From: a bacterium
GTDB lineage: Bacteria > Patescibacteriota > CPR2 > UBA1875 > JAJYID01
Direction of reading: 5' to 3'
NCBI GenBank assembly: GCA_030647205.1
Contig: JAUSJO010000002.1
Coordinates: forward strand, 305,771 to 369,770
DNA length: 64,000 nt
The notes beneath the pieces are model-generated. The model ran no database searches, was not told where the DNA came from, and saw only the letters and a list, made by a program, of their open reading frames with translations. Positions within the stretch are counted from its first letter, which is position 1; every line of letters begins with the position of its first letter. The position numbers were made by a program, and so were the translations under genes. Shown in pieces: positions 1-64,000 of this stretch.

Positions 1-473
1 TTGGCAAGTATCCGGTGAATGCAGTGAAAGCAATGAGAAAGATTGCCTTGCACGCCGAAAGATGGTCAAATGACACGCATAAAATAATTGGTGAAGATGC
101 GATCAAAAGCATTAACTCTACATCTGAAGCGATAGGAAAGAGTGCCTGCAAACTTGCAGCAGAACTTAAAGCAAAAGTTATCATCAATGCTACAGCAAGA
201 GGGAAAACTACCAGAAATGTTGCAAGGTTCCGTCCGCATTGTCATATTATATCCGTAACCCACACCCTAAAGACAGCGCGAGAGTTGGAGCTTGTCTGGG
301 GCGTTATTCCGTTTGTTCTAAATTATAAAACCGTGAGAGAAATGAGCTTAAAGTCTACCGAAATAGCCAAATCTTTGGGATTAGTTAAAAAGGGTGACAA
401 GATAATTATAGTTTCCGGTGAAGAGGTTGGGGTCGAAGGCGGGACCAACATTATAAAAGTCAAAGAACTCTAG
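1..473 (+). CDS. pyk: pyruvate kinase, C-terminal fragment (5' end lies outside the window)
   Basis: Translation matches the pyruvate kinase C-terminal alpha/beta domain (…ATARGKTTRNVARFRPHCHIISVTH…ELVWGVIPF…). The frame is open from base 3 to a stop at 473. Confidence 0.65.
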   Translation, partial: GKYPVNAVKAMRKIALHAERWSNDTHKIIGEDAIKSINSTSEAIGKSACKLAAELKAKVIINATARGKTTRNVARFRPHCHIISVTHTLKTARELELVWGVIPFVLNYKTVREMSLKSTEIAKSLGLVKKGDKIIIVSGEEVGVEGGTNIIKVKEL

Positions 474-557
474 GACTGTTTTTCTTTTGTAATTAAATTG
501 CAAATATTTTTTATAATGGTTATTATTAGACTAAATAATAATTACTCGGAGGGTAAA

Positions 558-1460
558 ATGGCACAAGAAAACGAACAACAAGGCGCAGAGCAGGTTCAGT
601 CGCAACCGGCGCAAAATCAAACGGCAGCAGCTAAAAAATCAAAGGCATCGCTTATCATTATCATTGTAGTAGTTTTGGTAGCGATACTAGGTTTAGTTGG
701 TTTTTTCTTCCTTAAAGATAGTATATTTCCAGCTAAGGGTTTGAGCGGACAAGTTCTTAGTACAAACTGCAAACTAAATGACAAAGATCTTTGCAGATTT
801 ACTGACAGTTTTAAGGGGCTTGATAATATGTCGGCCAAATCTGTGACGACAATAAACGGTAAAATAACAGAGAGTACTATAGAGATCCAGGGGAGTGATA
901 AGAGCCACATTAAATCTTCAGTGGCTGGGAAAGAAGAGTCTGATTATATTTCTATTGGTAATACGACTTACATGAAAGATTACTCTGATAACAAATGGTG
1001 GAAAACAACTGTTGATACAAAGGATGCCTCGGGGGTCGAAAAAACGGACTGGAAGGCTGAGTTTGAAAAGTCGGTTAATGACAGTGCTGACAAAACTACC
1101 TATAAAAAAATTGGAAAAGAGGCTTGCGGAAACTTGACTTGTTTAAAATATCAAGTCATAGACCCAAATAACAAAGAAACAACTGAGTACATGTGGTTTG
1201 ATACAAAAAACTATGCTTTAAGAAAAGTGAGAAGTGAGTCAGCGGATACGGTTACAGAAACAACATTTTCCTATGGTAAGGTTAATATTACAGAACCATC
1301 GCCGGTTAAAGAAATGACAAATCCTGCAGACGCATATAATAGTTTTCTCAACAGCAGTGCTACTTCTGGTGCTGCCTCAGAAGGTCTAACCCCTGAACAA
1401 ATCCAAGCATTGCAATCTACCAGCGGTGCCGGTATAGATACTTCTATACCTGCGGAGTAA
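558..1460 (+). CDS. hypothetical membrane-anchored, Ser/Thr/Lys-rich extracytoplasmic protein
   Basis: RBS GGAGGG sits ahead of the ATG at 558. An N-terminal hydrophobic anchor (LIIIIVVVLVAILGLVGFFFL) is followed by a polar domain. Family not recognised. Confidence 0.5.
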   Translation: MAQENEQQGAEQVQSQPAQNQTAAAKKSKASLIIIIVVVLVAILGLVGFFFLKDSIFPAKGLSGQVLSTNCKLNDKDLCRFTDSFKGLDNMSAKSVTTINGKITESTIEIQGSDKSHIKSSVAGKEESDYISIGNTTYMKDYSDNKWWKTTVDTKDASGVEKTDWKAEFEKSVNDSADKTTYKKIGKEACGNLTCLKYQVIDPNNKETTEYMWFDTKNYALRKVRSESADTVTETTFSYGKVNITEPSPVKEMTNPADAYNSFLNSSATSGAASEGLTPEQIQALQSTSGAGIDTSIPAE

Positions 1461-1490
1461 CCTAGTTATAAAATCACGAGCATAGAAAAA

Positions 1491-1532
1491 GGGCCGAAAA
1501 AGATCGGCTCTTTTTCGGCCCTATTGATTTTT
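1491..1532. terminator. bidirectional rho-independent terminator (GGGCCGAAAAAG…CTTTTTCGGCCC plus T-run)
   Basis: Perfect 12-bp inverted repeat flanked by an A-run upstream and a T-run downstream. It lies between convergent genes. Confidence 0.7.
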
Positions 1533-1549
1533 TAACCTCTCCATAAATT

Positions 1550-1894
1550 TCAGGCAACAGTTTGGAGGGACAGGACACCATCACATACTTTTCGTTTGAC
1601 CAACTGGTATGGTGTCTCCAGCTTCTCACCAAAACAAGCCGAGGAGAATGTTGGCGGATAGAGGTCGGCGAAGTTGTATTCTTCACCATGAGCCAGATTA
1701 TCCAGTTCATCAAGGACTTCAGAGACTTTGTTCTGCTTCACGGCTTCACGATAGATGCTGATGACACAGACATCCATGGGGTAGAGGTCCTGGAAAAGTA
1801 TGAATGCTCTTTCCAGGTCTTTCCCAAAAGGTTCGCTAAACTCCCTTTCGAACTTGGTATATTCGCATATGTGGAATCCCGAAAGATCTTTCAT
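1550..1894 (-). CDS. hypothetical protein (114 aa)
   Basis: AAGGAAAGG RBS sits 8 nt upstream of the ATG on the minus strand. The composition is more protein-like than the overlapping + strand ORF, and it shares the terminator at 1491-1521. Confidence 0.4.
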   Translation of the reverse strand: MKDLSGFHICEYTKFEREFSEPFGKDLERAFILFQDLYPMDVCVISIYREAVKQNKVSEVLDELDNLAHGEEYNFADLYPPTFSSACFGEKLETPYQLVKRKVCDGVLSLQTVA

Positions 1895-1959
1895 GTGCGC
1901 TGCCTTTCCTTAGGTAGAAGTTTGGTAGAAATCCGAAGTATATTTTACAATATAAATGC

Positions 1960-2655
1960 TTAAGATTCAACCTTTTTACAAATGGCGTAGATGTTCCATT
2001 TGCTGTGCGCAATTTCTAAAATTTCAAAATCAGAGACTTTCAAATCTTTTTTAAGTCCATTCAATGTGTAGGCGAAATAATATCTTTCGGCTAGAACATT
2101 CCGGGCCGAATCCTTCCAAGGGATAAAAGTGTCTCCGAAATGTGTTTTCGATCTCTTAAAGACCATGTTAGACAGATTTTTCCAAATGTATTTTCTATAT
2201 TTTGGCTGCCAGAGGTTCCAGACTGTGATGAAAAGATGGCCGTTTTCTTTAAGGACGCGATTTGCTTCTGATAATGCCTCTAGTCGTAATTTTCTATTTG
2301 GCAAATGATGAAGTGAAGCGATAGAAAAAACCGCATCGAATTTGTCGTCGGGCAAACTCAGGCTTTCCATATTCATCATCTCGAACTTATTTTTTGGAAA
2401 TTTTTCACGGGCGATTTTAACTAGTCTATCCGAACTATCGATGCCAAGGTAATCAACTTTTTTCTCCGCCAATGAGTTTATAAGCCGGCCATTACCACAG
2501 CCGAGATCTAAAACGCTCCAACCGTCTTTCATATATTCCATGAATTTCTTCATTTCAGGCCACTCATAGTGCCTGGTACTAGCAAACTGGGCTGATATTT
2601 TGTTATAATCAGCTTTGGTCTTATCGGCGGATTTAATTGGATTTTTTTTATTCAT
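1960..2655 (-). CDS. Trm9/ALKBH8-like class I SAM-dependent methyltransferase (putative tRNA cm5U34 methyltransferase)
   Basis: Motif I LDLGCGNGRL is present, along with the Trm9-type N-terminus (ADYNKISAQFASTRHYEWP). The central block is DAVFSIASLHHL…ENGHLFITVWNLWQ and the C-terminal block is ERYYFAYTLNGL (Trm9 has RYYHxF…EL). The start is assumed at the MNKKNP methionine. Confidence 0.6.
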   Translation of the reverse strand: MNKKNPIKSADKTKADYNKISAQFASTRHYEWPEMKKFMEYMKDGWSVLDLGCGNGRLINSLAEKKVDYLGIDSSDRLVKIAREKFPKNKFEMMNMESLSLPDDKFDAVFSIASLHHLPNRKLRLEALSEANRVLKENGHLFITVWNLWQPKYRKYIWKNLSNMVFKRSKTHFGDTFIPWKDSARNVLAERYYFAYTLNGLKKDLKVSDFEILEIAHSKWNIYAICKKVES

Positions 2656-4207
2656 GGACAAAGCTTTAGAGAAAATTATTTTAAAAGCGAGGGATGGGCA
2701 AGTTTCTGACGAAGAAACTCTTTTAATCTTGATAAAAGACACTTTAAGAGGGCAGAACCTATCCGCTTTCCCTTCAAACATTATACTTAGAAAAACTTAT
2801 CGGGCAATGGTGAAAGCGGGGAAGATAGATCCAGACAAGGGTTTGGAAAATCTTTTAGTGACCAAAAAAATGCGCTCGCTTTCCGGAGTTGCCGTGATTA
2901 CGGTTCTCACCAAACCATGGCCGTGTCCGGGGGAGTGCCTGTACTGCCCGACGCAAGTTGACGTTCCGAAGAGCTATCTATCTTCGGAGCCTGCGGTAAT
3001 GCGGGCAATACTGTGTGACTATGATCCGTACAAACAGGTGCGGGCAAGACTAAACTCCCTGGAAATCGAGGGCCATCCGACTGACAAGGTTGAGTTAATT
3101 GTGATTGGCGGGACATTTTCAGCGTTACCAAAAGATTACCAGCAAGAGTATATAAAAAGATGCTTCGATGCGCTAAATAATTCTGTGGACAAGGATCTAG
3201 ACGATGCAAAAAATAAAAATGAAACGGCAAAGAACCGCTGTGTCGGGCTGACTCTTGAAACTCGCCCTGACTACATCACAAAAGAAGAAGTTGAGTGGTT
3301 TAGATACCTGGGGGCAACGAGAGTAGAGCTTGGTGTGCAGAGCGTGTTTGATGATGTCCTAAAATTCAATAAACGTGGGCATGATGTTGCCTCAACTGCT
3401 CGGGCGACAAAACTTCTTAAAGATGCGGGATTTAAAATCTGCTACCACATGATGCCAAATCTGCCCGGCTCTAACCTTGAAAAGGACATAGAAATGTTTA
3501 AAATCATCTTTACCGATCCGAGATTTCAGCCCGATTATATAAAAATCTATCCTTGTGTGGTGACAAAGGGTTCAGAGCTTTACGATATGTGGAAAGCCGG
3601 CGAATACAAACCATACTCTGACAAAGAGCTGGAGGATTTAATTTGTGAAATTAAAAAGGTAGTTCCATATTACGTTCGGATAATGCGACTAATCCGTGAT
3701 ATTCCTTCATCGGATATTGAGGCGGGGAGCAAAGTTTCAAACATGCGTCAAAATGTGCAAAGAAGGCTGGAGAAAGAGGGTGAAAAATGCAAGTGCATCC
3801 GTTGCCGGGAGGTAAGCAATAGAGTGACAGCCTTTGGCATTAAATTATTTAAAGAAGAATATGAAGCGAGCGGTGGGAAAGAGGTATTTCTTAGTTACGA
3901 GTCGGAGGATAGGGTGGTTTTGTATTCACTTCTAAGACTTCGGCTGACAAAAGATACTTTCATTTCAGAAATAAAAGATTGCGCACTGATTCGTGAACTC
4001 CATACTTATGGCCAGCAGATTAAAATCGGCAAAAGCGGAGATACTCAACATAAAGGTTTAGGTAAGAAGTTAATTTCAGAAGCAGAGGATATCGCCAGGA
4101 AAGATGGTTATAAAAAAATTGCCGTAATCTCGGGAGTTGGTGTTCGTGACTATTATAGAAAGTTTGGATATGGGCTAAAAGGTGAATATATGGTGAAGAG
4201 TATCTAG
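2654..4207 (+). CDS. elp3: Elp3-family radical SAM/GNAT protein (tRNA uridine-34 carboxymethyl/acetyl-transferase homolog)
   Basis: The Elp3 Fe-S motif CPGECLYCPTQ…SYLSSEPAVMRA is present. A radical SAM core is followed by a C-terminal GNAT domain (…HTYGQQIKIGKSGDTQHKGLGKKLI…GVRDYYRKFGY). A TGTTATAAT box lies at 2601-2609. Confidence 0.8.
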   Translation: MDKALEKIILKARDGQVSDEETLLILIKDTLRGQNLSAFPSNIILRKTYRAMVKAGKIDPDKGLENLLVTKKMRSLSGVAVITVLTKPWPCPGECLYCPTQVDVPKSYLSSEPAVMRAILCDYDPYKQVRARLNSLEIEGHPTDKVELIVIGGTFSALPKDYQQEYIKRCFDALNNSVDKDLDDAKNKNETAKNRCVGLTLETRPDYITKEEVEWFRYLGATRVELGVQSVFDDVLKFNKRGHDVASTARATKLLKDAGFKICYHMMPNLPGSNLEKDIEMFKIIFTDPRFQPDYIKIYPCVVTKGSELYDMWKAGEYKPYSDKELEDLICEIKKVVPYYVRIMRLIRDIPSSDIEAGSKVSNMRQNVQRRLEKEGEKCKCIRCREVSNRVTAFGIKLFKEEYEASGGKEVFLSYESEDRVVLYSLLRLRLTKDTFISEIKDCALIRELHTYGQQIKIGKSGDTQHKGLGKKLISEAEDIARKDGYKKIAVISGVGVRDYYRKFGYGLKGEYMVKSI

Positions 4208-4311
4208 GTCTTGAAAAAAAATGTTTTTATGTTATAATGAATTTGCGAGGGGTTTCTTTTTAAGAAGCTTTTTGTTTTTTGTACCTTAAATCTTTAGTGA
4301 GAGGAGGAATC

Positions 4312-4803
4312 ATGTTTTTTAGGCGCGGGAGAAAGAATGAAGAAAAACATGATACCGATAAAATAGACCAAATCATTGATCATGAGATCCAAAATGTTGA
4401 AGAGGTGGTAAAAAAGAAATCTGATGATTATCATGTTTGTCCCATGCCGGATTGCGAATCTGATTTTGTTTATTCGGTTGAAAGATACCAGATAAATGAT
4501 ACTGAGTGGAAAGTTCGCTTACTTTGTCCAAACTGTTGGAACCAAAGAACAGTGATAGTCGGTCGTGAAACGGTACGAAAGTTACTTGCGAGTGCTAGGG
4601 CGGGGCGCGAACGAATCATGAAGGATCTGGACCATATGCAGAAAAAGCATATGGAAGAGGAGGTCGAAAAGTTCATTACGGCTTTGCAAAAAGACTACAT
4701 CTTGCCTGATGACTTTACTCCTCCCTCAAGCACAAAGAAGAATGTTAATGAAGGTTGGATAAAGGACCTTGAAAGAGCGAGAGGTCTTCATTCCTCCAAA
4801 TAA
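4312..4803 (+). CDS. small zinc-ribbon protein, paralog 1 (CPxPDC…CPNC)
   Basis: GAGGAGG RBS precedes the ATG at 4312. Two Cys pairs are present, and the C-terminus is conserved with the 5022 ORF (…KKHMEEEVEKFITALQKDYILPDDF). A TGTTATAAT box lies at 4230-4238. Confidence 0.55.
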   Translation: MFFRRGRKNEEKHDTDKIDQIIDHEIQNVEEVVKKKSDDYHVCPMPDCESDFVYSVERYQINDTEWKVRLLCPNCWNQRTVIVGRETVRKLLASARAGRERIMKDLDHMQKKHMEEEVEKFITALQKDYILPDDFTPPSSTKKNVNEGWIKDLERARGLHSSK

Positions 4804-4820
4804 GCCTGACAGTTTTTTGT

Positions 4821-4856
4821 AAAAGCAAAAAGCCTGCAGGTTTTTTGCTTTTCTTA
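4821..4856 (+). terminator. rho-independent terminator (AAAAGCAAAAAGCCTGCAGGTTTTTTGCTTTT)
   Basis: A long near-perfect palindrome centred on CCTGCAGG is followed by a T-run. Confidence 0.6.
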
Positions 4857-5021
4857 AGGGTAAATTTTGCAAACTATTGACACTTATGGTATAATATACA
4901 TATCGCAAAAAGCGGGAACTTTGTCAAACAATGCCCTTACAAACTCTCTATTGCCTTTATCAACTCAACTGTCCCTGTTAACCCCCTAGTAAGTCAAAAG
5001 CAGAATTATTAGGAGGTTCTT

Positions 5022-5336
5022 ATGGAGAAATTTTCGGAGCAAATAAACGAGTACCAAACATGTCTCTTTTGCGGATCGAATCTGGTATATCCCGTAGAAA
5101 GGACACAGCTAAACGAAAACGGATGGAAAGTAGCCGTTAGGTGCCCAAACTGTTTTGGCTTTCGAGTTGAATGTATGCATCGGGATGTGATGGTGGGGCT
5201 AATAAGGAATGCAAACAAGGGCCGCGAAGACCTCGCGAAAACGTTCAATCAAATGGCGAAAAAGACCATGGAAGAAGAATCTGACAAGATGATCTCAGCG
5301 CTTCATAGAGACCAGATCTTGCCAATAGATTTCTAA
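5022..5336 (+). CDS. small zinc-ribbon protein, paralog 2 (CLFC…CPNC)
   Basis: AGGAGG RBS is present, and the protein aligns end-to-end with the 4312 ORF (VERxQxNxxxWKVxxxCPNC…MEEE…ALxxDxILPxDF). A TGGTATAAT box lies upstream at 4887-4895. Confidence 0.6.
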   Translation: MEKFSEQINEYQTCLFCGSNLVYPVERTQLNENGWKVAVRCPNCFGFRVECMHRDVMVGLIRNANKGREDLAKTFNQMAKKTMEEESDKMISALHRDQILPIDF

Positions 5337-5419
5337 TCTTCTACCAAACATCTACAGAGGTATTCTTAGAAAACCACCTAATAAAAGCAAAGATCAATGT
5401 ACATTAGGAGGTTGCCATC

Positions 5420-5749
5420 ATGACAGTTGATATTGGACAATCAAAGATAGAAGATCTGGCGGTTTGCCCCATCTGTCATTTCAAAACAGTAGTTGCCGAC
5501 TACTATCTCGAAGAGCAGGGTTCTTATACCATTCGTTGTCACTGTGACAACTGTGGTGAGGACTTCGGGAGAAACTACTTCACGCTCGATGAGGGGGTAG
5601 AAGCAATAAGGCTATATGGCAGAGATGAGTTCTATCGAGGGCCGACAAGAGTGGCCGAGGACGATTTCCTCAGAGACCTTAAACATCTGAGCGAAATGGA
5701 CAAAACGTCCACTCCGGTAACGATCGGAATGTTCCTAAAGGTTCCATGA
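5420..5749 (+). CDS. small zinc-ribbon protein, distant third member (CPICH…CDNC)
   Basis: AGGAGG RBS is present. A CxxC…CxxC ribbon is followed by an acidic DDFLRDL tail. Confidence 0.5.
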   Translation: MTVDIGQSKIEDLAVCPICHFKTVVADYYLEEQGSYTIRCHCDNCGEDFGRNYFTLDEGVEAIRLYGRDEFYRGPTRVAEDDFLRDLKHLSEMDKTSTPVTIGMFLKVP

Positions 5750-5765
5750 CATAAAAATGTCACAA

Positions 5766-5795
5766 AGAGCCCGCGTAAAAGCGGGCTCTTTTTCT
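5766..5795 (+). terminator. rho-independent terminator (AGAGCCCGC…GCGGGCTCTTTTT)
   Basis: A 9-bp GC-rich stem is followed by a T-run immediately after the zinc-ribbon gene cluster. Confidence 0.7.
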
Positions 5796-5889
5796 ACCTA
5801 AAAAACTTTTCTATTGCCAAAAGTTTTTTGAAGGAGTAAAATATTTTCGAAAAAGAAGAGACGGATTTTATTTTTAATGCGGGGGTTTT

Positions 5890-7497
5890 GTGCTCAGAAA
5901 GAAACAAACCAAGTTTATATTTGTTACGGGTGGTGTTTTGTCAGGTATTGGCAAGGGTATATTTGCAGCTTCGGTTGGAAATATTTTAAAAAACCGTGGC
6001 TTTAGCGTTAATATTCAAAAGCTTGATCCTTATCTCAACTTTGATGCCGGTACTCTAAATCCAAACGAACATGGCGAGGTCTTTGTAACTGATGATGGCG
6101 CTGAAACTGACCTTGATCTTGGCCATTATGAAAGATTTACAAATCAAAGCTTAACCAAAAGAAGCTCTATAATGAGCGGGCAGATTTACTCTGCTGTTTT
6201 TGATGATGAGAGAAAAGGTAAATATCTGGGAAAAACTGTGCAGGTTATCCCTCACCTGACGGAAAAAATTCAGGACTTTGTGATGGAGGCATCAAAGGGT
6301 TTTGATATCCATATTGCAGAGGTCGGCGGAACGATAGGAGATATGGAGGCAGTGCATTTCATAGAAGCGATCCGTCAGTTGAAGAGAAAAGTTGGCGAGG
6401 AAAATGTTATGTATGCCCACCTTGTCTACATACCTTACCTTGAGGCTTCAAAAGAAATGAAAACTAAGCCGGCTCAGTCGAGCGTGCGTGAACTTTTGGC
6501 ACTTGGAATTCACCCCGATATTATTGGTGTTCGCCATGATCGAGCGATTGAGAAAGGCCATCTCAAAAAAATCGCACTTTCAGCCGATGTTAACCCTGAG
6601 GCAGTAGTACCGCTTCCGTTTGTAAAAAGAGTATATGATGTTCCGTCGAACCTCGAAAAATCAGGTTTGGGAGACTATATTTCTAAGAATTTAGGACTTA
6701 GGAGTTTAAGGCCAAAGAAAAATGGCTGGGAAAAAATGCAGCAGAATATCAAAAATTCAAAAGAGACAATAAAGGTTGGTTTAATTGCAAAATATCTTTC
6801 AAATGAAGATACATATAAAAGTGTGACCGAAGCCCTAAAAGCTGCTTTCTGGGCAAATCAGAAAAATGTCAAAATCGTCTGGATTGATAGTGAAGAAATA
6901 GAGAAAACAGGCACGAAAATCTTGGATGGTCTTTGCGGGATAGTCATTCCCGGAGGATTTGGCGATCGCGGAACTGAAGGGAAGATAATAGCGGCAAAAT
7001 ATGCTCGCGAAAACAATATTCCATATCTTGGACTTTGCCTGGGTATGCAGATAGCGGTTATCGAGTTTGCACGAAATGTCTTGGCTTGGCCATCGGCAAC
7101 TAGCGGTGAGTTTGACCAGAACTCAAAGAAACAAGTAATACACATCATGCCGGAACAAAGGAAAAATATGGCAGAGGATAACTATGGTGCAACAATGAGG
7201 CTTGGGGCGTATCCTTGTATTTTAGATAAAAAATCAAAGTCATACAAACTGTATGGAGCAGATAAAATATCGGAAAGACACAGGCATAGATATGAATTTA
7301 ACAATGATTATCGCGAAGAGTTCACTGAAGCAGGGATGATGCTTGCAGGACTTTCTCCTGACCATCACCTGGTTGAAATAGTTGAAATTCCTGAACATAA
7401 ATTCTTTGTAGCCTCACAATTCCATCCGGAATACAAGTCTCGTCCAGATTATCCTCATCCTCTCTTTGTTGGTTTCTCAAAAGCCTGTTTGGAGTAA
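5890..7497 (+). CDS. pyrG: CTP synthase
   Basis: The translation aligns along its length with CTP synthase (N-terminal FVTGGVLSGIGKGI; a C-terminal glutamine amidotransferase with GLCLGMQ). It starts with GTG. Confidence 0.9.
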   Translation: MLRKKQTKFIFVTGGVLSGIGKGIFAASVGNILKNRGFSVNIQKLDPYLNFDAGTLNPNEHGEVFVTDDGAETDLDLGHYERFTNQSLTKRSSIMSGQIYSAVFDDERKGKYLGKTVQVIPHLTEKIQDFVMEASKGFDIHIAEVGGTIGDMEAVHFIEAIRQLKRKVGEENVMYAHLVYIPYLEASKEMKTKPAQSSVRELLALGIHPDIIGVRHDRAIEKGHLKKIALSADVNPEAVVPLPFVKRVYDVPSNLEKSGLGDYISKNLGLRSLRPKKNGWEKMQQNIKNSKETIKVGLIAKYLSNEDTYKSVTEALKAAFWANQKNVKIVWIDSEEIEKTGTKILDGLCGIVIPGGFGDRGTEGKIIAAKYARENNIPYLGLCLGMQIAVIEFARNVLAWPSATSGEFDQNSKKQVIHIMPEQRKNMAEDNYGATMRLGAYPCILDKKSKSYKLYGADKISERHRHRYEFNNDYREEFTEAGMMLAGLSPDHHLVEIVEIPEHKFFVASQFHPEYKSRPDYPHPLFVGFSKACLE

Positions 7498-7499
7498 GA

Positions 7500-8129
7500 G
7501 TGTCTCTAAAGATAAAATATAGTAAAGAACTAGAAGTCGAGAGAATTCGAAATACTCTAGCTAAAATGGATTGGTATAACCAACACGGTTATAGACCAAT
7601 GATTCCTGAAAATTTTGGGAGAGAAACCTCGGATAAGGAGATTGTGCGTCTAGTTGGCAAAGAGTACAAAGATAATAAATATGTAGAGGTATCCAAAGAA
7701 CTCTATGGGCAGTATTTGGCGATTGAAGAAGCGTATATAGGGGGACTTAAAAGAACTTTTGGTAACACAATTTCTACCGATTTTGAAGTTATTTTAACAA
7801 AATATGGAATGGGGGGATCTTACTCTTTACCCAATAAAATAATAATTAATATTTGTTTTATAAGAAAACCACTTATAAAAATAGTAATACATGAAATTTG
7901 CCATTTAATGATTGAGACTGATATTTTGAAGTATGGAATTTTGCAGCGGGAGAAAGAAAGAGTTGTAGATCTTATTCTAAACAGTGAAAAATTTAGTTTC
8001 TTGAATTATGACTGGTGGCAAGATAGTTATGATGGCACTGAGAAGTATATTGATGATTTGTTTGAAAAGGGTTTCTTTAAATCACCCGAGAAATTTTTCA
8101 AGAAGATAAGCTCTGTAAGAAATAAATAA
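7500..8129 (+). CDS. hypothetical HExxH-motif protein (putative SprT-like zinc metallopeptidase domain)
   Basis: Contains VIHEICHLMIE. The GTG start is 3 nt after the pyrG stop. Confidence 0.4.
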   Translation: MSLKIKYSKELEVERIRNTLAKMDWYNQHGYRPMIPENFGRETSDKEIVRLVGKEYKDNKYVEVSKELYGQYLAIEEAYIGGLKRTFGNTISTDFEVILTKYGMGGSYSLPNKIIINICFIRKPLIKIVIHEICHLMIETDILKYGILQREKERVVDLILNSEKFSFLNYDWWQDSYDGTEKYIDDLFEKGFFKSPEKFFKKISSVRNK

Positions 8130-8152
8130 TAGTTATCTGATATAATCAGTAT

Positions 8153-8632
8153 ATGCGAGATGATAACTGGCTTTTTCAAAAACTAGATGAACTCTGGGAC
8201 GGTCATTTTAGCGATATTCCACAGCATAATGATGTGGTTATTAAGTTTGGCCGAAAGGCTAGGCAGCGTTTGGGTTCGATAAAGCAGGAAACAAAGACCC
8301 ATCTGGATTTACTCAACAAAAATCGCAAGACTATCATCACTATCAATGGACTTTTCAAGGATGAAAATATCCCTGAGTATGTGGTGACGGCGACTATTGC
8401 CCATGAAATGTGCCATTATGCCCATGGATTTAGCTCTCCGCTTGACCAGAAGTTTCCCAATCCTCATCAAGGAGGAATCGTTACTAAGGAAATGAAGGCG
8501 CGAGGATTTACCAAGGAGCTGGCACTACAGAAAAAGTGGCTGAAGGAAATGTGGCCGGAGCATTTGAAAGAAAAAATGCCGCAAAGAAGAGCTCAAAGAC
8601 GCCGGAGAAGGGTCTTAATCAAATGGATATAA
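8153..8632 (+). CDS. SprT/Spartan-like HExxH zinc-metallopeptidase-domain protein
   Basis: Contains TIAHEMCHYAHGF (compare SPRTN HEMIHAYLF). The TGATATAAT box lies only ~11 nt from the ATG, so the mRNA is probably leaderless. The C-terminus is basic. Confidence 0.45.
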   Translation: MRDDNWLFQKLDELWDGHFSDIPQHNDVVIKFGRKARQRLGSIKQETKTHLDLLNKNRKTIITINGLFKDENIPEYVVTATIAHEMCHYAHGFSSPLDQKFPNPHQGGIVTKEMKARGFTKELALQKKWLKEMWPEHLKEKMPQRRAQRRRRRVLIKWI

Positions 8633-9225
8633 AAAGAATAGTAGTCGGACCGATAGAGGTAAATTGCTACTTGTTTGTTTCTGGCATTGAACTCGCCGTT
8701 GTTGATCCGGGGGATGAAGCGGAAAAAATTATTGAAGAAATTGGAAAGCTGGGGAAAGTAGACTATAAATACGTCCTTCTGACGCATGGGCACTACGATC
8801 ATGTGATGGCGGTTAATGAGCTAAAAGACAAATATGGTTTCAAGGTAGTTATCGGCGAGAAGGATGCCGATATTTCCGGCATGAACGCTCAAATTGGTGT
8901 CCAGACTCCAAAAACGAAAGTGGATATTACCGTGAAAGATGGTCAAGTTTTGGATTTTGGCGGGCAAAGAATACAGGTTTTAGAAACGCCTGGGCATACG
9001 ATCGGAAGTGTTTCATATTTAATCGGCACAGATTTATTTTCAGGCGATACATTATTCAGGCATACTCATGGGAGGACAGATTTGCCAGGCGGAAGCGATG
9101 AAGATATGGGGGATAGTCTGGAAAAACTACTGAAACTAAATGAGAAAATAAATATTCATCCCGGTCATGGAGAAGAAACGACAGTCGAAGAAGAAAGAGA
9201 ATTCTTCAAAAATCACCAATTTTAA
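8626..9225 (+). CDS. MBL-fold metallo-hydrolase (glyoxalase II-like)
   Basis: Contains THGHYDHV (the HxHxDH motif), plus PGHT and a later H. Its start overlaps the previous stop in an ATGnnnnTAA arrangement, suggesting translational coupling. Confidence 0.8.
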   Translation, partial: DIKRIVVGPIEVNCYLFVSGIELAVVDPGDEAEKIIEEIGKLGKVDYKYVLLTHGHYDHVMAVNELKDKYGFKVVIGEKDADISGMNAQIGVQTPKTKVDITVKDGQVLDFGGQRIQVLETPGHTIGSVSYLIGTDLFSGDTLFRHTHGRTDLPGGSDEDMGDSLEKLLKLNEKINIHPGHGEETTVEEEREFFKNHQF

Positions 9226-9246
9226 GGTATAATTGCTTGGTCTTTT

Positions 9247-9322
9247 CGGGGTGTGGCGCAGTTGGTAGCGCGCAGCGTTCGGGACGCTGAGGTCGGAAGT
9301 TCGAATCTTCTCACCCCGACCA
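9247..9322 (+). tRNA. tRNA-Pro (anticodon CGG)
   Basis: Folds as a cloverleaf by hand: acceptor CGGGGTG/CACCCCG, D-stem GCGC, anticodon stem CAGCG/CGCTG with loop TTCGGGA, T-loop TTCGAAT, and an encoded CCA. Confidence 0.85.
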
Positions 9323-9451
9323 GATTTTCATGCTAGCTATTGAAATTATTCAAAAAAATGTTTATACTTAAGGAGAAATAAAGGCGAGGGGAAACCCTTA
9401 TTTTTTTATTTGTACCATAAATATCAAAAGCGAAAGTAAGGGAGCTCTAAG

Positions 9452-9886
9452 GTGAAAATTATTGAGATTAGCTCAAAAGTAGCCCGAGTAGAGCAGATGG
9501 TTTATTGTAAAGAGAGCGATGGTAGTAAGATTATCATTTGTGATCCTGAAGGGAATATTGTTCGTAATCCCGTCTCTCATAAGGAAATGATTTATTTCGG
9601 TCAAGAGGCAGGGCTGTTTGTTTTCGATTTACCGGTCAAAGACGGTTTTTACGTTAGCCTTTGGCTCGGAAGAATTTATAATGATCTCTTTGTTCTTAAA
9701 CACCCCCTTACAGAAGAGAACAAAGCGGGAGATACAACAGAGCCCATCTTTAACCACTGGTCGGATAGAGGTGGGGAAGAAAAGAAAGAGGAACTTGAGC
9801 CATTTCGGTCGGCTATTATGAGGCTAAGGGATCCTGAAAAAGAGTGTTATCACTGTGAGCTCGTTGCTTCGATCCCTCCATCTTAA
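9452..9886 (+). CDS. hypothetical protein
   Basis: A 144-aa ORF in an otherwise empty region, with two weak hairpins plus T-runs downstream (9884-9960). Confidence 0.4.
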   Translation: MKIIEISSKVARVEQMVYCKESDGSKIIICDPEGNIVRNPVSHKEMIYFGQEAGLFVFDLPVKDGFYVSLWLGRIYNDLFVLKHPLTEENKAGDTTEPIFNHWSDRGGEEKKEELEPFRSAIMRLRDPEKECYHCELVASIPPS

Positions 9887-10000
9887 GCCTTCCTCTCTGA
9901 GGCTTATTCTTTCCGCAAAAAATATAACCCGGGTCCTGTACTCGGGTTATTTCCTTTTTGTTTACTTGTTTAGGGTTGCCGATTGGCTTATCATTAAATA

Positions 10001-11644
10001 ATGAAGATACTAAAGTTTATCTACCAAAATCTGGACCAGTTCAAACTCAGGTTTAAGCTCGTTTTTTTGACGGTTCTTATAGATAGTTTTTTTGTTTTTA
10101 TGATTCCTGTGCTACTCTCAGAATTTACAAAAAAAGATTTTACTCCTTCTAGATCCGGCTACTTGATTACCTTTTTAATTTCTTTCTATTGTATCTCTTT
10201 GGTGCTGCAATGGGTTATGAGAAGGTATGGTGAGTCAGTGGGGGCCAAGTTTTCTCATCATATTAGACTCAAGTATTTTAAGGCGCTCGACAAACTGCCT
10301 TACAAAAAGCTTATCAGACACCACTCCGGCTATACGCTATCCTTGATGGGTAAGTTTTCCGATGGTTTAACCGAGATAATACTGAACCTTTTTTGGACAT
10401 TTGGAAGAATATTCATGACTCTTACATTATTCTTTATCTTTACTGCCCGGGAGTCATTATTTATAGCCATCATGAACGTTTTGATTTTGGCAGTTTTTTT
10501 CATTATGAGCCTTCTTTTATCCAAGAAAATGATTCCTATATCGAGCGAGTTAAATCTTAAAAGAGCCTCTCTGCTTGAATCATATACCGACTTCATGTCG
10601 AATATTTTAACAGTCAAAAAACTAGGGGTTCACCAGTTTGCAGAGAGCAGACTAGAAAAAAAGACAGGGGAGACATACAGATATATACAGAAAATTCAAA
10701 ACTTTCATTCAAACAGGTGGTTTTTCCTCCATGCCCTATACGGCTTTGCCTTTATTGGCACCTTAAGTTTTCTAGTAGTTAAAGTTTCGCAAGGCCTTAT
10801 CTCTGTAAGCGTGCTCATACTTTTCATAGCGGCTTATTTAGTCATGAAGTCAATGATCGACAGAGTATCAGAGGTCTTAAAGATAATGATGGAAATGAGC
10901 GCCTATCTTGATAATCTAAACAAAGTTGTTGTCTTAAAAGAACGGGGAAAAGGGGCGGGTAAGGACTCAACACCCTGGAGTGAGGTTATTTTCAAAAACA
11001 TTGTTTTTAAATACTCAGGAAATTCGCGGAAGATTGAAGTTCCGCAATTCAATGTAGAAAAAGGTGAAAAGATTTGCATTTTGGGGAAGTCGGGGGGAGG
11101 AAAGACTACCTTTCTGAATTTATTTAGCGACTTTATCCAGCCGGACCAGGGTGAAAGGCTGGTAGATAATGTATCATATAAAAAGGTGAAAGAAGGTTTC
11201 TTTGAAGAAAAAATTTCAATAATATCTCAGGAAGTAGAGCTCTTTAACATTTCTTTAAGGGATAACATTACTCTTGACCGGAATATGAGTGATAAAGAGA
11301 TTGAAGTTCTTCTCGATAAGGTTGACTTGCTCAGCTGGATAAGAGGTCTTAAAGAGGGGTTAGATACTGTTGTAGGCGAAAAGGGGGTGAAGCTTTCAAC
11401 GGGACAAAAGCAACGGATAAATCTTTTAAGAGGTATTATCCTAGACAGAGAGATTCTTCTTCTTGATGAGCCGACCTCTAATCTTGATGTATTAACCCAA
11501 AAGAAAGTGATAGATTTTCTGGGGGAGTATTTGAAAGGCAAAACGGCTATTATTGTCTCACATCATGATGAGTTGAAAGGTGTCTGTGACAGATGCTACG
11601 AAATGAAAAATCACATCTTAACCGAAACAAATAATTTCAAATAA
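10001..11644 (+). CDS. ABC transporter, fused permease/ATP-binding exporter
   Basis: Six N-terminal TM helices are followed by Walker A (GKSGGGKTT), the signature motif (LSTGQKQRINLLRG) and Walker B (LLLDEPTSNLD). Confidence 0.8.
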   Translation: MKILKFIYQNLDQFKLRFKLVFLTVLIDSFFVFMIPVLLSEFTKKDFTPSRSGYLITFLISFYCISLVLQWVMRRYGESVGAKFSHHIRLKYFKALDKLPYKKLIRHHSGYTLSLMGKFSDGLTEIILNLFWTFGRIFMTLTLFFIFTARESLFIAIMNVLILAVFFIMSLLLSKKMIPISSELNLKRASLLESYTDFMSNILTVKKLGVHQFAESRLEKKTGETYRYIQKIQNFHSNRWFFLHALYGFAFIGTLSFLVVKVSQGLISVSVLILFIAAYLVMKSMIDRVSEVLKIMMEMSAYLDNLNKVVVLKERGKGAGKDSTPWSEVIFKNIVFKYSGNSRKIEVPQFNVEKGEKICILGKSGGGKTTFLNLFSDFIQPDQGERLVDNVSYKKVKEGFFEEKISIISQEVELFNISLRDNITLDRNMSDKEIEVLLDKVDLLSWIRGLKEGLDTVVGEKGVKLSTGQKQRINLLRGIILDREILLLDEPTSNLDVLTQKKVIDFLGEYLKGKTAIIVSHHDELKGVCDRCYEMKNHILTETNNFK

Positions 11645-11670
11645 ATTTTAAAGAACAATTTATTCTCTTC

Positions 11671-12444
11671 TTAGTAGTACTTTTTGTTATAGCATACGAG
11701 TTCAAGTTTTCCGGCTTTTCCTTTGTTGGGGTTGCCCTTGTAGGTGGTTACTCCGAGGTTGATTGGTTTTTCTTCTTTGTCAATTCGGATAAACTCTTCA
11801 GCATTTAGTCTCTCCAGATTAGCTCTAGCAGCCAGGATATTAAGATGGTGGGTCACAACAAGGATATTTTCACCGGCATGCTCCCTGATGATAGTTGTAA
11901 GCCATGAGCGGTTTCTTGTCCGAACATCAGGAACGTTTTCTCCCTGCGGAAACCGGTACCAGTACTGACCTTCACGTTTCTGAAGTTCTATTTGTTCAGG
12001 ATGGAGCACATGGAATACTCTCCAGTCATTGTATAGAAGGGTCAGGCCATGGTCTTGCTCCCGGATTCTCTCGTCCTCGTACCTTTTCACTTTCTCGAGT
12101 TCCGGCCAGCCTTTTGTTATCCTTTCTAGTGTATGGAGGGTTCTCTCAAACGGTGAAACGTAGATAATGTCGGGGAGTTTATGTTTCTCTCTAAGCGCTT
12201 TTCCTACCTTTTCTCCGCGTTTCTCTATATCGTCCTCAATGAGGGGTGTATTATGGTCACCATTGTTGAGAGAGAAAAGCTTCTGGACTTTGAGCGCCAA
12301 CTCTTTTGTTTTGTCATCAAATGGATCCTTCTCGAATGCTTTTAGAAACTCCTGATAGGTTGGATCACCGGCTTTCTTTTCTTTCAAAATATTGTATTTG
12401 GATACATCATGACGTATCAAGAGTAAGGTATTTGGCCACTTCAT
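11671..12444 (-). CDS. histidine phosphatase superfamily (phosphoglycerate-mutase-like) protein
   Basis: An N-terminal LLLIRHDVS (RHG-type motif) is present, with a C-terminal VVTHHLNILAARA. Confidence 0.55.
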   Translation of the reverse strand: MKWPNTLLLIRHDVSKYNILKEKKAGDPTYQEFLKAFEKDPFDDKTKELALKVQKLFSLNNGDHNTPLIEDDIEKRGEKVGKALREKHKLPDIIYVSPFERTLHTLERITKGWPELEKVKRYEDERIREQDHGLTLLYNDWRVFHVLHPEQIELQKREGQYWYRFPQGENVPDVRTRNRSWLTTIIREHAGENILVVTHHLNILAARANLERLNAEEFIRIDKEEKPINLGVTTYKGNPNKGKAGKLELVCYNKKYY

Positions 12445-12597
12445 TTTTCATCTCCTTCTTTGTCTATTTTGACTTAAGAATAACATAATTTTGGATGTTT
12501 TAAAAGAGAACAGGGTTGAAAAACCAAGTATAAAATGGTAAAATAACTAACCGTTAATTTTCAACTCTCGTTGATGCTCTTTGAAAAAGGAGACCAA

Positions 12598-12771
12598 ATG
12601 ACTGAAGCAAAAGTAGTTTGCAGATTTTGCAAAGGGGAGGGTCAAAAGGAAGTCACCGATAGATACAAAAACCCCTGGTTCAATGTTTGCAAGAAATGTG
12701 TTGATGCCAAAACTAAAATAGCAGGAGAAGGATTTATCGCAAGAGTATTCGGGCTTTTCATCAATCATTGA
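12598..12771 (+). CDS. small CxxC…CxxC zinc-ribbon protein (57 aa)
   Basis: AAAAGGAG RBS is present, with motifs CRFCKGEG…CKKC. It ends 12 nt before the next gene. Confidence 0.45.
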   Translation: MTEAKVVCRFCKGEGQKEVTDRYKNPWFNVCKKCVDAKTKIAGEGFIARVFGLFINH

Positions 12772-12783
12772 AAGCGAGGAGTA

Positions 12784-13476
12784 ATGAAGCATATCATCGT
12801 GTCACCGTTTTGGAAGCATATCAAAGAGCCAGATTCACTCTACGAGTGCCAAGCAGACTTCTATGATGATATAACAGTGCCGATTCAGGGAAATATCCCG
12901 ACAGAAATGGGATATAAGACAATCAACAGAATTGGTGAAGTTTTGTATGATGGGGCTCTTTATGCATCTGCTCAACGTGCGAAAAAGCACTACGATGGCT
13001 GGCTTAGAAAGTCACGTATCGTAGAAGTTCCTGTTCTTAAGGAAGGTAAGTTTTCGGTTGTAAAGAAAGAAGATGGACTGATAATTACCGACCAAGAAGA
13101 TCACAGTGACAGATGTCTTTTGTTCGCAAACTGCCTGACGGCTTTTGTTAATTTCGGTCAGGGTTTCTTGGGGAGTGACTATTATCCAACAATAATAAGG
13201 AGAGAAAGCACCGGCGAGATACTCCGGGAGGATAGTATACTGGCTAAGGGTTCTCTTTGCTCAGCAGAGATTATTACCTTACTTGAGCCGGGGCAAACCC
13301 TTGCCTTGTTCACGAACTATCAAGGCGAGGATATCATCTTCGAGGATGAGAGGTTCATCACCATCTATACTTGGGATGGGAGAGAAATCAAGACAGAACG
13401 CCATGACTATTACTCAGAAGAGTGGCGCAGAAGACAGAGGTCGAAGGAAATACTCGAAAGTCCAGTGATAAGCTAA
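12784..13476 (+). CDS. hypothetical protein (230 aa)
   Basis: GAGGAG RBS is present, with a good terminator downstream. No family recognised. Confidence 0.5.
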   Translation: MKHIIVSPFWKHIKEPDSLYECQADFYDDITVPIQGNIPTEMGYKTINRIGEVLYDGALYASAQRAKKHYDGWLRKSRIVEVPVLKEGKFSVVKKEDGLIITDQEDHSDRCLLFANCLTAFVNFGQGFLGSDYYPTIIRRESTGEILREDSILAKGSLCSAEIITLLEPGQTLALFTNYQGEDIIFEDERFITIYTWDGREIKTERHDYYSEEWRRRQRSKEILESPVIS

Positions 13477-13494
13477 GGCATTTTCTGGACTATA

Positions 13495-13533
13495 GGGGCC
13501 TCGCGCTAAAAAGCGCGAGGCCTTTTTCTTTTT
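13495..13533 (+). terminator. rho-independent terminator (GGCCTCGCGC…GCGCGAGGCC plus T-run)
   Basis: A perfect 10-bp GC stem with loop TAAAAA is followed by TTTTTCTTTTT. Confidence 0.8.
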
Positions 13534-13642
13534 CCATCCTTATTGCCCGCTTGTGTCTATATGCTAATTGGTTTATACTTAAGCAGTAAGTAAAGAAGGG
13601 GGGTCCCCTTCTTCTTTTATACCTACTCATCGCAACTTGAAA

Positions 13643-14236
13643 ATGAGGTGGATTGAAGTGAAATTTTTATTGCTTGCACTACCTATCTTATTCATCGTTA
13701 TTAACTTCTATTGTTGGTTTACCTTAGGTAAACAAAAGGAAAGTCGTCAAACTAGCAGTACGGAAGTACTAAATGCCATGGAGTGTACTGTTTGGGCTGA
13801 TACTACCCATATGACTATAGCTATCAGAGAGCTGGATGCTGATTTTCTCGAAAGAGTATTTCCGTTAGTTAGGGAAAAACTTTTTGGAGGCGGGGAGTTA
13901 CGAACTTTGGACTTTATCATTGGTCCTTGTAGCTCTGCAGAAAAAGAGAGGCAAGATCTCTCGAAAATTGATGAATTGTGTAAACTATTTCCTCAAAAGG
14001 TTTCCGTTTATATCAAGAGGCCCGGTTATGTTTTTAGTAAGGCGGATAAAATCGGCGAACAATTCATCATGACCGATACGAGACTACTTGTTAAGAGCCA
14101 GCTAGTTACTAGGAGCATCCTTGTCGAGAGTCCTAATAAATGGACGAGAAGGAGGTATGAATCTCAAATCAATGAAGTCAAGGCATCTGATAAGGTCATA
14201 AAAAAATATCAGGCCCTTATGCCAAGAGTTGCATAA
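13643..14236 (+). CDS. hypothetical membrane-anchored protein
   Basis: An N-terminal TM helix (FLLLALPILFIVINFYCWFTL) is present. Start is ATG at 13643 or TTG at 13637. Confidence 0.45.
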   Translation: MRWIEVKFLLLALPILFIVINFYCWFTLGKQKESRQTSSTEVLNAMECTVWADTTHMTIAIRELDADFLERVFPLVREKLFGGGELRTLDFIIGPCSSAEKERQDLSKIDELCKLFPQKVSVYIKRPGYVFSKADKIGEQFIMTDTRLLVKSQLVTRSILVESPNKWTRRRYESQINEVKASDKVIKKYQALMPRVA

Positions 14237-14253
14237 GCGTATCAGGTACACAT

Positions 14254-14289
14254 GACGGGCAGTCTATGACTGCCCGTCCTTTCTTTTGT
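14254..14289 (+). terminator. rho-independent terminator (GACGGGCAGTC…GACTGCCCGTC plus T-run)
   Basis: An 11-bp perfect stem is followed by CTTTCTTTTG. Confidence 0.75.
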
Positions 14290-14328
14290 ATACTTGTTTA
14301 GAGCAGCCAATTAGCTTATTATTGAGGC

Positions 14329-15315
14329 ATGGATACGAATGTTGTTTTAATTTTAGCAGGGCTGATAGTTGCCGGTTTTGTGGCGATAGCTGTTTTTATT
14401 AACAAAAAAATGGAATCTTTAGGCCAGAAAGATGACGGGCTCGATAGACTGCACGAGAGAATGGATAAGCAGTTTGAATCCAGTACGAAGATTATTCAGG
14501 ATGTGACCGAGAAACTTTCTAAATTAGAGAATACAAACACCCAGATAGTTGGGATCACCGAACAGCTTCAGGGGCTTGAGGATGTTTTGAAAAATCCTAA
14601 ACAAAGAGGTATTTTGGGCGAATATTATCTAGAAACTTTACTCAAAAACCTATTCCAGCCGAACCAGTATCAAATGCAGTATTCTTTCAAAGATGGCGAT
14701 ATTGTTGATGCGGTGATATTTATCAAAGACAAAGTTATCCCGATCGATTCCAAGTTTTCACTTGAAAATTACAACAAAATTTTGAAGGAAAAGGACGAAA
14801 CGAGAAAAATCCAGCTAGAAAAACTTTTCAAACAGGATTTAAAGAACAGGATCGATGAGACTTCTAAATATATCAAACCGAAAGAGGGAACGATGGATTT
14901 TGCTTTTATGTTTATCCCTTCGGAAGGTATTTACTATGATTTGCTAGTTAATCAAGTTGGAGCTTTGAAGGTTAATACCCGTGATCTAATCGAGTACGCA
15001 TTCAAAGAAAAGAAAGTGATTATAGTTTCTCCGACATCTTTTGCTGCATATTTACAGACAGTTTTACAAGGGTTGCGTGCGCTTACAATCGAGGAGTCAA
15101 TCAAGGATATCGTTGCTAATATTCATAAGTTGGGAAGCCATTTGAACTCTTACGAAGAATATATGCAAAAAGTGGGATCAAATCTTGGCACGACGGTCGG
15201 GATGTATAACAAAGCCTATAAAGAATTCGGTAAAATCGATAAGGATGTGACAAAGATTACCGGAAGCTCCATAGACTCTGATATCCTTCAAATAGACAAG
15301 CCGCAAGAGGACTGA
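14329..15315 (+). CDS. rmuC: DNA recombination protein RmuC
   Basis: An N-terminal TM helix and a long coiled coil are followed by the conserved RmuC C-terminal block (DFAFMFIPSEGIYYDLL). Confidence 0.7.
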   Translation: MDTNVVLILAGLIVAGFVAIAVFINKKMESLGQKDDGLDRLHERMDKQFESSTKIIQDVTEKLSKLENTNTQIVGITEQLQGLEDVLKNPKQRGILGEYYLETLLKNLFQPNQYQMQYSFKDGDIVDAVIFIKDKVIPIDSKFSLENYNKILKEKDETRKIQLEKLFKQDLKNRIDETSKYIKPKEGTMDFAFMFIPSEGIYYDLLVNQVGALKVNTRDLIEYAFKEKKVIIVSPTSFAAYLQTVLQGLRALTIEESIKDIVANIHKLGSHLNSYEEYMQKVGSNLGTTVGMYNKAYKEFGKIDKDVTKITGSSIDSDILQIDKPQED

Positions 15316-15318
15316 TTT

Positions 15319-15346
15319 TTGACAAATGCTTACGCCGTGGTATAAT
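15319..15346 (+). promoter_or_regulatory. near-consensus sigma-70 promoter TTGACA-N16-TGGTATAAT with no + strand CDS downstream
   Basis: TTGACA at 15319-15324 and TGGTATAAT at 15338-15346. It is followed by a 12-bp hairpin (15388-15416) and a T-run (15433-15439). Confidence 0.4.
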
Positions 15347-15429
15347 TTAGATGACTTAAGCACTTTTTATTTAACAGATTCGTATTGAATCATAAGCAAC
15401 CCCCTTGCTTGTGATTCGTTATGTGTCTG

Positions 15430-16038
15430 TTATTTTTTTGATGAGAGATATTTCTCGGTCTTTAGGATTAGAGTACATGTAGCAGCATGTTTGATTTTGC
15501 CCGACATGACCATTTGGACAGCTTCTTCGAGAGGAATTTTAATAATTTCTATTATCTCACTGTCTTCAAGCCTTTGTTCGGTTTCAATGAGATTTTTTGC
15601 CAAAAACATATAGTTTGGTGAGTGTATTGCCGCGGTGAACGGATGCACCAGACCGAGATCAATCCACTCATCTGCCAGAAGTCCGGCTTCTTCCTCTAAC
15701 TCTCTTTTTGCAGCCTCAAGAGGAGTCTCATTTTTATCAATTCCGCCGCTTACGGCTTCCACAGAAATTTCGTTAATGGCGTATCTGAACTCTTTTGTTA
15801 AGTAGATTTCACCGGAGTCATTGATCGCTAGCGCCGATGAACCCGGTTTCAAGGTAACCTTCGTAAATTCTTTTTCTGGCCCATTTTCGTAAACAACTGT
15901 ATCGCTTGAAACGCTAAGCAAACCGTTCTCATAAACAGTTTTTGTTCCCTTCACTTTAAACGGGGGATTTGTGTCCATATTGTTTATGTTAGCACGAGGT
16001 CCGATATATCTCAATTTCTTATTGTCGCAACCCCTCAA
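15430..16038 (-). CDS. NUDIX hydrolase (ADP-ribose pyrophosphatase-like)
   Basis: Nudix box GGIDKNETPLEAAKRELEEEAGL is present. The true start may be the internal Met at 15978. Confidence 0.75.
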   Translation of the reverse strand: MRGCDNKKLRYIGPRANINNMDTNPPFKVKGTKTVYENGLLSVSSDTVVYENGPEKEFTKVTLKPGSSALAINDSGEIYLTKEFRYAINEISVEAVSGGIDKNETPLEAAKRELEEEAGLLADEWIDLGLVHPFTAAIHSPNYMFLAKNLIETEQRLEDSEIIEIIKIPLEEAVQMVMSGKIKHAATCTLILKTEKYLSSKK

Positions 16039-16080
16039 ATTGCTTATAATTGTACCAGGATAATTTAAGAAAAGGATTTT

Positions 16081-16449
16081 ATGGCCTGGAAAAAGTATAT
16101 AAACGGGATGACTTTCGGAGTGCTTGTCCTATCTCTCGTCTTGGTGGGACTGGTTAACTTTACTTCTCCCGAAGCAGGAGCTATAAGCTATGGCTCGTTT
16201 TTTATCAGCTTTTTTCTGCTCCTGATATGCCTGGCTACAATATTCGGGTTTTATGCGCGCAGGAGAATATCAAATAACGAGGTTTTGTATAAAAATCTCA
16301 AGAACGCTTTCCGCCAAGGAACTCTTGTAGCACTATATTTCACCGTTCTTTTAATTCTTCGAGCAGCTGCGCTTCTAAACTGGTGGGACGCAGCACTTCT
16401 TGCGGTGAGTGTCATATCATTTGATATGTTTTTCAAGGGAAAAATGTAA
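16081..16449 (+). CDS. hypothetical integral membrane protein (3-4 TM)
   Basis: The ORF is hydrophobic. A TGCTTATAAT box lies at 16041-16050. Confidence 0.45.
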   Translation: MAWKKYINGMTFGVLVLSLVLVGLVNFTSPEAGAISYGSFFISFFLLLICLATIFGFYARRRISNNEVLYKNLKNAFRQGTLVALYFTVLLILRAAALLNWWDAALLAVSVISFDMFFKGKM

Positions 16450-17444
16450 TGGATATACAAAGCATTAAAAAACAATTTGAAGAAGATCTTTCAAAAGCCG
16501 TGTCGAAGGACGACTTGGTTGGTTTGAAAGTGAAATATTTGGGTAAAAAAAGCGAAATTTATAGTGCTCTCAGGTCTCTTGGGGATTTAAACCCTGACGA
16601 AAGGAGGGCTCAAGGTGCCGAGCTAAATAGATTGAGAACTGAGATTGAGAGCGCAATCAAAGATAGGGGAGGAGAACTTTCCAGCGGTGAAAAGGGAGTG
16701 AAAGTCGACTTTACTGAGCCCGGCAAAAAGTTCGAACTTGGGCATAAGCATCCAATTACTCAAATTTATGAGGAACTTTTTGAAATCGGTAAATCGCTCG
16801 GTTTTTCTATTGCCGAGGGACCCGAAATAGAAGCCGACTGGTACAGCTTTGAAGCGCTGAATATTCCGAAAGATCATCCCGCCAGAGACTTTGCCGATAC
16901 ATTTTATATAAGTGAAGAGGTTAACTTAAGGCCTCATACTTCAAATACCCAGATCCGATATATGGAGAGGCACAAACCGCCAATTAGGATTATTGCGTAT
17001 GGACGGACTTATCGGAAAGACAGCGACGTCACTCACACTCCTATGTTTCATCAGCTTGAGGGGCTGCTTGTAGATGATCGGGTAACATTTTCTGATCTGA
17101 AAGGTGTTTTGACCACATTTGCACAAGGAATTTTCGGTAAAGATAGGAAAGTAAGATTTAGACCGCATCACTTTCCATTTACTGAGCCATCCGTTGAGAT
17201 AGACGTATCCTGCGGCCTATGTGGAGGTAAAGGGTGCCGGTCATGTAAATATTCTGGTTGGCTTGAAATACTTGGTGCCGGTATGGTCCATCCAAATGTT
17301 TTGAAAAATTCTGGTATTGATTCTAAAAAGTATCAAGGATTTGCATTTGGCATAGGTATCGAACGCATAGCGATGTTGAAATATGAGACTGATGATTTGA
17401 GATTATTCTTTGATAATGACTTAAGATTTCTGGAGCAGTTCTAA
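16449..17444 (+). CDS. pheS: phenylalanine--tRNA ligase alpha subunit
   Basis: Class II aaRS motifs are present ([17 protein letters not shown]; GAGMVHPNV). Confidence 0.9.
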
Positions 17445-19783
17445 TGAGGATTCCACTAAATTGGCTAAAAGAATATGTTGATGTGAAGATTTCGGTAAAG
17501 GAATTGTCTGATAAATTGACTATGGCCGGGACAGAAAACGAAATTCTTCAAGCGAAGGCGGGGGATTTTGAGGGTATTGTTGTTGGTGAAATTCTGGAGA
17601 TTACAAAACATCCGAATGCTGATAAGCTTCAAATAACAAATACTTTTGTTGGTAAAGAAACTTTGCAGATAGTTTGCGGAGCGCCGAATATAGAAGTCGG
17701 GCAGAAAGTTCCTGTTGCGCTTATTGGGACACAAATCGGTGAGTTTGAGATTAAGGAGGCAGAACTTCGCGGAGTGAAAAGCCATGGCATGTTGTGCAGT
17801 GAGGCAGAACTTGGGATATCGGATGATCACTCGGGGATTATGGTTTTGGACCCTCGTTCCAATGTCGGAGACAGCTTGTCTAATGCTTTAAGCATGGGTA
17901 GTGATAAAATTTTAGAGGCTGAGCTTACCTCTAATCGCGGTGATTGCCTTTCAATGTTTGGTATTGCACGTGAGGTCTCAGTGATAACCGGGCAAAGCTT
18001 AAAGCCACCGGCTATAAATATTAAAGAAACAGGAGAAAAAACATCGGATGTGGTGGCAGTTGAGATAGGAGATAAAGATTTATGTCGGCGGTATGTAGCT
18101 AGGGTTATCAAAAATGTAAAAATTGGGCCTTCGCCAAAATGGATGCAGGACAGACTGTCTTCCTCAGGGGTACGTCCAATAAACAATGTTGTCGATGTAA
18201 CAAACTATGTAATGCTTGAGATGGGGCAGCCTCTACATGCATTTGATGCTGACAAAATATCTGGCAGAAAAATCATTGTAAGGAAAGCAAATAAGGGAGA
18301 AAAGATAAAAACCCTAGATGGGGTTGTACGTGAACTTAATACAAGCGACTTGGTAATAGCTGATACGAGGGAAGCGGTAGCGGTTGCCGGAGTTATGGGT
18401 GGTGCAAATAGTGAAGTTACAGCCGAGACGAAGACAATAGTCCTTGAGTCGGCAAACTTTAATCCGATATCAGTAAGAAAGACTGCTTTTAGGTTAGCTC
18501 TGAGATCAGAAAGTTCTGCAAGGTTTGAGAAGGGTCTACCGCTTGAGTTGGCTAATCAGGCTGCTGATAGGGCGGCATTTTTGCTTACTGAGGTTGCGGA
18601 TGGAGAGGTTCTTTCCGGAAGGGTAGACATTGGTGAAAAAAATGATGAGGAGATAAAAGTTACTTTAAGATTCGATCGAATAAAATCATTTCTTGGAGAA
18701 GACATCTCCCCTGATAAAGTAGCTAGTATTCTGGAGAGTTTGGGTATTAAAACTCTATCTAAAAATAAAGAGAAAGCTGAATTTTTGGTTCCGTATTGGC
18801 GGCTTGATATCTCAATTGAGGAAGATTTGCTTGAGGAAGTTGCACGCATTTATGGATATGAAAATATACCAAGCACCTTGCCGGAAGGTAAGCTGCCACT
18901 ATTTGAGAAAAATGAGAAAGTCGAGACTTCAAAGAAGATAAGAGAGGTTTTAACAGCGCTCGGGTTTTTCGAAATATATTCGTATTCATTCACGAGCAAG
19001 GAAAAAGCGGCTCTCTACAGAGAAGGCGCCGATCTTGTCAGGATTGCAAATCCTTTAAGCCAGGATCAGGAGTATATGAGGGCTGATCTTCTGGGGAGCA
19101 TGATTGATATTGTTCCCAAGAACCAAGACTATAGGACAGGTAAAATGCAGGGTCTGTATGAAATAGCCAGTGTATATTCAAAAAAGAGTGAAAAGACGAA
19201 ACTAAGCGGACTTATATACGGCGGAGGAAAGGATACTGGCTTTAGGTATATAAAAGGTACAACAGATATACTTTTTAACAAACTTGGCATAAAAAATGTT
19301 ATTTACAAAGAGGACAAATCAACTAATGCTAAGATTTTTGCTGGCCAAAAAGAAATTGGTTATTTTGTGATCTTAGATAATGCAGACATAAAGCGTTTTA
19401 AGGTAAAATCAAAGGGTGCCTGTTTTTTTGAGCTTGACTTGGATATGCTGTCAGAGCTTACTGGGCAAAATAAATTCCAAAGTATTCCCAGATTTCCGGG
19501 ATCGGAAAGAGATTTGACCTTTGTTATCAAAGAAAAGGTGACAGTTGAAGAAATATATGAGATCATTGGTGGAATAAAGTCAGATATTAGGGCAAAGGCC
19601 GAGGTTATCGATATTTATCGCGGTAAAGGTTTGCCTGAGGGTAGGAAAAGTGTTTCGATACGTTTTGTATACCAGTCTAGCCAACGAACACTTACTGATG
19701 AAGAGGTTGATGATGATCAAACAACAATTATTAAAGAAGTTAAGGGCACACTTGGAGGGATTTTGAGAGGTGAAGGAAACTAA
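17444..19783 (+). CDS. pheT: phenylalanine--tRNA ligase beta subunit
   Basis: The N-terminus is [13 protein letters not shown], with a tRNA-binding domain and B3/B4 and B5 domains. It overlaps the pheS stop. Confidence 0.9.
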
Positions 19784-21419
19784 AGCAGCCAGAGTAGACT
19801 CTATTACAAGAAAAAATCCTTTTTCTTTTGTTAAGAGCAAGGCAAGTTCAGTGAGTCTTAAAAAAGAAGAGTCTAAAAAAGATGCTCCAAAAAATGAGCC
19901 GTTAAAACGCGCTGTGAAAAATGAAAAAAAGAAAAAATTTAAATTTCTCGAGTTCAAAAAGACACGGCTCTTTTCTTGGCATGGCTCCCTTACTATTTTG
20001 ATTCTTTTGCCAATATTCCTTTTTGGTGTAGTTTCGTATTTATACCAGACTCATAATGAGGGGAAGATCTATAGTGGGGTAACAACTTTTGGTATAGATG
20101 TCGGTGGGAAAACAAAAGAAGATGCAGCGAAGTTAATAGATAATAAAATTGCAAGTTATCAGCTTACGATTGAGGGAGAAAATCAGAAGTTTGAAGCAGG
20201 ATATGGCGATCTTGGTATAAATTACGACAAGGAAACAATTCTAAACGCGGCCTACGACTATGGTCGTGATGAAAGTCTTTTGAACAATTTTATTAACCGG
20301 GGAAAAAGATTTTTTTCACAGTATGAGATAAGTGTTGGTTCAAAAAAATATTCTTTTAAAAAATATGATGTACATTTGGTTTATAACATTGATGGGGCTA
20401 AACTTGATAAATATTTGGCAGACCTTGAAACTAAAATCAATGTTGATGCAAAAGACTCCCAGATTACAAACAGCGGAAGTTCTGTACAGATAACACCGGC
20501 AGTATTCGGAAGAAAAATGAAGACAGCCGAGCTAAGGCAGCAAATCCTAAATGTTACGACTCAGTTTGACGCTGAGCCTCTAAAAATACAGACCGATGTA
20601 GCTAACCCAACTATTTTAGACGAGAAAACCAAGGTTTTGGCGGATCAGGCGGATAAGATTACTTCAAAAAGCGTTACAGTTACTTTCAATGATAAAAAAT
20701 ATTCGCCGACAAAGAGTGTGCTTGTATCTTGGGTTACGTTTACGAGGGACAACGATAAAGCAGATTGGAGGATGCTGATAGATACCAAGAGAATGTATCC
20801 TTATTTTGACTCAATCGGCAAGGAGATCAATGTATATTCAGTACCTAAAAAGATAAGGGTGGAAAATGAAACTAAAGAGGTAGTGACTCAGGATGGTAAA
20901 AACGGCTTGATTATTGATAAGTATGCTTTCGGGAGTCAGCTTGCATCAAAACTTCAGACAGATGCGCAAGTCAACATGGCCATACCAATGAAGGTTGATG
21001 TATTTCAGACCCAGATAGACCGTGTGGTTGTCGCAAACTGGGATAAGTATATTGATGTCAATATTTCAACACAACACATGGAAGCTTACACAAAAGGTGG
21101 TGTCAAAGTCGGCAGCTGGGCTATAACTAGTGGCAAAAATGGCTTGAGTACTCCTATCGGTAGTTTCTTGATACAAAGAAAAGCATACAACGTATGTATG
21201 CCAAATCCACCAAGCACTCAACCACTATGCGGTATTCATTATGTTAGCTACTTTACCGGAGCGGGTCATGCAATACATCAAGCATGGTGGAGAAGTTACT
21301 TTGGCGGACAGGACTATAAATGGAACGGATCCCATGGGTGTATAAATGCTCCTCTTTCTGTAGCTCAGTTCATTTATAACTGGGCGCCCATTGGGACACC
21401 TGTAACTACCCATTACTAG
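19770..21419 (+). CDS. L,D-transpeptidase family protein with Lys-rich cytoplasmic tail, TM anchor and PG-binding-like domains
   Basis: The C-terminal YkuD catalytic motif is present (…HAIHQAWW…GSHGCINAP). GTG start overlaps the pheT end. Confidence 0.7.
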
Positions 21420-21853
21420 AAAAGTTTCATATGTTGACGAGCTGATGATTCCTTGGAGAAACTGAGTAATTTTTTTATTCATTACTATCTCCAGAAAACT
21501 CTTGCCGTTGAGGCAGAATTTCCCTATTATAGTAGTAATGTTTTAGCTTTAAACCTAAAGAATAATTTTTCGGGGGGCGATTGAAGTATAAAGAACGTAA
21601 GGTAAAGAGCACGAAAAGTAAGATTATAGCATACATAGCAAGGTGTTCGGCTTTTGTATGTAAAAATACTGAGCAGTCTTGTAGTTTAGCTAAGCACTCA
21701 TGGCTATGCCGTGAAAAGAAGGTAGTAGTCTTCCCTATTAGGGAGTTACTTAAGGTATTTTATTTCTTAAAAAATATATTTGTTCTCCTGCGTCTTGTTT
21801 ACTATGAACTGCTTTATTTCGCACACTTAAGGGTTAGATTCTTACATGATCAG

Positions 21854-24800
21854 ATGTATCAAGGTAATAAGACCTATAAAAAAGTAAATGATTTTAAGTA
21901 TACAAGGCCTATTCGCAAGGCAACAATCCTGGGGTTTGTTATATCGTTTTTCATTTTTCAGGTTATGGGAAGTCTCTGGCCGGAGATTTTTAACCCCGCC
22001 CACCCCAAGGTAGCAGAAGGCGGAAGCAACACTGTTACTTGGACGACAGATGCTGACTTTAACGCAGGCACTACTAAAAGCGGTGTTAAGGTTCAGAGTG
22101 ACAGTGTGACGCTAAATGATCCTGATATTATCCCTGAAGTAAAAGCGTCTGGGAATGACCTCTATGCCGTTCGCTTTTTGGATACTAATAATGGATACGC
22201 AGTTGGAATGAGCGGCCTTCTTTTAAAAACTATAGATGGCGGTGTCAACTGGTCAACAAAAAACCCGGGAACTAGTAATAATTTAAATGAAATTTATATA
22301 GTAGATGCTAACATATCTTATGTGGTGGGAGATGGCGGTGTCATTAGGAAAACGACAGACAGCGGAACGACATGGGCCACTCAAACTTCCGGAACAACAA
22401 ATAACTTAAATGGCGTTTACTTTACAGACGCAAACACCGGTTATGTGGTTGGAGATTCTGGAACAATCAAAAAAACCACAGATGGGGGTACAAACTGGGT
22501 TGCCCAGACTTCAGGGACAACCTATGCCTTTGAGGATATCTTTTTTGTCGGTGGTAGTACAGGATATGCTGCCGGATCAAACGGGTCTATATATAAAACT
22601 TTAGACGGAGGCACAAACTGGGTTATCCAGGCTACAGCAGCCGGTACTTCTTATAATTCAATATACTTCACAGACGCAAATACGGGTTATGCACCAGGTA
22701 ATATTGTTCTTAAAAAAACCACAGACGGAGGCACAAACTGGACCACCAACTACTCACTTAGCGGGAACACATGGTATGGGGTACACTTTGCTGACGCAAA
22801 TACTGGTTACGTGAGTGGTTCTAGTGGCAAGGTAAGAAAAACTATAAATTCGGGTACAAGCTGGACAGATCAGACTACGGGGTTTGGAGCGGGTAATGTT
22901 TATGACATTTACTTTACAGATGCTAATAACGGTTATGCAGTCGGGGCTAGCGGCAAGATTATAAAAACCACGAATGGCGGTGCAAACTGGACTTTGAAAA
23001 CTTTGAGTGTGACAGGTAACAACCTAAATAGTACTTACTTCACAGACTCAAATACCGGCTATGCAGTAGGGAACTCGGGCACTATCTTAAAAACTACAAA
23101 TGGTAGCGCGAGTTGGTCGGCCCTAACGTCTGGGACGTCAAGCGTCTTAAATGGTGTTTACTTTACGGATAACAATACTGGATACGCGGTTGGTGCAAGT
23201 GGTCTTATAAGGAAAACCACAGATGGGGGAGCGAACTGGGTTGCCCAGACTTCAGGGACAACCTATGCCTTATATGGCATACATTTTACAGATGCAAGTA
23301 CCGGGTATACAACGGGGGATAATGGGACGATATTAAAAACCACAGATGGGGGAGCGAACTGGGTTGCCCAGACTTCAGGGACGACGGGCTATTTTAGGGA
23401 CGTTTACTTCACAGATGCTAACACCGGCTTTCTTGCAGGAAGATACGGTATATACAAGACCACAAATGGGGGCACAAACTGGTCTTCAGTCTCTGGCTCT
23501 GATATCTATTTAAACAGCATGTATTTTACAGATGCAAATACCGGATATGCAGTCGGTAACAGTGGGACAATCATAAAAACCACAAATGGTGGTGCAAACT
23601 GGGCTGCCCAGACCTCAGGGACGACAAATCAGTTAAATAGTACTCATTTTACAAGTGCTAGCACTGGTTACATAGTTGGTGTTAACGGTACTATTCTTGA
23701 GACAAATGATGGGGGCACAAACTGGTCGTTGACGTCTGTGGGTACGTCTTTAAGTAGCGTTTATTTTACAGATGCTAACACCGGTTATGCAGTTGGTAGT
23801 ACTGGGTTTATTTTGAAGTTTTATCCTCAATATGCTACTTCGGGGGATATCTCTGGACTTAAGGTAGATGCAGGAGAAGGGGCAAAGGCGAACTGGTCTA
23901 GTATCACCAATAGCTCAACACTACTATCTAATACGTCAGTAAGTTTTCAGACAAGAGGCTCAGACGATAACTCTACTTGGTCCGGGTGGCAATCTCTAAG
24001 CGGTGAGACGATCCAAACTGCGGAGTATAGATATTTAGAAGTCAAAGCAACTTTGTCAACTTCTGACGGGCTACACACCCCATCGCTTAATGATCTTACG
24101 GTTACTTATGACAATCTCGAAGCCCCAGTAAATAGTAATATCACTTTAACAAAAACTGATGGTACGGCACTTAAAACAAGTGCGGGGGATGACCTGGCTG
24201 GCGGTGTAGCCGGAGGCTGGACAAATGCAACCACTGTTAGGTTAACGGCAACCGGCTTAACATGTGGGCAAGGAACTCCTGAAAATCCGACCTGTGGTTC
24301 AAGCTCGACAAACAGAAGACCTGAGGTTGAAATCAAAGAAATGGGAACTGTTTTTGATGGGGCTGTAACATATGAGGCAGTTAGTGGTAATAGCTATGTG
24401 GATGTGGCCTTGCCGGGGATTCCAGTCACAGGACAAGAATATCATATACGTGCAAGGAGTATTGACGATGAGGGCAAAGCGTCTGGATGGACTCAATATG
24501 CTAGCGATACTGCGGCTATTACGTATGATAATACTCCCGCAGGAGTATTTAATATCTCTACGCCCGCAGATAATAACTGGGGGACGGCAAGACCTACCTT
24601 TACTTGGGCTAGCACCTCTGATGCTAACTCTGGTATCAATAAATACCAGCTATACATAGATGGCGCACTAGATACCGACAATATTTCGGCGGTAGCCACT
24701 TCAGTTCAGGCAACAAACTCACTTATTGATGGAAGTCATACTTGGTATGTAAAGGCTGTCGATAATGCCGGTAATGCAAGGCAATCAACCAGTACATTTA

Positions 24801-27800
24801 CAGTCAATATAGACACTAGTGCACCGACATCATTCAACTTATCGACCCCGGCGAACAATTCATGGACAAACAACACTGGACCCACCCTGACATGGACAGC
24901 TTCTTCTGACCCGCATTCGGTCTTAGCAAAATACCAACTATATATCAACGGTAGCTTAAATAGAGACAACATTTCTTCAGTTGCTACCTCAACTACACCA
25001 ACAGGGTCTCAAACAGGAACATACTCATGGTATATAAAAGCAATAAATAATGCCGGCGGTGAGACAAATTCGGCGACCTATACTATCAACTATGACAACG
25101 CAGCCACATTCCCGTCACCTTTTGTAGCCAGCAGCAATGATGCGGAAAAGGTAGTCGTCTCATGGTCAGATCAAAATACAGGCGCTCCGACTGATACGTT
25201 CACAGTTCACAGGGTTAAGAAGTCAGAGTATGATAGTAACTCTTGGACAAAGGACAGTGATTGGAGTACAGGAACGGATTATGGCGTCTTTACAATTGCA
25301 GGAGGGGTTGGCGTCCTAAATGACAGTTCTCTTGGAGCGGTTCAAGGTCAGCCAATCATCTCTCAGTCGGTAAATTATGTCTACAAAATAAAATCAACGG
25401 ATACAGCTGGTAACGCATCCGGTTGGTCCAGCGTTGTTATCGGAAGAACAACCGATACAGCCGATCCTCAGGATCCATCTACCGTGACAGCAGTTGCTTG
25501 TGACGGAACGGCTCCGAACTGTTCAAACATTCTCAATAAGGGCTATGAAATCAAGCTGGCTTGGGCGGCCTCCAATGATTTTGGTTCAGGAGTGACCGGT
25601 TATAAAGTTTATAGAAATACGGCAAACTCTACAGATCCAAGTACATTTGCACTGGTCGGATATCTCGATGTACCAACACCGGGGGCTCCTGTTAGTACTG
25701 TCTACTATGATAATGACGCAAACAATGATAAACACGATTTCACTGACACTATAAATGAACAACAGGTAAGTATAAAAGCTGCCGCAACAGGGAGATTAAA
25801 TGATTACGTTAACTACTATTATAGGATAGTGGCGGTGGACGCTGTAGGAAACGAGACCAACATTATTACAACTGAAGGGCTAGGGTTACCAAACTACACT
25901 AACTATGCCACCGCAAGGACCCCTGACGTAACTTCTCCTTCGACCCCTCAGAATGTAGTTGTTACGCCTATGGGCCTTGACTCATCTGGTGGCGCTCAGC
26001 GAGTTGATGTTACCTGGAGTACTTCAACTGATATTACCAGTAGAAACGCAGGAGCAAGCGGTTCCGGGATTGCCGGATATAAAGTGATGCAATGTCAGGG
26101 TGACGGCACATTCTGTACTGATGATGGTAACTATAGTCAAATTGGTACAACATCCTCGACTAACTACACGAAAGAAGGCCTTGGAGAGTTCACTTGGTAT
26201 TACTATAAAATTATTGCTGTAGACAAGGCATCGTCAGCAACTATAACAGATACTTCTAATAACAGTTCAGCAAGAAGCTCATCGGCCTCAGTAAAAACAG
26301 CTTCAAATACAGTGCCAACGGTACCACTTTCCGTGAATGTAACGACAAAAACCGGTGATCCAAATACAGATAGCGATGTTGGTCATCAAAATACTGTTAC
26401 ATTTAACGGGTCATATGCCAAAAACTGTGCCGGTGGTGAACGCTGTGTTACGGGATACGAGATTTATCGCTCTACTGATAACTTTGCTTCAAGTTCGTTA
26501 AAAATTGCAGACGTTTCTATAGGTGCAGTTGGGGATGAAAGGAGTGTCACTTATACCTATATAGATAATAACTCGACGAACGATGCAACGGCGCCATCGA
26601 TTTCCAGAAGTTCAGGCGGAACTCCAGCTTTGAGTAAAGCACAAACCGCTCATTTGGTTGATGCAGCGACATATTATTATAAAGTGAAATCAAAAGACAA
26701 CACTCCAACAGTTCCCGACGGAGGACCATTTACTTCAGGCATGTCTTCGGTGGCTGTCGGTACTCTTCATGCTGGTTGGGATACAACCCCAGATGCAACA
26801 GATCCAGATGTCCCCCAAAGTGTAGCTGTAAAAAATATTCATCCAAATGACTCAATGGTTAGAAATATTATCACATGGACAATGATTCCGGATTCTACCA
26901 GAAACGGAACAAGTGACTTCTCAAAGTACCAGATCTATCGTTATGAGGTTCTGTTGGGCAGTGGTACGGCGACACTTATTGCAGAGAAAACTGATCGGGG
27001 AGATAACTATCATGTTGACGGGATTACAAACGGCCAAAAGGATAAAGATTATGCATATTATGTTGTAGCGGTAGACAATGCAGGGACAGACTTCAAATAT
27101 GCAAACGGGCAAATCATAAATCCTACATCCAACACGAGCAGCCATATAGCAACAGTTTCGATAAATCCTGGGGCAGTGAATCCTAGCGTATCAGGCACTA
27201 CAGTTGCGAGCACGGGCGTATCATCTGCTACTATAAACTGGTCTACGAACCAAGAGACAGATTCATTGGTAGAGTATAAGGTAAAAGATTCAAATGATGT
27301 GATTGCGGCAGGGAAAGACAGAACCCAACCGACAACAAGCCATTCTGTCTCCCTAGGAAACTTGAGCAAAGGTGTTGCTTACCAATATAGGATTGTCAGC
27401 CGTAACTCACTTGGTAATATTGATGAGTCTGCCGCAAATACATGGAAAGAGTTCTCAACCCAGGATTTTTATATATCAGATAATACTGTTTTGACCACTA
27501 CATCTACGGCGACTATAAGTTGGAACACAAACATCGACTCTGACTCATATGTGGAGTATAAACCGGAAGGATCATCAGAAAAGTATGAGGTTGCCGGTGA
27601 TGCTGTTCCGACGAAAAACCACGAGGTAACACTTAAGGGTTTGGTGCCGAACAGTCATTATACATATAATCTTCGTTCCGTCACTTCTGATAAATATATT
27701 GTTACAAAAAATCTCGATACCTTTAAAACCCGCGACAACGATCTCGATAAATTCAGAATTACACCGGGGGAAACCAATGTTTCGGAACAAAATATTACGG

Positions 27801-28726
27801 CGACTACAACTCAGATTACATGGACCACAACGGTTGCGACTACTTCATGGGTTGAGTATGGAACTGAGGTTGGAGTTTACTCGATGAGCGCCGGTGATAA
27901 TGATTTAAATACCCTGCATGCTGTTAAACTCACAAACTTGAGGCCAGGGACAAAGTACTTCTATAGAGTAAGGGGCAAAGATGAAAATGGTGTTGAACTC
28001 TTCTCGCCGGAATCATCATTTACTGCTATACTTATGCCCGAGATTTCAAACCTCAAAGTTAGAGACTTTAGCCCGTATACAGCAACGATTACATTTGATA
28101 CAAACGTTGAAACAGTTGTATCACTAAACTACGGCAAAGACACTAGCTATGGGTCAAGCGTGACTGTCGCAAAAGCGGAGAAAAATCACGTCATTACTCT
28201 TAAAGAACTTGACGATAACGCAACATATCATTTCCAGGCGTCTGCTACGGATCAGTTCAAAAACAATATTAAGTCTTCCGATATGATATTCTCAACCCCG
28301 CTTGATACCCAAGGACCGGAGGTGTCGGAGCTCAAAGTTGATGTTTTGCCTGTTTCTGACGCATCAGAGACAGCATCGGTTATCATTTCCTGGACAACAG
28401 ATAAGCCTGCAACAACGCAGGTGGAGTACGATGACAAGGGTGGCGGGGAAAAATATGAAAACCACACTATAGAAAACGCTACCTTAAATACGTCTCATAC
28501 GGTTTTGATCAAAGACCTAAATACATCGGCTAACTATAGATTTAGGATTATATCTAAGGATAAGAGAAATAATCTGACCAAAACGAAAGCTTCAAACTTT
28601 ATCACCCCGACAAAAGAAAAGTCACTGCTTCAGATAATTATAAAATCATTCGAAGATACATTTTCTTGGACAAAGAATGTTCCGCAGTTTTTTGGTAAAA
28701 TAGGAAATCGGCTAATGGGTCAATAG
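21854..28726 (+). CDS. giant cell-surface protein (2,291 aa): signal anchor, ~20 Ycf48/BNR-like Asp-box beta-propeller repeats, then Fn3-like and purple-acid-phosphatase-N-like domain arrays
   Basis: Repeats of type YAVGxSGxIxKTTDGGxNW(x)QTSGTT run from ~22150 to 23750. The remainder is Ser/Thr-rich. About six modules of type TxATISWxTNxxSDSxVEYxxxxS…YxYRxxS run from 26700 to 28500. The start is taken at ATG 21854 (MYQGNK…, followed by an anchor helix). The in-frame ORF extends upstream to 21581. Confidence 0.8.
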   Translation: MYQGNKTYKKVNDFKYTRPIRKATILGFVISFFIFQVMGSLWPEIFNPAHPKVAEGGSNTVTWTTDADFNAGTTKSGVKVQSDSVTLNDPDIIPEVKASGNDLYAVRFLDTNNGYAVGMSGLLLKTIDGGVNWSTKNPGTSNNLNEIYIVDANISYVVGDGGVIRKTTDSGTTWATQTSGTTNNLNGVYFTDANTGYVVGDSGTIKKTTDGGTNWVAQTSGTTYAFEDIFFVGGSTGYAAGSNGSIYKTLDGGTNWVIQATAAGTSYNSIYFTDANTGYAPGNIVLKKTTDGGTNWTTNYSLSGNTWYGVHFADANTGYVSGSSGKVRKTINSGTSWTDQTTGFGAGNVYDIYFTDANNGYAVGASGKIIKTTNGGANWTLKTLSVTGNNLNSTYFTDSNTGYAVGNSGTILKTTNGSASWSALTSGTSSVLNGVYFTDNNTGYAVGASGLIRKTTDGGANWVAQTSGTTYALYGIHFTDASTGYTTGDNGTILKTTDGGANWVAQTSGTTGYFRDVYFTDANTGFLAGRYGIYKTTNGGTNWSSVSGSDIYLNSMYFTDANTGYAVGNSGTIIKTTNGGANWAAQTSGTTNQLNSTHFTSASTGYIVGVNGTILETNDGGTNWSLTSVGTSLSSVYFTDANTGYAVGSTGFILKFYPQYATSGDISGLKVDAGEGAKANWSSITNSSTLLSNTSVSFQTRGSDDNSTWSGWQSLSGETIQTAEYRYLEVKATLSTSDGLHTPSLNDLTVTYDNLEAPVNSNITLTKTDGTALKTSAGDDLAGGVAGGWTNATTVRLTATGLTCGQGTPENPTCGSSSTNRRPEVEIKEMGTVFDGAVTYEAVSGNSYVDVALPGIPVTGQEYHIRARSIDDEGKASGWTQYASDTAAITYDNTPAGVFNISTPADNNWGTARPTFTWASTSDANSGINKYQLYIDGALDTDNISAVATSVQATNSLIDGSHTWYVKAVDNAGNARQSTSTFTVNIDTSAPTSFNLSTPANNSWTNNTGPTLTWTASSDPHSVLAKYQLYINGSLNRDNISSVATSTTPTGSQTGTYSWYIKAINNAGGETNSATYTINYDNAATFPSPFVASSNDAEKVVVSWSDQNTGAPTDTFTVHRVKKSEYDSNSWTKDSDWSTGTDYGVFTIAGGVGVLNDSSLGAVQGQPIISQSVNYVYKIKSTDTAGNASGWSSVVIGRTTDTADPQDPSTVTAVACDGTAPNCSNILNKGYEIKLAWAASNDFGSGVTGYKVYRNTANSTDPSTFALVGYLDVPTPGAPVSTVYYDNDANNDKHDFTDTINEQQVSIKAAATGRLNDYVNYYYRIVAVDAVGNETNIITTEGLGLPNYTNYATARTPDVTSPSTPQNVVVTPMGLDSSGGAQRVDVTWSTSTDITSRNAGASGSGIAGYKVMQCQGDGTFCTDDGNYSQIGTTSSTNYTKEGLGEFTWYYYKIIAVDKASSATITDTSNNSSARSSSASVKTASNTVPTVPLSVNVTTKTGDPNTDSDVGHQNTVTFNGSYAKNCAGGERCVTGYEIYRSTDNFASSSLKIADVSIGAVGDERSVTYTYIDNNSTNDATAPSISRSSGGTPALSKAQTAHLVDAATYYYKVKSKDNTPTVPDGGPFTSGMSSVAVGTLHAGWDTTPDATDPDVPQSVAVKNIHPNDSMVRNIITWTMIPDSTRNGTSDFSKYQIYRYEVLLGSGTATLIAEKTDRGDNYHVDGITNGQKDKDYAYYVVAVDNAGTDFKYANGQIINPTSNTSSHIATVSINPGAVNPSVSGTTVASTGVSSATINWSTNQETDSLVEYKVKDSNDVIAAGKDRTQPTTSHSVSLGNLSKGVAYQYRIVSRNSLGNIDESAANTWKEFSTQDFYISDNTVLTTTSTATISWNTNIDSDSYVEYKPEGSSEKYEVAGDAVPTKNHEVTLKGLVPNSHYTYNLRSVTSDKYIVTKNLDTFKTRDNDLDKFRITPGETNVSEQNITATTTQITWTTTVATTSWVEYGTEVGVYSMSAGDNDLNTLHAVKLTNLRPGTKYFYRVRGKDENGVELFSPESSFTAILMPEISNLKVRDFSPYTATITFDTNVETVVSLNYGKDTSYGSSVTVAKAEKNHVITLKELDDNATYHFQASATDQFKNNIKSSDMIFSTPLDTQGPEVSELKVDVLPVSDASETASVIISWTTDKPATTQVEYDDKGGGEKYENHTIENATLNTSHTVLIKDLNTSANYRFRIISKDKRNNLTKTKASNFITPTKEKSLLQIIIKSFEDTFSWTKNVPQFFGKIGNRLMGQ

Positions 28727-28771
28727 ACAGTTGTGGCATTTAGTCAGTAATTAGGTTAAAAGGAGATCAAA

Positions 28772-29161
28772 ATGAGTCAAGCAGATAACATACAAGCGCC
28801 TATACCGGAAAGTAAGGAGCAAGTAACAAACAGCCAGGGAGAGATCAAAGAAGCGGCTTTACCAGAAACAGGGTCTCAAAAAATGGGTGAGCCTGTCCCA
28901 GGGACTACGAAAAGCGATAATACAATACCCGCTACTATTTCTAAAGTTTTGGAACCGGATGCAAAAACTCCCGCGGTTCAGCCAGCTTCCGGTACTGCGC
29001 CGGCTTCCGCACAAAGGCCTTCCAGTGAGCCATATATTAAAGCAGCAGAAGATATCATACAAAAAGATAAGGGCGATCCGCATAAAGAGGAAGACGATCA
29101 CGAAGTTATACAGATGCAGTATCTAAGCAACCGTTTTGGTAAAAATATAAAAAAGAAATAA
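28772..29161 (+). CDS. low-complexity Pro/Ala/Ser/Glu-rich hypothetical protein (likely disordered)
   Basis: AAAGGAG RBS is present. There are no hydrophobic segments. Confidence 0.45.
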   Translation: MSQADNIQAPIPESKEQVTNSQGEIKEAALPETGSQKMGEPVPGTTKSDNTIPATISKVLEPDAKTPAVQPASGTAPASAQRPSSEPYIKAAEDIIQKDKGDPHKEEDDHEVIQMQYLSNRFGKNIKKK

Positions 29162-29162
29162 T

Positions 29163-31673
29163 ATGGTATTTATTGTTTTAGGAGGGTGTTTTCTTTTATG
29201 TCTTTCGGGACTGGTGGTTTTGTATTTCTACAAAAAAACTAAGGCGTACAAAAAGCAGGTTGAAAGGTCTCTCAAAATTGTTCCTCTTAAAATAACAGTT
29301 CCCAGAGATCTTGGATCAAAGAATATGCAGGGCCAGACGCGTGACGACAGAGAAGCAGCGAAAGAGATTGTATCCTTTATGGAAACTTTTTATGCCAATC
29401 TCTCCACTATTTATAAAAGGGGTTTTAAGAATATTCACAGAAATTTTTTTTATGGTCAAAGGCACCTATCACTTGAAATTATTGCCAAGGACAGGGAAAT
29501 ATTCTTTTATATGGGGGTTCCGGTAATCTTAGTTGATATGGTTGAGAAAATGCTTTCTTCTCAGTATCCTGAAGCATTGATTGAAGAGTCAGAAGAACTG
29601 AATATTTTTTCCGAGGAATGGAAAGAGGTGGGAGTTTGCGGAGGAGAGCTGAAACTGCTAAAGAAATTTATTTATCCTATTAAAACATATAAAAACATTG
29701 ATTCTGAACCTTTGGAGTCTATAACAAATGCTTTAAGTAGAATGAGCCAAGGAGAGGGAGCAGCTATTCAGATGCTTATTCGCCCGGTCAGTGCAAGGAA
29801 GATGGGAGGTGGCCGCTCTGCCGTAAGAAAGTCACAAAACCAAAAAAACAGAGGTAGTATCGCAGGACAGATTATAGATGCGACACTGACAAACGGTCAA
29901 GGTTCTCAATCCCAAGAGCCGGTAAAACTTACGGCAATGGAAGAAGAGGTAAATAAGGCTATTGAAGAAAAGGCGGGGAAACCAGCATTTGAGACGATTA
30001 TCCGATTTGTTGTTTCAACTCAAACACCACATCGCAGCGAGATGATTTTAGCTGAACTCCAAAGTGCCTTTGCCCAGTTCAACGATCAAAATCTAAATGG
30101 TTTCAAATTTGTGAGAGAAAAAAACGTTGATAAACTTGTAACCGACTATATCTTCCGATTTTTTGAACATAAACTCTTTTCTTTAAATAGCGTTTTAGGA
30201 AATTTTCTCGGCCATAAAAGTATTTTAAATACCGAGGAGCTATCCAGCATATTCCACTTACCTAACTATTTGACGCCGTCCCCCGGTATCAATTGGCTCC
30301 CCGCAAAAATGGTTGAGCTTCCATTAAACATTCCACAAGAAGGAACCGTTATCGGTAAGGCTACATATAGAGGAGAGGAAAAAGTGATCCGAGTTTCAGA
30401 TGTTGATAAAAGAAGGCATGTTTATATCCTTGGACAAACCGGTACAGGTAAGTCAAACCTGATGAAGAACATGATAGTTGATGACATTATGCGGGGGAAA
30501 GGCGTTGCTTATATTGACCCGCATGGTCAGGATTTGGAAGATGTTATCAGTAAGATCCCCAAAGAGAGAGCGGAAGATGTAATAATTTTTGACGCCGGTG
30601 ATATTGAAAGGCCGATGGGGCTCAACATATTTGAGGCGGAAACAACCGAACAGAAAGATCTGGTGACAAACGAAGCGCTGGACATCTTGTATAGTTTGTA
30701 TGACCCTAACCATTCCGGCCAAATATTTGGGCCGCGTTTTGACCACTGGTTTAGGAACGCTGCCTTGACTTTGATGGCTGACCCGGCAGGAGGTACATTT
30801 ATAGAAATTCCAACCTTGTTTACTAACGAGAGGTTTTTAGCGGAAAAGTTAAAACATGTTGAAGACCCGATAGTTAGGAGCTTCTGGGTTGATGAGTTCG
30901 CAAATACATCGCAACAGGTTAAGTCTGAGATGTTAAGCTATTTCATCCCCAAGTTTGGTGCTTTCATGACCAATACCACCATGCGAAATATTATGGGTCA
31001 ACCCATTTCCTCATTAAAGTTGAGAGAGATTATGGATAACAAAAAGATACTGCTTGTAAACCTTTCTAAGGGTAGAATCGGCGAAAAAAACATGAAGCTT
31101 TTAGGAATGATTTTTGTTATAAAGCTTCAGGTGGCGGCTATGTCTAGGGCAGATGTTCCTGAGGATCAGAGACAGGACTTCACTCTTTATGTTGATGAGT
31201 TTCAAAACTTTCTTACTGAGTCATTTGCCCAGATACTTTCCGAGGCGCGAAAGTATAGATTTATCCTTGTTGTTGCGAACCAGTTTGTCGGGCAGTTGAC
31301 TGACGAGATCAGAACGGCCGTTTTTGGTAACGTTGGTACGGTGATGTCGTTCAGGGTTGGCCCCGAAGACGGCGAGTACATGGTAAAACAGTTTGAACCT
31401 GTTTTTAATGTTAACGATATGCTTAATATGGAAAATGGATACGCTGTAATAAGACTGATGATAAACGGATATCCATCCAGACCGTTTATAGTGAATCCTA
31501 CGTGGCCGCCTATAGGTGTGTCTAATCCGAAAGTTGGTGAAGCGATAAAGCAGCTTTCAAGACTTAAATATGCAAAACCAAAAGAAATTGTAGATCAAGA
31601 GGTTTTGAGCCGTATGCCGATACAAAGTGCTGGTTCTCAGGAAGCAAGTTCTGGTGATTTGCCAAGATCATAA
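29163..31673 (+). CDS. membrane-anchored VirD4/TraG/TraD-like (type IV coupling protein / FtsK-HerA superfamily) P-loop ATPase
   Basis: An N-terminal TM helix and a ~330-aa unique domain precede Walker A (ILGQTGTGKSNL), Walker B (LYVDEFQNF), and ANQFVGQL and MSFRVG motifs. Confidence 0.55.
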   Translation: MVFIVLGGCFLLCLSGLVVLYFYKKTKAYKKQVERSLKIVPLKITVPRDLGSKNMQGQTRDDREAAKEIVSFMETFYANLSTIYKRGFKNIHRNFFYGQRHLSLEIIAKDREIFFYMGVPVILVDMVEKMLSSQYPEALIEESEELNIFSEEWKEVGVCGGELKLLKKFIYPIKTYKNIDSEPLESITNALSRMSQGEGAAIQMLIRPVSARKMGGGRSAVRKSQNQKNRGSIAGQIIDATLTNGQGSQSQEPVKLTAMEEEVNKAIEEKAGKPAFETIIRFVVSTQTPHRSEMILAELQSAFAQFNDQNLNGFKFVREKNVDKLVTDYIFRFFEHKLFSLNSVLGNFLGHKSILNTEELSSIFHLPNYLTPSPGINWLPAKMVELPLNIPQEGTVIGKATYRGEEKVIRVSDVDKRRHVYILGQTGTGKSNLMKNMIVDDIMRGKGVAYIDPHGQDLEDVISKIPKERAEDVIIFDAGDIERPMGLNIFEAETTEQKDLVTNEALDILYSLYDPNHSGQIFGPRFDHWFRNAALTLMADPAGGTFIEIPTLFTNERFLAEKLKHVEDPIVRSFWVDEFANTSQQVKSEMLSYFIPKFGAFMTNTTMRNIMGQPISSLKLREIMDNKKILLVNLSKGRIGEKNMKLLGMIFVIKLQVAAMSRADVPEDQRQDFTLYVDEFQNFLTESFAQILSEARKYRFILVVANQFVGQLTDEIRTAVFGNVGTVMSFRVGPEDGEYMVKQFEPVFNVNDMLNMENGYAVIRLMINGYPSRPFIVNPTWPPIGVSNPKVGEAIKQLSRLKYAKPKEIVDQEVLSRMPIQSAGSQEASSGDLPRS

Positions 31674-31826
31674 ATATTGATATTTTCTTTTGTTTTTGTG
31701 CTTTATCCGTGGTAAAATATAGACAGTCCAAGAGGGCTAAATTTTCAAAAAATCTCTCATAGATTAGGGGTGGTTGTAGAACCAAAAAAGACCTTTATAT
31801 AGGTAAAATAGTTGATTTCTGAATAA

Positions 31827-33917
<2,091 letters not shown>

Positions 33918-33930
33918 GGAGTCATAAAAA

Positions 33931-34461
33931 ATGAAAGAATTTACTAACACGCTAGAAGATTTTCAAGAGGAAGGAGTCAAAATGCCAAAAGAACAAGGAA
34001 TACATAAAGTCTCTGTTGAGGAAAACATTGATGAATTATTTGCACTTGACTCAAAAGTTGCGGAAGCCAGTCCGCATTTATTGCCGCTAGAAACACCAGA
34101 AGAACTATCGGATTTCTTAACAAAAGAGCATCAAAGTGATACGTATATTTTCAATAATGAGGAAGGGTTAGCCGGCTATCTTTCAGTAATAGACATCCCT
34201 GATGAGAATGCCCTTGAAGTTTTGAATATAGGAGTTGATCCAAAATTTCAAGGCGAGGGTTATGGAAAAAAGATGATGCTTTTTGCTGAAGAGATTGCGA
34301 AAGAAAACAAAAAACAAAAAATGAAGTTGGTTACGAATGTTAAAAATGATCCAGCTGTTCAGTTTTATAAAAGACTTGGTTATGCTGTTATCAAAGAAGC
34401 AGAAAATTATTACGGTGATGGCGAGACAAGATATATATTAGAAAAGAATTTGGACGTATAA
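33931..34461 (+). CDS. GNAT family N-acetyltransferase
   Basis: The acetyl-CoA binding motif [17 protein letters not shown] is present. It sits between gyrB and gyrA. Confidence 0.7.
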
Positions 34462-34463
34462 AA

Positions 34464-37229
34464 ATGGCAGACGAAGAAATAAGAGATTTAAATCAAATAG
34501 GAAAAATTGAGGCTCGTGACATCAACGATGAAATGCAGGAGAGCTTTCTTAGCTATGCGATGAGTGTTATTGTTGCTCGAGCACTTCCTGATGTCCGCGA
34601 TGGTATGAAGCCGGTACACAGAAGGATCCTCTATGCGATGGATAAGCTTGGGGTCCGCTCAACGGCTAGATACAAAAAATCAGCAAACATAGTCGGTGAA
34701 GTTTTGGGTAAATATCACCCTCATGGTGATACGGCCGTGTATGAAACCATGGTGAGAATGGCTCAGGAGTGGACATTTAGGTACATGCTCGTTGATGGTC
34801 AGGGAAACTTCGGTTCTATGGATGGCGACTCTGCAGCTGCTTATCGTTATACAGAAGCCAAGATGACGAAGATTTCCGAAGAGCTTTTAGCGGATATCGA
34901 TAAAGATACAATCGATTTTGTGCCGAACTACGACGGTTCGCTGAAAGAGCCGCAAGTATTGCCGGCAAAACTACCAAATCTGCTCTTGAACGGTCAGATT
35001 GGTATTGCTGTTGGTATGGCAACCTCTATCCCGCCGCACAACCTAAACGAACTAGTCGATGCTGTTGGTGAGCTTATAGATAATCCGGATGCAACGATCG
35101 AAGACTTGATCCAGCATGTTAAGGGTCCTGACTTCCCGACAGGTGGTATTATTTACAATACTGATGATATAAAGAACGCCTACGCTACGGGTCGCGGAAA
35201 GATTGTCATTCGCGCCGTTGCCGAGATTGAAGAAAAGAAGAAGGGCGGCTTTAGAATAGTCGTCACTGAGGTGCCATATCAGGTAAACAAGGCAACTTTG
35301 ATTGAAAAAATCGCCGATTTAGTGAAGGAAAAGAGGATACTAGGTATCAGTGATCTTCGGGATGAGTCTGACAGAAATGGTGTCAGGATTGTGGTTGAGC
35401 TTAAAAGGGATGCCCATCCAAACAAGATTTTAAACCAGCTTTTCAAGAAGACGCAGTTGCAGTCGTCTTTCCATGTCAACATGATTGCTCTTGTTGATGG
35501 TCTCCAGCCGAGAATCCTGACGTTGAAAAACGTACTAGAAGAGTTTATAAAACATAGATTTCAAGTTGTTACTCGAAGGACAGAGTTCGAACTTGCTAAG
35601 GCTAAGGCGCGAGCACATATCTTAGAAGGACTTCTTATCGCCTTAAAGAGAATTGATGAAGTTATTGAGACTATCAAAAAGTCGAAGGATAAGGATGTTG
35701 CCAGGGTTAACCTGATGAAGAAATTCAAACTGACGGAAATCCAAGCCCAAGCAATTCTAGATATGAGACTTCAGCAGCTTGCCGGTCTTGAGAGACAGAA
35801 AATCCAAGATGAATATGATGCCCTCCAGAAGCTAATCGCGGAGCTTGAAGATATCCTTGCTCATCCAAAGAAAATTTATGGAATTATCAAAGATGAACTT
35901 GCCGAAATGAAAGAAAAGTATGGTGACGAGAGAAGGACACAGGTGGTAAAAACCGGCATTGGCGACTTTTCCGACAAAGACCTTATTCCGAATGAAGAAG
36001 TGATCGTAACGATGACTAAGGGCAACTACATAAAGAGTATCCCCGTTTCCACTTATCGCGTCCAACAGCGCGGAGGCAAGGGCGTGGTTGGCATGAAAAC
36101 CAAAGAAGAAGACCTTGTAACCCACATGATATTTACAAAGAATCATGATAATATTTTGTTCTTCACAAACAAAGGTCGAGTATTCCAGACGCTTGTGTAT
36201 GAGCTGCCAGTAGCTTCTCGAATAGCCAAGGGTCAGCCGATAGTAAATGTCCTCCAACTGGCACCAGAAGAGGTTGTGACGGCTATTATCAATGTTCCTG
36301 ACCAGAAAGAGAACAAATATCTGATGATGGCGACAAAGAAAGGAACCATAAAGAAAACTCCACTGGATAGCTTCTTGAATATCAGAAAAACGGGTATTAT
36401 CGCCATTGGTCTTGATAAAAATGATGAACTCAAATGGGTAAAAATGACAGATGGCGCAAGCGATATAATACTTGCAACCAAGAATTCATTGGCTATCAGA
36501 TTTAATGAAAAAGATGTCCGTCCGATGGGCAGATCAGCTCGCGGAGTACGCGGAATCAGACTAAAATCAGACGATGAAGTAGTCGGAATGGATCCGATAG
36601 TTCCAGACGGAGAGTTGCTGGTTGTTATGGAAAATGGATATGGAAAGAGAACAAAGCTTGAGCAGTTTACTTCACATAGGCGGGGCGGTATTGGTATAAA
36701 AGCTGGCGTTGTAACAAAGAAAACCGGACGAACAGTTGATGTTCGGGTGATCTCGGGCGACAACAATGATCTAGTTGTAGTTTCCAGAAATGGGGTTATT
36801 ATCAGAACGCCGCTCGCTAAAATTTCAAAGATCGGTCGCGCGACTCAAGGTGTCAGAATTATGAGAATTGATGAAAGCGATAGGGTTGCGTCAGTGGCTT
36901 GTATCGAAGAAAGAGAAGAAGAAAGCAACCAGCAAGAGATTCCTCTAGACATAGATTCTACTCCAAAGACAGAAAGACAAGACCCAAAAAATGATAAATC
37001 AGAGCAAAAAGAAATTGTCAAAACTGTGACAAAAAAAGAGCCGACTTCTCAAAAACCTGTAGCTCAAAAAAGTCCAAAAGTGAAAACTGCGACTCCAAAA
37101 ACTATCACTAAAAAAACGGCTAAATCAGATGTTGCTTTCAAGAAAACGGCTGTAAAATCTACTGTCAAAAAGAGTAAAGATTCGGCCGCTGGTTTCAAAA
37201 GAACTCAAGTGAAACCCAAGAAAAAATAA
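34464..37229 (+). CDS. gyrA: DNA gyrase subunit A with ~110-aa Lys/Thr/Ser-rich C-terminal extension
   Basis: The catalytic region ([28 protein letters not shown]…) is followed by GyrA-box-type beta-pinwheel repeats. The tail reads [27 protein letters not shown]…KPKKK. Confidence 0.92.
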
Positions 37230-37648
37230 GAATTTTATTGACTTTTTTTCTTAGTAACTTTATCATCGTTATACCTTTACTTCTTTGGGCTAAAAAGTTC
37301 AAGGGAGATGAAAAAACAAAAATCAAAAGCAGGAAAAAATAAGAAATATTTGGAAAGTGAAGCTATGCTCTATGGGGGCGCCGATACAGTTACGGTAAGC
37401 AGATGGTCACAGGTGTCTATGGGGCGGTACGAAATATTTTGCTTTAACATAAGCACATTTCGTCAAGCTAGTGGTGAAACCGATCACGTTTCCTCGAGTT
37501 TAATTTGTCTTTTTTGACACAAGAATTATTCTGGAGGGAGGGTGATCGGTTTTAGTTTTGGCTAAAAACGAGTTTCCAAATATCGTTCTAACAACTTTAT
37601 AAATAACAAAAGAAAATCAAAAACCGGAGGGACTAAGAAGAGGAGAAA

Positions 37649-39157
37649 ATGAGTAAACTAATAAATAAATTTAAAAAGAAAGTGGTAGTACTTGCGAGTG
37701 TGATGCTTGTCTTGCAGCCGCTTTTGGGACTGGCAGTTTTGCCGGCAAATACATTGGCTGCAGATCCTTGTATAGGTCTAAACAGCGACGTTGTCATCAA
37801 TGAAGTTTATGTTGATGCTACCGCTGCCAACGATAATGATAGTGAGTTTATTGAACTATACAATAACTCTGCTAGCTCTTGCGTTGATATTAGCGGATGG
37901 AAGATTCAGACTGATGGTGGTGGTGTTGCCGATGCTACATTGCCAGCAAGTACGAAAATATCTGCACAGGGTTATTATTTAATAGCTGATAATGGTTGGG
38001 CGGCTTCTAGAGATAATATGTCATGGCCGCTTGCCGATAATGATGAGTATGAATTAGACCTCAATAATTCAGACGCTGGGATTGCTCTGGTTGATGACTC
38101 TGCGGAGCCAGTTGTAATAGATGCAGTTGGATATGGAACACCGGCTGAAATATGGGGCGGTTTCGAGGGAACGACTCCAATGGCAAATGCTGACGTAGTA
38201 AATCCTAATAGTATTGCGAGGATTCCTGCCGGTACTGATACTGACGAAAATTCAGATGACTTCTTTCCTGGTACTCCAACACCAAAGAGTTCAGATATCG
38301 TTGCGCCGGTTGTTACTGGAGTGGAAGACGAGAAATATTATAGTGATAGTGTAACTCCTGTATTTACCGAAGGAACCGGTACTCTATCTCAAGATGGTGG
38401 TCCGGCAGATCCATTTACAAGCGGAACATCGGTCACTTCAGAAGGATCCTACGTTTTAACTGTAACTGATGCAGCAGGGAATGCGACAACTGTAAATTTC
38501 GTAATTGACACAACTAAGCCGGCATTTACCTCAACAGTTACTCCGAAGATTGCCGGGCCGGGTGTAAAAACAGTTGATATTACAATTACTACGAATGAAC
38601 CGTTAAAATCTCAGGTTGGACCAGAAGGAGCGTATGAACTTATGTTAGTCATCAACGAACCGGGTGGTACTCTGACTACTGTATACCTCAATCATGACAT
38701 AAGCGACCCGACAGGGAAGACATTTACATATGCTTATACAATCCAAACCGCTGGCAAAAAACATGTTTCAATGAACGTTGGTGGAACTAACTTGGCTGGT
38801 CTTGGTAATTTCGGATCTGCAGTAGATGGTTTCGATATTGACAATATTGTTCTCTCGCCGGTAGTTACTACTCCTACAACTTCTGTAGTTACTGCGGTTG
38901 CGACTGTACCGGTTGATGAGCAGTTTGGTGGTGGTTCTTCTTCTGATCAGGGTGAAGTGAAAGCAGATACAACCATAAAGACAGACGATGGAAGCAAGAC
39001 CGATGATAGCAATCAGCAAAAAGATGATGTAAAGGGTAAAAAGAATATTCCACTTTGGGGTATCATATTCTTACTTATCCTAGCTGGGATTGGCGGTTAC
39101 CTCTTCTACTCACAAAATCCTGATAAGCCTTCCGGTAGATCAAACGGAAAGAAGTAA
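37649..39157 (+). CDS. secreted/surface protein with lamin-tail domain (LTD) and C-terminal membrane anchor
   Basis: A signal peptide is followed by the LTD motif VVINEVYVD…EFIELYNNSASSCVDISGWKIQ. Ser/Thr-rich regions follow, then a C-terminal TM helix (IPLWGIIFLLILAGIGGYLFY). Confidence 0.65.
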   Translation: MSKLINKFKKKVVVLASVMLVLQPLLGLAVLPANTLAADPCIGLNSDVVINEVYVDATAANDNDSEFIELYNNSASSCVDISGWKIQTDGGGVADATLPASTKISAQGYYLIADNGWAASRDNMSWPLADNDEYELDLNNSDAGIALVDDSAEPVVIDAVGYGTPAEIWGGFEGTTPMANADVVNPNSIARIPAGTDTDENSDDFFPGTPTPKSSDIVAPVVTGVEDEKYYSDSVTPVFTEGTGTLSQDGGPADPFTSGTSVTSEGSYVLTVTDAAGNATTVNFVIDTTKPAFTSTVTPKIAGPGVKTVDITITTNEPLKSQVGPEGAYELMLVINEPGGTLTTVYLNHDISDPTGKTFTYAYTIQTAGKKHVSMNVGGTNLAGLGNFGSAVDGFDIDNIVLSPVVTTPTTSVVTAVATVPVDEQFGGGSSSDQGEVKADTTIKTDDGSKTDDSNQQKDDVKGKKNIPLWGIIFLLILAGIGGYLFYSQNPDKPSGRSNGKK

Positions 39158-39174
39158 AGGACAGAAATTCTTCT

Positions 39175-39204
39175 AAAAAAGACCCGAACCATCGGGTCTT
39201 TTTT
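39175..39204 (+). terminator. rho-independent terminator (AAAAAAGACCCGA…TCGGGTCTTTTTT)
   Basis: An A-run, stem and T-run arranged symmetrically, so it can act bidirectionally. Confidence 0.75.
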
Positions 39205-39276
39205 ATCTTTCCAGTGCTAAAATTGAAACTTAAATCTTTACTTGCTGACAGAAGCTTTTTAGCATATAATTTTTAC

Positions 39277-39456
39277 ATGGAAAATGATAAGAAAAAACAA
39301 ACCGAAGATTCTCAAGAAGAAGATGGTCAAGAGCTTTGTCCGAAGTGCGGTAATATCATGGTTGACGAGGGAGGAGACAAGACTTGTTCCAGCTGCTCAG
39401 AGGATATAGATTTTTTTGGCGAGGACGAGGAACCCGATCAAGATCAACCAACTTAA
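39277..39456 (+). CDS. small acidic zinc-ribbon protein (59 aa)
   Basis: Contains CPKCG…CSSC followed by an Asp/Glu-rich tail. A TTGCTG-N17-TATAAT promoter lies upstream at 39237-39264. Confidence 0.4.
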   Translation: MENDKKKQTEDSQEEDGQELCPKCGNIMVDEGGDKTCSSCSEDIDFFGEDEEPDQDQPT

Positions 39457-39504
39457 AAAATAAAGCTTTAGCGCGGGAAGCGAAGCATGTAGATGGAGGG
39501 TAAT

Positions 39505-41154
39505 ATGGATGAAGAGGAAAAATCTTTATTTCATAACAGAATTTTTCAAATTAGCGTCATAGTATTTTGCATTTTGGTTTTAATTGGTCTCATTGGTACA
39601 GTATATTTGTTGGTCTCTAAAAATTCTAAAAATGTTCAGACAAAGAAGGTAGAGAAAGAAATAGACAATCTGAAGGTAGGGTTGTCGGACGATTATACCG
39701 CTGAAGATATAGGGCCAACTAAGAACTATGATCAAAACTCATATATTTTTAGAAACGTTTACGATTCATTAGTTTCATATAGCGAAGATGGAAAGCTGAT
39801 GCCCGATCTTGCAACCAGCTGGACAAATCCAGATGATACTACATGGAGATTTGTTTTAAGGAAAGATGTAAAGTTTTCCGATGGCAAAGATTTCACTGCG
39901 GATGACGTGAGATATACATTCGATGCCATAAAAGCTGATAAAGAAAGTCAGCTGAATGATTATTTCTCCGAAATAACAGAGGTGAATGCGGTGAGTTCGG
40001 ATGAAGTTGAAATAAGAACAGCGAGTCCGGCTCCTTACCTTATATCTAAACTATCCTATCTCCTGATAGTCCCAAATGGCTCAAAGAATATAACGTTGGC
40101 GAATACACCGGGGACTGGGCCGTTTACCTATAATAATCAGGAGACCGTCAGTAAAAAACAGTTGGTTTTAAGTAGAAACAAAAGTTACTGGGGAGATAAG
40201 CCAAAAGTTGGAAAAGTCACAATCTCAATTTATCCCGAGGATGAGGATGAGAAGCAGAAGATTGAAGATTTCAAGCAGGGGAAAACACAGATCATTGACA
40301 CGCGCTTGAAGGAAAGTGTAGAGGCGATGTCTGGTGCTGCCAATGTAAAAAATTTATTTGTTAACGAGAACGCGGTCTATTATTTGATATTAAATAATAA
40401 CGAAAAAGCTCAGGAGTATGTTAGCGTTTCTCCAAACCCTCTTAAAGATAAACGAGTGAGGTTGGCTATGTGGGAGGCCCTTGATACAGATGGTCTGATA
40501 AAAGAAACCATGAATGGCATAGCGGTGCCTGCAGACCAGGTAGTCACAAAACAAACATTTGGCTTTAACCCGGGCATTAAAAGGCCTGAATACAACTTGG
40601 ACGATGCAAAGAAAATAATGGAGGAAAGCGGTAACGAAAAGGGGTTCAAGCTGAAGCTTTTAATCGGTGGCAGTAGGAAGGATGTTGGTGAATATATTCA
40701 AAAGTCATGGAAAAATATTGGTATTGATGTTGAGCTAGAGATACAGCCAGAATCCGATTATTTAGATAAGTTTATGGCTCATGATTTTGGAGTTGGTTTT
40801 ATAAGCTGGTCTGAGGACTCGATGGATGGCCAAAATACGCTCCTTACGCTTTTTGGTGATAATGATCAGAATATGGGGTCATTCAAAGACCAGCCATTGG
40901 CAAAAATAATGACAGATCTTTCGGGTGAAACAAACCAGAGAAACAGACAGAAACTTATTCAGGAAGGGCTCAAGATTATTAGGGATGAGGCCCCGGTTAT
41001 TCCTCTCTATTCGAAAAAAATAAACTGGTTTACTGCGGAGGGTGTAGACTGGCAGCCACCAGAAACAATGGATGTATATTTTAGAAACGCTAAAGAAGTT
41101 ACAGAGGTTAAGGTTAAGCCATCGAGTTTCTTTTCTAAACTGAAGTTTTGGTAA
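39505..41154 (+). CDS. ABC-type substrate-binding protein, family 5 (peptide/nickel-type), membrane-anchored
   Basis: GGAGGG RBS is present. A TM anchor is followed by SBP_bac_5-like blocks (LATSWTNPDDTTWRFVLRKDVKFSDGKDFTADDV). Confidence 0.7.
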   Translation: MDEEEKSLFHNRIFQISVIVFCILVLIGLIGTVYLLVSKNSKNVQTKKVEKEIDNLKVGLSDDYTAEDIGPTKNYDQNSYIFRNVYDSLVSYSEDGKLMPDLATSWTNPDDTTWRFVLRKDVKFSDGKDFTADDVRYTFDAIKADKESQLNDYFSEITEVNAVSSDEVEIRTASPAPYLISKLSYLLIVPNGSKNITLANTPGTGPFTYNNQETVSKKQLVLSRNKSYWGDKPKVGKVTISIYPEDEDEKQKIEDFKQGKTQIIDTRLKESVEAMSGAANVKNLFVNENAVYYLILNNNEKAQEYVSVSPNPLKDKRVRLAMWEALDTDGLIKETMNGIAVPADQVVTKQTFGFNPGIKRPEYNLDDAKKIMEESGNEKGFKLKLLIGGSRKDVGEYIQKSWKNIGIDVELEIQPESDYLDKFMAHDFGVGFISWSEDSMDGQNTLLTLFGDNDQNMGSFKDQPLAKIMTDLSGETNQRNRQKLIQEGLKIIRDEAPVIPLYSKKINWFTAEGVDWQPPETMDVYFRNAKEVTEVKVKPSSFFSKLKFW

Positions 41155-41159
41155 AGGAT

Positions 41160-42482
41160 ATGGCTACCTCTAGAGATATTAAGGGGACAAACTGGCTAGT
41201 AGTAATCGCGCTTTGCATTGTGTTTATTTTTTCTAACTTGATATCACTATTTGTTTACAGTCAGATAAAAAACGATCTATATAAAAATAAAGAAGCAGCA
41301 GTGGTGTCTTCCGGCAAAGTTCTCAACCGTTATGTAATAGATACTTACGAGCTCTACTTTAACTCAGGAACTTTGAAATTTCAGGAGGTCATGGATAATA
41401 TAAATGATCTCAATAATGATTTTTTTAGTTTTCAGATTATTACAGTTGATGGAAATATCCTTTTTGATTCTCAGTTTAATGATATAAAAAATAATGACAA
41501 ATTCAACAAGTCGGATCTTGACTCAAATGTTTTAGGCTCTACCGGAGTATACGTTAAAAACAAAGGAAGTCGGATCAGTTATATTGTCATTCCTCATATC
41601 GATGATTGGGGCAACCATAAATATTCAGTTAAGTATGTTGTCAATTACCAAGATGTTAATGAAAAGCTGGATAGGTATCTCATTACACTTTTTATTATTA
41701 CCGCAGGTGTGAATATTATAGCGGTGTTTGTTCTGGCCCTTTTTTCTTACAATGAAAAATATAGACTAGAGAAGGCACGTATCAATGACCTTTCAAATGT
41801 AAATAGGCTTAAAGATGAATTCATGACTTTAGTTTCTCATAATCTAAGGACACCACTCTCTGTGATAAAGGGATATATGTCATTTATTTCTGACCCAAAG
41901 ACTCCCAAGGGTGAGCTCAAAGATGACATTAACGAGATGGAAGAGGGAGTGCAGAGGTTTTCTTCATTAGTCGAGGACATCGTATTTGCAACTAGCATCC
42001 TTAGCGGAGAAGAAAAATTTGCAAATGAGGAGGTAGATTTGGACAAGATGGTTAGGGAAATAAGATTAAGATATGATGACCAGATTAGAACTAAAAAACT
42101 GCAGTTTCACTATACGTTGGAAGGTGGAGGGACATTCGCTGGCGATAAAAAAGCAATTGGTAAGATTTTTGATAACTTGGTTGAGAATGCAGTCAAGTTT
42201 GACGTGGAAAACGGGAGTATAGAGGTAAGGGTAGAAAATAATTCAGAACTCAAAATTGTCGTATCAGATACGGGAGTTGGGATAGACAGTGAAAGGCTGG
42301 ATAGTATCGTTGGTTTCTTCCATCGTGGAAGTGATGTCCTTAACTATAATTTCGAGGGAGAAGGTCTTGGTCTTTATTTGACCAATTTAATTGTAAAACA
42401 TTATAATGGACAAATGCATGTGACAAGTGAGAAAGATAAAGGGTCAACTTTTGAGGTAACTTTAAAGAAAGAGAACAAATGA
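41160..42482 (+). CDS. sensor histidine kinase
   Basis: Two TM segments are followed by the H-box (LVSHNLRTPLSVIKGYMSF) and the N/G boxes (VENAVKF; GLGLYLTNLIV). Confidence 0.8.
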   Translation: MATSRDIKGTNWLVVIALCIVFIFSNLISLFVYSQIKNDLYKNKEAAVVSSGKVLNRYVIDTYELYFNSGTLKFQEVMDNINDLNNDFFSFQIITVDGNILFDSQFNDIKNNDKFNKSDLDSNVLGSTGVYVKNKGSRISYIVIPHIDDWGNHKYSVKYVVNYQDVNEKLDRYLITLFIITAGVNIIAVFVLALFSYNEKYRLEKARINDLSNVNRLKDEFMTLVSHNLRTPLSVIKGYMSFISDPKTPKGELKDDINEMEEGVQRFSSLVEDIVFATSILSGEEKFANEEVDLDKMVREIRLRYDDQIRTKKLQFHYTLEGGGTFAGDKKAIGKIFDNLVENAVKFDVENGSIEVRVENNSELKIVVSDTGVGIDSERLDSIVGFFHRGSDVLNYNFEGEGLGLYLTNLIVKHYNGQMHVTSEKDKGSTFEVTLKKENK

Positions 42483-42877
42483 ATCTGAACAGTTTTTTAG
42501 GTAAAGAATATCTTTTTGCGACAAATGAAAAGTTTAAGTATTGGTATGTTTATCTAGTGTTTTTTGGAGTCATGGTTTCTCTTGCATTTATCGTCAGCAT
42601 TTTCCTGAAACGTCATGATGATTATAAAGCTAAAAAATCTTTTGAGAAACAGTTCTTCTGGACGTATCTTCTTTTCGGATTTTTAGGTCTTACATCTCTG
42701 TTTGCCCGATCCCAAAATCTGCCTATCTTTGGCGCGAGGATTTTTACCTTTGTTGTCATAGGTCTTTTCGTCGCTTTAAATGTGTGGCTTTTGGTCTATT
42801 ACTTTAAGGTTACCAAGAAAGAACAACTCAAGTTCGCCCAGAAGAAACGCAAAGAAAAATGGCTGAAGAAGAAATAG
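42479..42877 (+). CDS. hypothetical membrane protein with basic C-terminus
   Basis: Three hydrophobic helices are present. The start overlaps the histidine kinase stop. Confidence 0.45.
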   Translation: MNLNSFLGKEYLFATNEKFKYWYVYLVFFGVMVSLAFIVSIFLKRHDDYKAKKSFEKQFFWTYLLFGFLGLTSLFARSQNLPIFGARIFTFVVIGLFVALNVWLLVYYFKVTKKEQLKFAQKKRKEKWLKKK

Positions 42878-42906
42878 TTGACTTATCTCTAATTTTGAAC
42901 TAATAT
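42878..42906 (+). promoter_or_regulatory. candidate rRNA promoter TTGACT-N17-TAATAT
   Basis: A consensus-like -35 element with correct spacing lies ~220 nt upstream of the 16S 5' end. Confidence 0.45.
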
Positions 42907-43126
42907 ATCTATTAGTATTTCAGTACAAAAAAAGGAGGGGTAACAAATCTGGAAATTCCAATGCTTGGGATAGACAGAGCAGTATTATTTTGTGCGTTAA
43001 AAATACTAACAGATGAATGGGACCTTGAAAATCGAAAAGTAGAGAAAATTTAAATCACGTCAATGTAAATCTTGAGTAATTTATTACTCATAAACTTTTA
43101 GGAAATTTTTTAAAATTTCCATTTTT

Positions 43127-44579
<1,453 letters not shown>

Positions 44580-44806
44580 AGGGAGATATCCCATTCAATT
44601 GGGACTACTTCCAGGTTGAGTCCCGCACATATTTTGCATTATGTTTAAGCAGTTAAAGATAGTGTGGAATATGTGCGGGGTTAGTGATATAAGTTTTTCT
44701 CTACTTTCCGGGCTTCAAGGTCATAACAAAAAGATTGATTTTCAAGGTAAAAACGGTTAAAATATTGAAGTTAAAACCGTTTTTATTTGTTTTAATGTAT
44801 TGATTG

Positions 44807-44883
<77 letters not shown>

Positions 44884-44899
44884 AAGAAAGGAGGTAGGA

Positions 44900-45118
44900 A
44901 TGAGTTTCATCCTAAGGCTTTTTATTAGTCTTGTTGCCGGAGGAATAGGCTTGGTTTTGTTAGTAAAAACCAGAAGAGTTGTCCATCAAGTTGGGTATAT
45001 AAACTGGGCAGAACAGCATCTTGGAGGAGGCGGCACTTATATACTAATAAAGTTTCTTGGCTTACTGGTTATGGTGATAGCAGTTTTTTTCTTGCTAGGT
45101 GTCATAAAAATTTTCTAG
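44900..45118 (+). CDS. small two-TM membrane protein (72 aa) encoded between tRNA-Ile and tRNA-Ala
   Basis: A strong SD (AAAGGAGGT) lies 5 nt ahead of the ATG. Two hydrophobic helices are present. Confidence 0.4.
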   Translation: MSFILRLFISLVAGGIGLVLLVKTRRVVHQVGYINWAEQHLGGGGTYILIKFLGLLVMVIAVFFLLGVIKIF

Positions 45119-45180
45119 TTTTTCGACTGTCATAGTTTATTGTTAGCAATTCGTATTGTATATTAAGTTTAATATGTCAT

Positions 45181-45256
45181 GGGCCCTTAGCTCAGTTGGT
45201 AGAGCGCCTCGCTTGCACCGAGGAGGTCAGGAGTTCGAACCCCCTAGGGTCCACCA
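45181..45256 (+). tRNA. tRNA-Ala (anticodon TGC)
   Basis: Acceptor GGGCCCT with the G3:U70 Ala identity pair, anticodon loop CTTGCAC, encoded CCA. There is one A·C mismatch in the T-stem as I read it. Confidence 0.85.
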
Positions 45257-45374
45257 AGAAAAATCTCATCATTTTTGATGGGTTTTTTCTTTTCCCAAAA
45301 CTAAATAGTGTCTAATGTCTTTAAAAGTCAATTTTTATATATATCCAGAATAAGATTGGACGCCCTGAGATTAA

Positions 45375-47852
45375 ATGAGATATAATCTAATAATGTTATC
45401 AGGATTAACCCAAAAAGAAGCTAGCAGTCGTCTAAAGGCAAATGGTTATAATGAACTTCCTTCTGCTAAACCAAGGAAACTGACAGATTTTTTAGTAGAA
45501 ATTATAAAAGAACCAATGATCTCCCTCCTTTTGGTGGCATGTGTTTTATATTTATTTTTAGGAGATAAAGTTGAAGCAGCTCTACTGCTCCTTTCGATCG
45601 CTGGCGTAGTCAGCATCTCTCTTTATCAAGAGAAAAAGTCAGAAAAATCTTTGCAGGCTTTAGCTAGTCTTTCAAGCCCTAGGGCCATAGTTATAAGAGA
45701 TGGTGAAGAAATAAGAATACCCGGAAGAGAGGTGGTAGTTGGAGATTTAGTAATTTTAGCTGAAGGAGACAGGGTGCCGGCAGATGTCGAGCTAAAAGAG
45801 GCGGTTAACTTAAGCGTTGATGAATCGTTATTAACAGGGGAGTCGCAGTCCGTAAGTAAAAATATAAATCAAGATTCTAAAGTATTTTCAGGAACAATGG
45901 TTATTAGCGGACATGGTTTTGGTGAAGTTAAGGGGATCGGGCTTGATACCGAGCTTGGTAAAATTGGCAAATCTTTACGCTCAATTGAAATTGAAAAAAC
46001 ATTACTCCAAAAAGAAATAAAAACTTTTGTTAAGTGGATAGCTATTATCGGAATTTCTTTGTGTGTTATCTTAGCTATAATTTCTATACTGACTGGAATG
46101 AGCTTTATTGAAGGAACGTTAGCGGGCCTAACCCTGGCAATAGGTATTCTTCCGGAAGAATTTCCGATTGTTTTAATCTTGTTTATGACTATGGGAGCTT
46201 GGAGACTAGCAAAGCATAATGTACTTACCAGAAGAGCGGCGGCAATTGAAACATTGGGGGCGGCGACTGTCCTTTGTGTTGATAAGACAGGGACGATTAC
46301 TAAAAATCAGATGTCGATTGAAAAAATATTTACAAATGGTGGAATAGATCTAAACGATTTTGCTACTGATGAAGGTGTGATTAAATACGGTATTTTAGCA
46401 AGCCAACGAAAACCTTTCGATCCGATGGAGTCAGCCTTCATACATGAGGGCAAAAAGTTATTTGACACAGATGTTTTATTTGATGAGTTTAGTTTGGTCA
46501 AAGAATATCCGATAGAGAATAGTTTTCTTTGTGTTGCCCATGCTTACCAAGGAATAGATAAGGGGTTTGAGGTTGCTCTCAAAGGTGCCCCCGAGTCAGT
46601 GCTTGAGCTGTGCCATGTTACGGAAAAAGAAAAAAGAATGGTTGAAAATGAAGTTAAGAAATTTGCGAAAGAGGGCTTAAGAGTAATTGCGGTGGCAAGC
46701 GGTCACCATCATGGTAAATATCTGCCAGAAAATAGGCATGATATTCAGTTCAATTTCCTAGGTTTAGTTGGGTTAAAGGACCCTGTTCGGAAAGGGGTTA
46801 AGGACTCTGTTCGATCTGCTTATGATGCCGGTATTAGGATAATTATGATTACCGGTGACTATAAAGAAACGGCCTTAGATATTGCAAGGCAAATAGGGTT
46901 AGTAACCGAAGGAGTTGTTATTGGTGATGAGTTTGAGGCGATGAATGGAAAGGAACGAGAAGCTACTCTAAAGAAAGTCAATGTATTTAGCCGAGTAAGG
47001 CCAAACCAAAAACTCTTAATAATAAAAGAACTAAAGAGTATGGGCGAGGTAGTGGCAATGACGGGGGATGGAGTTAACGATGCCCCAGCCCTAAAAGCTG
47101 CTAATATCGGTGTGGCCATGGGAAGAAGGGGAACTGATGTAGCTAGAGAGGCGGCTGCTATTGTGCTTTTAGATGATAACTTTAACTCTATTGTTGGCGG
47201 AGTGAAAATGGGCCGAAGAATTTATGACAATCTTCAGAAGGCAATAAATTATTTGATATCGGTACATATACCCATAGTGATACTCTCAATTTTGCCCGTA
47301 ATCTTTGGCGTGCCATTCATTTTAATGCCTGTGCATATTGTATTTTTAGAGTTTATCATTGATCCCACTTGTACAATTGTATTTGAGGCTGATAAGGAGG
47401 ATAGAGATATTATGAATCGCCCACCAAGAAAACTAGACCAAAGAATAATTGCTTTTAAGAACCTATACGCCTCAATTATTAACGGTAGCATAATTGGGAT
47501 CATTCTTTTTATTAGTTACATGATTACTTTCCAAAAATTTGGTGAAACTATAGCGAGAACCTTTACTTTTATTATGCTTGTATTCCTAATACTTGCCCTG
47601 ATGATAGTTAATCTTTCGAGAAAAGAGAATTTTATTTCAAAGCTAAAAAGAAATGATAACTTCGCATTGATTGGGGTTGTGTCTTTTACTTTGGTTGTTA
47701 TGTATTTTGCTACGCATATAGAAAACATAATGAACGTCTTTCGTTTCGGGAGTTTGGTAACATTCCAATGGGTTCAGATTATCGGTGTCGCCATCGGATT
47801 TCTCTTGTTAAATGAAATTACCAAGTCTCTTAATGGGTCCTGTAAAAACTAA
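45375..47852 (+). CDS. P-type cation-transporting ATPase (type II, Ca2+/Mg2+-like)
   Basis: Contains DKTGTITKN, MITGDYKETA and GDGVNDAPALKAANIGVAMG, plus TM helices. The true start may be the Met at 45393. Confidence 0.85.
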   Translation: MRYNLIMLSGLTQKEASSRLKANGYNELPSAKPRKLTDFLVEIIKEPMISLLLVACVLYLFLGDKVEAALLLLSIAGVVSISLYQEKKSEKSLQALASLSSPRAIVIRDGEEIRIPGREVVVGDLVILAEGDRVPADVELKEAVNLSVDESLLTGESQSVSKNINQDSKVFSGTMVISGHGFGEVKGIGLDTELGKIGKSLRSIEIEKTLLQKEIKTFVKWIAIIGISLCVILAIISILTGMSFIEGTLAGLTLAIGILPEEFPIVLILFMTMGAWRLAKHNVLTRRAAAIETLGAATVLCVDKTGTITKNQMSIEKIFTNGGIDLNDFATDEGVIKYGILASQRKPFDPMESAFIHEGKKLFDTDVLFDEFSLVKEYPIENSFLCVAHAYQGIDKGFEVALKGAPESVLELCHVTEKEKRMVENEVKKFAKEGLRVIAVASGHHHGKYLPENRHDIQFNFLGLVGLKDPVRKGVKDSVRSAYDAGIRIIMITGDYKETALDIARQIGLVTEGVVIGDEFEAMNGKEREATLKKVNVFSRVRPNQKLLIIKELKSMGEVVAMTGDGVNDAPALKAANIGVAMGRRGTDVAREAAAIVLLDDNFNSIVGGVKMGRRIYDNLQKAINYLISVHIPIVILSILPVIFGVPFILMPVHIVFLEFIIDPTCTIVFEADKEDRDIMNRPPRKLDQRIIAFKNLYASIINGSIIGIILFISYMITFQKFGETIARTFTFIMLVFLILALMIVNLSRKENFISKLKRNDNFALIGVVSFTLVVMYFATHIENIMNVFRFGSLVTFQWVQIIGVAIGFLLLNEITKSLNGSCKN

Positions 47853-48039
47853 ACTGCATATTTCTTTTCGTAATAGAAACTCTTGGCATCATCAATTAGT
47901 TTAATCGTTCTCTACATCTCAAATCTGATTTTCTCATCTGTTTCTAAGCGCAAAAAGAAAAAGTTGCCGTAGAAAAGATAATCTCCCAGGTTCCATCAAG
48001 CACAAGTTATTAGAAGGCTTTTAAGGAGGTATTTTTTTG

Positions 48040-48087
48040 ATGTTAAGAAATGGTTGCCTTGAAAATAAAACTAAAATTATGGTATAA
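48040..48087 (+). CDS. candidate 15-aa peptide ORF (MLRNGCLENKTKIMV)
   Basis: A strong SD (AAGGAGGT, 48023-48030) lies 9 nt ahead of the ATG. The stop is 7 nt before the radical-SAM start. The sequence overlaps the TGGTATAAT motif at 48079-48087. Confidence 0.25.
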   Translation: MLRNGCLENKTKIMV

Positions 48088-48094
48088 TATAGTT

Positions 48095-48937
48095 ATGAAG
48101 ATAAAAGAAGTTAGGCATTTATTAACATATGGCTGTAATTTGCGTTGTCAGCACTGTTATTTGTCAGCAGGAGAAGTTGGAGATAATAAACCAGCCGACT
48201 TAAGTCAAGAAGAGGTAGATCGTTTTTATCACTACTTTAAACCGGATGTTGTTTCGGCTACCGGGGGAGAGCCTCTCTTGCGTATAGAAATGGTTTACAA
48301 ACTAGCAAAAAGTCTTGCTGCCTACGGTGGCGCTCTTGAGATAGTCACGAATGGTTTTATGCTCACTAAAGGTATAGCTGATGAACTGAAAAAATTAAAT
48401 AAGAAGACATTCTTTCAGATCTCGCTTGATGGGACTAAAGATTATCATAACAAGATAAGGAAAAGCCCTCTTGCTTATGACAATGCGATGGATGCCATAA
48501 AGCTTGTTGCCGGAAAAGGCTTTGTGACCAAAGTGCGGCTTACTGCAACTAATGAGAATGTAAAACAAATTCCTAAGGTAATAGAAGCCTTGTCTAGTTT
48601 AGGAAATGAAAATATTAGGCTTGTTATTCGTCCGGTAGTGGCAAAGGGTAGAGCAAAAGCTAACGACCTAAAACTTGATATAGATTACAAGGAACTCGAA
48701 AGTTTAAAGGAACTCTCAGAAGTCATTATTGTTGAGACGACTGATAATGAAGGTAAGTGCGGTTGCGGTACAGATACTATCGCAATTGATCCATTTGGAG
48801 GTATATATCCCTGTACGTACTTTGTTTTTGATGAGAACTACAAAATGGGAAACATTTGGGATTTACCCTCAAAACTTACGGAAAATGAAGAGTTTGCCGG
48901 ATTCAAAGGAGCCTGTTATGCCAGGCAAGCAGTCTAA
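48095..48937 (+). CDS. radical SAM protein with C-terminal Cys-rich SPASM/twitch-like domain
   Basis: Contains CNLRCQHC (CxxxCxxC). The C-terminus reads GKCGCGTDTIAIDPFGGIYPCTYF…GACYAR, with four additional Cys. Confidence 0.75.
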   Translation: MKIKEVRHLLTYGCNLRCQHCYLSAGEVGDNKPADLSQEEVDRFYHYFKPDVVSATGGEPLLRIEMVYKLAKSLAAYGGALEIVTNGFMLTKGIADELKKLNKKTFFQISLDGTKDYHNKIRKSPLAYDNAMDAIKLVAGKGFVTKVRLTATNENVKQIPKVIEALSSLGNENIRLVIRPVVAKGRAKANDLKLDIDYKELESLKELSEVIIVETTDNEGKCGCGTDTIAIDPFGGIYPCTYFVFDENYKMGNIWDLPSKLTENEEFAGFKGACYARQAV

Positions 48938-50924
48938 AGTAAAATATAAGATAGAGTTGGAGTATAAAAACATCTCTGACTATAGCCCTTTTTGGAGAGT
49001 AAATGGCTTGTCTCCTGAGTATAGGAGGAAGTCTTTCGAGCTACCTTTCATTTGTTTTGAAGGAAAGTTAGTTCCGGTCCATCCCGATATGTTTTGTGAC
49101 CTTGGTCTGGGCAAAAACCTTATTGTTAAGAGAACCAAAGTCTACCCAACATCTTCATTTAGAACTGTTTTTAATGCAGAAGAAAATCTTTGTTGGAAGC
49201 TGCCCGTAAGAAGAAAGATTACACGAGGAGTACGTGATCTAAAAACAAAACAACTTCAAAGAGCAGAAAGAGTACAAACTTTATTAAAAAAATTTGATTG
49301 TCCCCACTTCTCTTTCTTGGAAGAAGAGTGTTTTTTTGCCTCAGATGAAAACTTTAACTATATAGAGAGAAAAATGCCGGCGGTAAGTGCTTATCCGTTG
49401 TTCTATGTGATTAAGGATGAAAACTTCTCAAAAAAGTTTATATTAAAAGTAATAGAAAATATCATGTATACTTGGATGTTTTGGGCAGAAAAGGGACTAT
49501 ATCTCGAATATCACACCCAAAATATCTTAGTTGATAAACATGCAAATATTATTTATAGGGATTTATCTGACGTAAGGTCCTATAAAGAAGAAATCCTAAA
49601 GCCGAGTTATATAAATGGCTTAAAGGACGAGAAGGAGTTACGCAGCCTTATGTTTGACAGATCGGTCTGCAGCCAAAATCTTGATCATTTTTTGCGTTAT
49701 AAATCCTTTACTCAAGAAGAGATTAGTTTGCTAAAAAGCATGATTCAGAAGTACTCCAACCAGTTTAAGATCGAGTTTCCTGAATATTCCTTGGATTTTA
49801 ATACAGAAGAAGATGGTAGGGTCCCTTATAAAAAAGAAATCAATCATTGGAGAGGTGATAAGAATATAAGAGCTATTAGTACATCTGAAAAAAGATTGGC
49901 CGAACTAAGGAAAGTATTTGATGGTGTAAGCGGAAACTTTACTGTGAGAGGGTCTTACGCCAGAGGAGATGACTTTTATAATGACATTGATATTGCTCTT
50001 TATTCTAATTCTTTAGATGTGTCAAAGCTACCAAGCGATTTTCGAGGGGTCAAAGTTAACTATTGGCAAATACCAGCTAAAGATATAGAGCGTTATTATG
50101 AGGTTTGTGTCAGGCCATCAATCTCATTGATTGAAGGAAAGGTGATCAAGACTACTGATCCCGAGGTAGAGGAAATTCTGGAAAGGCAGCAAAATAAATT
50201 TTATGAAGAAAGGGCAGACATATTTTTGCTTTACTTAGTTCTTGATGAAGAATCAAATAATAAGATATATGGGAGAATTCATGAGAAAGACTACTCAACA
50301 TGGAAGCGGAAAAGAGGTAGTAAAAGAACTATTTTAAGGGCAGTGTGGGCAGTAAAAACTATGTATCCTGAGATAAAAGATAGAAATGTTAATGAGGTTT
50401 TATCTTTTATGGTTCAAAAAAATATAATTTCAAAAACATTATCTGGAAAATGTCAGGAAGTCCTTGAAATGATTTTTGAGGAAGAGTTTGACGAGAAACG
50501 ATTGGAATCTCTTATAGATCAGATAGGCAGCTGGTATGAAGCGACTCTTAAGCCGCTTCTGATTAAAAAAATCTATGAAAGCCTAGATCGTGAACTGGTA
50601 GAAAATTCTCTGCTTTCTATCGATAACCAAACCTCAAAAAAAGATCTAGGAAGGATTTATGAGTTTGCTATTGGTCGTGAAAAGTCTATCGATAAATGGC
50701 TTCTTTTCTTTGGCCTTTCAAGGAACACTAACTTGGGGGAGAAGCTCCTTTTTGAAATTTATAATATGACCAAAGATGATTTCGTCTTCAACAATGTGAC
50801 TCGAAACCTCATTTTAAACGTAGCTTTTCCAAAGGAGATAATAGTAAATGATCAGATCATTTTACGTAATGATTTGACCAAAATCGCTTACAAAAAAAGA
50901 AAACTATTAGAAGCGTCTTCTTAA
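48918..50924 (+). CDS. multidomain protein: N-terminal protein-kinase-like/APH-like domain, central Pol-beta-type nucleotidyltransferase, C-terminal helical domain
   Basis: The SD (AAAGGAG) and ATG overlap the radical-SAM end by 20 nt. A kinase catalytic-loop-like segment YHTQNILVD…IIYRDLSDV is present, followed by the MNT motif GSYARGDDFYNDIDIALY. Confidence 0.5.
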   Translation: MPGKQSKVKYKIELEYKNISDYSPFWRVNGLSPEYRRKSFELPFICFEGKLVPVHPDMFCDLGLGKNLIVKRTKVYPTSSFRTVFNAEENLCWKLPVRRKITRGVRDLKTKQLQRAERVQTLLKKFDCPHFSFLEEECFFASDENFNYIERKMPAVSAYPLFYVIKDENFSKKFILKVIENIMYTWMFWAEKGLYLEYHTQNILVDKHANIIYRDLSDVRSYKEEILKPSYINGLKDEKELRSLMFDRSVCSQNLDHFLRYKSFTQEEISLLKSMIQKYSNQFKIEFPEYSLDFNTEEDGRVPYKKEINHWRGDKNIRAISTSEKRLAELRKVFDGVSGNFTVRGSYARGDDFYNDIDIALYSNSLDVSKLPSDFRGVKVNYWQIPAKDIERYYEVCVRPSISLIEGKVIKTTDPEVEEILERQQNKFYEERADIFLLYLVLDEESNNKIYGRIHEKDYSTWKRKRGSKRTILRAVWAVKTMYPEIKDRNVNEVLSFMVQKNIISKTLSGKCQEVLEMIFEEEFDEKRLESLIDQIGSWYEATLKPLLIKKIYESLDRELVENSLLSIDNQTSKKDLGRIYEFAIGREKSIDKWLLFFGLSRNTNLGEKLLFEIYNMTKDDFVFNNVTRNLILNVAFPKEIIVNDQIILRNDLTKIAYKKRKLLEASS

Positions 50925-51008
50925 GGGGGGGGTATTAGTAAGGTTTAAGACTTTACAGCATTCCTGAATTAGCGTATAATTAGCTAGTTACAAAGGCAAG
51001 GAAGATGG

Positions 51009-51042
51009 CTCGCGTGACCTTAGATATAGCGAGTTTTTTTAT
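51009..51042 (+). terminator. hairpin plus T7 run (GGCTCGCG…TAGCGAGTTTTTTTA) between the 668-aa gene and typA
   Basis: A 5-6 bp GC stem is followed by TTTTTTT. It lies downstream of a TATAAT box at ~50975. Confidence 0.4.
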
Positions 51043-51053
51043 TTAGAAAAATT

Positions 51054-52865
51054 ATGAACTTACGAAACGTTGCAATTATAGCCCATGTTGATCATGGCAA
51101 GACCACCCTTGTGGATGGTCTTTTGAAGCAGTCGAAAACTTTCCGCGAAAACGAAGCGGCTTTTTCGCAAACCTTGATAATGGACTCCAACGATCAGGAG
51201 CGTGAACGCGGCATCACGATCCTTGCAAAAAACACGGCCGTAAAGTACGGCGACACTAAAATTAACATTATCGACACGCCTGGGCATGCCGACTTTGGCG
51301 GTGAAGTAGAGCGAACATTAAACATGGCTGATGGAGCAATACTCGTTATTGACGCTCATGAAGGCCCAATGCCGCAAACAAAGTTCGTTCTCAAAAAAGC
51401 TCTCGAAATCGGACTGAAACCCATAGTTATTATAAACAAAATTGACAAGCCAAATGCACGAATAGAAGATGTCATCAAAAAAACTCACGATCTTTTTCTA
51501 GATCTGGCGACAGATGTCGACCAACTCGACTTTCCTATTTATTATGCGATTGCCAGAGATGGTAAGGCATGGAGCGAAATACCGGCGAGCCACGGCGAGG
51601 TAGCCGACTTCACCGATGTTTTTGAGGCTATTTTAAACCACGTTCCTGCGCCGGAAGTTTTGCCGGACCAGCCATTTCAGATGCTAGTTACATCACTTGA
51701 AAGCGACAGTTTTCAGGGCAAACATGTCGTGGGAAAGATTACCCGCGGTTCTATAAAGCAGGGCCAGACAGTTACTTTGATAAAGAAAGACGGCAGCACA
51801 GAACAGGCTAGGATTGATAAGGTTTATATATCGGAAGGACTTAAGAAAGCGGAAGTCGCAGAGGCTCATGCCGGTGAAATAGTTTCTCTGACTGGTGCAA
51901 AAAATGCAAGCATCGGAGAAACACTGGCTGATAGCGATCATCCGGAAGCTTTGCCGACCATAGAAATAGAAGAGCCGACTTTGAAAATGTCCGTTTCTGC
52001 AAACACTTCTCCGTTTGCCGGAAAAGAAGGTCAGTTTGTAACTGGTAGGCAGATTTTAGAAAGAATTAAAAAAGAACTTGAAACTAATGTTTCGCTGAAG
52101 ATGGAAATGGGAAAAGCCGGCGACTACATATTATCCGGTCGCGGTGAACTTCACCTTTCTGTTTTGATTGAAAACCTACGTCGTGAAGGATATGAGCTTG
52201 AAGTTGGCAAACCGCAGGTAATTACCAAGGAAATTGACGGTGTGAAATGCGAGCCGATGGAAGAACTAACCATCGATGTTGATACCGAGCATGTTGGCGC
52301 GGTGACTGCAGAAGTGGGCAGGAGAAAAGGTAATATGCTAAGTCAGGAGGAAAACTCTGACGGCACAACAAGATTAGTTTTTGCAATATCTACCCGCGGT
52401 ATTCTCGGACTTCGAAACCAACTTCTGACATTATCTCGTGGAACTGCGATCATGAACTCTATTTTCACAGAGTTCAAGCCGGTTGGCGCTACTATTCCTA
52501 AACTTAGAAATGGCGCTCTTGTTGCACATGAGTCGGGAAAAGCAGTGGCATACGGGCTATATAATGCGCAGGGCAGAGGCATCGTATTTATCGGTCCGCA
52601 GACCCAAGTTTATGAAGGTATGATAGTCGGGCTTAACTCTCGAGAGGGCGACCTGGAAATAAATGTGACGAAGGAAAAGAAGCTTACAAATACCCGTGCA
52701 TCAGGATCTGATGACGCGCTGACCCTAACCCCACCGACAATATTTACGCTTGAACAAGCATTAGATTTTCTTGAAGACGATGAACTTCTGGAAGTAACTC
52801 CAAAAAATCTAAGGCTTCGAAAGAAACTTCTCAACAAAACAGCTCGAGCCAGAGCCAGCAGATAA
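51054..52865 (+). CDS. typA: translational GTPase TypA/BipA
   Basis: The N-terminus is [21 protein letters not shown], with G-domain motifs DTPGHADF and NKID and a characteristic C-terminal domain. Confidence 0.9.
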
Positions 52866-52890
52866 TTTATTTTTGTTAAGGATCTTTTGG

Positions 52891-52919
52891 CTTGACGTAA
52901 ACTATTTATTATGTTAGAA
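52891..52919 (+). promoter_or_regulatory. promoter TTGACG-N17-TAGAAT (with TG)
   Basis: Correct spacing, positioned upstream of the ORF at 52967. Confidence 0.4.
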
Positions 52920-52966
52920 TCCATCCAAATAGTGGGGTAACTCATACTTTGTTCTTTGAAAAAATA

Positions 52967-53866
52967 ATGACCGAAAGGTTGTCGATAAGGGAGATGGATA
53001 ATATGACAGCAGAATCATGGGGAATATACAGTTTCCTAGTGGATAAAATGTCGTCAAAATCATGGGCAATACTCAGTCTTGTAATGTTTCTATTCGTGCT
53101 TGCTTGTTTTATATGGGAAACATATTTCTCAGAAGCAAAGAAGACGAAGCCTGCTCTTGATGACAAAAGATTATTTGAAATATTTAAAGAGCAGGATGAG
53201 CAGAGAGCAAGAGCTACCGAGAAAAGTAGGATAAGGAGTGAAGAGAGAAATAGAGTTTTTGAAAAAGAAAGTAGGAAAGAGAGGAGAAAGAAACTAATAT
53301 CGTCTTCAAAAAAACTTCTTGAGCAAGAAATACCAAAAAGCATGGATAAGACAAGAGGATGGATCTCAAATGCAGAGAGGTATTATGAAAGCCATACTTA
53401 TGATCCATTCTGGAATGCTCTTGAGCAGGGGGCTATATCTCTAGATAACCTAAAAAAATGGGTCAATCATTTGACGTACTATATGGGCCAGCTCAACTCT
53501 CTTGGAGGGTATAGTGAACTGTCCACTCAAGTTGAGCGTGAATTTCTGGAATTCCAGAATCTCTGTAATCGTCTGAATGATCTTATGGGAAAGGGTCATA
53601 GCAGTTCTCACTTTGCAAACATCTATCAACAACGTGTGACTCGTAACGTTCTAGTGGCAGGGTTTACTTCTCTGGATATTGCTATAAATACTCTGGGAAG
53701 AGAAATCCATAACAACTTTCATGTTGTTTTCTCTGCGCTAAGTGAAGTTAGTAATGATGTTTCCTCTGGATTAAGTGAGATCAAAGACAGAGAAACGAGA
53801 TCAACGCTTGCTCTAGAGAAAACGAAACATGCAGTTGACGATATGTCCAGAGATCTGGCATCCTAA
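52967..53866 (+). CDS. hypothetical membrane-anchored coiled-coil protein
   Basis: A TM helix (ILSLVMFLFVLACFIW) is followed by a charged, Lys/Arg/Glu-rich helical region. Confidence 0.4.
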   Translation: MTERLSIREMDNMTAESWGIYSFLVDKMSSKSWAILSLVMFLFVLACFIWETYFSEAKKTKPALDDKRLFEIFKEQDEQRARATEKSRIRSEERNRVFEKESRKERRKKLISSSKKLLEQEIPKSMDKTRGWISNAERYYESHTYDPFWNALEQGAISLDNLKKWVNHLTYYMGQLNSLGGYSELSTQVEREFLEFQNLCNRLNDLMGKGHSSSHFANIYQQRVTRNVLVAGFTSLDIAINTLGREIHNNFHVVFSALSEVSNDVSSGLSEIKDRETRSTLALEKTKHAVDDMSRDLAS

Positions 53867-53891
53867 GTCAGGCAACTCATTGGCTTATCTA

Positions 53892-53925
53892 AAAGGGCCC
53901 CTTCGGGGGCTCTTTTTCTTTTTAA
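53892..53925 (+). terminator. rho-independent terminator (AAGGGCCCCTTCGGGGGCTCTTTTTCTTTTT)
   Basis: A GC stem with a TTCG loop is followed by a T-run. Confidence 0.7.
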
Positions 53926-53978
53926 GAAAATTAGTTAATTATTTTTTCAATATCAAGTCTCTTCTTTCCTGATACAAT

Positions 53979-54461
53979 ATGTCTATGGAAGAACAATATA
54001 TAGGTGAGCTGCAGAAATATGCAACTGATATTTTAAAGAAAGGCAATCAGGGGAAACCCCTGTGGATGCTTTCAAAATGGAACTGCAGCGAGGTATCTCG
54101 GATAGTTGGACTTAAGGTTCTCTCAGATTTGGGAGTATCTTCTAAGCCCTTTATTTTAAAAGGTAATGTTACCGTTACAGGACTAATCGAGGAGAATAAT
54201 CACGATATTTTGGGATTTTTCGATTCAGGGTCAAATATGTATATACTGATCGATCCAACAATATGGCAGTTCTTTCCGAAAATGAAAAAAATCTTCTTGG
54301 GTAAATTCAGTTCCGTAGATGACATTCTTAAGTTTGTTTCTGAATATTATAGAGGCGATTGGAAGGTTTCTGAAGAAGTTGATCCTACCCTTGAAAAAGA
54401 AGTGGCTGACTATTATAAGATTATTAAGCTGAACTGCGACCAGTCGCCGAATTGGGAGTAG
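53979..54461 (+). CDS. hypothetical protein (160 aa)
   Basis: Open frame with an upstream terminator/promoter region. No family recognised. Confidence 0.4.
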   Translation: MSMEEQYIGELQKYATDILKKGNQGKPLWMLSKWNCSEVSRIVGLKVLSDLGVSSKPFILKGNVTVTGLIEENNHDILGFFDSGSNMYILIDPTIWQFFPKMKKIFLGKFSSVDDILKFVSEYYRGDWKVSEEVDPTLEKEVADYYKIIKLNCDQSPNWE

Positions 54462-54496
54462 CTTATATGAATCTGGAGGAAGTATCCAAGTAGTCC

Positions 54497-56164
54497 TTAC
54501 TTCATCACCATCCTGGCGAGGCGAAGGTCGTTGTAAGAGTATTTTCCTTTGAGCTTTTCGTGGACGGGGCCAAGCCTGTCCGTATCAAGCTCGTAGAAAA
54601 CCTTGTGAATAGTTGGAAGAACACGTTTGAGTGGTGGCTCTATAATCCGCACCGCGTCAGAACGCTTTATTTTATCCAGAGAAACAAGATTTTCAATATG
54701 CGACAAGACAGTTCCTTCTGTGATATTGCGTTTTTCCGCAATTTCCTTGATAGACTTTCCTGACTGGAAAAGGGCCAAGGTTTCATCATAAGTGCTGCCA
54801 TGTGGCTTTTTATAGACCCCTTTTTGATATTTAGATTCCTTCAAATTGCCACCGCAGGCGGTAATAAATACATCATATTTTTTCTGCAGATCTTTGCTCG
54901 AGATACCCACAAAGCAGTCCTCTGCTTTATCGGAGGAAGCGCGAAACTCTTGGTCCTTTTCTAGTATGTCAGGATGGACAAGGAGAGCATGATCGTTACA
55001 ACCCAAGAGGTAGAGACCGGAAAGCCGGCGAACTCGCGACAATGCGACATAACCCTGGCCGTACTCAAAGACGCCTGATAAATCCATGATGGCAGCGTCT
55101 AAACTCATGCCCTGACTTTTGTGGATAGTAATAGCCCAAGCGAGGCGGAGAGGAATCTGCGTAACTTTTGCCCGTATCATTCCGTTTTCTTCAATTGTCC
55201 AGTCCATAGGTTCGGCTTCGATATGGCGTCCATCCATAGTTTTGACGACCGGATAACCGCTATCGTCGTCAAATCCGACTATCTTTCCGAGAGTGCCATT
55301 TACAAAGCCTGCCTTTGGATTATTTTTTGTAAACATTACGACCGCTCCCACTTTTACGGAAAATTCTTCCGGTGAAATACATCCTTTTTTTATGGCTGCG
55401 ACAAGTTGTCTTGGACCCACTTGTGCCATCTGAAAACTGGCTTCTTCCGATGAAATTTTTTCAAGTTCCGCGCTATTTATCCGGTCGACATCTATGTTAT
55501 GTGAGAAAAGTTTGGTTATTTCTAATGAATTTTCTAAATGCTGATCCATCCTTTTTTGGATGTGACAGAGATGTTCCTCGTCAAAGTTACCGGAGCGGAG
55601 GGCATTTAGAACCGACAAAAATTCTTTGTCGTCTTGACGATGCTGCTCTGTAATATAACAAATGGTCGGGTCGAGATCTGCCCAAGACTCTGATTCAAAA
55701 GCAAAATGGTTTGTTCCTCCTCCATGAGATATGGGTGGAAGCTGGAAGAAGTCGCCAACCAGAATAATCTGAAGTCCGCCAAAGGGTTGCTCATTTTCTC
55801 GGACTCTTTTGCAGACTAGATCCACCATAGTGAGTGTGTTTTCGCTAAGCATAGAAATCTCATCGATGATGAGCACGCTTGTTTTATTGATGCGCTTAGA
55901 AATGTAGCTTTTGCTTGCGATACGACCGAGATCGGCGCTTGAGAGCATTTCCTTGATACCAATCCCGCTCCATGAGTGGATGGTCATACCGCCGATGTGC
56001 GTGGCGGCGATGCCGGTAGATGCGGTGATAGCCGGTTCAATACCGTGAGAACGCAGATATTCAACATAACGGTTGATGGTATGCGTTTTGCCCGATCCCG
56101 GTTCGCCGGTTAGGAAAACATTTACCCCGGTTTTGCATATTGAAAAAGCTGTGTCTTGTGTCAT
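54497..56164 (-). CDS. RecD/Pif1-like SF1 DNA helicase with C-terminal helix-turn-helix domain
   Basis: Contains Walker A (GEPGSGKTH), Walker B (LIIDEISML) and a motif VI-like AITIHKSQG. The C-terminus carries an HTH (SIKEIAEKRNITEGTVLSHIENL). Confidence 0.75.
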   Translation of the reverse strand: MTQDTAFSICKTGVNVFLTGEPGSGKTHTINRYVEYLRSHGIEPAITASTGIAATHIGGMTIHSWSGIGIKEMLSSADLGRIASKSYISKRINKTSVLIIDEISMLSENTLTMVDLVCKRVRENEQPFGGLQIILVGDFFQLPPISHGGGTNHFAFESESWADLDPTICYITEQHRQDDKEFLSVLNALRSGNFDEEHLCHIQKRMDQHLENSLEITKLFSHNIDVDRINSAELEKISSEEASFQMAQVGPRQLVAAIKKGCISPEEFSVKVGAVVMFTKNNPKAGFVNGTLGKIVGFDDDSGYPVVKTMDGRHIEAEPMDWTIEENGMIRAKVTQIPLRLAWAITIHKSQGMSLDAAIMDLSGVFEYGQGYVALSRVRRLSGLYLLGCNDHALLVHPDILEKDQEFRASSDKAEDCFVGISSKDLQKKYDVFITACGGNLKESKYQKGVYKKPHGSTYDETLALFQSGKSIKEIAEKRNITEGTVLSHIENLVSLDKIKRSDAVRIIEPPLKRVLPTIHKVFYELDTDRLGPVHEKLKGKYSYNDLRLARMVMK

Positions 56165-56266
56165 ATTCTTTAAATTATTTTTAGTAAGTGTCTTGAATCA
56201 AGAATATAGTTTTACCCAAAAAAATCTAGTATACAAAACTATGCAAAGGCTCGAATAAAAATAACT

Positions 56267-56875
56267 TTAGTTTAAGTTTACTCCTGAGGTTATTTTACTG
56301 TAGTCAGGTATTTGCTTTTGGAATAGACGCTGAACGGTACCAAAGTCACCGTTAAAAGTGCCCAAAGTACCGCTACTTAGACCACCTGCAGAACAGCTGG
56401 AAGACCATAATTTTTTAGATGCGTTGGGAAAACCGGTCGAGGAGAAAAAATACGTATTGCCAAGTGGGCATTGACCCTCCGGATTGGAAGCTGCCTGGTT
56501 TCCTTTTTCTTTGGTAAATCCCGCTCCCTGTAGTGCCGTCAAGAATGGTTTGTATGCTTCGGGGGTGTTGGGATAGGACTGGGACTTTATAGGAATGTAT
56601 TGATATCCTCCCAAGACCTCAATGAGTCGGCTATCTTTAGACACGGTTATCCTGATACTGCGATGCAGTTCAGCTCCATTTACAGAACCCTCAGCCATAA
56701 AAGTGACAGTGGCATCGCTGTTAGCGGACTCGTCCAGGGCAACAGTATTAACAATATTTTTTTCTACCGGGACTCCTCGTCCTTGAAAACTCAAAGAGAT
56801 GAGTACCACCGCTAATAAAAAAGCAATAATTCCTATTATGACTAAAACATTCTTCATAGTAGTATTATGCTTCAT
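56267..56875 (-). CDS. hypothetical secreted/membrane-anchored protein
   Basis: An N-terminal signal anchor (VLVIIGIIAFLLAVVLISL) is present. Confidence 0.45.
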   Translation of the reverse strand: MKHNTTMKNVLVIIGIIAFLLAVVLISLSFQGRGVPVEKNIVNTVALDESANSDATVTFMAEGSVNGAELHRSIRITVSKDSRLIEVLGGYQYIPIKSQSYPNTPEAYKPFLTALQGAGFTKEKGNQAASNPEGQCPLGNTYFFSSTGFPNASKKLWSSSCSAGGLSSGTLGTFNGDFGTVQRLFQKQIPDYSKITSGVNLN

Positions 56876-57046
56876 ATGAGGGATATTTAATACATTAAAT
56901 ATTACAAATCTATTATGCTGACTAAAGATTCAAGCTCATAAAATTAACCGTATAGATATCTTAATATGTTTTTTATGGTATAATCTAGTTTAGTGAGGGT
57001 CCGCATCGGAGGCGGATCTTTTTGGACTTTGAGGGAGGTGTTATAT

Positions 57047-57793
57047 TTGTCGAAATTTATCGATTCTTTCAGGAATAACAAGGACAGTGTCAACGGAAAG
57101 ATTTTTCTTCCCGTTATACACTTAAATCCCAGAGACGGTATGGGCAGTGCTATGGATGGGGTCCGGGTGGCAGCAGATGCCGGTGCTGACGGAGCCTTCC
57201 TGATAGCTCACGGCGGACTAGACTATCGCCAGGTGGCAGAAATACAAGAGTCAGTGCTAAACCGGTTTCAGCGTGATACAGGAGTACTGTTCCCGATCGG
57301 AGTTAACTGGTTGGATCTGATGAGAGAGCCCGAGAAAATGATCCATGAAGCCAGCCGGATCGGAACGGTGTCAATGATTTGGAGCGATGCTCCCGGGAAT
57401 GGAGAGGAAATACTCCAGGCTCGTCGGGACACCATGTGGGATGGTTTCTACATGGGAGCTGTCGGTTTCAAGTACCAAGCCCATGTTTCTAACGAGGAGC
57501 TTCCTGAAGTTGCGCGGAGATCATCTAGCTTCATGGATGTACTGGTCACTAGCGGTGACGGTACTGGTATCGCCATCAATCCCGAGAGAACGAAGATCAT
57601 TCGTGAGGCAGTTGGACTCGAAAAACCGATAGCGGTAGCCAGCGGGGTGTCTATCAGTAACTATGGGGATATAATTCCTTATGTTGATTGCTTCCTGGTC
57701 GCTACTTCTATTCTTTTTAAGCACGACGATCATCGTCTTGATGCAGAAAAGACTCAGGTTCTGGCTGAGGCGATTCATGGCTGGACACCGTAA
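57047..57793 (+). CDS. BtpA/SgcQ-family-like predicted TIM-barrel protein; GC-rich relative to the neighbourhood
   Basis: Blocks such as PVIHLNPRDGMGS…AGADGAFLIAHGG…VTSGDGTGIAI are present. A TGGTATAAT box lies at 56976-56984, with a GGGAGG RBS and a TTG start at 57047. Confidence 0.45.
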   Translation: MSKFIDSFRNNKDSVNGKIFLPVIHLNPRDGMGSAMDGVRVAADAGADGAFLIAHGGLDYRQVAEIQESVLNRFQRDTGVLFPIGVNWLDLMREPEKMIHEASRIGTVSMIWSDAPGNGEEILQARRDTMWDGFYMGAVGFKYQAHVSNEELPEVARRSSSFMDVLVTSGDGTGIAINPERTKIIREAVGLEKPIAVASGVSISNYGDIIPYVDCFLVATSILFKHDDHRLDAEKTQVLAEAIHGWTP

Positions 57794-57807
57794 GTTCCTT
57801 TGACAAA

Positions 57808-57845
57808 TAAAGCCCGCGTCTAACGATGCGGGCTTTTCCTTTATC
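57808..57845 (+). terminator. rho-independent terminator (AGCCCGC…GCGGGCTTTTCCTTT)
   Basis: A 7-bp GC stem is followed by a T-rich tract. Confidence 0.65.
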
Positions 57846-57887
57846 AAAGATCTTAGAGGAAGAAGGTTTTGTGGTATAATTTTACCC

Positions 57888-59177
57888 ATGAAAGAAAATT
57901 TAGAGATATCTCATGAAGAGATAGGAGAAGAAAATATAACAGACACTCTCGTTGAGGAAGATATTGGCGAGTCGCTTTTGGATATAGACGAAGACCAAGA
58001 TTTCATGATGGGAGTAGAGGGAGCTCCTATAGAACCCGGTGACACCTTTGATGCAGAGAAGGAACTGGGTAGTATACTTAGGGCGCAGACAGAAGAAAGG
58101 TCGGCTTTACTAAAACGCTTTAAGGAAAGACTCAGCTACCAAAAAGAGGGTCTCGCTGATATGCAGATGAATTTTGTGGAAACAATATTTGAAAATCCGG
58201 ATATTTCAAGACGAGAGCTATATGATATAGCCGGTGAATATAAGGAAAAGTATGGTCTAACTCCAGATCAAGCAGCAATAGTTATGGCCCTGGTTGATAA
58301 GTACGCAAGCATACATTCTGATTTAAAAGTTGTTAGAGAAGAGTACCCGACCGGCGCAGATTTTTTCAAAGGGTTTACCGGAGAATATCCCGAGGGGGAA
58401 GTGGAATGGGTAGATAACCCTATAGCTCTTCATCTCTCTCTAAAAAATATAAATGATTATGCAAAAGCTAGAGGAGATAAGGTAAAAAATTGTAAAACTT
58501 ATCCTGCATGTCTTTCAAGGCATGAGATAACCTCGGTACGTGACAGGCCTCCATTTATGTGTAAACTTCCCTTTGTACTCGACAACCTCGATGAAGAAAA
58601 GACGTTACCGGAGTGGATGGAGGAGGTAACGGTGCACGAATATCAGCATGTTCTTTATAGAATATTCAACATGGCTGAGATAACAGAGGCTTACGGTCAT
58701 ATTGCAGGTAGGGAGAACTTGGCTTCACTAGACAGTGAAAAGAAACTGAGAAGGGTACTTTCTCAGGATAAGGCTTTTGCTGAAGGCTTGGCAAAAAATG
58801 AACTGATTGCATACCTAAAAAATAATGGAGATCTTAAGAGGGCCTACCGAATGCTCAAACAGACTGATGAGAGGAATATAGTGCAAAAAATGTTTATGAA
58901 GCGAGGGCCTGCCTATGATTTTTCGGTGCACAATTATATGACCGATGACGATATCAAGGATCTTCCTATGGCAGATCGGTTAAAATCCCGTAATATAAAA
59001 AAGAAAATTTTTACAAAAGAGCTGGACGATGCTATTTGGAAAGGAGTTTTATCGGTGCACTCACTGACAGAATCACTTGGATATACACAAGATAAAGCTC
59101 TGGCGCTTTTGTCTCCCGAACCATTAGCTAAGTGGCCAAAGGTTGTAAAGAGAATGTGCGAATCACAAGATGAGTGA
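57888..59177 (+). CDS. hypothetical protein with acidic N-terminus and an HEYQH (HExxH) motif
   Basis: The TGGTATAAT box ends 8 nt before the ATG, so the mRNA is likely leaderless. No family recognised. Confidence 0.45.
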   Translation: MKENLEISHEEIGEENITDTLVEEDIGESLLDIDEDQDFMMGVEGAPIEPGDTFDAEKELGSILRAQTEERSALLKRFKERLSYQKEGLADMQMNFVETIFENPDISRRELYDIAGEYKEKYGLTPDQAAIVMALVDKYASIHSDLKVVREEYPTGADFFKGFTGEYPEGEVEWVDNPIALHLSLKNINDYAKARGDKVKNCKTYPACLSRHEITSVRDRPPFMCKLPFVLDNLDEEKTLPEWMEEVTVHEYQHVLYRIFNMAEITEAYGHIAGRENLASLDSEKKLRRVLSQDKAFAEGLAKNELIAYLKNNGDLKRAYRMLKQTDERNIVQKMFMKRGPAYDFSVHNYMTDDDIKDLPMADRLKSRNIKKKIFTKELDDAIWKGVLSVHSLTESLGYTQDKALALLSPEPLAKWPKVVKRMCESQDE

Positions 59178-60082
59178 TTTTTTATGGTATAATCACTCTT
59201 ATGTGGATAGTACTAACGCTTATATCTGCCGCGCTTTTTGCGGTAGTAAATATTTTTGACAAGATTGTTTTGAACAAATGGGTCAAAGATCCGCTTGTTC
59301 CTGCTATTGTTGTCGGTGTTATCAACCTTGTAGCGGCAGGCTTTATATTCCTGTTTCATAGTGTGCCGCATTTTTCTAGTATCAATATCTTGCTTGCTAT
59401 AGTAGTTGGCTTTTTGGGGTTTCTTTCTACTATAACCTATTACAAAGCGGTTCAGCTTGACGATATATCTCGCGTGGCCCCGCTTTTTCAGTTGGAGCCC
59501 TTATTTGTTGTAGTTTTAGCTGCCGTGTTTCTAGGCGAGGTTTTTTCCGTTTCAAAATACATCGGTGTTTTCATGTTGGTTTTAGGGGCGCTCACCATAT
59601 CTTTAAAAAGTTTTAAGAGTTTGAGACTAGGCAAGTCGTTTTGGTTAATGGTTTTAACAGGATTTATTATCTCTATATCTCTTGTCTTGTATAAAAGGTT
59701 GCTTGACTACGGCGATTTCTGGACGGTTTTTGCCTATTCCCGTATCGGGATGATCCCCGTGCTTACTTTTGTCGTTTATAAAAGTTTTAAAAATCTTTTA
59801 GATACTGTCAAATGTCATGGTAAAAGATGTTTGTTTTTAATGACAGCCGGAGAAAGTTTGGGCGTTGTGGCTATGTTCTTTTCTATAGCCGCTTTTGCTG
59901 TCGGTACAGCCACACTAGTTAATGCACTCGGCTCGGTACAGCCCCTCTTTCTACTATTTTTCAGTATAATCCTTAGTCTTTTTCTCCCTAGAATATTTTC
60001 CGAAGAGATAAAAAAAGGAGTATTACTCCAAAAAATATTTGCTGTAGCTCTCTTGATAGTTGGCGGTTTGCTGGTAGTATAA
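59174..60082 (+). CDS. EamA/DMT-family transporter (10 TM)
   Basis: Two EamA-like repeats of hydrophobic helices are present. The true start may be the Met at 59201, just downstream of TGGTATAAT at 59185-59193. Confidence 0.7.
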   Translation: MIFYGIITLMWIVLTLISAALFAVVNIFDKIVLNKWVKDPLVPAIVVGVINLVAAGFIFLFHSVPHFSSINILLAIVVGFLGFLSTITYYKAVQLDDISRVAPLFQLEPLFVVVLAAVFLGEVFSVSKYIGVFMLVLGALTISLKSFKSLRLGKSFWLMVLTGFIISISLVLYKRLLDYGDFWTVFAYSRIGMIPVLTFVVYKSFKNLLDTVKCHGKRCLFLMTAGESLGVVAMFFSIAAFAVGTATLVNALGSVQPLFLLFFSIILSLFLPRIFSEEIKKGVLLQKIFAVALLIVGGLLVV

Positions 60083-60095
60083 AAGGAATTAAAAA

Positions 60096-61094
60096 ATGGA
60101 TAAAGCCAAAGGTAAAAAGAATCAATATAAAGCACATCTTTCCCGGGTACATTCTCGTCTTAACGCGCCGGATAATCTCGTGAAGCAAGTTGTGAGAGAA
60201 GCCACTGGTGAGGAAATCGTTGATAAAATAAGGATAATTGCGGGAGAAATCAATGAAGTCTACGATGTAACTTTAGGAAACGGAGGCAATGTTGTCGTTA
60301 GGATTTCACGACAAAAGAGGCCCGACTTTGGTCAAGAAGAGTGGGCTATCAAAAAGTGCATAGAAGCCGGGGTCCCTGCTCCGGAAGTTCTCTTGATTAA
60401 ACACGTTCAAAATGGCGAAGAGTTATTATCCTTCTCGGTTTTAAGAAAGATTACAGGAGTGACCCTGGATACTATAGTAGATTCTAAGGGATGGAGCAGT
60501 GAACAGGTCAAAGATTATGCTGTACAGGCTGGTGAGATTTTGGCAAAGATGCACTCCATAAAAACTGATGGGTTTGGAGATATTGATGATACGGGTAAGG
60601 GAAAATACAAAAAATACGAGGATATTTTTCTGAAAGAAGTTAATAATAAGGAGGGTTACATGCAGTTAGCAAAAGACGTAAGTCTAGACCCCAAACTTAT
60701 AGAAAAGGCTCTCGATATTTTGGCTAGTCACAGGGATATATACGGAGAAGTTAAAGTCCCTCACTTGACTCATGGCGACTTTGCTCCAAAGCATATCATG
60801 GTTAATGATGGAAAAGTTGTCGGTATTTTAGACTTTGGACTGGTTGCCGGAAACTCTCCGGTTTACGATTTTGTTCGATGGGACTTTTGGTTTGGAGAGT
60901 CTTTTCCTATTGATTCAGTAAAAGAAGGATATACAAACAAAGATATTTTTAATGATAAGTCTATCCAGAAGCTGACATCTCTCATGATGGTATACTTAGG
61001 CCTGACAAATATATACTGGTATCATATGACGAGTTATGATGAAGGAGTCGATAGAATAAAAAACAAGCTAATTTCAGAGCTAGAATCTTTCTAA
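60096..61094 (+). CDS. aminoglycoside/choline-kinase-type phosphotransferase (APH family)
   Basis: The catalytic loop HLTHGDFAPKHIMV and the metal-binding IGILDFGL are present. Confidence 0.7.
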   Translation: MDKAKGKKNQYKAHLSRVHSRLNAPDNLVKQVVREATGEEIVDKIRIIAGEINEVYDVTLGNGGNVVVRISRQKRPDFGQEEWAIKKCIEAGVPAPEVLLIKHVQNGEELLSFSVLRKITGVTLDTIVDSKGWSSEQVKDYAVQAGEILAKMHSIKTDGFGDIDDTGKGKYKKYEDIFLKEVNNKEGYMQLAKDVSLDPKLIEKALDILASHRDIYGEVKVPHLTHGDFAPKHIMVNDGKVVGILDFGLVAGNSPVYDFVRWDFWFGESFPIDSVKEGYTNKDIFNDKSIQKLTSLMMVYLGLTNIYWYHMTSYDEGVDRIKNKLISELESF

Positions 61095-61181
61095 GGCAAA
61101 ATACCGTTATGAAAGCAAAATAACCTTGATAAAAAGCATAAATTGTAGTATAATTTTTTATTCTTAAGTTAAGGTTGTGAA

Positions 61182-62456
61182 ATGAAGATATTGATTACAG
61201 CAGGCGGGACTATTTCTAGGATCGATGACGTCAGGCACATCGGTAACTTCAGCTCGGGCTCTTTCCCATCAAAAATAGCAGAGGTGGCTCTCCAGAAGAA
61301 ACACGAGGTTATTTATCTTCATGCAAAGAAGGCTCGGACACCTTTTGATGCACAAAATGTTTTGGATCTGAATGAGGCGATAAAGATGAGTAAGGAAGAT
61401 CTGAAGAAAAAATATTTAGATATCCAGAGTCTAGAGTCAAACTTGAGACTGGCCTCATTTGAAACGGTAGACGAGTATATGCAGTCAGTGGAAAAGATCC
61501 TTAAGAAAGAAAAAGTAGATGTCATTTTTCTGGCGGCGGCTGTTTCTGATTATTCTCCCCCGAAGGTAGAAGGGAAGATCTCGTCTGACAAAGAAAAACT
61601 GACTATAGAACTTAAAAGAACTCCTAAGGTAATAAAACATATCAAAAAATGGGCTCCAAATCCTATCTTTCAGGTTGGATTTAAGCTTCTCTCAGGAGTT
61701 TCCGAGGAAGAGCTCGCGGAAGCTGCGTACAAGTCGGGGCTAGAAAACAAGTCAAATTTGACAGTTGCGAACGATCTTGAAAAGATCAAGAATGGTGCAA
61801 GGGAAGTTTTTTTGGTTACTCCGGAAAAGGGAAAAATTAAGATAAAAGAACCTGATGTCTCAAAGAAAGTTTTTGAGTTTGTCGAAAAAAGAGCAAAGAC
61901 AACATTTTTTAAAACTAAGGTTGAGGCGGAAAGGGGTTTAGAACTAAAGTTTGAGAAACTCTTTGCTGAGATGAAAGAAGCGGTTGCAGAACTTTACGAA
62001 AGAAATTTGCTTGAAGAGTTTTATTCGGGAAGCGGACATTTCCATGGGAGCGTTTCTCTAAGGGTCGATGAGGATAAGTTTTTAATAACGGGGAGAGAGA
62101 CGGATAAAAGAAACCTTAAATCTGAAGAAATAGCTTTGGTTGATAAGGTTGATCTGAAAAAAAGAGAAGTTTTTACGAGATCGCTTAGCGGTAAAAAACC
62201 ATCTCTAAATGCTGTACTTTCTTTCGAAATATTCAAGAAATTCCCCGAAGCAAATGTTATTGTCCATACTCATAGCAAAGTTCCAAAAATCCCAGAAACT
62301 TCTTTTGCTTACCCTCCGGGGACCTTGGAATATAGTTTAGGTCCGATAGAGCTTCTAAAAAAATCGAGGATGGTTAGCTTGAAGGATCATGGGCAGGTTA
62401 CAATAGGTCAAGATTTAAAGGAAACGGTGGATTATGTCACAAAAAATGTTAAATAG
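61182..62456 (+). CDS. coaB: fusion protein: phosphopantothenate--cysteine ligase (CoaB/DFP domain) + class II aldolase/adducin-like domain
   Basis: The N-terminus (ILITAGGTISRIDDVRHIGNFSSGSF…FLAAAVSDY…VGFKL…LTVANDL) matches the CoaB motif TAGxTxExIDPVRFIxNxSSG. The C-terminal ~190 aa carry VIVHTHS…LKDHGQVTIGQDLKETVDYV (class II aldolase HxH zinc site and NHG-type block). Confidence 0.65.
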   Translation: MKILITAGGTISRIDDVRHIGNFSSGSFPSKIAEVALQKKHEVIYLHAKKARTPFDAQNVLDLNEAIKMSKEDLKKKYLDIQSLESNLRLASFETVDEYMQSVEKILKKEKVDVIFLAAAVSDYSPPKVEGKISSDKEKLTIELKRTPKVIKHIKKWAPNPIFQVGFKLLSGVSEEELAEAAYKSGLENKSNLTVANDLEKIKNGAREVFLVTPEKGKIKIKEPDVSKKVFEFVEKRAKTTFFKTKVEAERGLELKFEKLFAEMKEAVAELYERNLLEEFYSGSGHFHGSVSLRVDEDKFLITGRETDKRNLKSEEIALVDKVDLKKREVFTRSLSGKKPSLNAVLSFEIFKKFPEANVIVHTHSKVPKIPETSFAYPPGTLEYSLGPIELLKKSRMVSLKDHGQVTIGQDLKETVDYVTKNVK

Positions 62457-63195
62457 TTTAGATGGAAACGCATATGAGGATTTTCCTGAATACTACGATC
62501 TTTTGTACCAAAGATACTTTAAAAGCGTTCCCAAATTTATCTCTCTGATTGAAACAGAGACGAAAAAAGGATGGAAACTGCTTGAAATAGCGGCAGGAAC
62601 AGGTGAGGTTGTTATCCCTCTTTTGGAGGATGGTTATGATGTGACGAGTTTTGATTTAAATGAGGGGATGCTAAAAGAACTTCAAAAAAAGGCGAGCATA
62701 AAGGGTTTAGCGGCAAAGGTGATACATGGGGATATGAATGAGATAGACTTCTTAGAAGCTTTTGACCTTATTTACATGCGGCAGTCTATAAACTATTTTC
62801 TAGGAGAAAACAATCTTCAAAACGGATTAAAGAAAATCAACAGAGCCTTGAAGCCTGGTGGTAAGTTTATCTTTAATGCTCCAAACTTTAGGAAAGAGCA
62901 ACCAGATTATCCCGTAGTAAAAAATATTTATGAATATGGAGATAGATATGCTTTTGTTTTGGAGACAAATGAACTTGACGGAAGGATTCTAAAACACGCT
63001 CAGGATTCGATCGTTTGGAAAGACGGAGGGCAGCCTAGATATATCAAGGATTCAAATGATTTTTATATGTATACAAAAGAGGAGTTCGATAAAAGTCTAG
63101 AAAAGGCGGGATTTCCAGAGAGAAAAATCTTGGGAGGAGACTTAAGGGTGTATAAGGAAGATAGTAAAACTATCTATGGAGTGGCTAAAAAATGA
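62434..63195 (+). CDS. class I SAM-dependent methyltransferase
   Basis: Motif I LEIAAGTGEV is present, with motif II/post-I blocks (DVTSFDL; FDLIYM). Confidence 0.7.
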   Translation: MSQKMLNSLDGNAYEDFPEYYDLLYQRYFKSVPKFISLIETETKKGWKLLEIAAGTGEVVIPLLEDGYDVTSFDLNEGMLKELQKKASIKGLAAKVIHGDMNEIDFLEAFDLIYMRQSINYFLGENNLQNGLKKINRALKPGGKFIFNAPNFRKEQPDYPVVKNIYEYGDRYAFVLETNELDGRILKHAQDSIVWKDGGQPRYIKDSNDFYMYTKEEFDKSLEKAGFPERKILGGDLRVYKEDSKTIYGVAKK

Positions 63196-64000
63196 GTTTA
63201 TCAGAAAAAATATGGTTTGATGGGAAAATAGTTGATAAGGCAGATGCGAATGCATTCTTCTTTAACCAAGCGTTGAACTTCGGAGCAAGTGTTTTTGACG
63301 GAATCAGAATATATGATACAAAAAATGGTCCATGTCTTTTCAGGATTGATGACCATATAGATAGGTTCTTTTATTCTCTTCATGCCTTGAGGATGAAATC
63401 GGGTTTTTCTAAGGAGGACTTGAAAAGAGCGGTTATAGAGATTGCCAAAGAAAATAAGATTACCAGCGGTTATGTCCGTCCGCTCTCTTTCTACTCAGAA
63501 CCAAAAATGGGGATCAATATTTTGGACTCTAAAGTTAGCACAGCCATCCTTACTTGGCCATGGGACGATGGTTCAAGGCAAAAGCCAGTTACTGTAAAAA
63601 TCTCCAAATATAAAAGACTTTCACCCGAGAGTGCTGATCTACGGGCAAAGATCGGAGGGTATTATGCACCTGGAATCTTAGCTTTTATAGATGCTAGAGA
63701 AGCCGGATATGATCTCCCTATGATGCTTGATGAAAATGGAAATATTGCCGAAGGAGCAGTCAGTAACTTTTTCTTTGTTAAAGACGGAAAGCTTTACGTT
63801 CCAAGGGCCGATAAGATTCTCGAGGGCATTACCAGCAGCACAATTGTTTCTTTGGCTGAAGATTTGGGGATAGAGGTAATATTGGCAGACTTTAGCCCGG
63901 AAGATCTAAAGAGTGCTGAAGAAGCATTTTTCACGAGTACCGGCGCGAAGCTCCAGCAAATAGAAAGGATTGAATCATTTTTCACTTCTAAAGGCTTTGA
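63192..64000 (+). CDS. ilvE: class IV (branched-chain amino acid / D-amino acid) aminotransferase, 3' end beyond the window
   Basis: Hand translation from ATG 63192, overlapping the upstream stop in an ATGA arrangement. Conserved blocks FDGIRIY, FRIDDHIDRF, YVRPLSFY, GGYYAPGILA and AEGAVSNFFFVKDGKLYVP are present. No stop codon before 64000. Confidence 0.7.
   Translation, partial: MSLSEKIWFDGKIVDKADANAFFFNQALNFGASVFDGIRIYDTKNGPCLFRIDDHIDRFFYSLHALRMKSGFSKEDLKRAVIEIAKENKITSGYVRPLSFYSEPKMGINILDSKVSTAILTWPWDDGSRQKPVTVKISKYKRLSPESADLRAKIGGYYAPGILAFIDAREAGYDLPMMLDENGNIAEGAVSNFFFVKDGKLYVPRADKILEGITSSTIVSLAEDLGIEVILADFSPEDLKSAEEAFFTSTGAKLQQIERIESFFTSKGF

What the first reader, a model, noticed from the sequence alone, without database searches (positions are those of the whole stretch)
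61182..62456. CoaB fused to a class-II-aldolase/adducin-like domain instead of the flavoprotein CoaC
The N-terminal 235 aa carry the CoaB signatures (ITAGGTxxxIDxVRxIxNxSSG, AAAVSDY, VGFK, ANDL). The C-terminal 190 aa carry class II aldolase family hallmarks: the HTHS zinc site and DHGQVTIGQDL, corresponding to the NHGxxxxG block. In most bacteria CoaB is fused to the FMN-dependent PPC decarboxylase CoaC. Members of the class II aldolase fold catalyse aldol cleavage, epimerisation, dehydration and decarboxylation. This fusion may therefore be a non-flavin replacement for CoaC, or a new CoA-pathway side reaction, in an organism with reduced cofactor metabolism.
Basis: partly seen in the sequence, partly recalled or inferred. 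Interest (0 to 1): 0.55.

Follow-up and report, generated by a model that had tools for sequence, protein, structure and literature searches.

The report
CoaB–aldolase-like fusion in conserved module
The gene really does fuse a coenzyme-A ligase (CoaB) to a metal-binding aldolase-like domain, but that domain works alongside the usual flavin decarboxylase CoaC rather than replacing it, as part of a widespread multi-enzyme module whose chemistry nobody has characterised.

Summary

The "non-flavin CoaC replacement" idea is not supported. In relatives the aldolase-like (ALD) domain sits in the same operon as a CoaC flavoprotein (9 loci), or in the same polypeptide (P0157 CoaC-CoaB-ALD, P0247 CoaC-CoaB-ALD-MTase).

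The gene is the first cistron of a translationally coupled operon: fusion, SAM methyltransferase, IlvE. It belongs to a recurrent module: CoaB + ALD + MTase (or GNAT) + an aminotransferase (IlvE or class I/II) ± Amidohydro_2 ± CoaC. The module occurs in CPR bacteria, DPANN archaea, and as a four-domain protein in Naegleria, Mastigamoeba and a diplonemid.

My best reading (about 0.5): a working PPCS-type ligase coupled to an accessory, still unknown lyase, methylation and transamination branch. The main rival (about 0.25): a paralogous pathway to a non-CoA cysteine-derived compound. I found no literature on it.

The parts
61126..61154 (+). sigma-70-like promoter candidate (TTGATA-17-TATAAT) in the 87-nt gap upstream of the fusion gene
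   Evidence: Best match (11/12) of the 56-64 kb scan; sequence read. It is a consensus match only and was not tested.
61182..61886 (+). CoaB / PPCS-type ligase domain (aa 1-235) of the fusion protein
61887..62456 (+). Linker helix plus class II aldolase-fold (MtnB/FucA-like) domain (aa 236-424). His362/His364/His403 form the metal site; Asn343 replaces FucA Glu73; Arg305, Lys309, Ser341 and Glu383 are conserved.
62434..63195 (+). Class I SAM-dependent methyltransferase. It overlaps the fusion gene by 23 nt and is the same unit that forms the third domain in about 37 homologue clusters.
   Evidence: Methyltransf_25/11/12 E=1e-16 to 1e-18. Best NCBIfam hit is the daptide N-MTase. PDB: 1wzn, then the N-methyltransferases TylM1, GSMT, CypM, MtfA and CcbJ. 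Junction read.
63192..64000 (+). Branched-chain amino acid aminotransferase IlvE (fold type IV). Its ATG overlaps the MTase stop (ATGA). The gene is cut by the window end (269 of 298 aa).
   Evidence: Full gene seen in L001 12011-12907. TIGR01122 245.8 bits against a cutoff of 245.55. Translation and junction. The same gene order occurs in L005, L007, L008, L011 and L048.

Best explanation
The ORF encodes a bifunctional enzyme.

The N-terminal domain is a catalytically intact PPCS-type ligase. The mechanism is inferred from the family: a carboxylate, most likely 4'-phosphopantothenate, is activated with CTP as an acyl-cytidylate (Lys132, Asp123-bound cation). It is then attacked by the amino group of L-cysteine (Asn22, Arg18).

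The C-terminal domain is a class II aldolase-fold metalloenzyme. It has a three-His site (His362/364/403) and an anion-binding pocket (Arg305, Lys309, Ser341), but Asn replaces the usual Glu base. I therefore infer that it polarises an alpha-hydroxy or alpha-oxo carbonyl of a phosphorylated or carboxylated small molecule for a lyase-type step (dehydration, decarboxylation or aldol chemistry). I do not think it performs the flavin-type oxidative decarboxylation of phosphopantothenoylcysteine.

The gene heads a translationally coupled operon: fusion, SAM methyltransferase, IlvE. It is one version of a recurrent module: CoaB + ALD + MTase (or GNAT) + aminotransferase ± Amidohydro_2 ± CoaC.

The most likely role is an accessory branch physically coupled to the CoaB/CoaC steps of CoA synthesis. 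That branch would make or tailor a substrate for the ligase, in lineages that lack the known routes to phosphopantothenate.

Shown: the domain identities, residue conservation, operon structure, and co-occurrence and co-fusion with CoaC, MTase/GNAT and aminotransferases.

Inferred: the substrates and the chemistry of the ALD, MTase and aminotransferase steps.
For: Domains and folds.

CoaB residues: G8, D15, R18, N22, G26, A120, D123, K132, F167 and N197 are invariant in 32 canonical CoaB/CoaBC and at least 98% conserved in 42 family members. R18, N22, D123 and K132 map to M. smegmatis R207, N211, D281 and the KxKK loop (PMC7794376).

Phylogeny: standalone DPANN CoaBs that sit next to CoaC nest inside the fusion clade.

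CoaC linkage: operons in L009, L010, L019-L022, L046, L054 and L086. Single-chain CoaC-CoaB-ALD(-MTase) in P0157 and P0247. P0157 passes the CoaBC equivalog cutoff.

ALD site: His362/364/403, Arg305, Ser341 and Gly289/380/404 are invariant across all subtypes.

MTase, GNAT and aminotransferase linkage: three-domain fusions; four-domain AT-CoaB-ALD-MTase proteins; IlvE downstream in 6 loci and a class I/II aminotransferase upstream in 5 loci; GNAT in the MTase position (P0084, P0117, L023, L043) or as the next gene (L086).

Operon structure: promoter candidate and overlapping junctions.

Background: PoK and PPS are missing in Nanoarchaeota and related DPANN (PMC6650551).
Against: The CoaB domain scores far below the curated PPCS equivalog cutoffs (146 vs 265; 130 vs 217). 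It has family-specific invariant residues (T213, E215, R237) and lacks two positions common in canonical CoaB.

No coaC, coaD-like or coaE-like gene is in the 64-kb window.

The module occurs in protists that probably have a standard PPCS, which I did not check. Its CoaB part is degenerate in a diplonemid and absent in Naegleria lovaniensis, so ALD-MTase can stand without the ligase.

Planctomycetes carry a close standalone CoaB-like gene without an adjacent CoaC.

No concrete CoA-pathway reaction is known that needs an aldolase-fold enzyme, an N-methyltransferase-like enzyme and a transaminase.
Confidence: 0.5

Rival explanations
1. The module is a paralogous pathway that does not make CoA. 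The aminotransferase makes an amino acid. The MTase or GNAT caps its amine. The CoaB-like ligase joins a carboxylate to cysteine. Where a CoaC-like flavoprotein is present, it decarboxylates the product to a cysteamine amide. The end product would be a new small thiol or amide metabolite. The parts list resembles EgtA-E: ligase, three-His metal enzyme, hydrolase, SAM N-methyltransferase, PLP enzyme.
For: CoaB equivalog cutoffs are not met, and there are family-specific invariant residues. The MTase's nearest characterised relatives are N-methyltransferases of primary amines, and it is interchangeable with GNAT. Aminotransferases are fused or adjacent. Four-domain proteins occur in Naegleria, Mastigamoeba and a diplonemid. 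Planctomycete CoaB-like genes have no adjacent CoaC and are paired with a UxaC-like gene. The literature says many DPANN lack the remainder of the CoA pathway. The DPANN-type flavoprotein (L003) lacks the PAMN Asn and the ACG Cys clamp (sequence).
Against: P0157 is indistinguishable from a housekeeping CoaBC. The CoaCs of L002 and L054 have complete PPC-decarboxylase motifs. All PPCS catalytic residues are conserved. A dedicated secondary pathway is less expected in about 1-Mb genomes. No role for ALD follows from this model either.
Confidence: 0.25
2. The C-terminal domain is a methionine-salvage enzyme (MtnB, methylthioribulose-1-phosphate dehydratase, or a DHAP-shunt aldolase). It would be co-encoded with a SAM-using methyltransferase and the transaminase that regenerates methionine from its keto acid. 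The fusion to CoaB would then be incidental or regulatory.
For: The best curated hit for ALD is MtnB (TIGR03328, E=7.8e-10). The best PDB sequence match is Aquifex aq_1979. A homologue is annotated MtnB in Microgenomates OLB22. From general knowledge, both IlvE-type and class I aminotransferases catalyse the last salvage step in different bacteria. An APH-family kinase lies upstream in the window.
Against: The score is far below the MtnB cutoff (38.6 vs 137). The Glu of the MtnB-like 'KPSAE' motif is Asn here. No MtnA, MtnC, MtnD, MtnN or MtnP homologue was seen in any of about 25 neighbourhoods. The APH kinase does not recur and has its own transcription context. Methyltransferases release SAH, not MTA. 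The persistent fusion to CoaB and CoaC across three domains of life is left unexplained.
Confidence: 0.08
3. The aldolase-like domain is a non-catalytic oligomerisation or regulatory scaffold, like the adducin head domain, that organises CoaB dimers.
For: The catalytic Glu73 is lost. In Saccharimonadia, ALD is attached to a degenerate CoaB half next to an intact CoaB, and in a diplonemid the CoaB part is degenerate. Both suggest a structural coupling of the two folds.
Against: The three His ligands plus Arg305, Ser341, Lys309 and Glu383 are invariant or nearly so across subtypes that share only 19-45% identity. That pattern is typical of an active site.
Confidence: 0.08
4. One reading: the class II aldolase-fold domain is a non-flavin phosphopantothenoylcysteine decarboxylase that replaces CoaC.
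For: No CoaC lies within the window or in the flanks read (5-10 kb on each side) of any two-domain-fusion locus. The fold does include decarboxylases: OtnC, PhtC and HMPDdc appear as weak hits or structural neighbours.
Against: ALD and CoaC coexist in one chain (P0157, P0247) and in 9 operons. From established knowledge of HFCD enzymes, decarboxylating the cysteine moiety requires transient oxidation of the thiol, which a Lewis-acid metal site does not provide. ALD also persists where CoaB is degenerate or absent.
Confidence: 0.04

Closest known systems
Monofunctional phosphopantothenate-cysteine ligase CoaB (Streptococcus/Enterococcus type; PDB 2GK4; TIGR02114, NF005231)
   Different: It scores at about half of the equivalog cutoffs. 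It is fused to a C-terminal aldolase-fold domain. It has family-specific invariant residues (T213, E215, R237). There is no adjacent coaC in this genome region.
Bifunctional CoaBC (Dfp; TIGR00521)
   Same: It contains the same ligase domain. Relatives of the fusion exist as CoaC-CoaB-ALD (P0157), which pass the CoaBC cutoff.
   Different: The window protein has no flavoprotein domain. An aldolase-fold domain is attached at the C-terminus of CoaB, whereas CoaC sits at the N-terminus in CoaBC. So ALD is an addition, not a positional swap.
Methylthioribulose-1-phosphate dehydratase MtnB / Aquifex aq_1979 (PDB 2IRP), human APIP (4M6R)
   Same: These are the best sequence-level relatives of the ALD domain. 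They share the HxH...H metal site and the 'ITxxGxxK' and 'KPS' motifs.
   Different: The Glu after 'KPS(A)' is Asn. Arg305 replaces the Ser/Thr of the phosphate loop. The score is 38.6 against a cutoff of 137. There is no methionine-salvage gene context.
L-fuculose-1-phosphate aldolase FucA and L-ribulose-5-phosphate 4-epimerase AraD
   Different: FucA Glu73 (metal ligand and base) is Asn343. The FucA phosphate-site residues are only partly kept: Ser71 aligns with Ser341, and Thr43 aligns with Arg305.
Three-, four- and alternative-domain relatives of this same family (CoaB-ALD-MTase; AT-CoaB-ALD-MTase such as Naegleria gruberi XP_002670424.1; CoaB-ALD-GNAT)
   Same: They share the CoaB and ALD signatures. 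The window encodes the MTase and the aminotransferase as the next two genes.
   Different: The domains are split into three translationally coupled genes here, and the aminotransferase is IlvE (fold type IV) instead of class I/II. All of these relatives are uncharacterised.

Membership tests
PPCS / CoaB (PF04127; NF005231, TIGR02114) | Pfam DFP domain above the gathering score | tested here: met
   109 bits against 22
PPCS / CoaB (PF04127; NF005231, TIGR02114) | Score above the curated equivalog cutoff | tested here: not met
   146.2 vs 265, 130.2 vs 217.2, and TIGR00521 92.5 vs 219.7
PPCS / CoaB (PF04127; NF005231, TIGR02114) | Invariant catalytic and nucleotide-binding residues (GGT..D.VR..N.S.G, AAV.D, catalytic Lys, F(K), AN) | tested here: met
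   All 10 columns invariant in 32 canonical sequences are conserved. They map to Msm R207, N211, D281 and the Lys loop.
PPCS / CoaB (PF04127; NF005231, TIGR02114) | PPCS fold | tested here: met
PPCS / CoaB (PF04127; NF005231, TIGR02114) | Genomic partnership with PPC decarboxylase CoaC | tested here: inconclusive
   There is none in this window or in L001. In family relatives it is present in 9 operons and 2 fusion architectures. The rest of the genome could not be read (one search was inconclusive).
PPCS / CoaB (PF04127; NF005231, TIGR02114) | Ligation of 4'-phosphopantothenate to L-cysteine | not testable with these tools
   Needs an enzyme assay or complementation.
Class II aldolase / adducin N-terminal domain (PF00596) | Pfam domain above the gathering score, and the fold | tested here: met
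Class II aldolase / adducin N-terminal domain (PF00596) | Three His metal ligands (FucA His92, His94, His155) | tested here: met
   H362, H364 and H403 are invariant in A1 and A2 and align to the FucA HxH and HHG motifs.
Class II aldolase / adducin N-terminal domain (PF00596) | Acidic fourth ligand and base (FucA Glu73, AraD Asp76) | tested here: not met
   Asn343 in the window protein and in the main family. It is Asp in the GNAT and Woesearchaeota subtypes, Gly in Saccharimonadia, and Glu only in the P0157 type.
Class II aldolase / adducin N-terminal domain (PF00596) | Phosphate-binding residues (FucA Asn29, Thr43, Gly44, Ser71, Ser72) | tested here: inconclusive
   Ser341 (FucA Ser71) is invariant. 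Thr43 aligns with Arg305, and Ser72 aligns with Leu. An anion site is likely, but its ligand is unknown.
MtnB, methylthioribulose-1-phosphate dehydratase (TIGR03328) | Equivalog score and methionine-salvage gene context | tested here: not met
   38.6 vs 137.05. No Mtn genes in any neighbourhood.
HFCD flavoprotein / CoaC (PF02441) | Flavoprotein domain in this protein, or any equivalent in the window | tested here: not met
   No PF02441 hit in the ORF. No tblastn or phmmer hit in the window.

The most novel reading that the evidence does not exclude
AT-CoaB-ALD-MTase (± CoaC, ± Amidohydro_2, ± NUDIX) is a previously unrecognised biosynthetic pathway shared by CPR bacteria, DPANN archaea and some protists. 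It would be one of two things. It could be a route that supplies or tailors the phosphopantothenate-like substrate of CoaB in organisms lacking PanB-E/PanK and PoK/PPS. Or it could be the synthesis of a new N-methylated or N-acetylated cysteine- or cysteamine-containing small molecule, in which a class II aldolase-fold three-His metal centre carries out new chemistry.
Probability: 0.4. Interest if true: 0.8.

Novelty: new variant of a known kind. Interest (0 to 1): 0.55.

Why it matters
How ultra-small CPR and DPANN cells obtain CoA is unresolved, because the known routes to 4'-phosphopantothenate are reported missing in many of them. This work identifies a conserved enzyme set that is repeatedly fused: ligase, three-His metal enzyme, methyl- or acetyl-transferase, aminotransferase, amidohydrolase and CoaC. 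It gives concrete, clonable candidates for a missing branch of CoA metabolism or for a new thiol metabolite. It also corrects public annotations that call these proteins 'phosphopantothenoylcysteine decarboxylase' or 'MtnB'. The presence of the same architecture in Naegleria and Mastigamoeba offers experimentally tractable hosts.

Tried and rejected
1. Searched the window and L001 for CoaC and Amidohydro_2 by tblastn and phmmer, using seeds from L002 and L003. Nothing was found.

2. Regex search for CoaD (HxGH) and small P-loop CoaE-like ORFs in the window. None were found, but 64 kb cannot decide the question.

3. Tried to find this genome's CoaC indirectly, by matching 'longest contig' values (428,588; 76,098; 112,368; 58,764; 156,329) among homologues of a CPR CoaC. 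There was no match among the 120 of 1744 hits listed, so the result is inconclusive. It does show that PPCDC-type flavoproteins are common in Patescibacteria.

4. Eight literature searches on the fusion, on CoA metabolism in CPR and DPANN, and on the Naegleria and Mastigamoeba accessions. None found a description of the fusion.

5. The upstream APH-family kinase was considered as an MtnK, PanK or homoserine-kinase analogue. I rejected it as part of the module: it does not recur in any other locus, and a promoter-like site separates it from the fusion gene.

6. A SpeH-type AdoMet decarboxylase lies next to the GNAT variant in L043. It occurs only once and is not part of the module.

7. The unknown 136-aa, 200-aa and 275-aa neighbours either have no recurrent relatives or no Pfam or NCBIfam hit.

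8. The N-terminal 'X' domain of the Woesearchaeota X-ALD protein was tested as a degenerate CoaB. hhalign did not support this, whereas it did for Saccharimonadia.

9. Amidohydro_2 profile against PDB gave only weak hits to uncharacterised hydrolases and non-oxidative decarboxylases, so no function could be assigned.

10. Speculative chemistries were considered but left unsupported: ketopantoate from valine-derived ketoisovalerate by aldol addition; double C-methylation of 4-hydroxy-2-oxobutanoate; Zn-activated thiol methylation; an ergothioneine-like logic.

Full report
**Observation.** The ORF at 61182-62456 (+) is real: ATG start, 424 aa.
- Pfam finds the CoaB domain (PF04127, E=3.4e-31) over the N-terminal about 235 aa and Aldolase_II (PF00596, E=1e-15) in the C-terminal part.
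- An AlphaFold2 model built on a 42-sequence family alignment is confident (pLDDT 94.8, pTM 0.91).
- The fusion is not an assembly or frameshift artefact. The identical protein is in NCBI (P0001, misnamed 'phosphopantothenoylcysteine decarboxylase'). About 29 clusters of the same two-domain architecture and about 37 clusters with an added C-terminal methyltransferase are among the top 120 homologues.

**Is the N-terminal domain a real CoaB?**
- It aligns end to end with the monofunctional CoaB models, but at about half their curated cutoffs (146 vs 265; 130 vs 217).
- I aligned 42 family members with 32 canonical CoaB/CoaBC sequences taken from fetched loci. All ten columns invariant in the canonical set (G8, D15, R18, N22, G26, A120, D123, K132, F167, N197) are at least 98% conserved in the fusion family.
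- According to PMC7794376, these include the equivalents of M. smegmatis R207 (proposed to orient cysteine), N211, D281 (cation ligand) and the Lys loop.
- Differences exist. There are family-specific invariants (T213, E215, R237), and a Glu and a Lys common in canonical enzymes are lost.
- In a neighbour-joining tree, standalone DPANN CoaBs that lie next to CoaC nest inside the fusion clade. Planctomycete, Coxiellaceae and Firmicutes CoaBs are successive outgroups.
- I conclude the ligase chemistry is intact. The identity of the acyl substrate cannot be settled computationally.

**The aldolase-like domain.**
- Across all subtypes, including standalone versions, His362, His364, His403, Arg305, Ser341 and three Gly are invariant. 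Lys309, Lys339 and Glu383 are nearly so.
- A family profile matches Aquifex aq_1979 (MtnB-like; 5e-15), FucA (about 1e-9), AraD, and more weakly APIP, TqaM, NovR and adducin.
- In that alignment the family's 'KAS-L-N' lies on FucA 'LPS-S-E73'. The metal-ligand and base Glu is therefore Asn343 here. It is Asp in the GNAT and Woesearchaeota subtypes, Gly in Saccharimonadia, and Glu only in the P0157 type.
- This is a conserved three-His metal site with a strengthened anion pocket, so it is probably catalytic. It is not a canonical aldolase, and it falls far below the MtnB cutoff (38.6 vs 137).

**Operon in the window.**
- The strongest sigma-70-like match of the 56-64 kb region (TTGATA-17-TATAAT) lies in the 87-nt gap just upstream of the gene.
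- A class I SAM methyltransferase starts 23 nt before the fusion gene's stop.
- An IlvE gene starts on the MTase stop (ATGA) and is cut by the window end. The full gene in L001 reaches the IlvE equivalog cutoff.
- The same order, fusion then MTase then IlvE, recurs in L005, L007, L008, L011 and L048.
- The upstream APH-family kinase and EamA transporter do not recur.

**The wider module.** I clustered neighbours without prior bias in 26 related loci and made further context look-ups. The recurrent partners are:
- a CoaC-type flavoprotein (10 loci);
- one orthologous Amidohydro_2 group (8 loci, plus L086);
- IlvE (6 loci);
- a class I/II aminotransferase immediately upstream (5 loci);
- NUDIX (4 loci);
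- TrmB-like or AbrB/PhoU-like regulators.

Domain fusions state the same links more strongly:
- CoaB-ALD-MTase (about 37 clusters);
- CoaB-ALD-GNAT (P0084, P0117, L023, L043);
- Aminotransferase-CoaB-ALD-MTase (P0127, P0133, P0165, P0195; in P0149 the CoaB region is degenerate and Pfam finds no DFP domain);
- CoaC-CoaB-ALD (P0157, which passes the CoaBC equivalog cutoff at 290.8 vs 219.7);
- CoaC-CoaB-ALD-MTase (P0247);
- ALD-MTase without CoaB (P0178).

The four-domain form occurs in Naegleria gruberi, Mastigamoeba balamuthi and a diplonemid. The MTase's nearest characterised relatives are N-methyltransferases acting on primary amines. That fits its exchange with GNAT and the constant presence of an aminotransferase.

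**Verdict on the interpretation.**
- If ALD replaced CoaC, the two should be mutually exclusive. Instead they share operons in five lineages and share a polypeptide in two architectures.
- The CoaCs of L002 and L054 have the full PPC-decarboxylase signature (His, PAMN, ACG clamp).
- From established knowledge of HFCD enzymes, decarboxylation of the cysteine moiety needs flavin-mediated thiol oxidation.
- I rate the replacement idea at about 0.04.
- The main rival (about 0.25) is that the module is a paralogous pathway to a non-CoA, cysteine-derived, N-capped compound. Supporting it are the sub-cutoff scores, the protist paralogues, the Planctomycete CoaB-like genes that lack an adjacent CoaC and pair instead with a UxaC-like gene, the divergent DPANN flavoprotein, and the reported absence of other CoA genes in many DPANN (PMC6650551).
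- A methionine-salvage role (0.08) and a purely structural role (0.08) are less likely.

**Limits.**
- I could not read the rest of this genome, so 'coaC, coaD and coaE elsewhere' remains untested. The window has none, and an indirect contig-length trick was inconclusive.
- No paper in the searchable library describes the fusion.
- The organism is probably a Patescibacteria (CPR) bacterium. This is inferred only from its nearest homologues and was not tested with markers.

**Novelty and interest.** The individual domains are known kinds. The conserved module and the modified aldolase-fold site are uncharacterised, so I classify this as a new variant of a known kind. Interest is moderate to high (0.55). 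The original hypothesis falls, but a repeatedly fused, cross-domain enzyme set attached to CoaB and CoaC is a concrete lead into an open question about cofactor metabolism in ultra-small cells.

Noticed in passing
P0165/P0262 (Naegleria gruberi XP_002670424.1), P0195 (Mastigamoeba balamuthi), P0149 (Namystynia karyoxenos), P0178 (Naegleria lovaniensis XP_044549049.1): Eukaryotic proteins carry the whole module as Aminotransferase-CoaB-ALD-MTase (1034-1118 aa). The diplonemid copy has a degenerate CoaB region, and N. lovaniensis has ALD-MTase only. This suggests lateral transfer and shows that ALD-MTase can function without the ligase.
   Followed up: partly
L025-L041, L045, L050 (Planctomycetes, e.g. 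Singulisphaera acidiphila NC_019892): A standalone CoaB-like gene, 36-39% identical to the window's CoaB domain, has no adjacent CoaC. It is divergently paired with a UxaC-like amidohydrolase-fold gene in 15 loci.
   Followed up: partly
L054 9650-10834 and L046 640-1866 (Saccharimonadia): A roughly 400-aa protein upstream of an intact CoaB and a canonical CoaC consists of a degenerate C-terminal half of a CoaB fold plus an ALD domain that has Gly at the Glu73 position.
   Followed up: partly
P0001 (= window 61182-62456) and relatives in public databases: Public names are inconsistent and partly wrong. NCBI uses 'phosphopantothenoylcysteine decarboxylase' although there is no flavoprotein domain. 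Other names are 'Methylthioribulose-1-phosphate dehydratase' (OLB22), 'ribulose-5-phosphate 4-epimerase/fuculose-1-phosphate aldolase' and 'methyltransferase domain-containing protein'.
   Followed up: yes
L005 10002-10918 (Microgenomates bacterium OLB22): The IlvE gene downstream of the fusion and MTase is broken into three overlapping ORFs. It is a possible pseudogene or a sequencing error.
   Followed up: no
L043 9462-9836: A SpeH-type S-adenosylmethionine decarboxylase proenzyme (ESHLTIHTWPE) lies directly upstream of a CoaB-ALD-GNAT gene in a MAG labelled Ignavibacteriales. The family was not seen in any other locus.
   Followed up: yes
window 43123-44577, 44807-44880, 45181-45253, 9247-9319: There is a complete bacterial 16S rRNA gene (1455 nt) followed by two tRNAs. 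No 23S rRNA was detected at the gathering threshold anywhere in the window, so the rRNA genes may be unlinked. A further tRNA lies at 9247-9319.
   Followed up: no
window 21581-28726 (+): A giant 2381-aa ORF has seven BNR/YCF48-like repeats, fibronectin type III, purple acid phosphatase N-terminal-like and Big_13 domains. It is probably a surface protein.
   Followed up: no
window 4279-4803, 5022-5336, 5420-5749 (+): Three neighbouring small ORFs encode paralogous Cys-rich (CxxC...CPNC) zinc-ribbon-like proteins with similar C-terminal helices. Function unknown (sequences).
   Followed up: no
L001 12932-15060 (downstream of the window end): After IlvE the contig continues co-directionally with an unannotated 136-aa ORF, a NUDIX hydrolase, a peptidase S51 and a GNAT acetyltransferase. 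NUDIX and GNAT genes are also module neighbours in archaeal loci, but these particular genes are not orthologous to those.
   Followed up: partly
L003 7445-8014 and orthologues in L019-L024, L031: The DPANN flavoprotein next to Amidohydro_2 matches the CoaC half of CoaBC (141 bits). However, it has PTMH instead of PAMN and lacks the ACG cysteine clamp found in L002 and L054. It may have altered substrate or product chemistry.
   Followed up: partly
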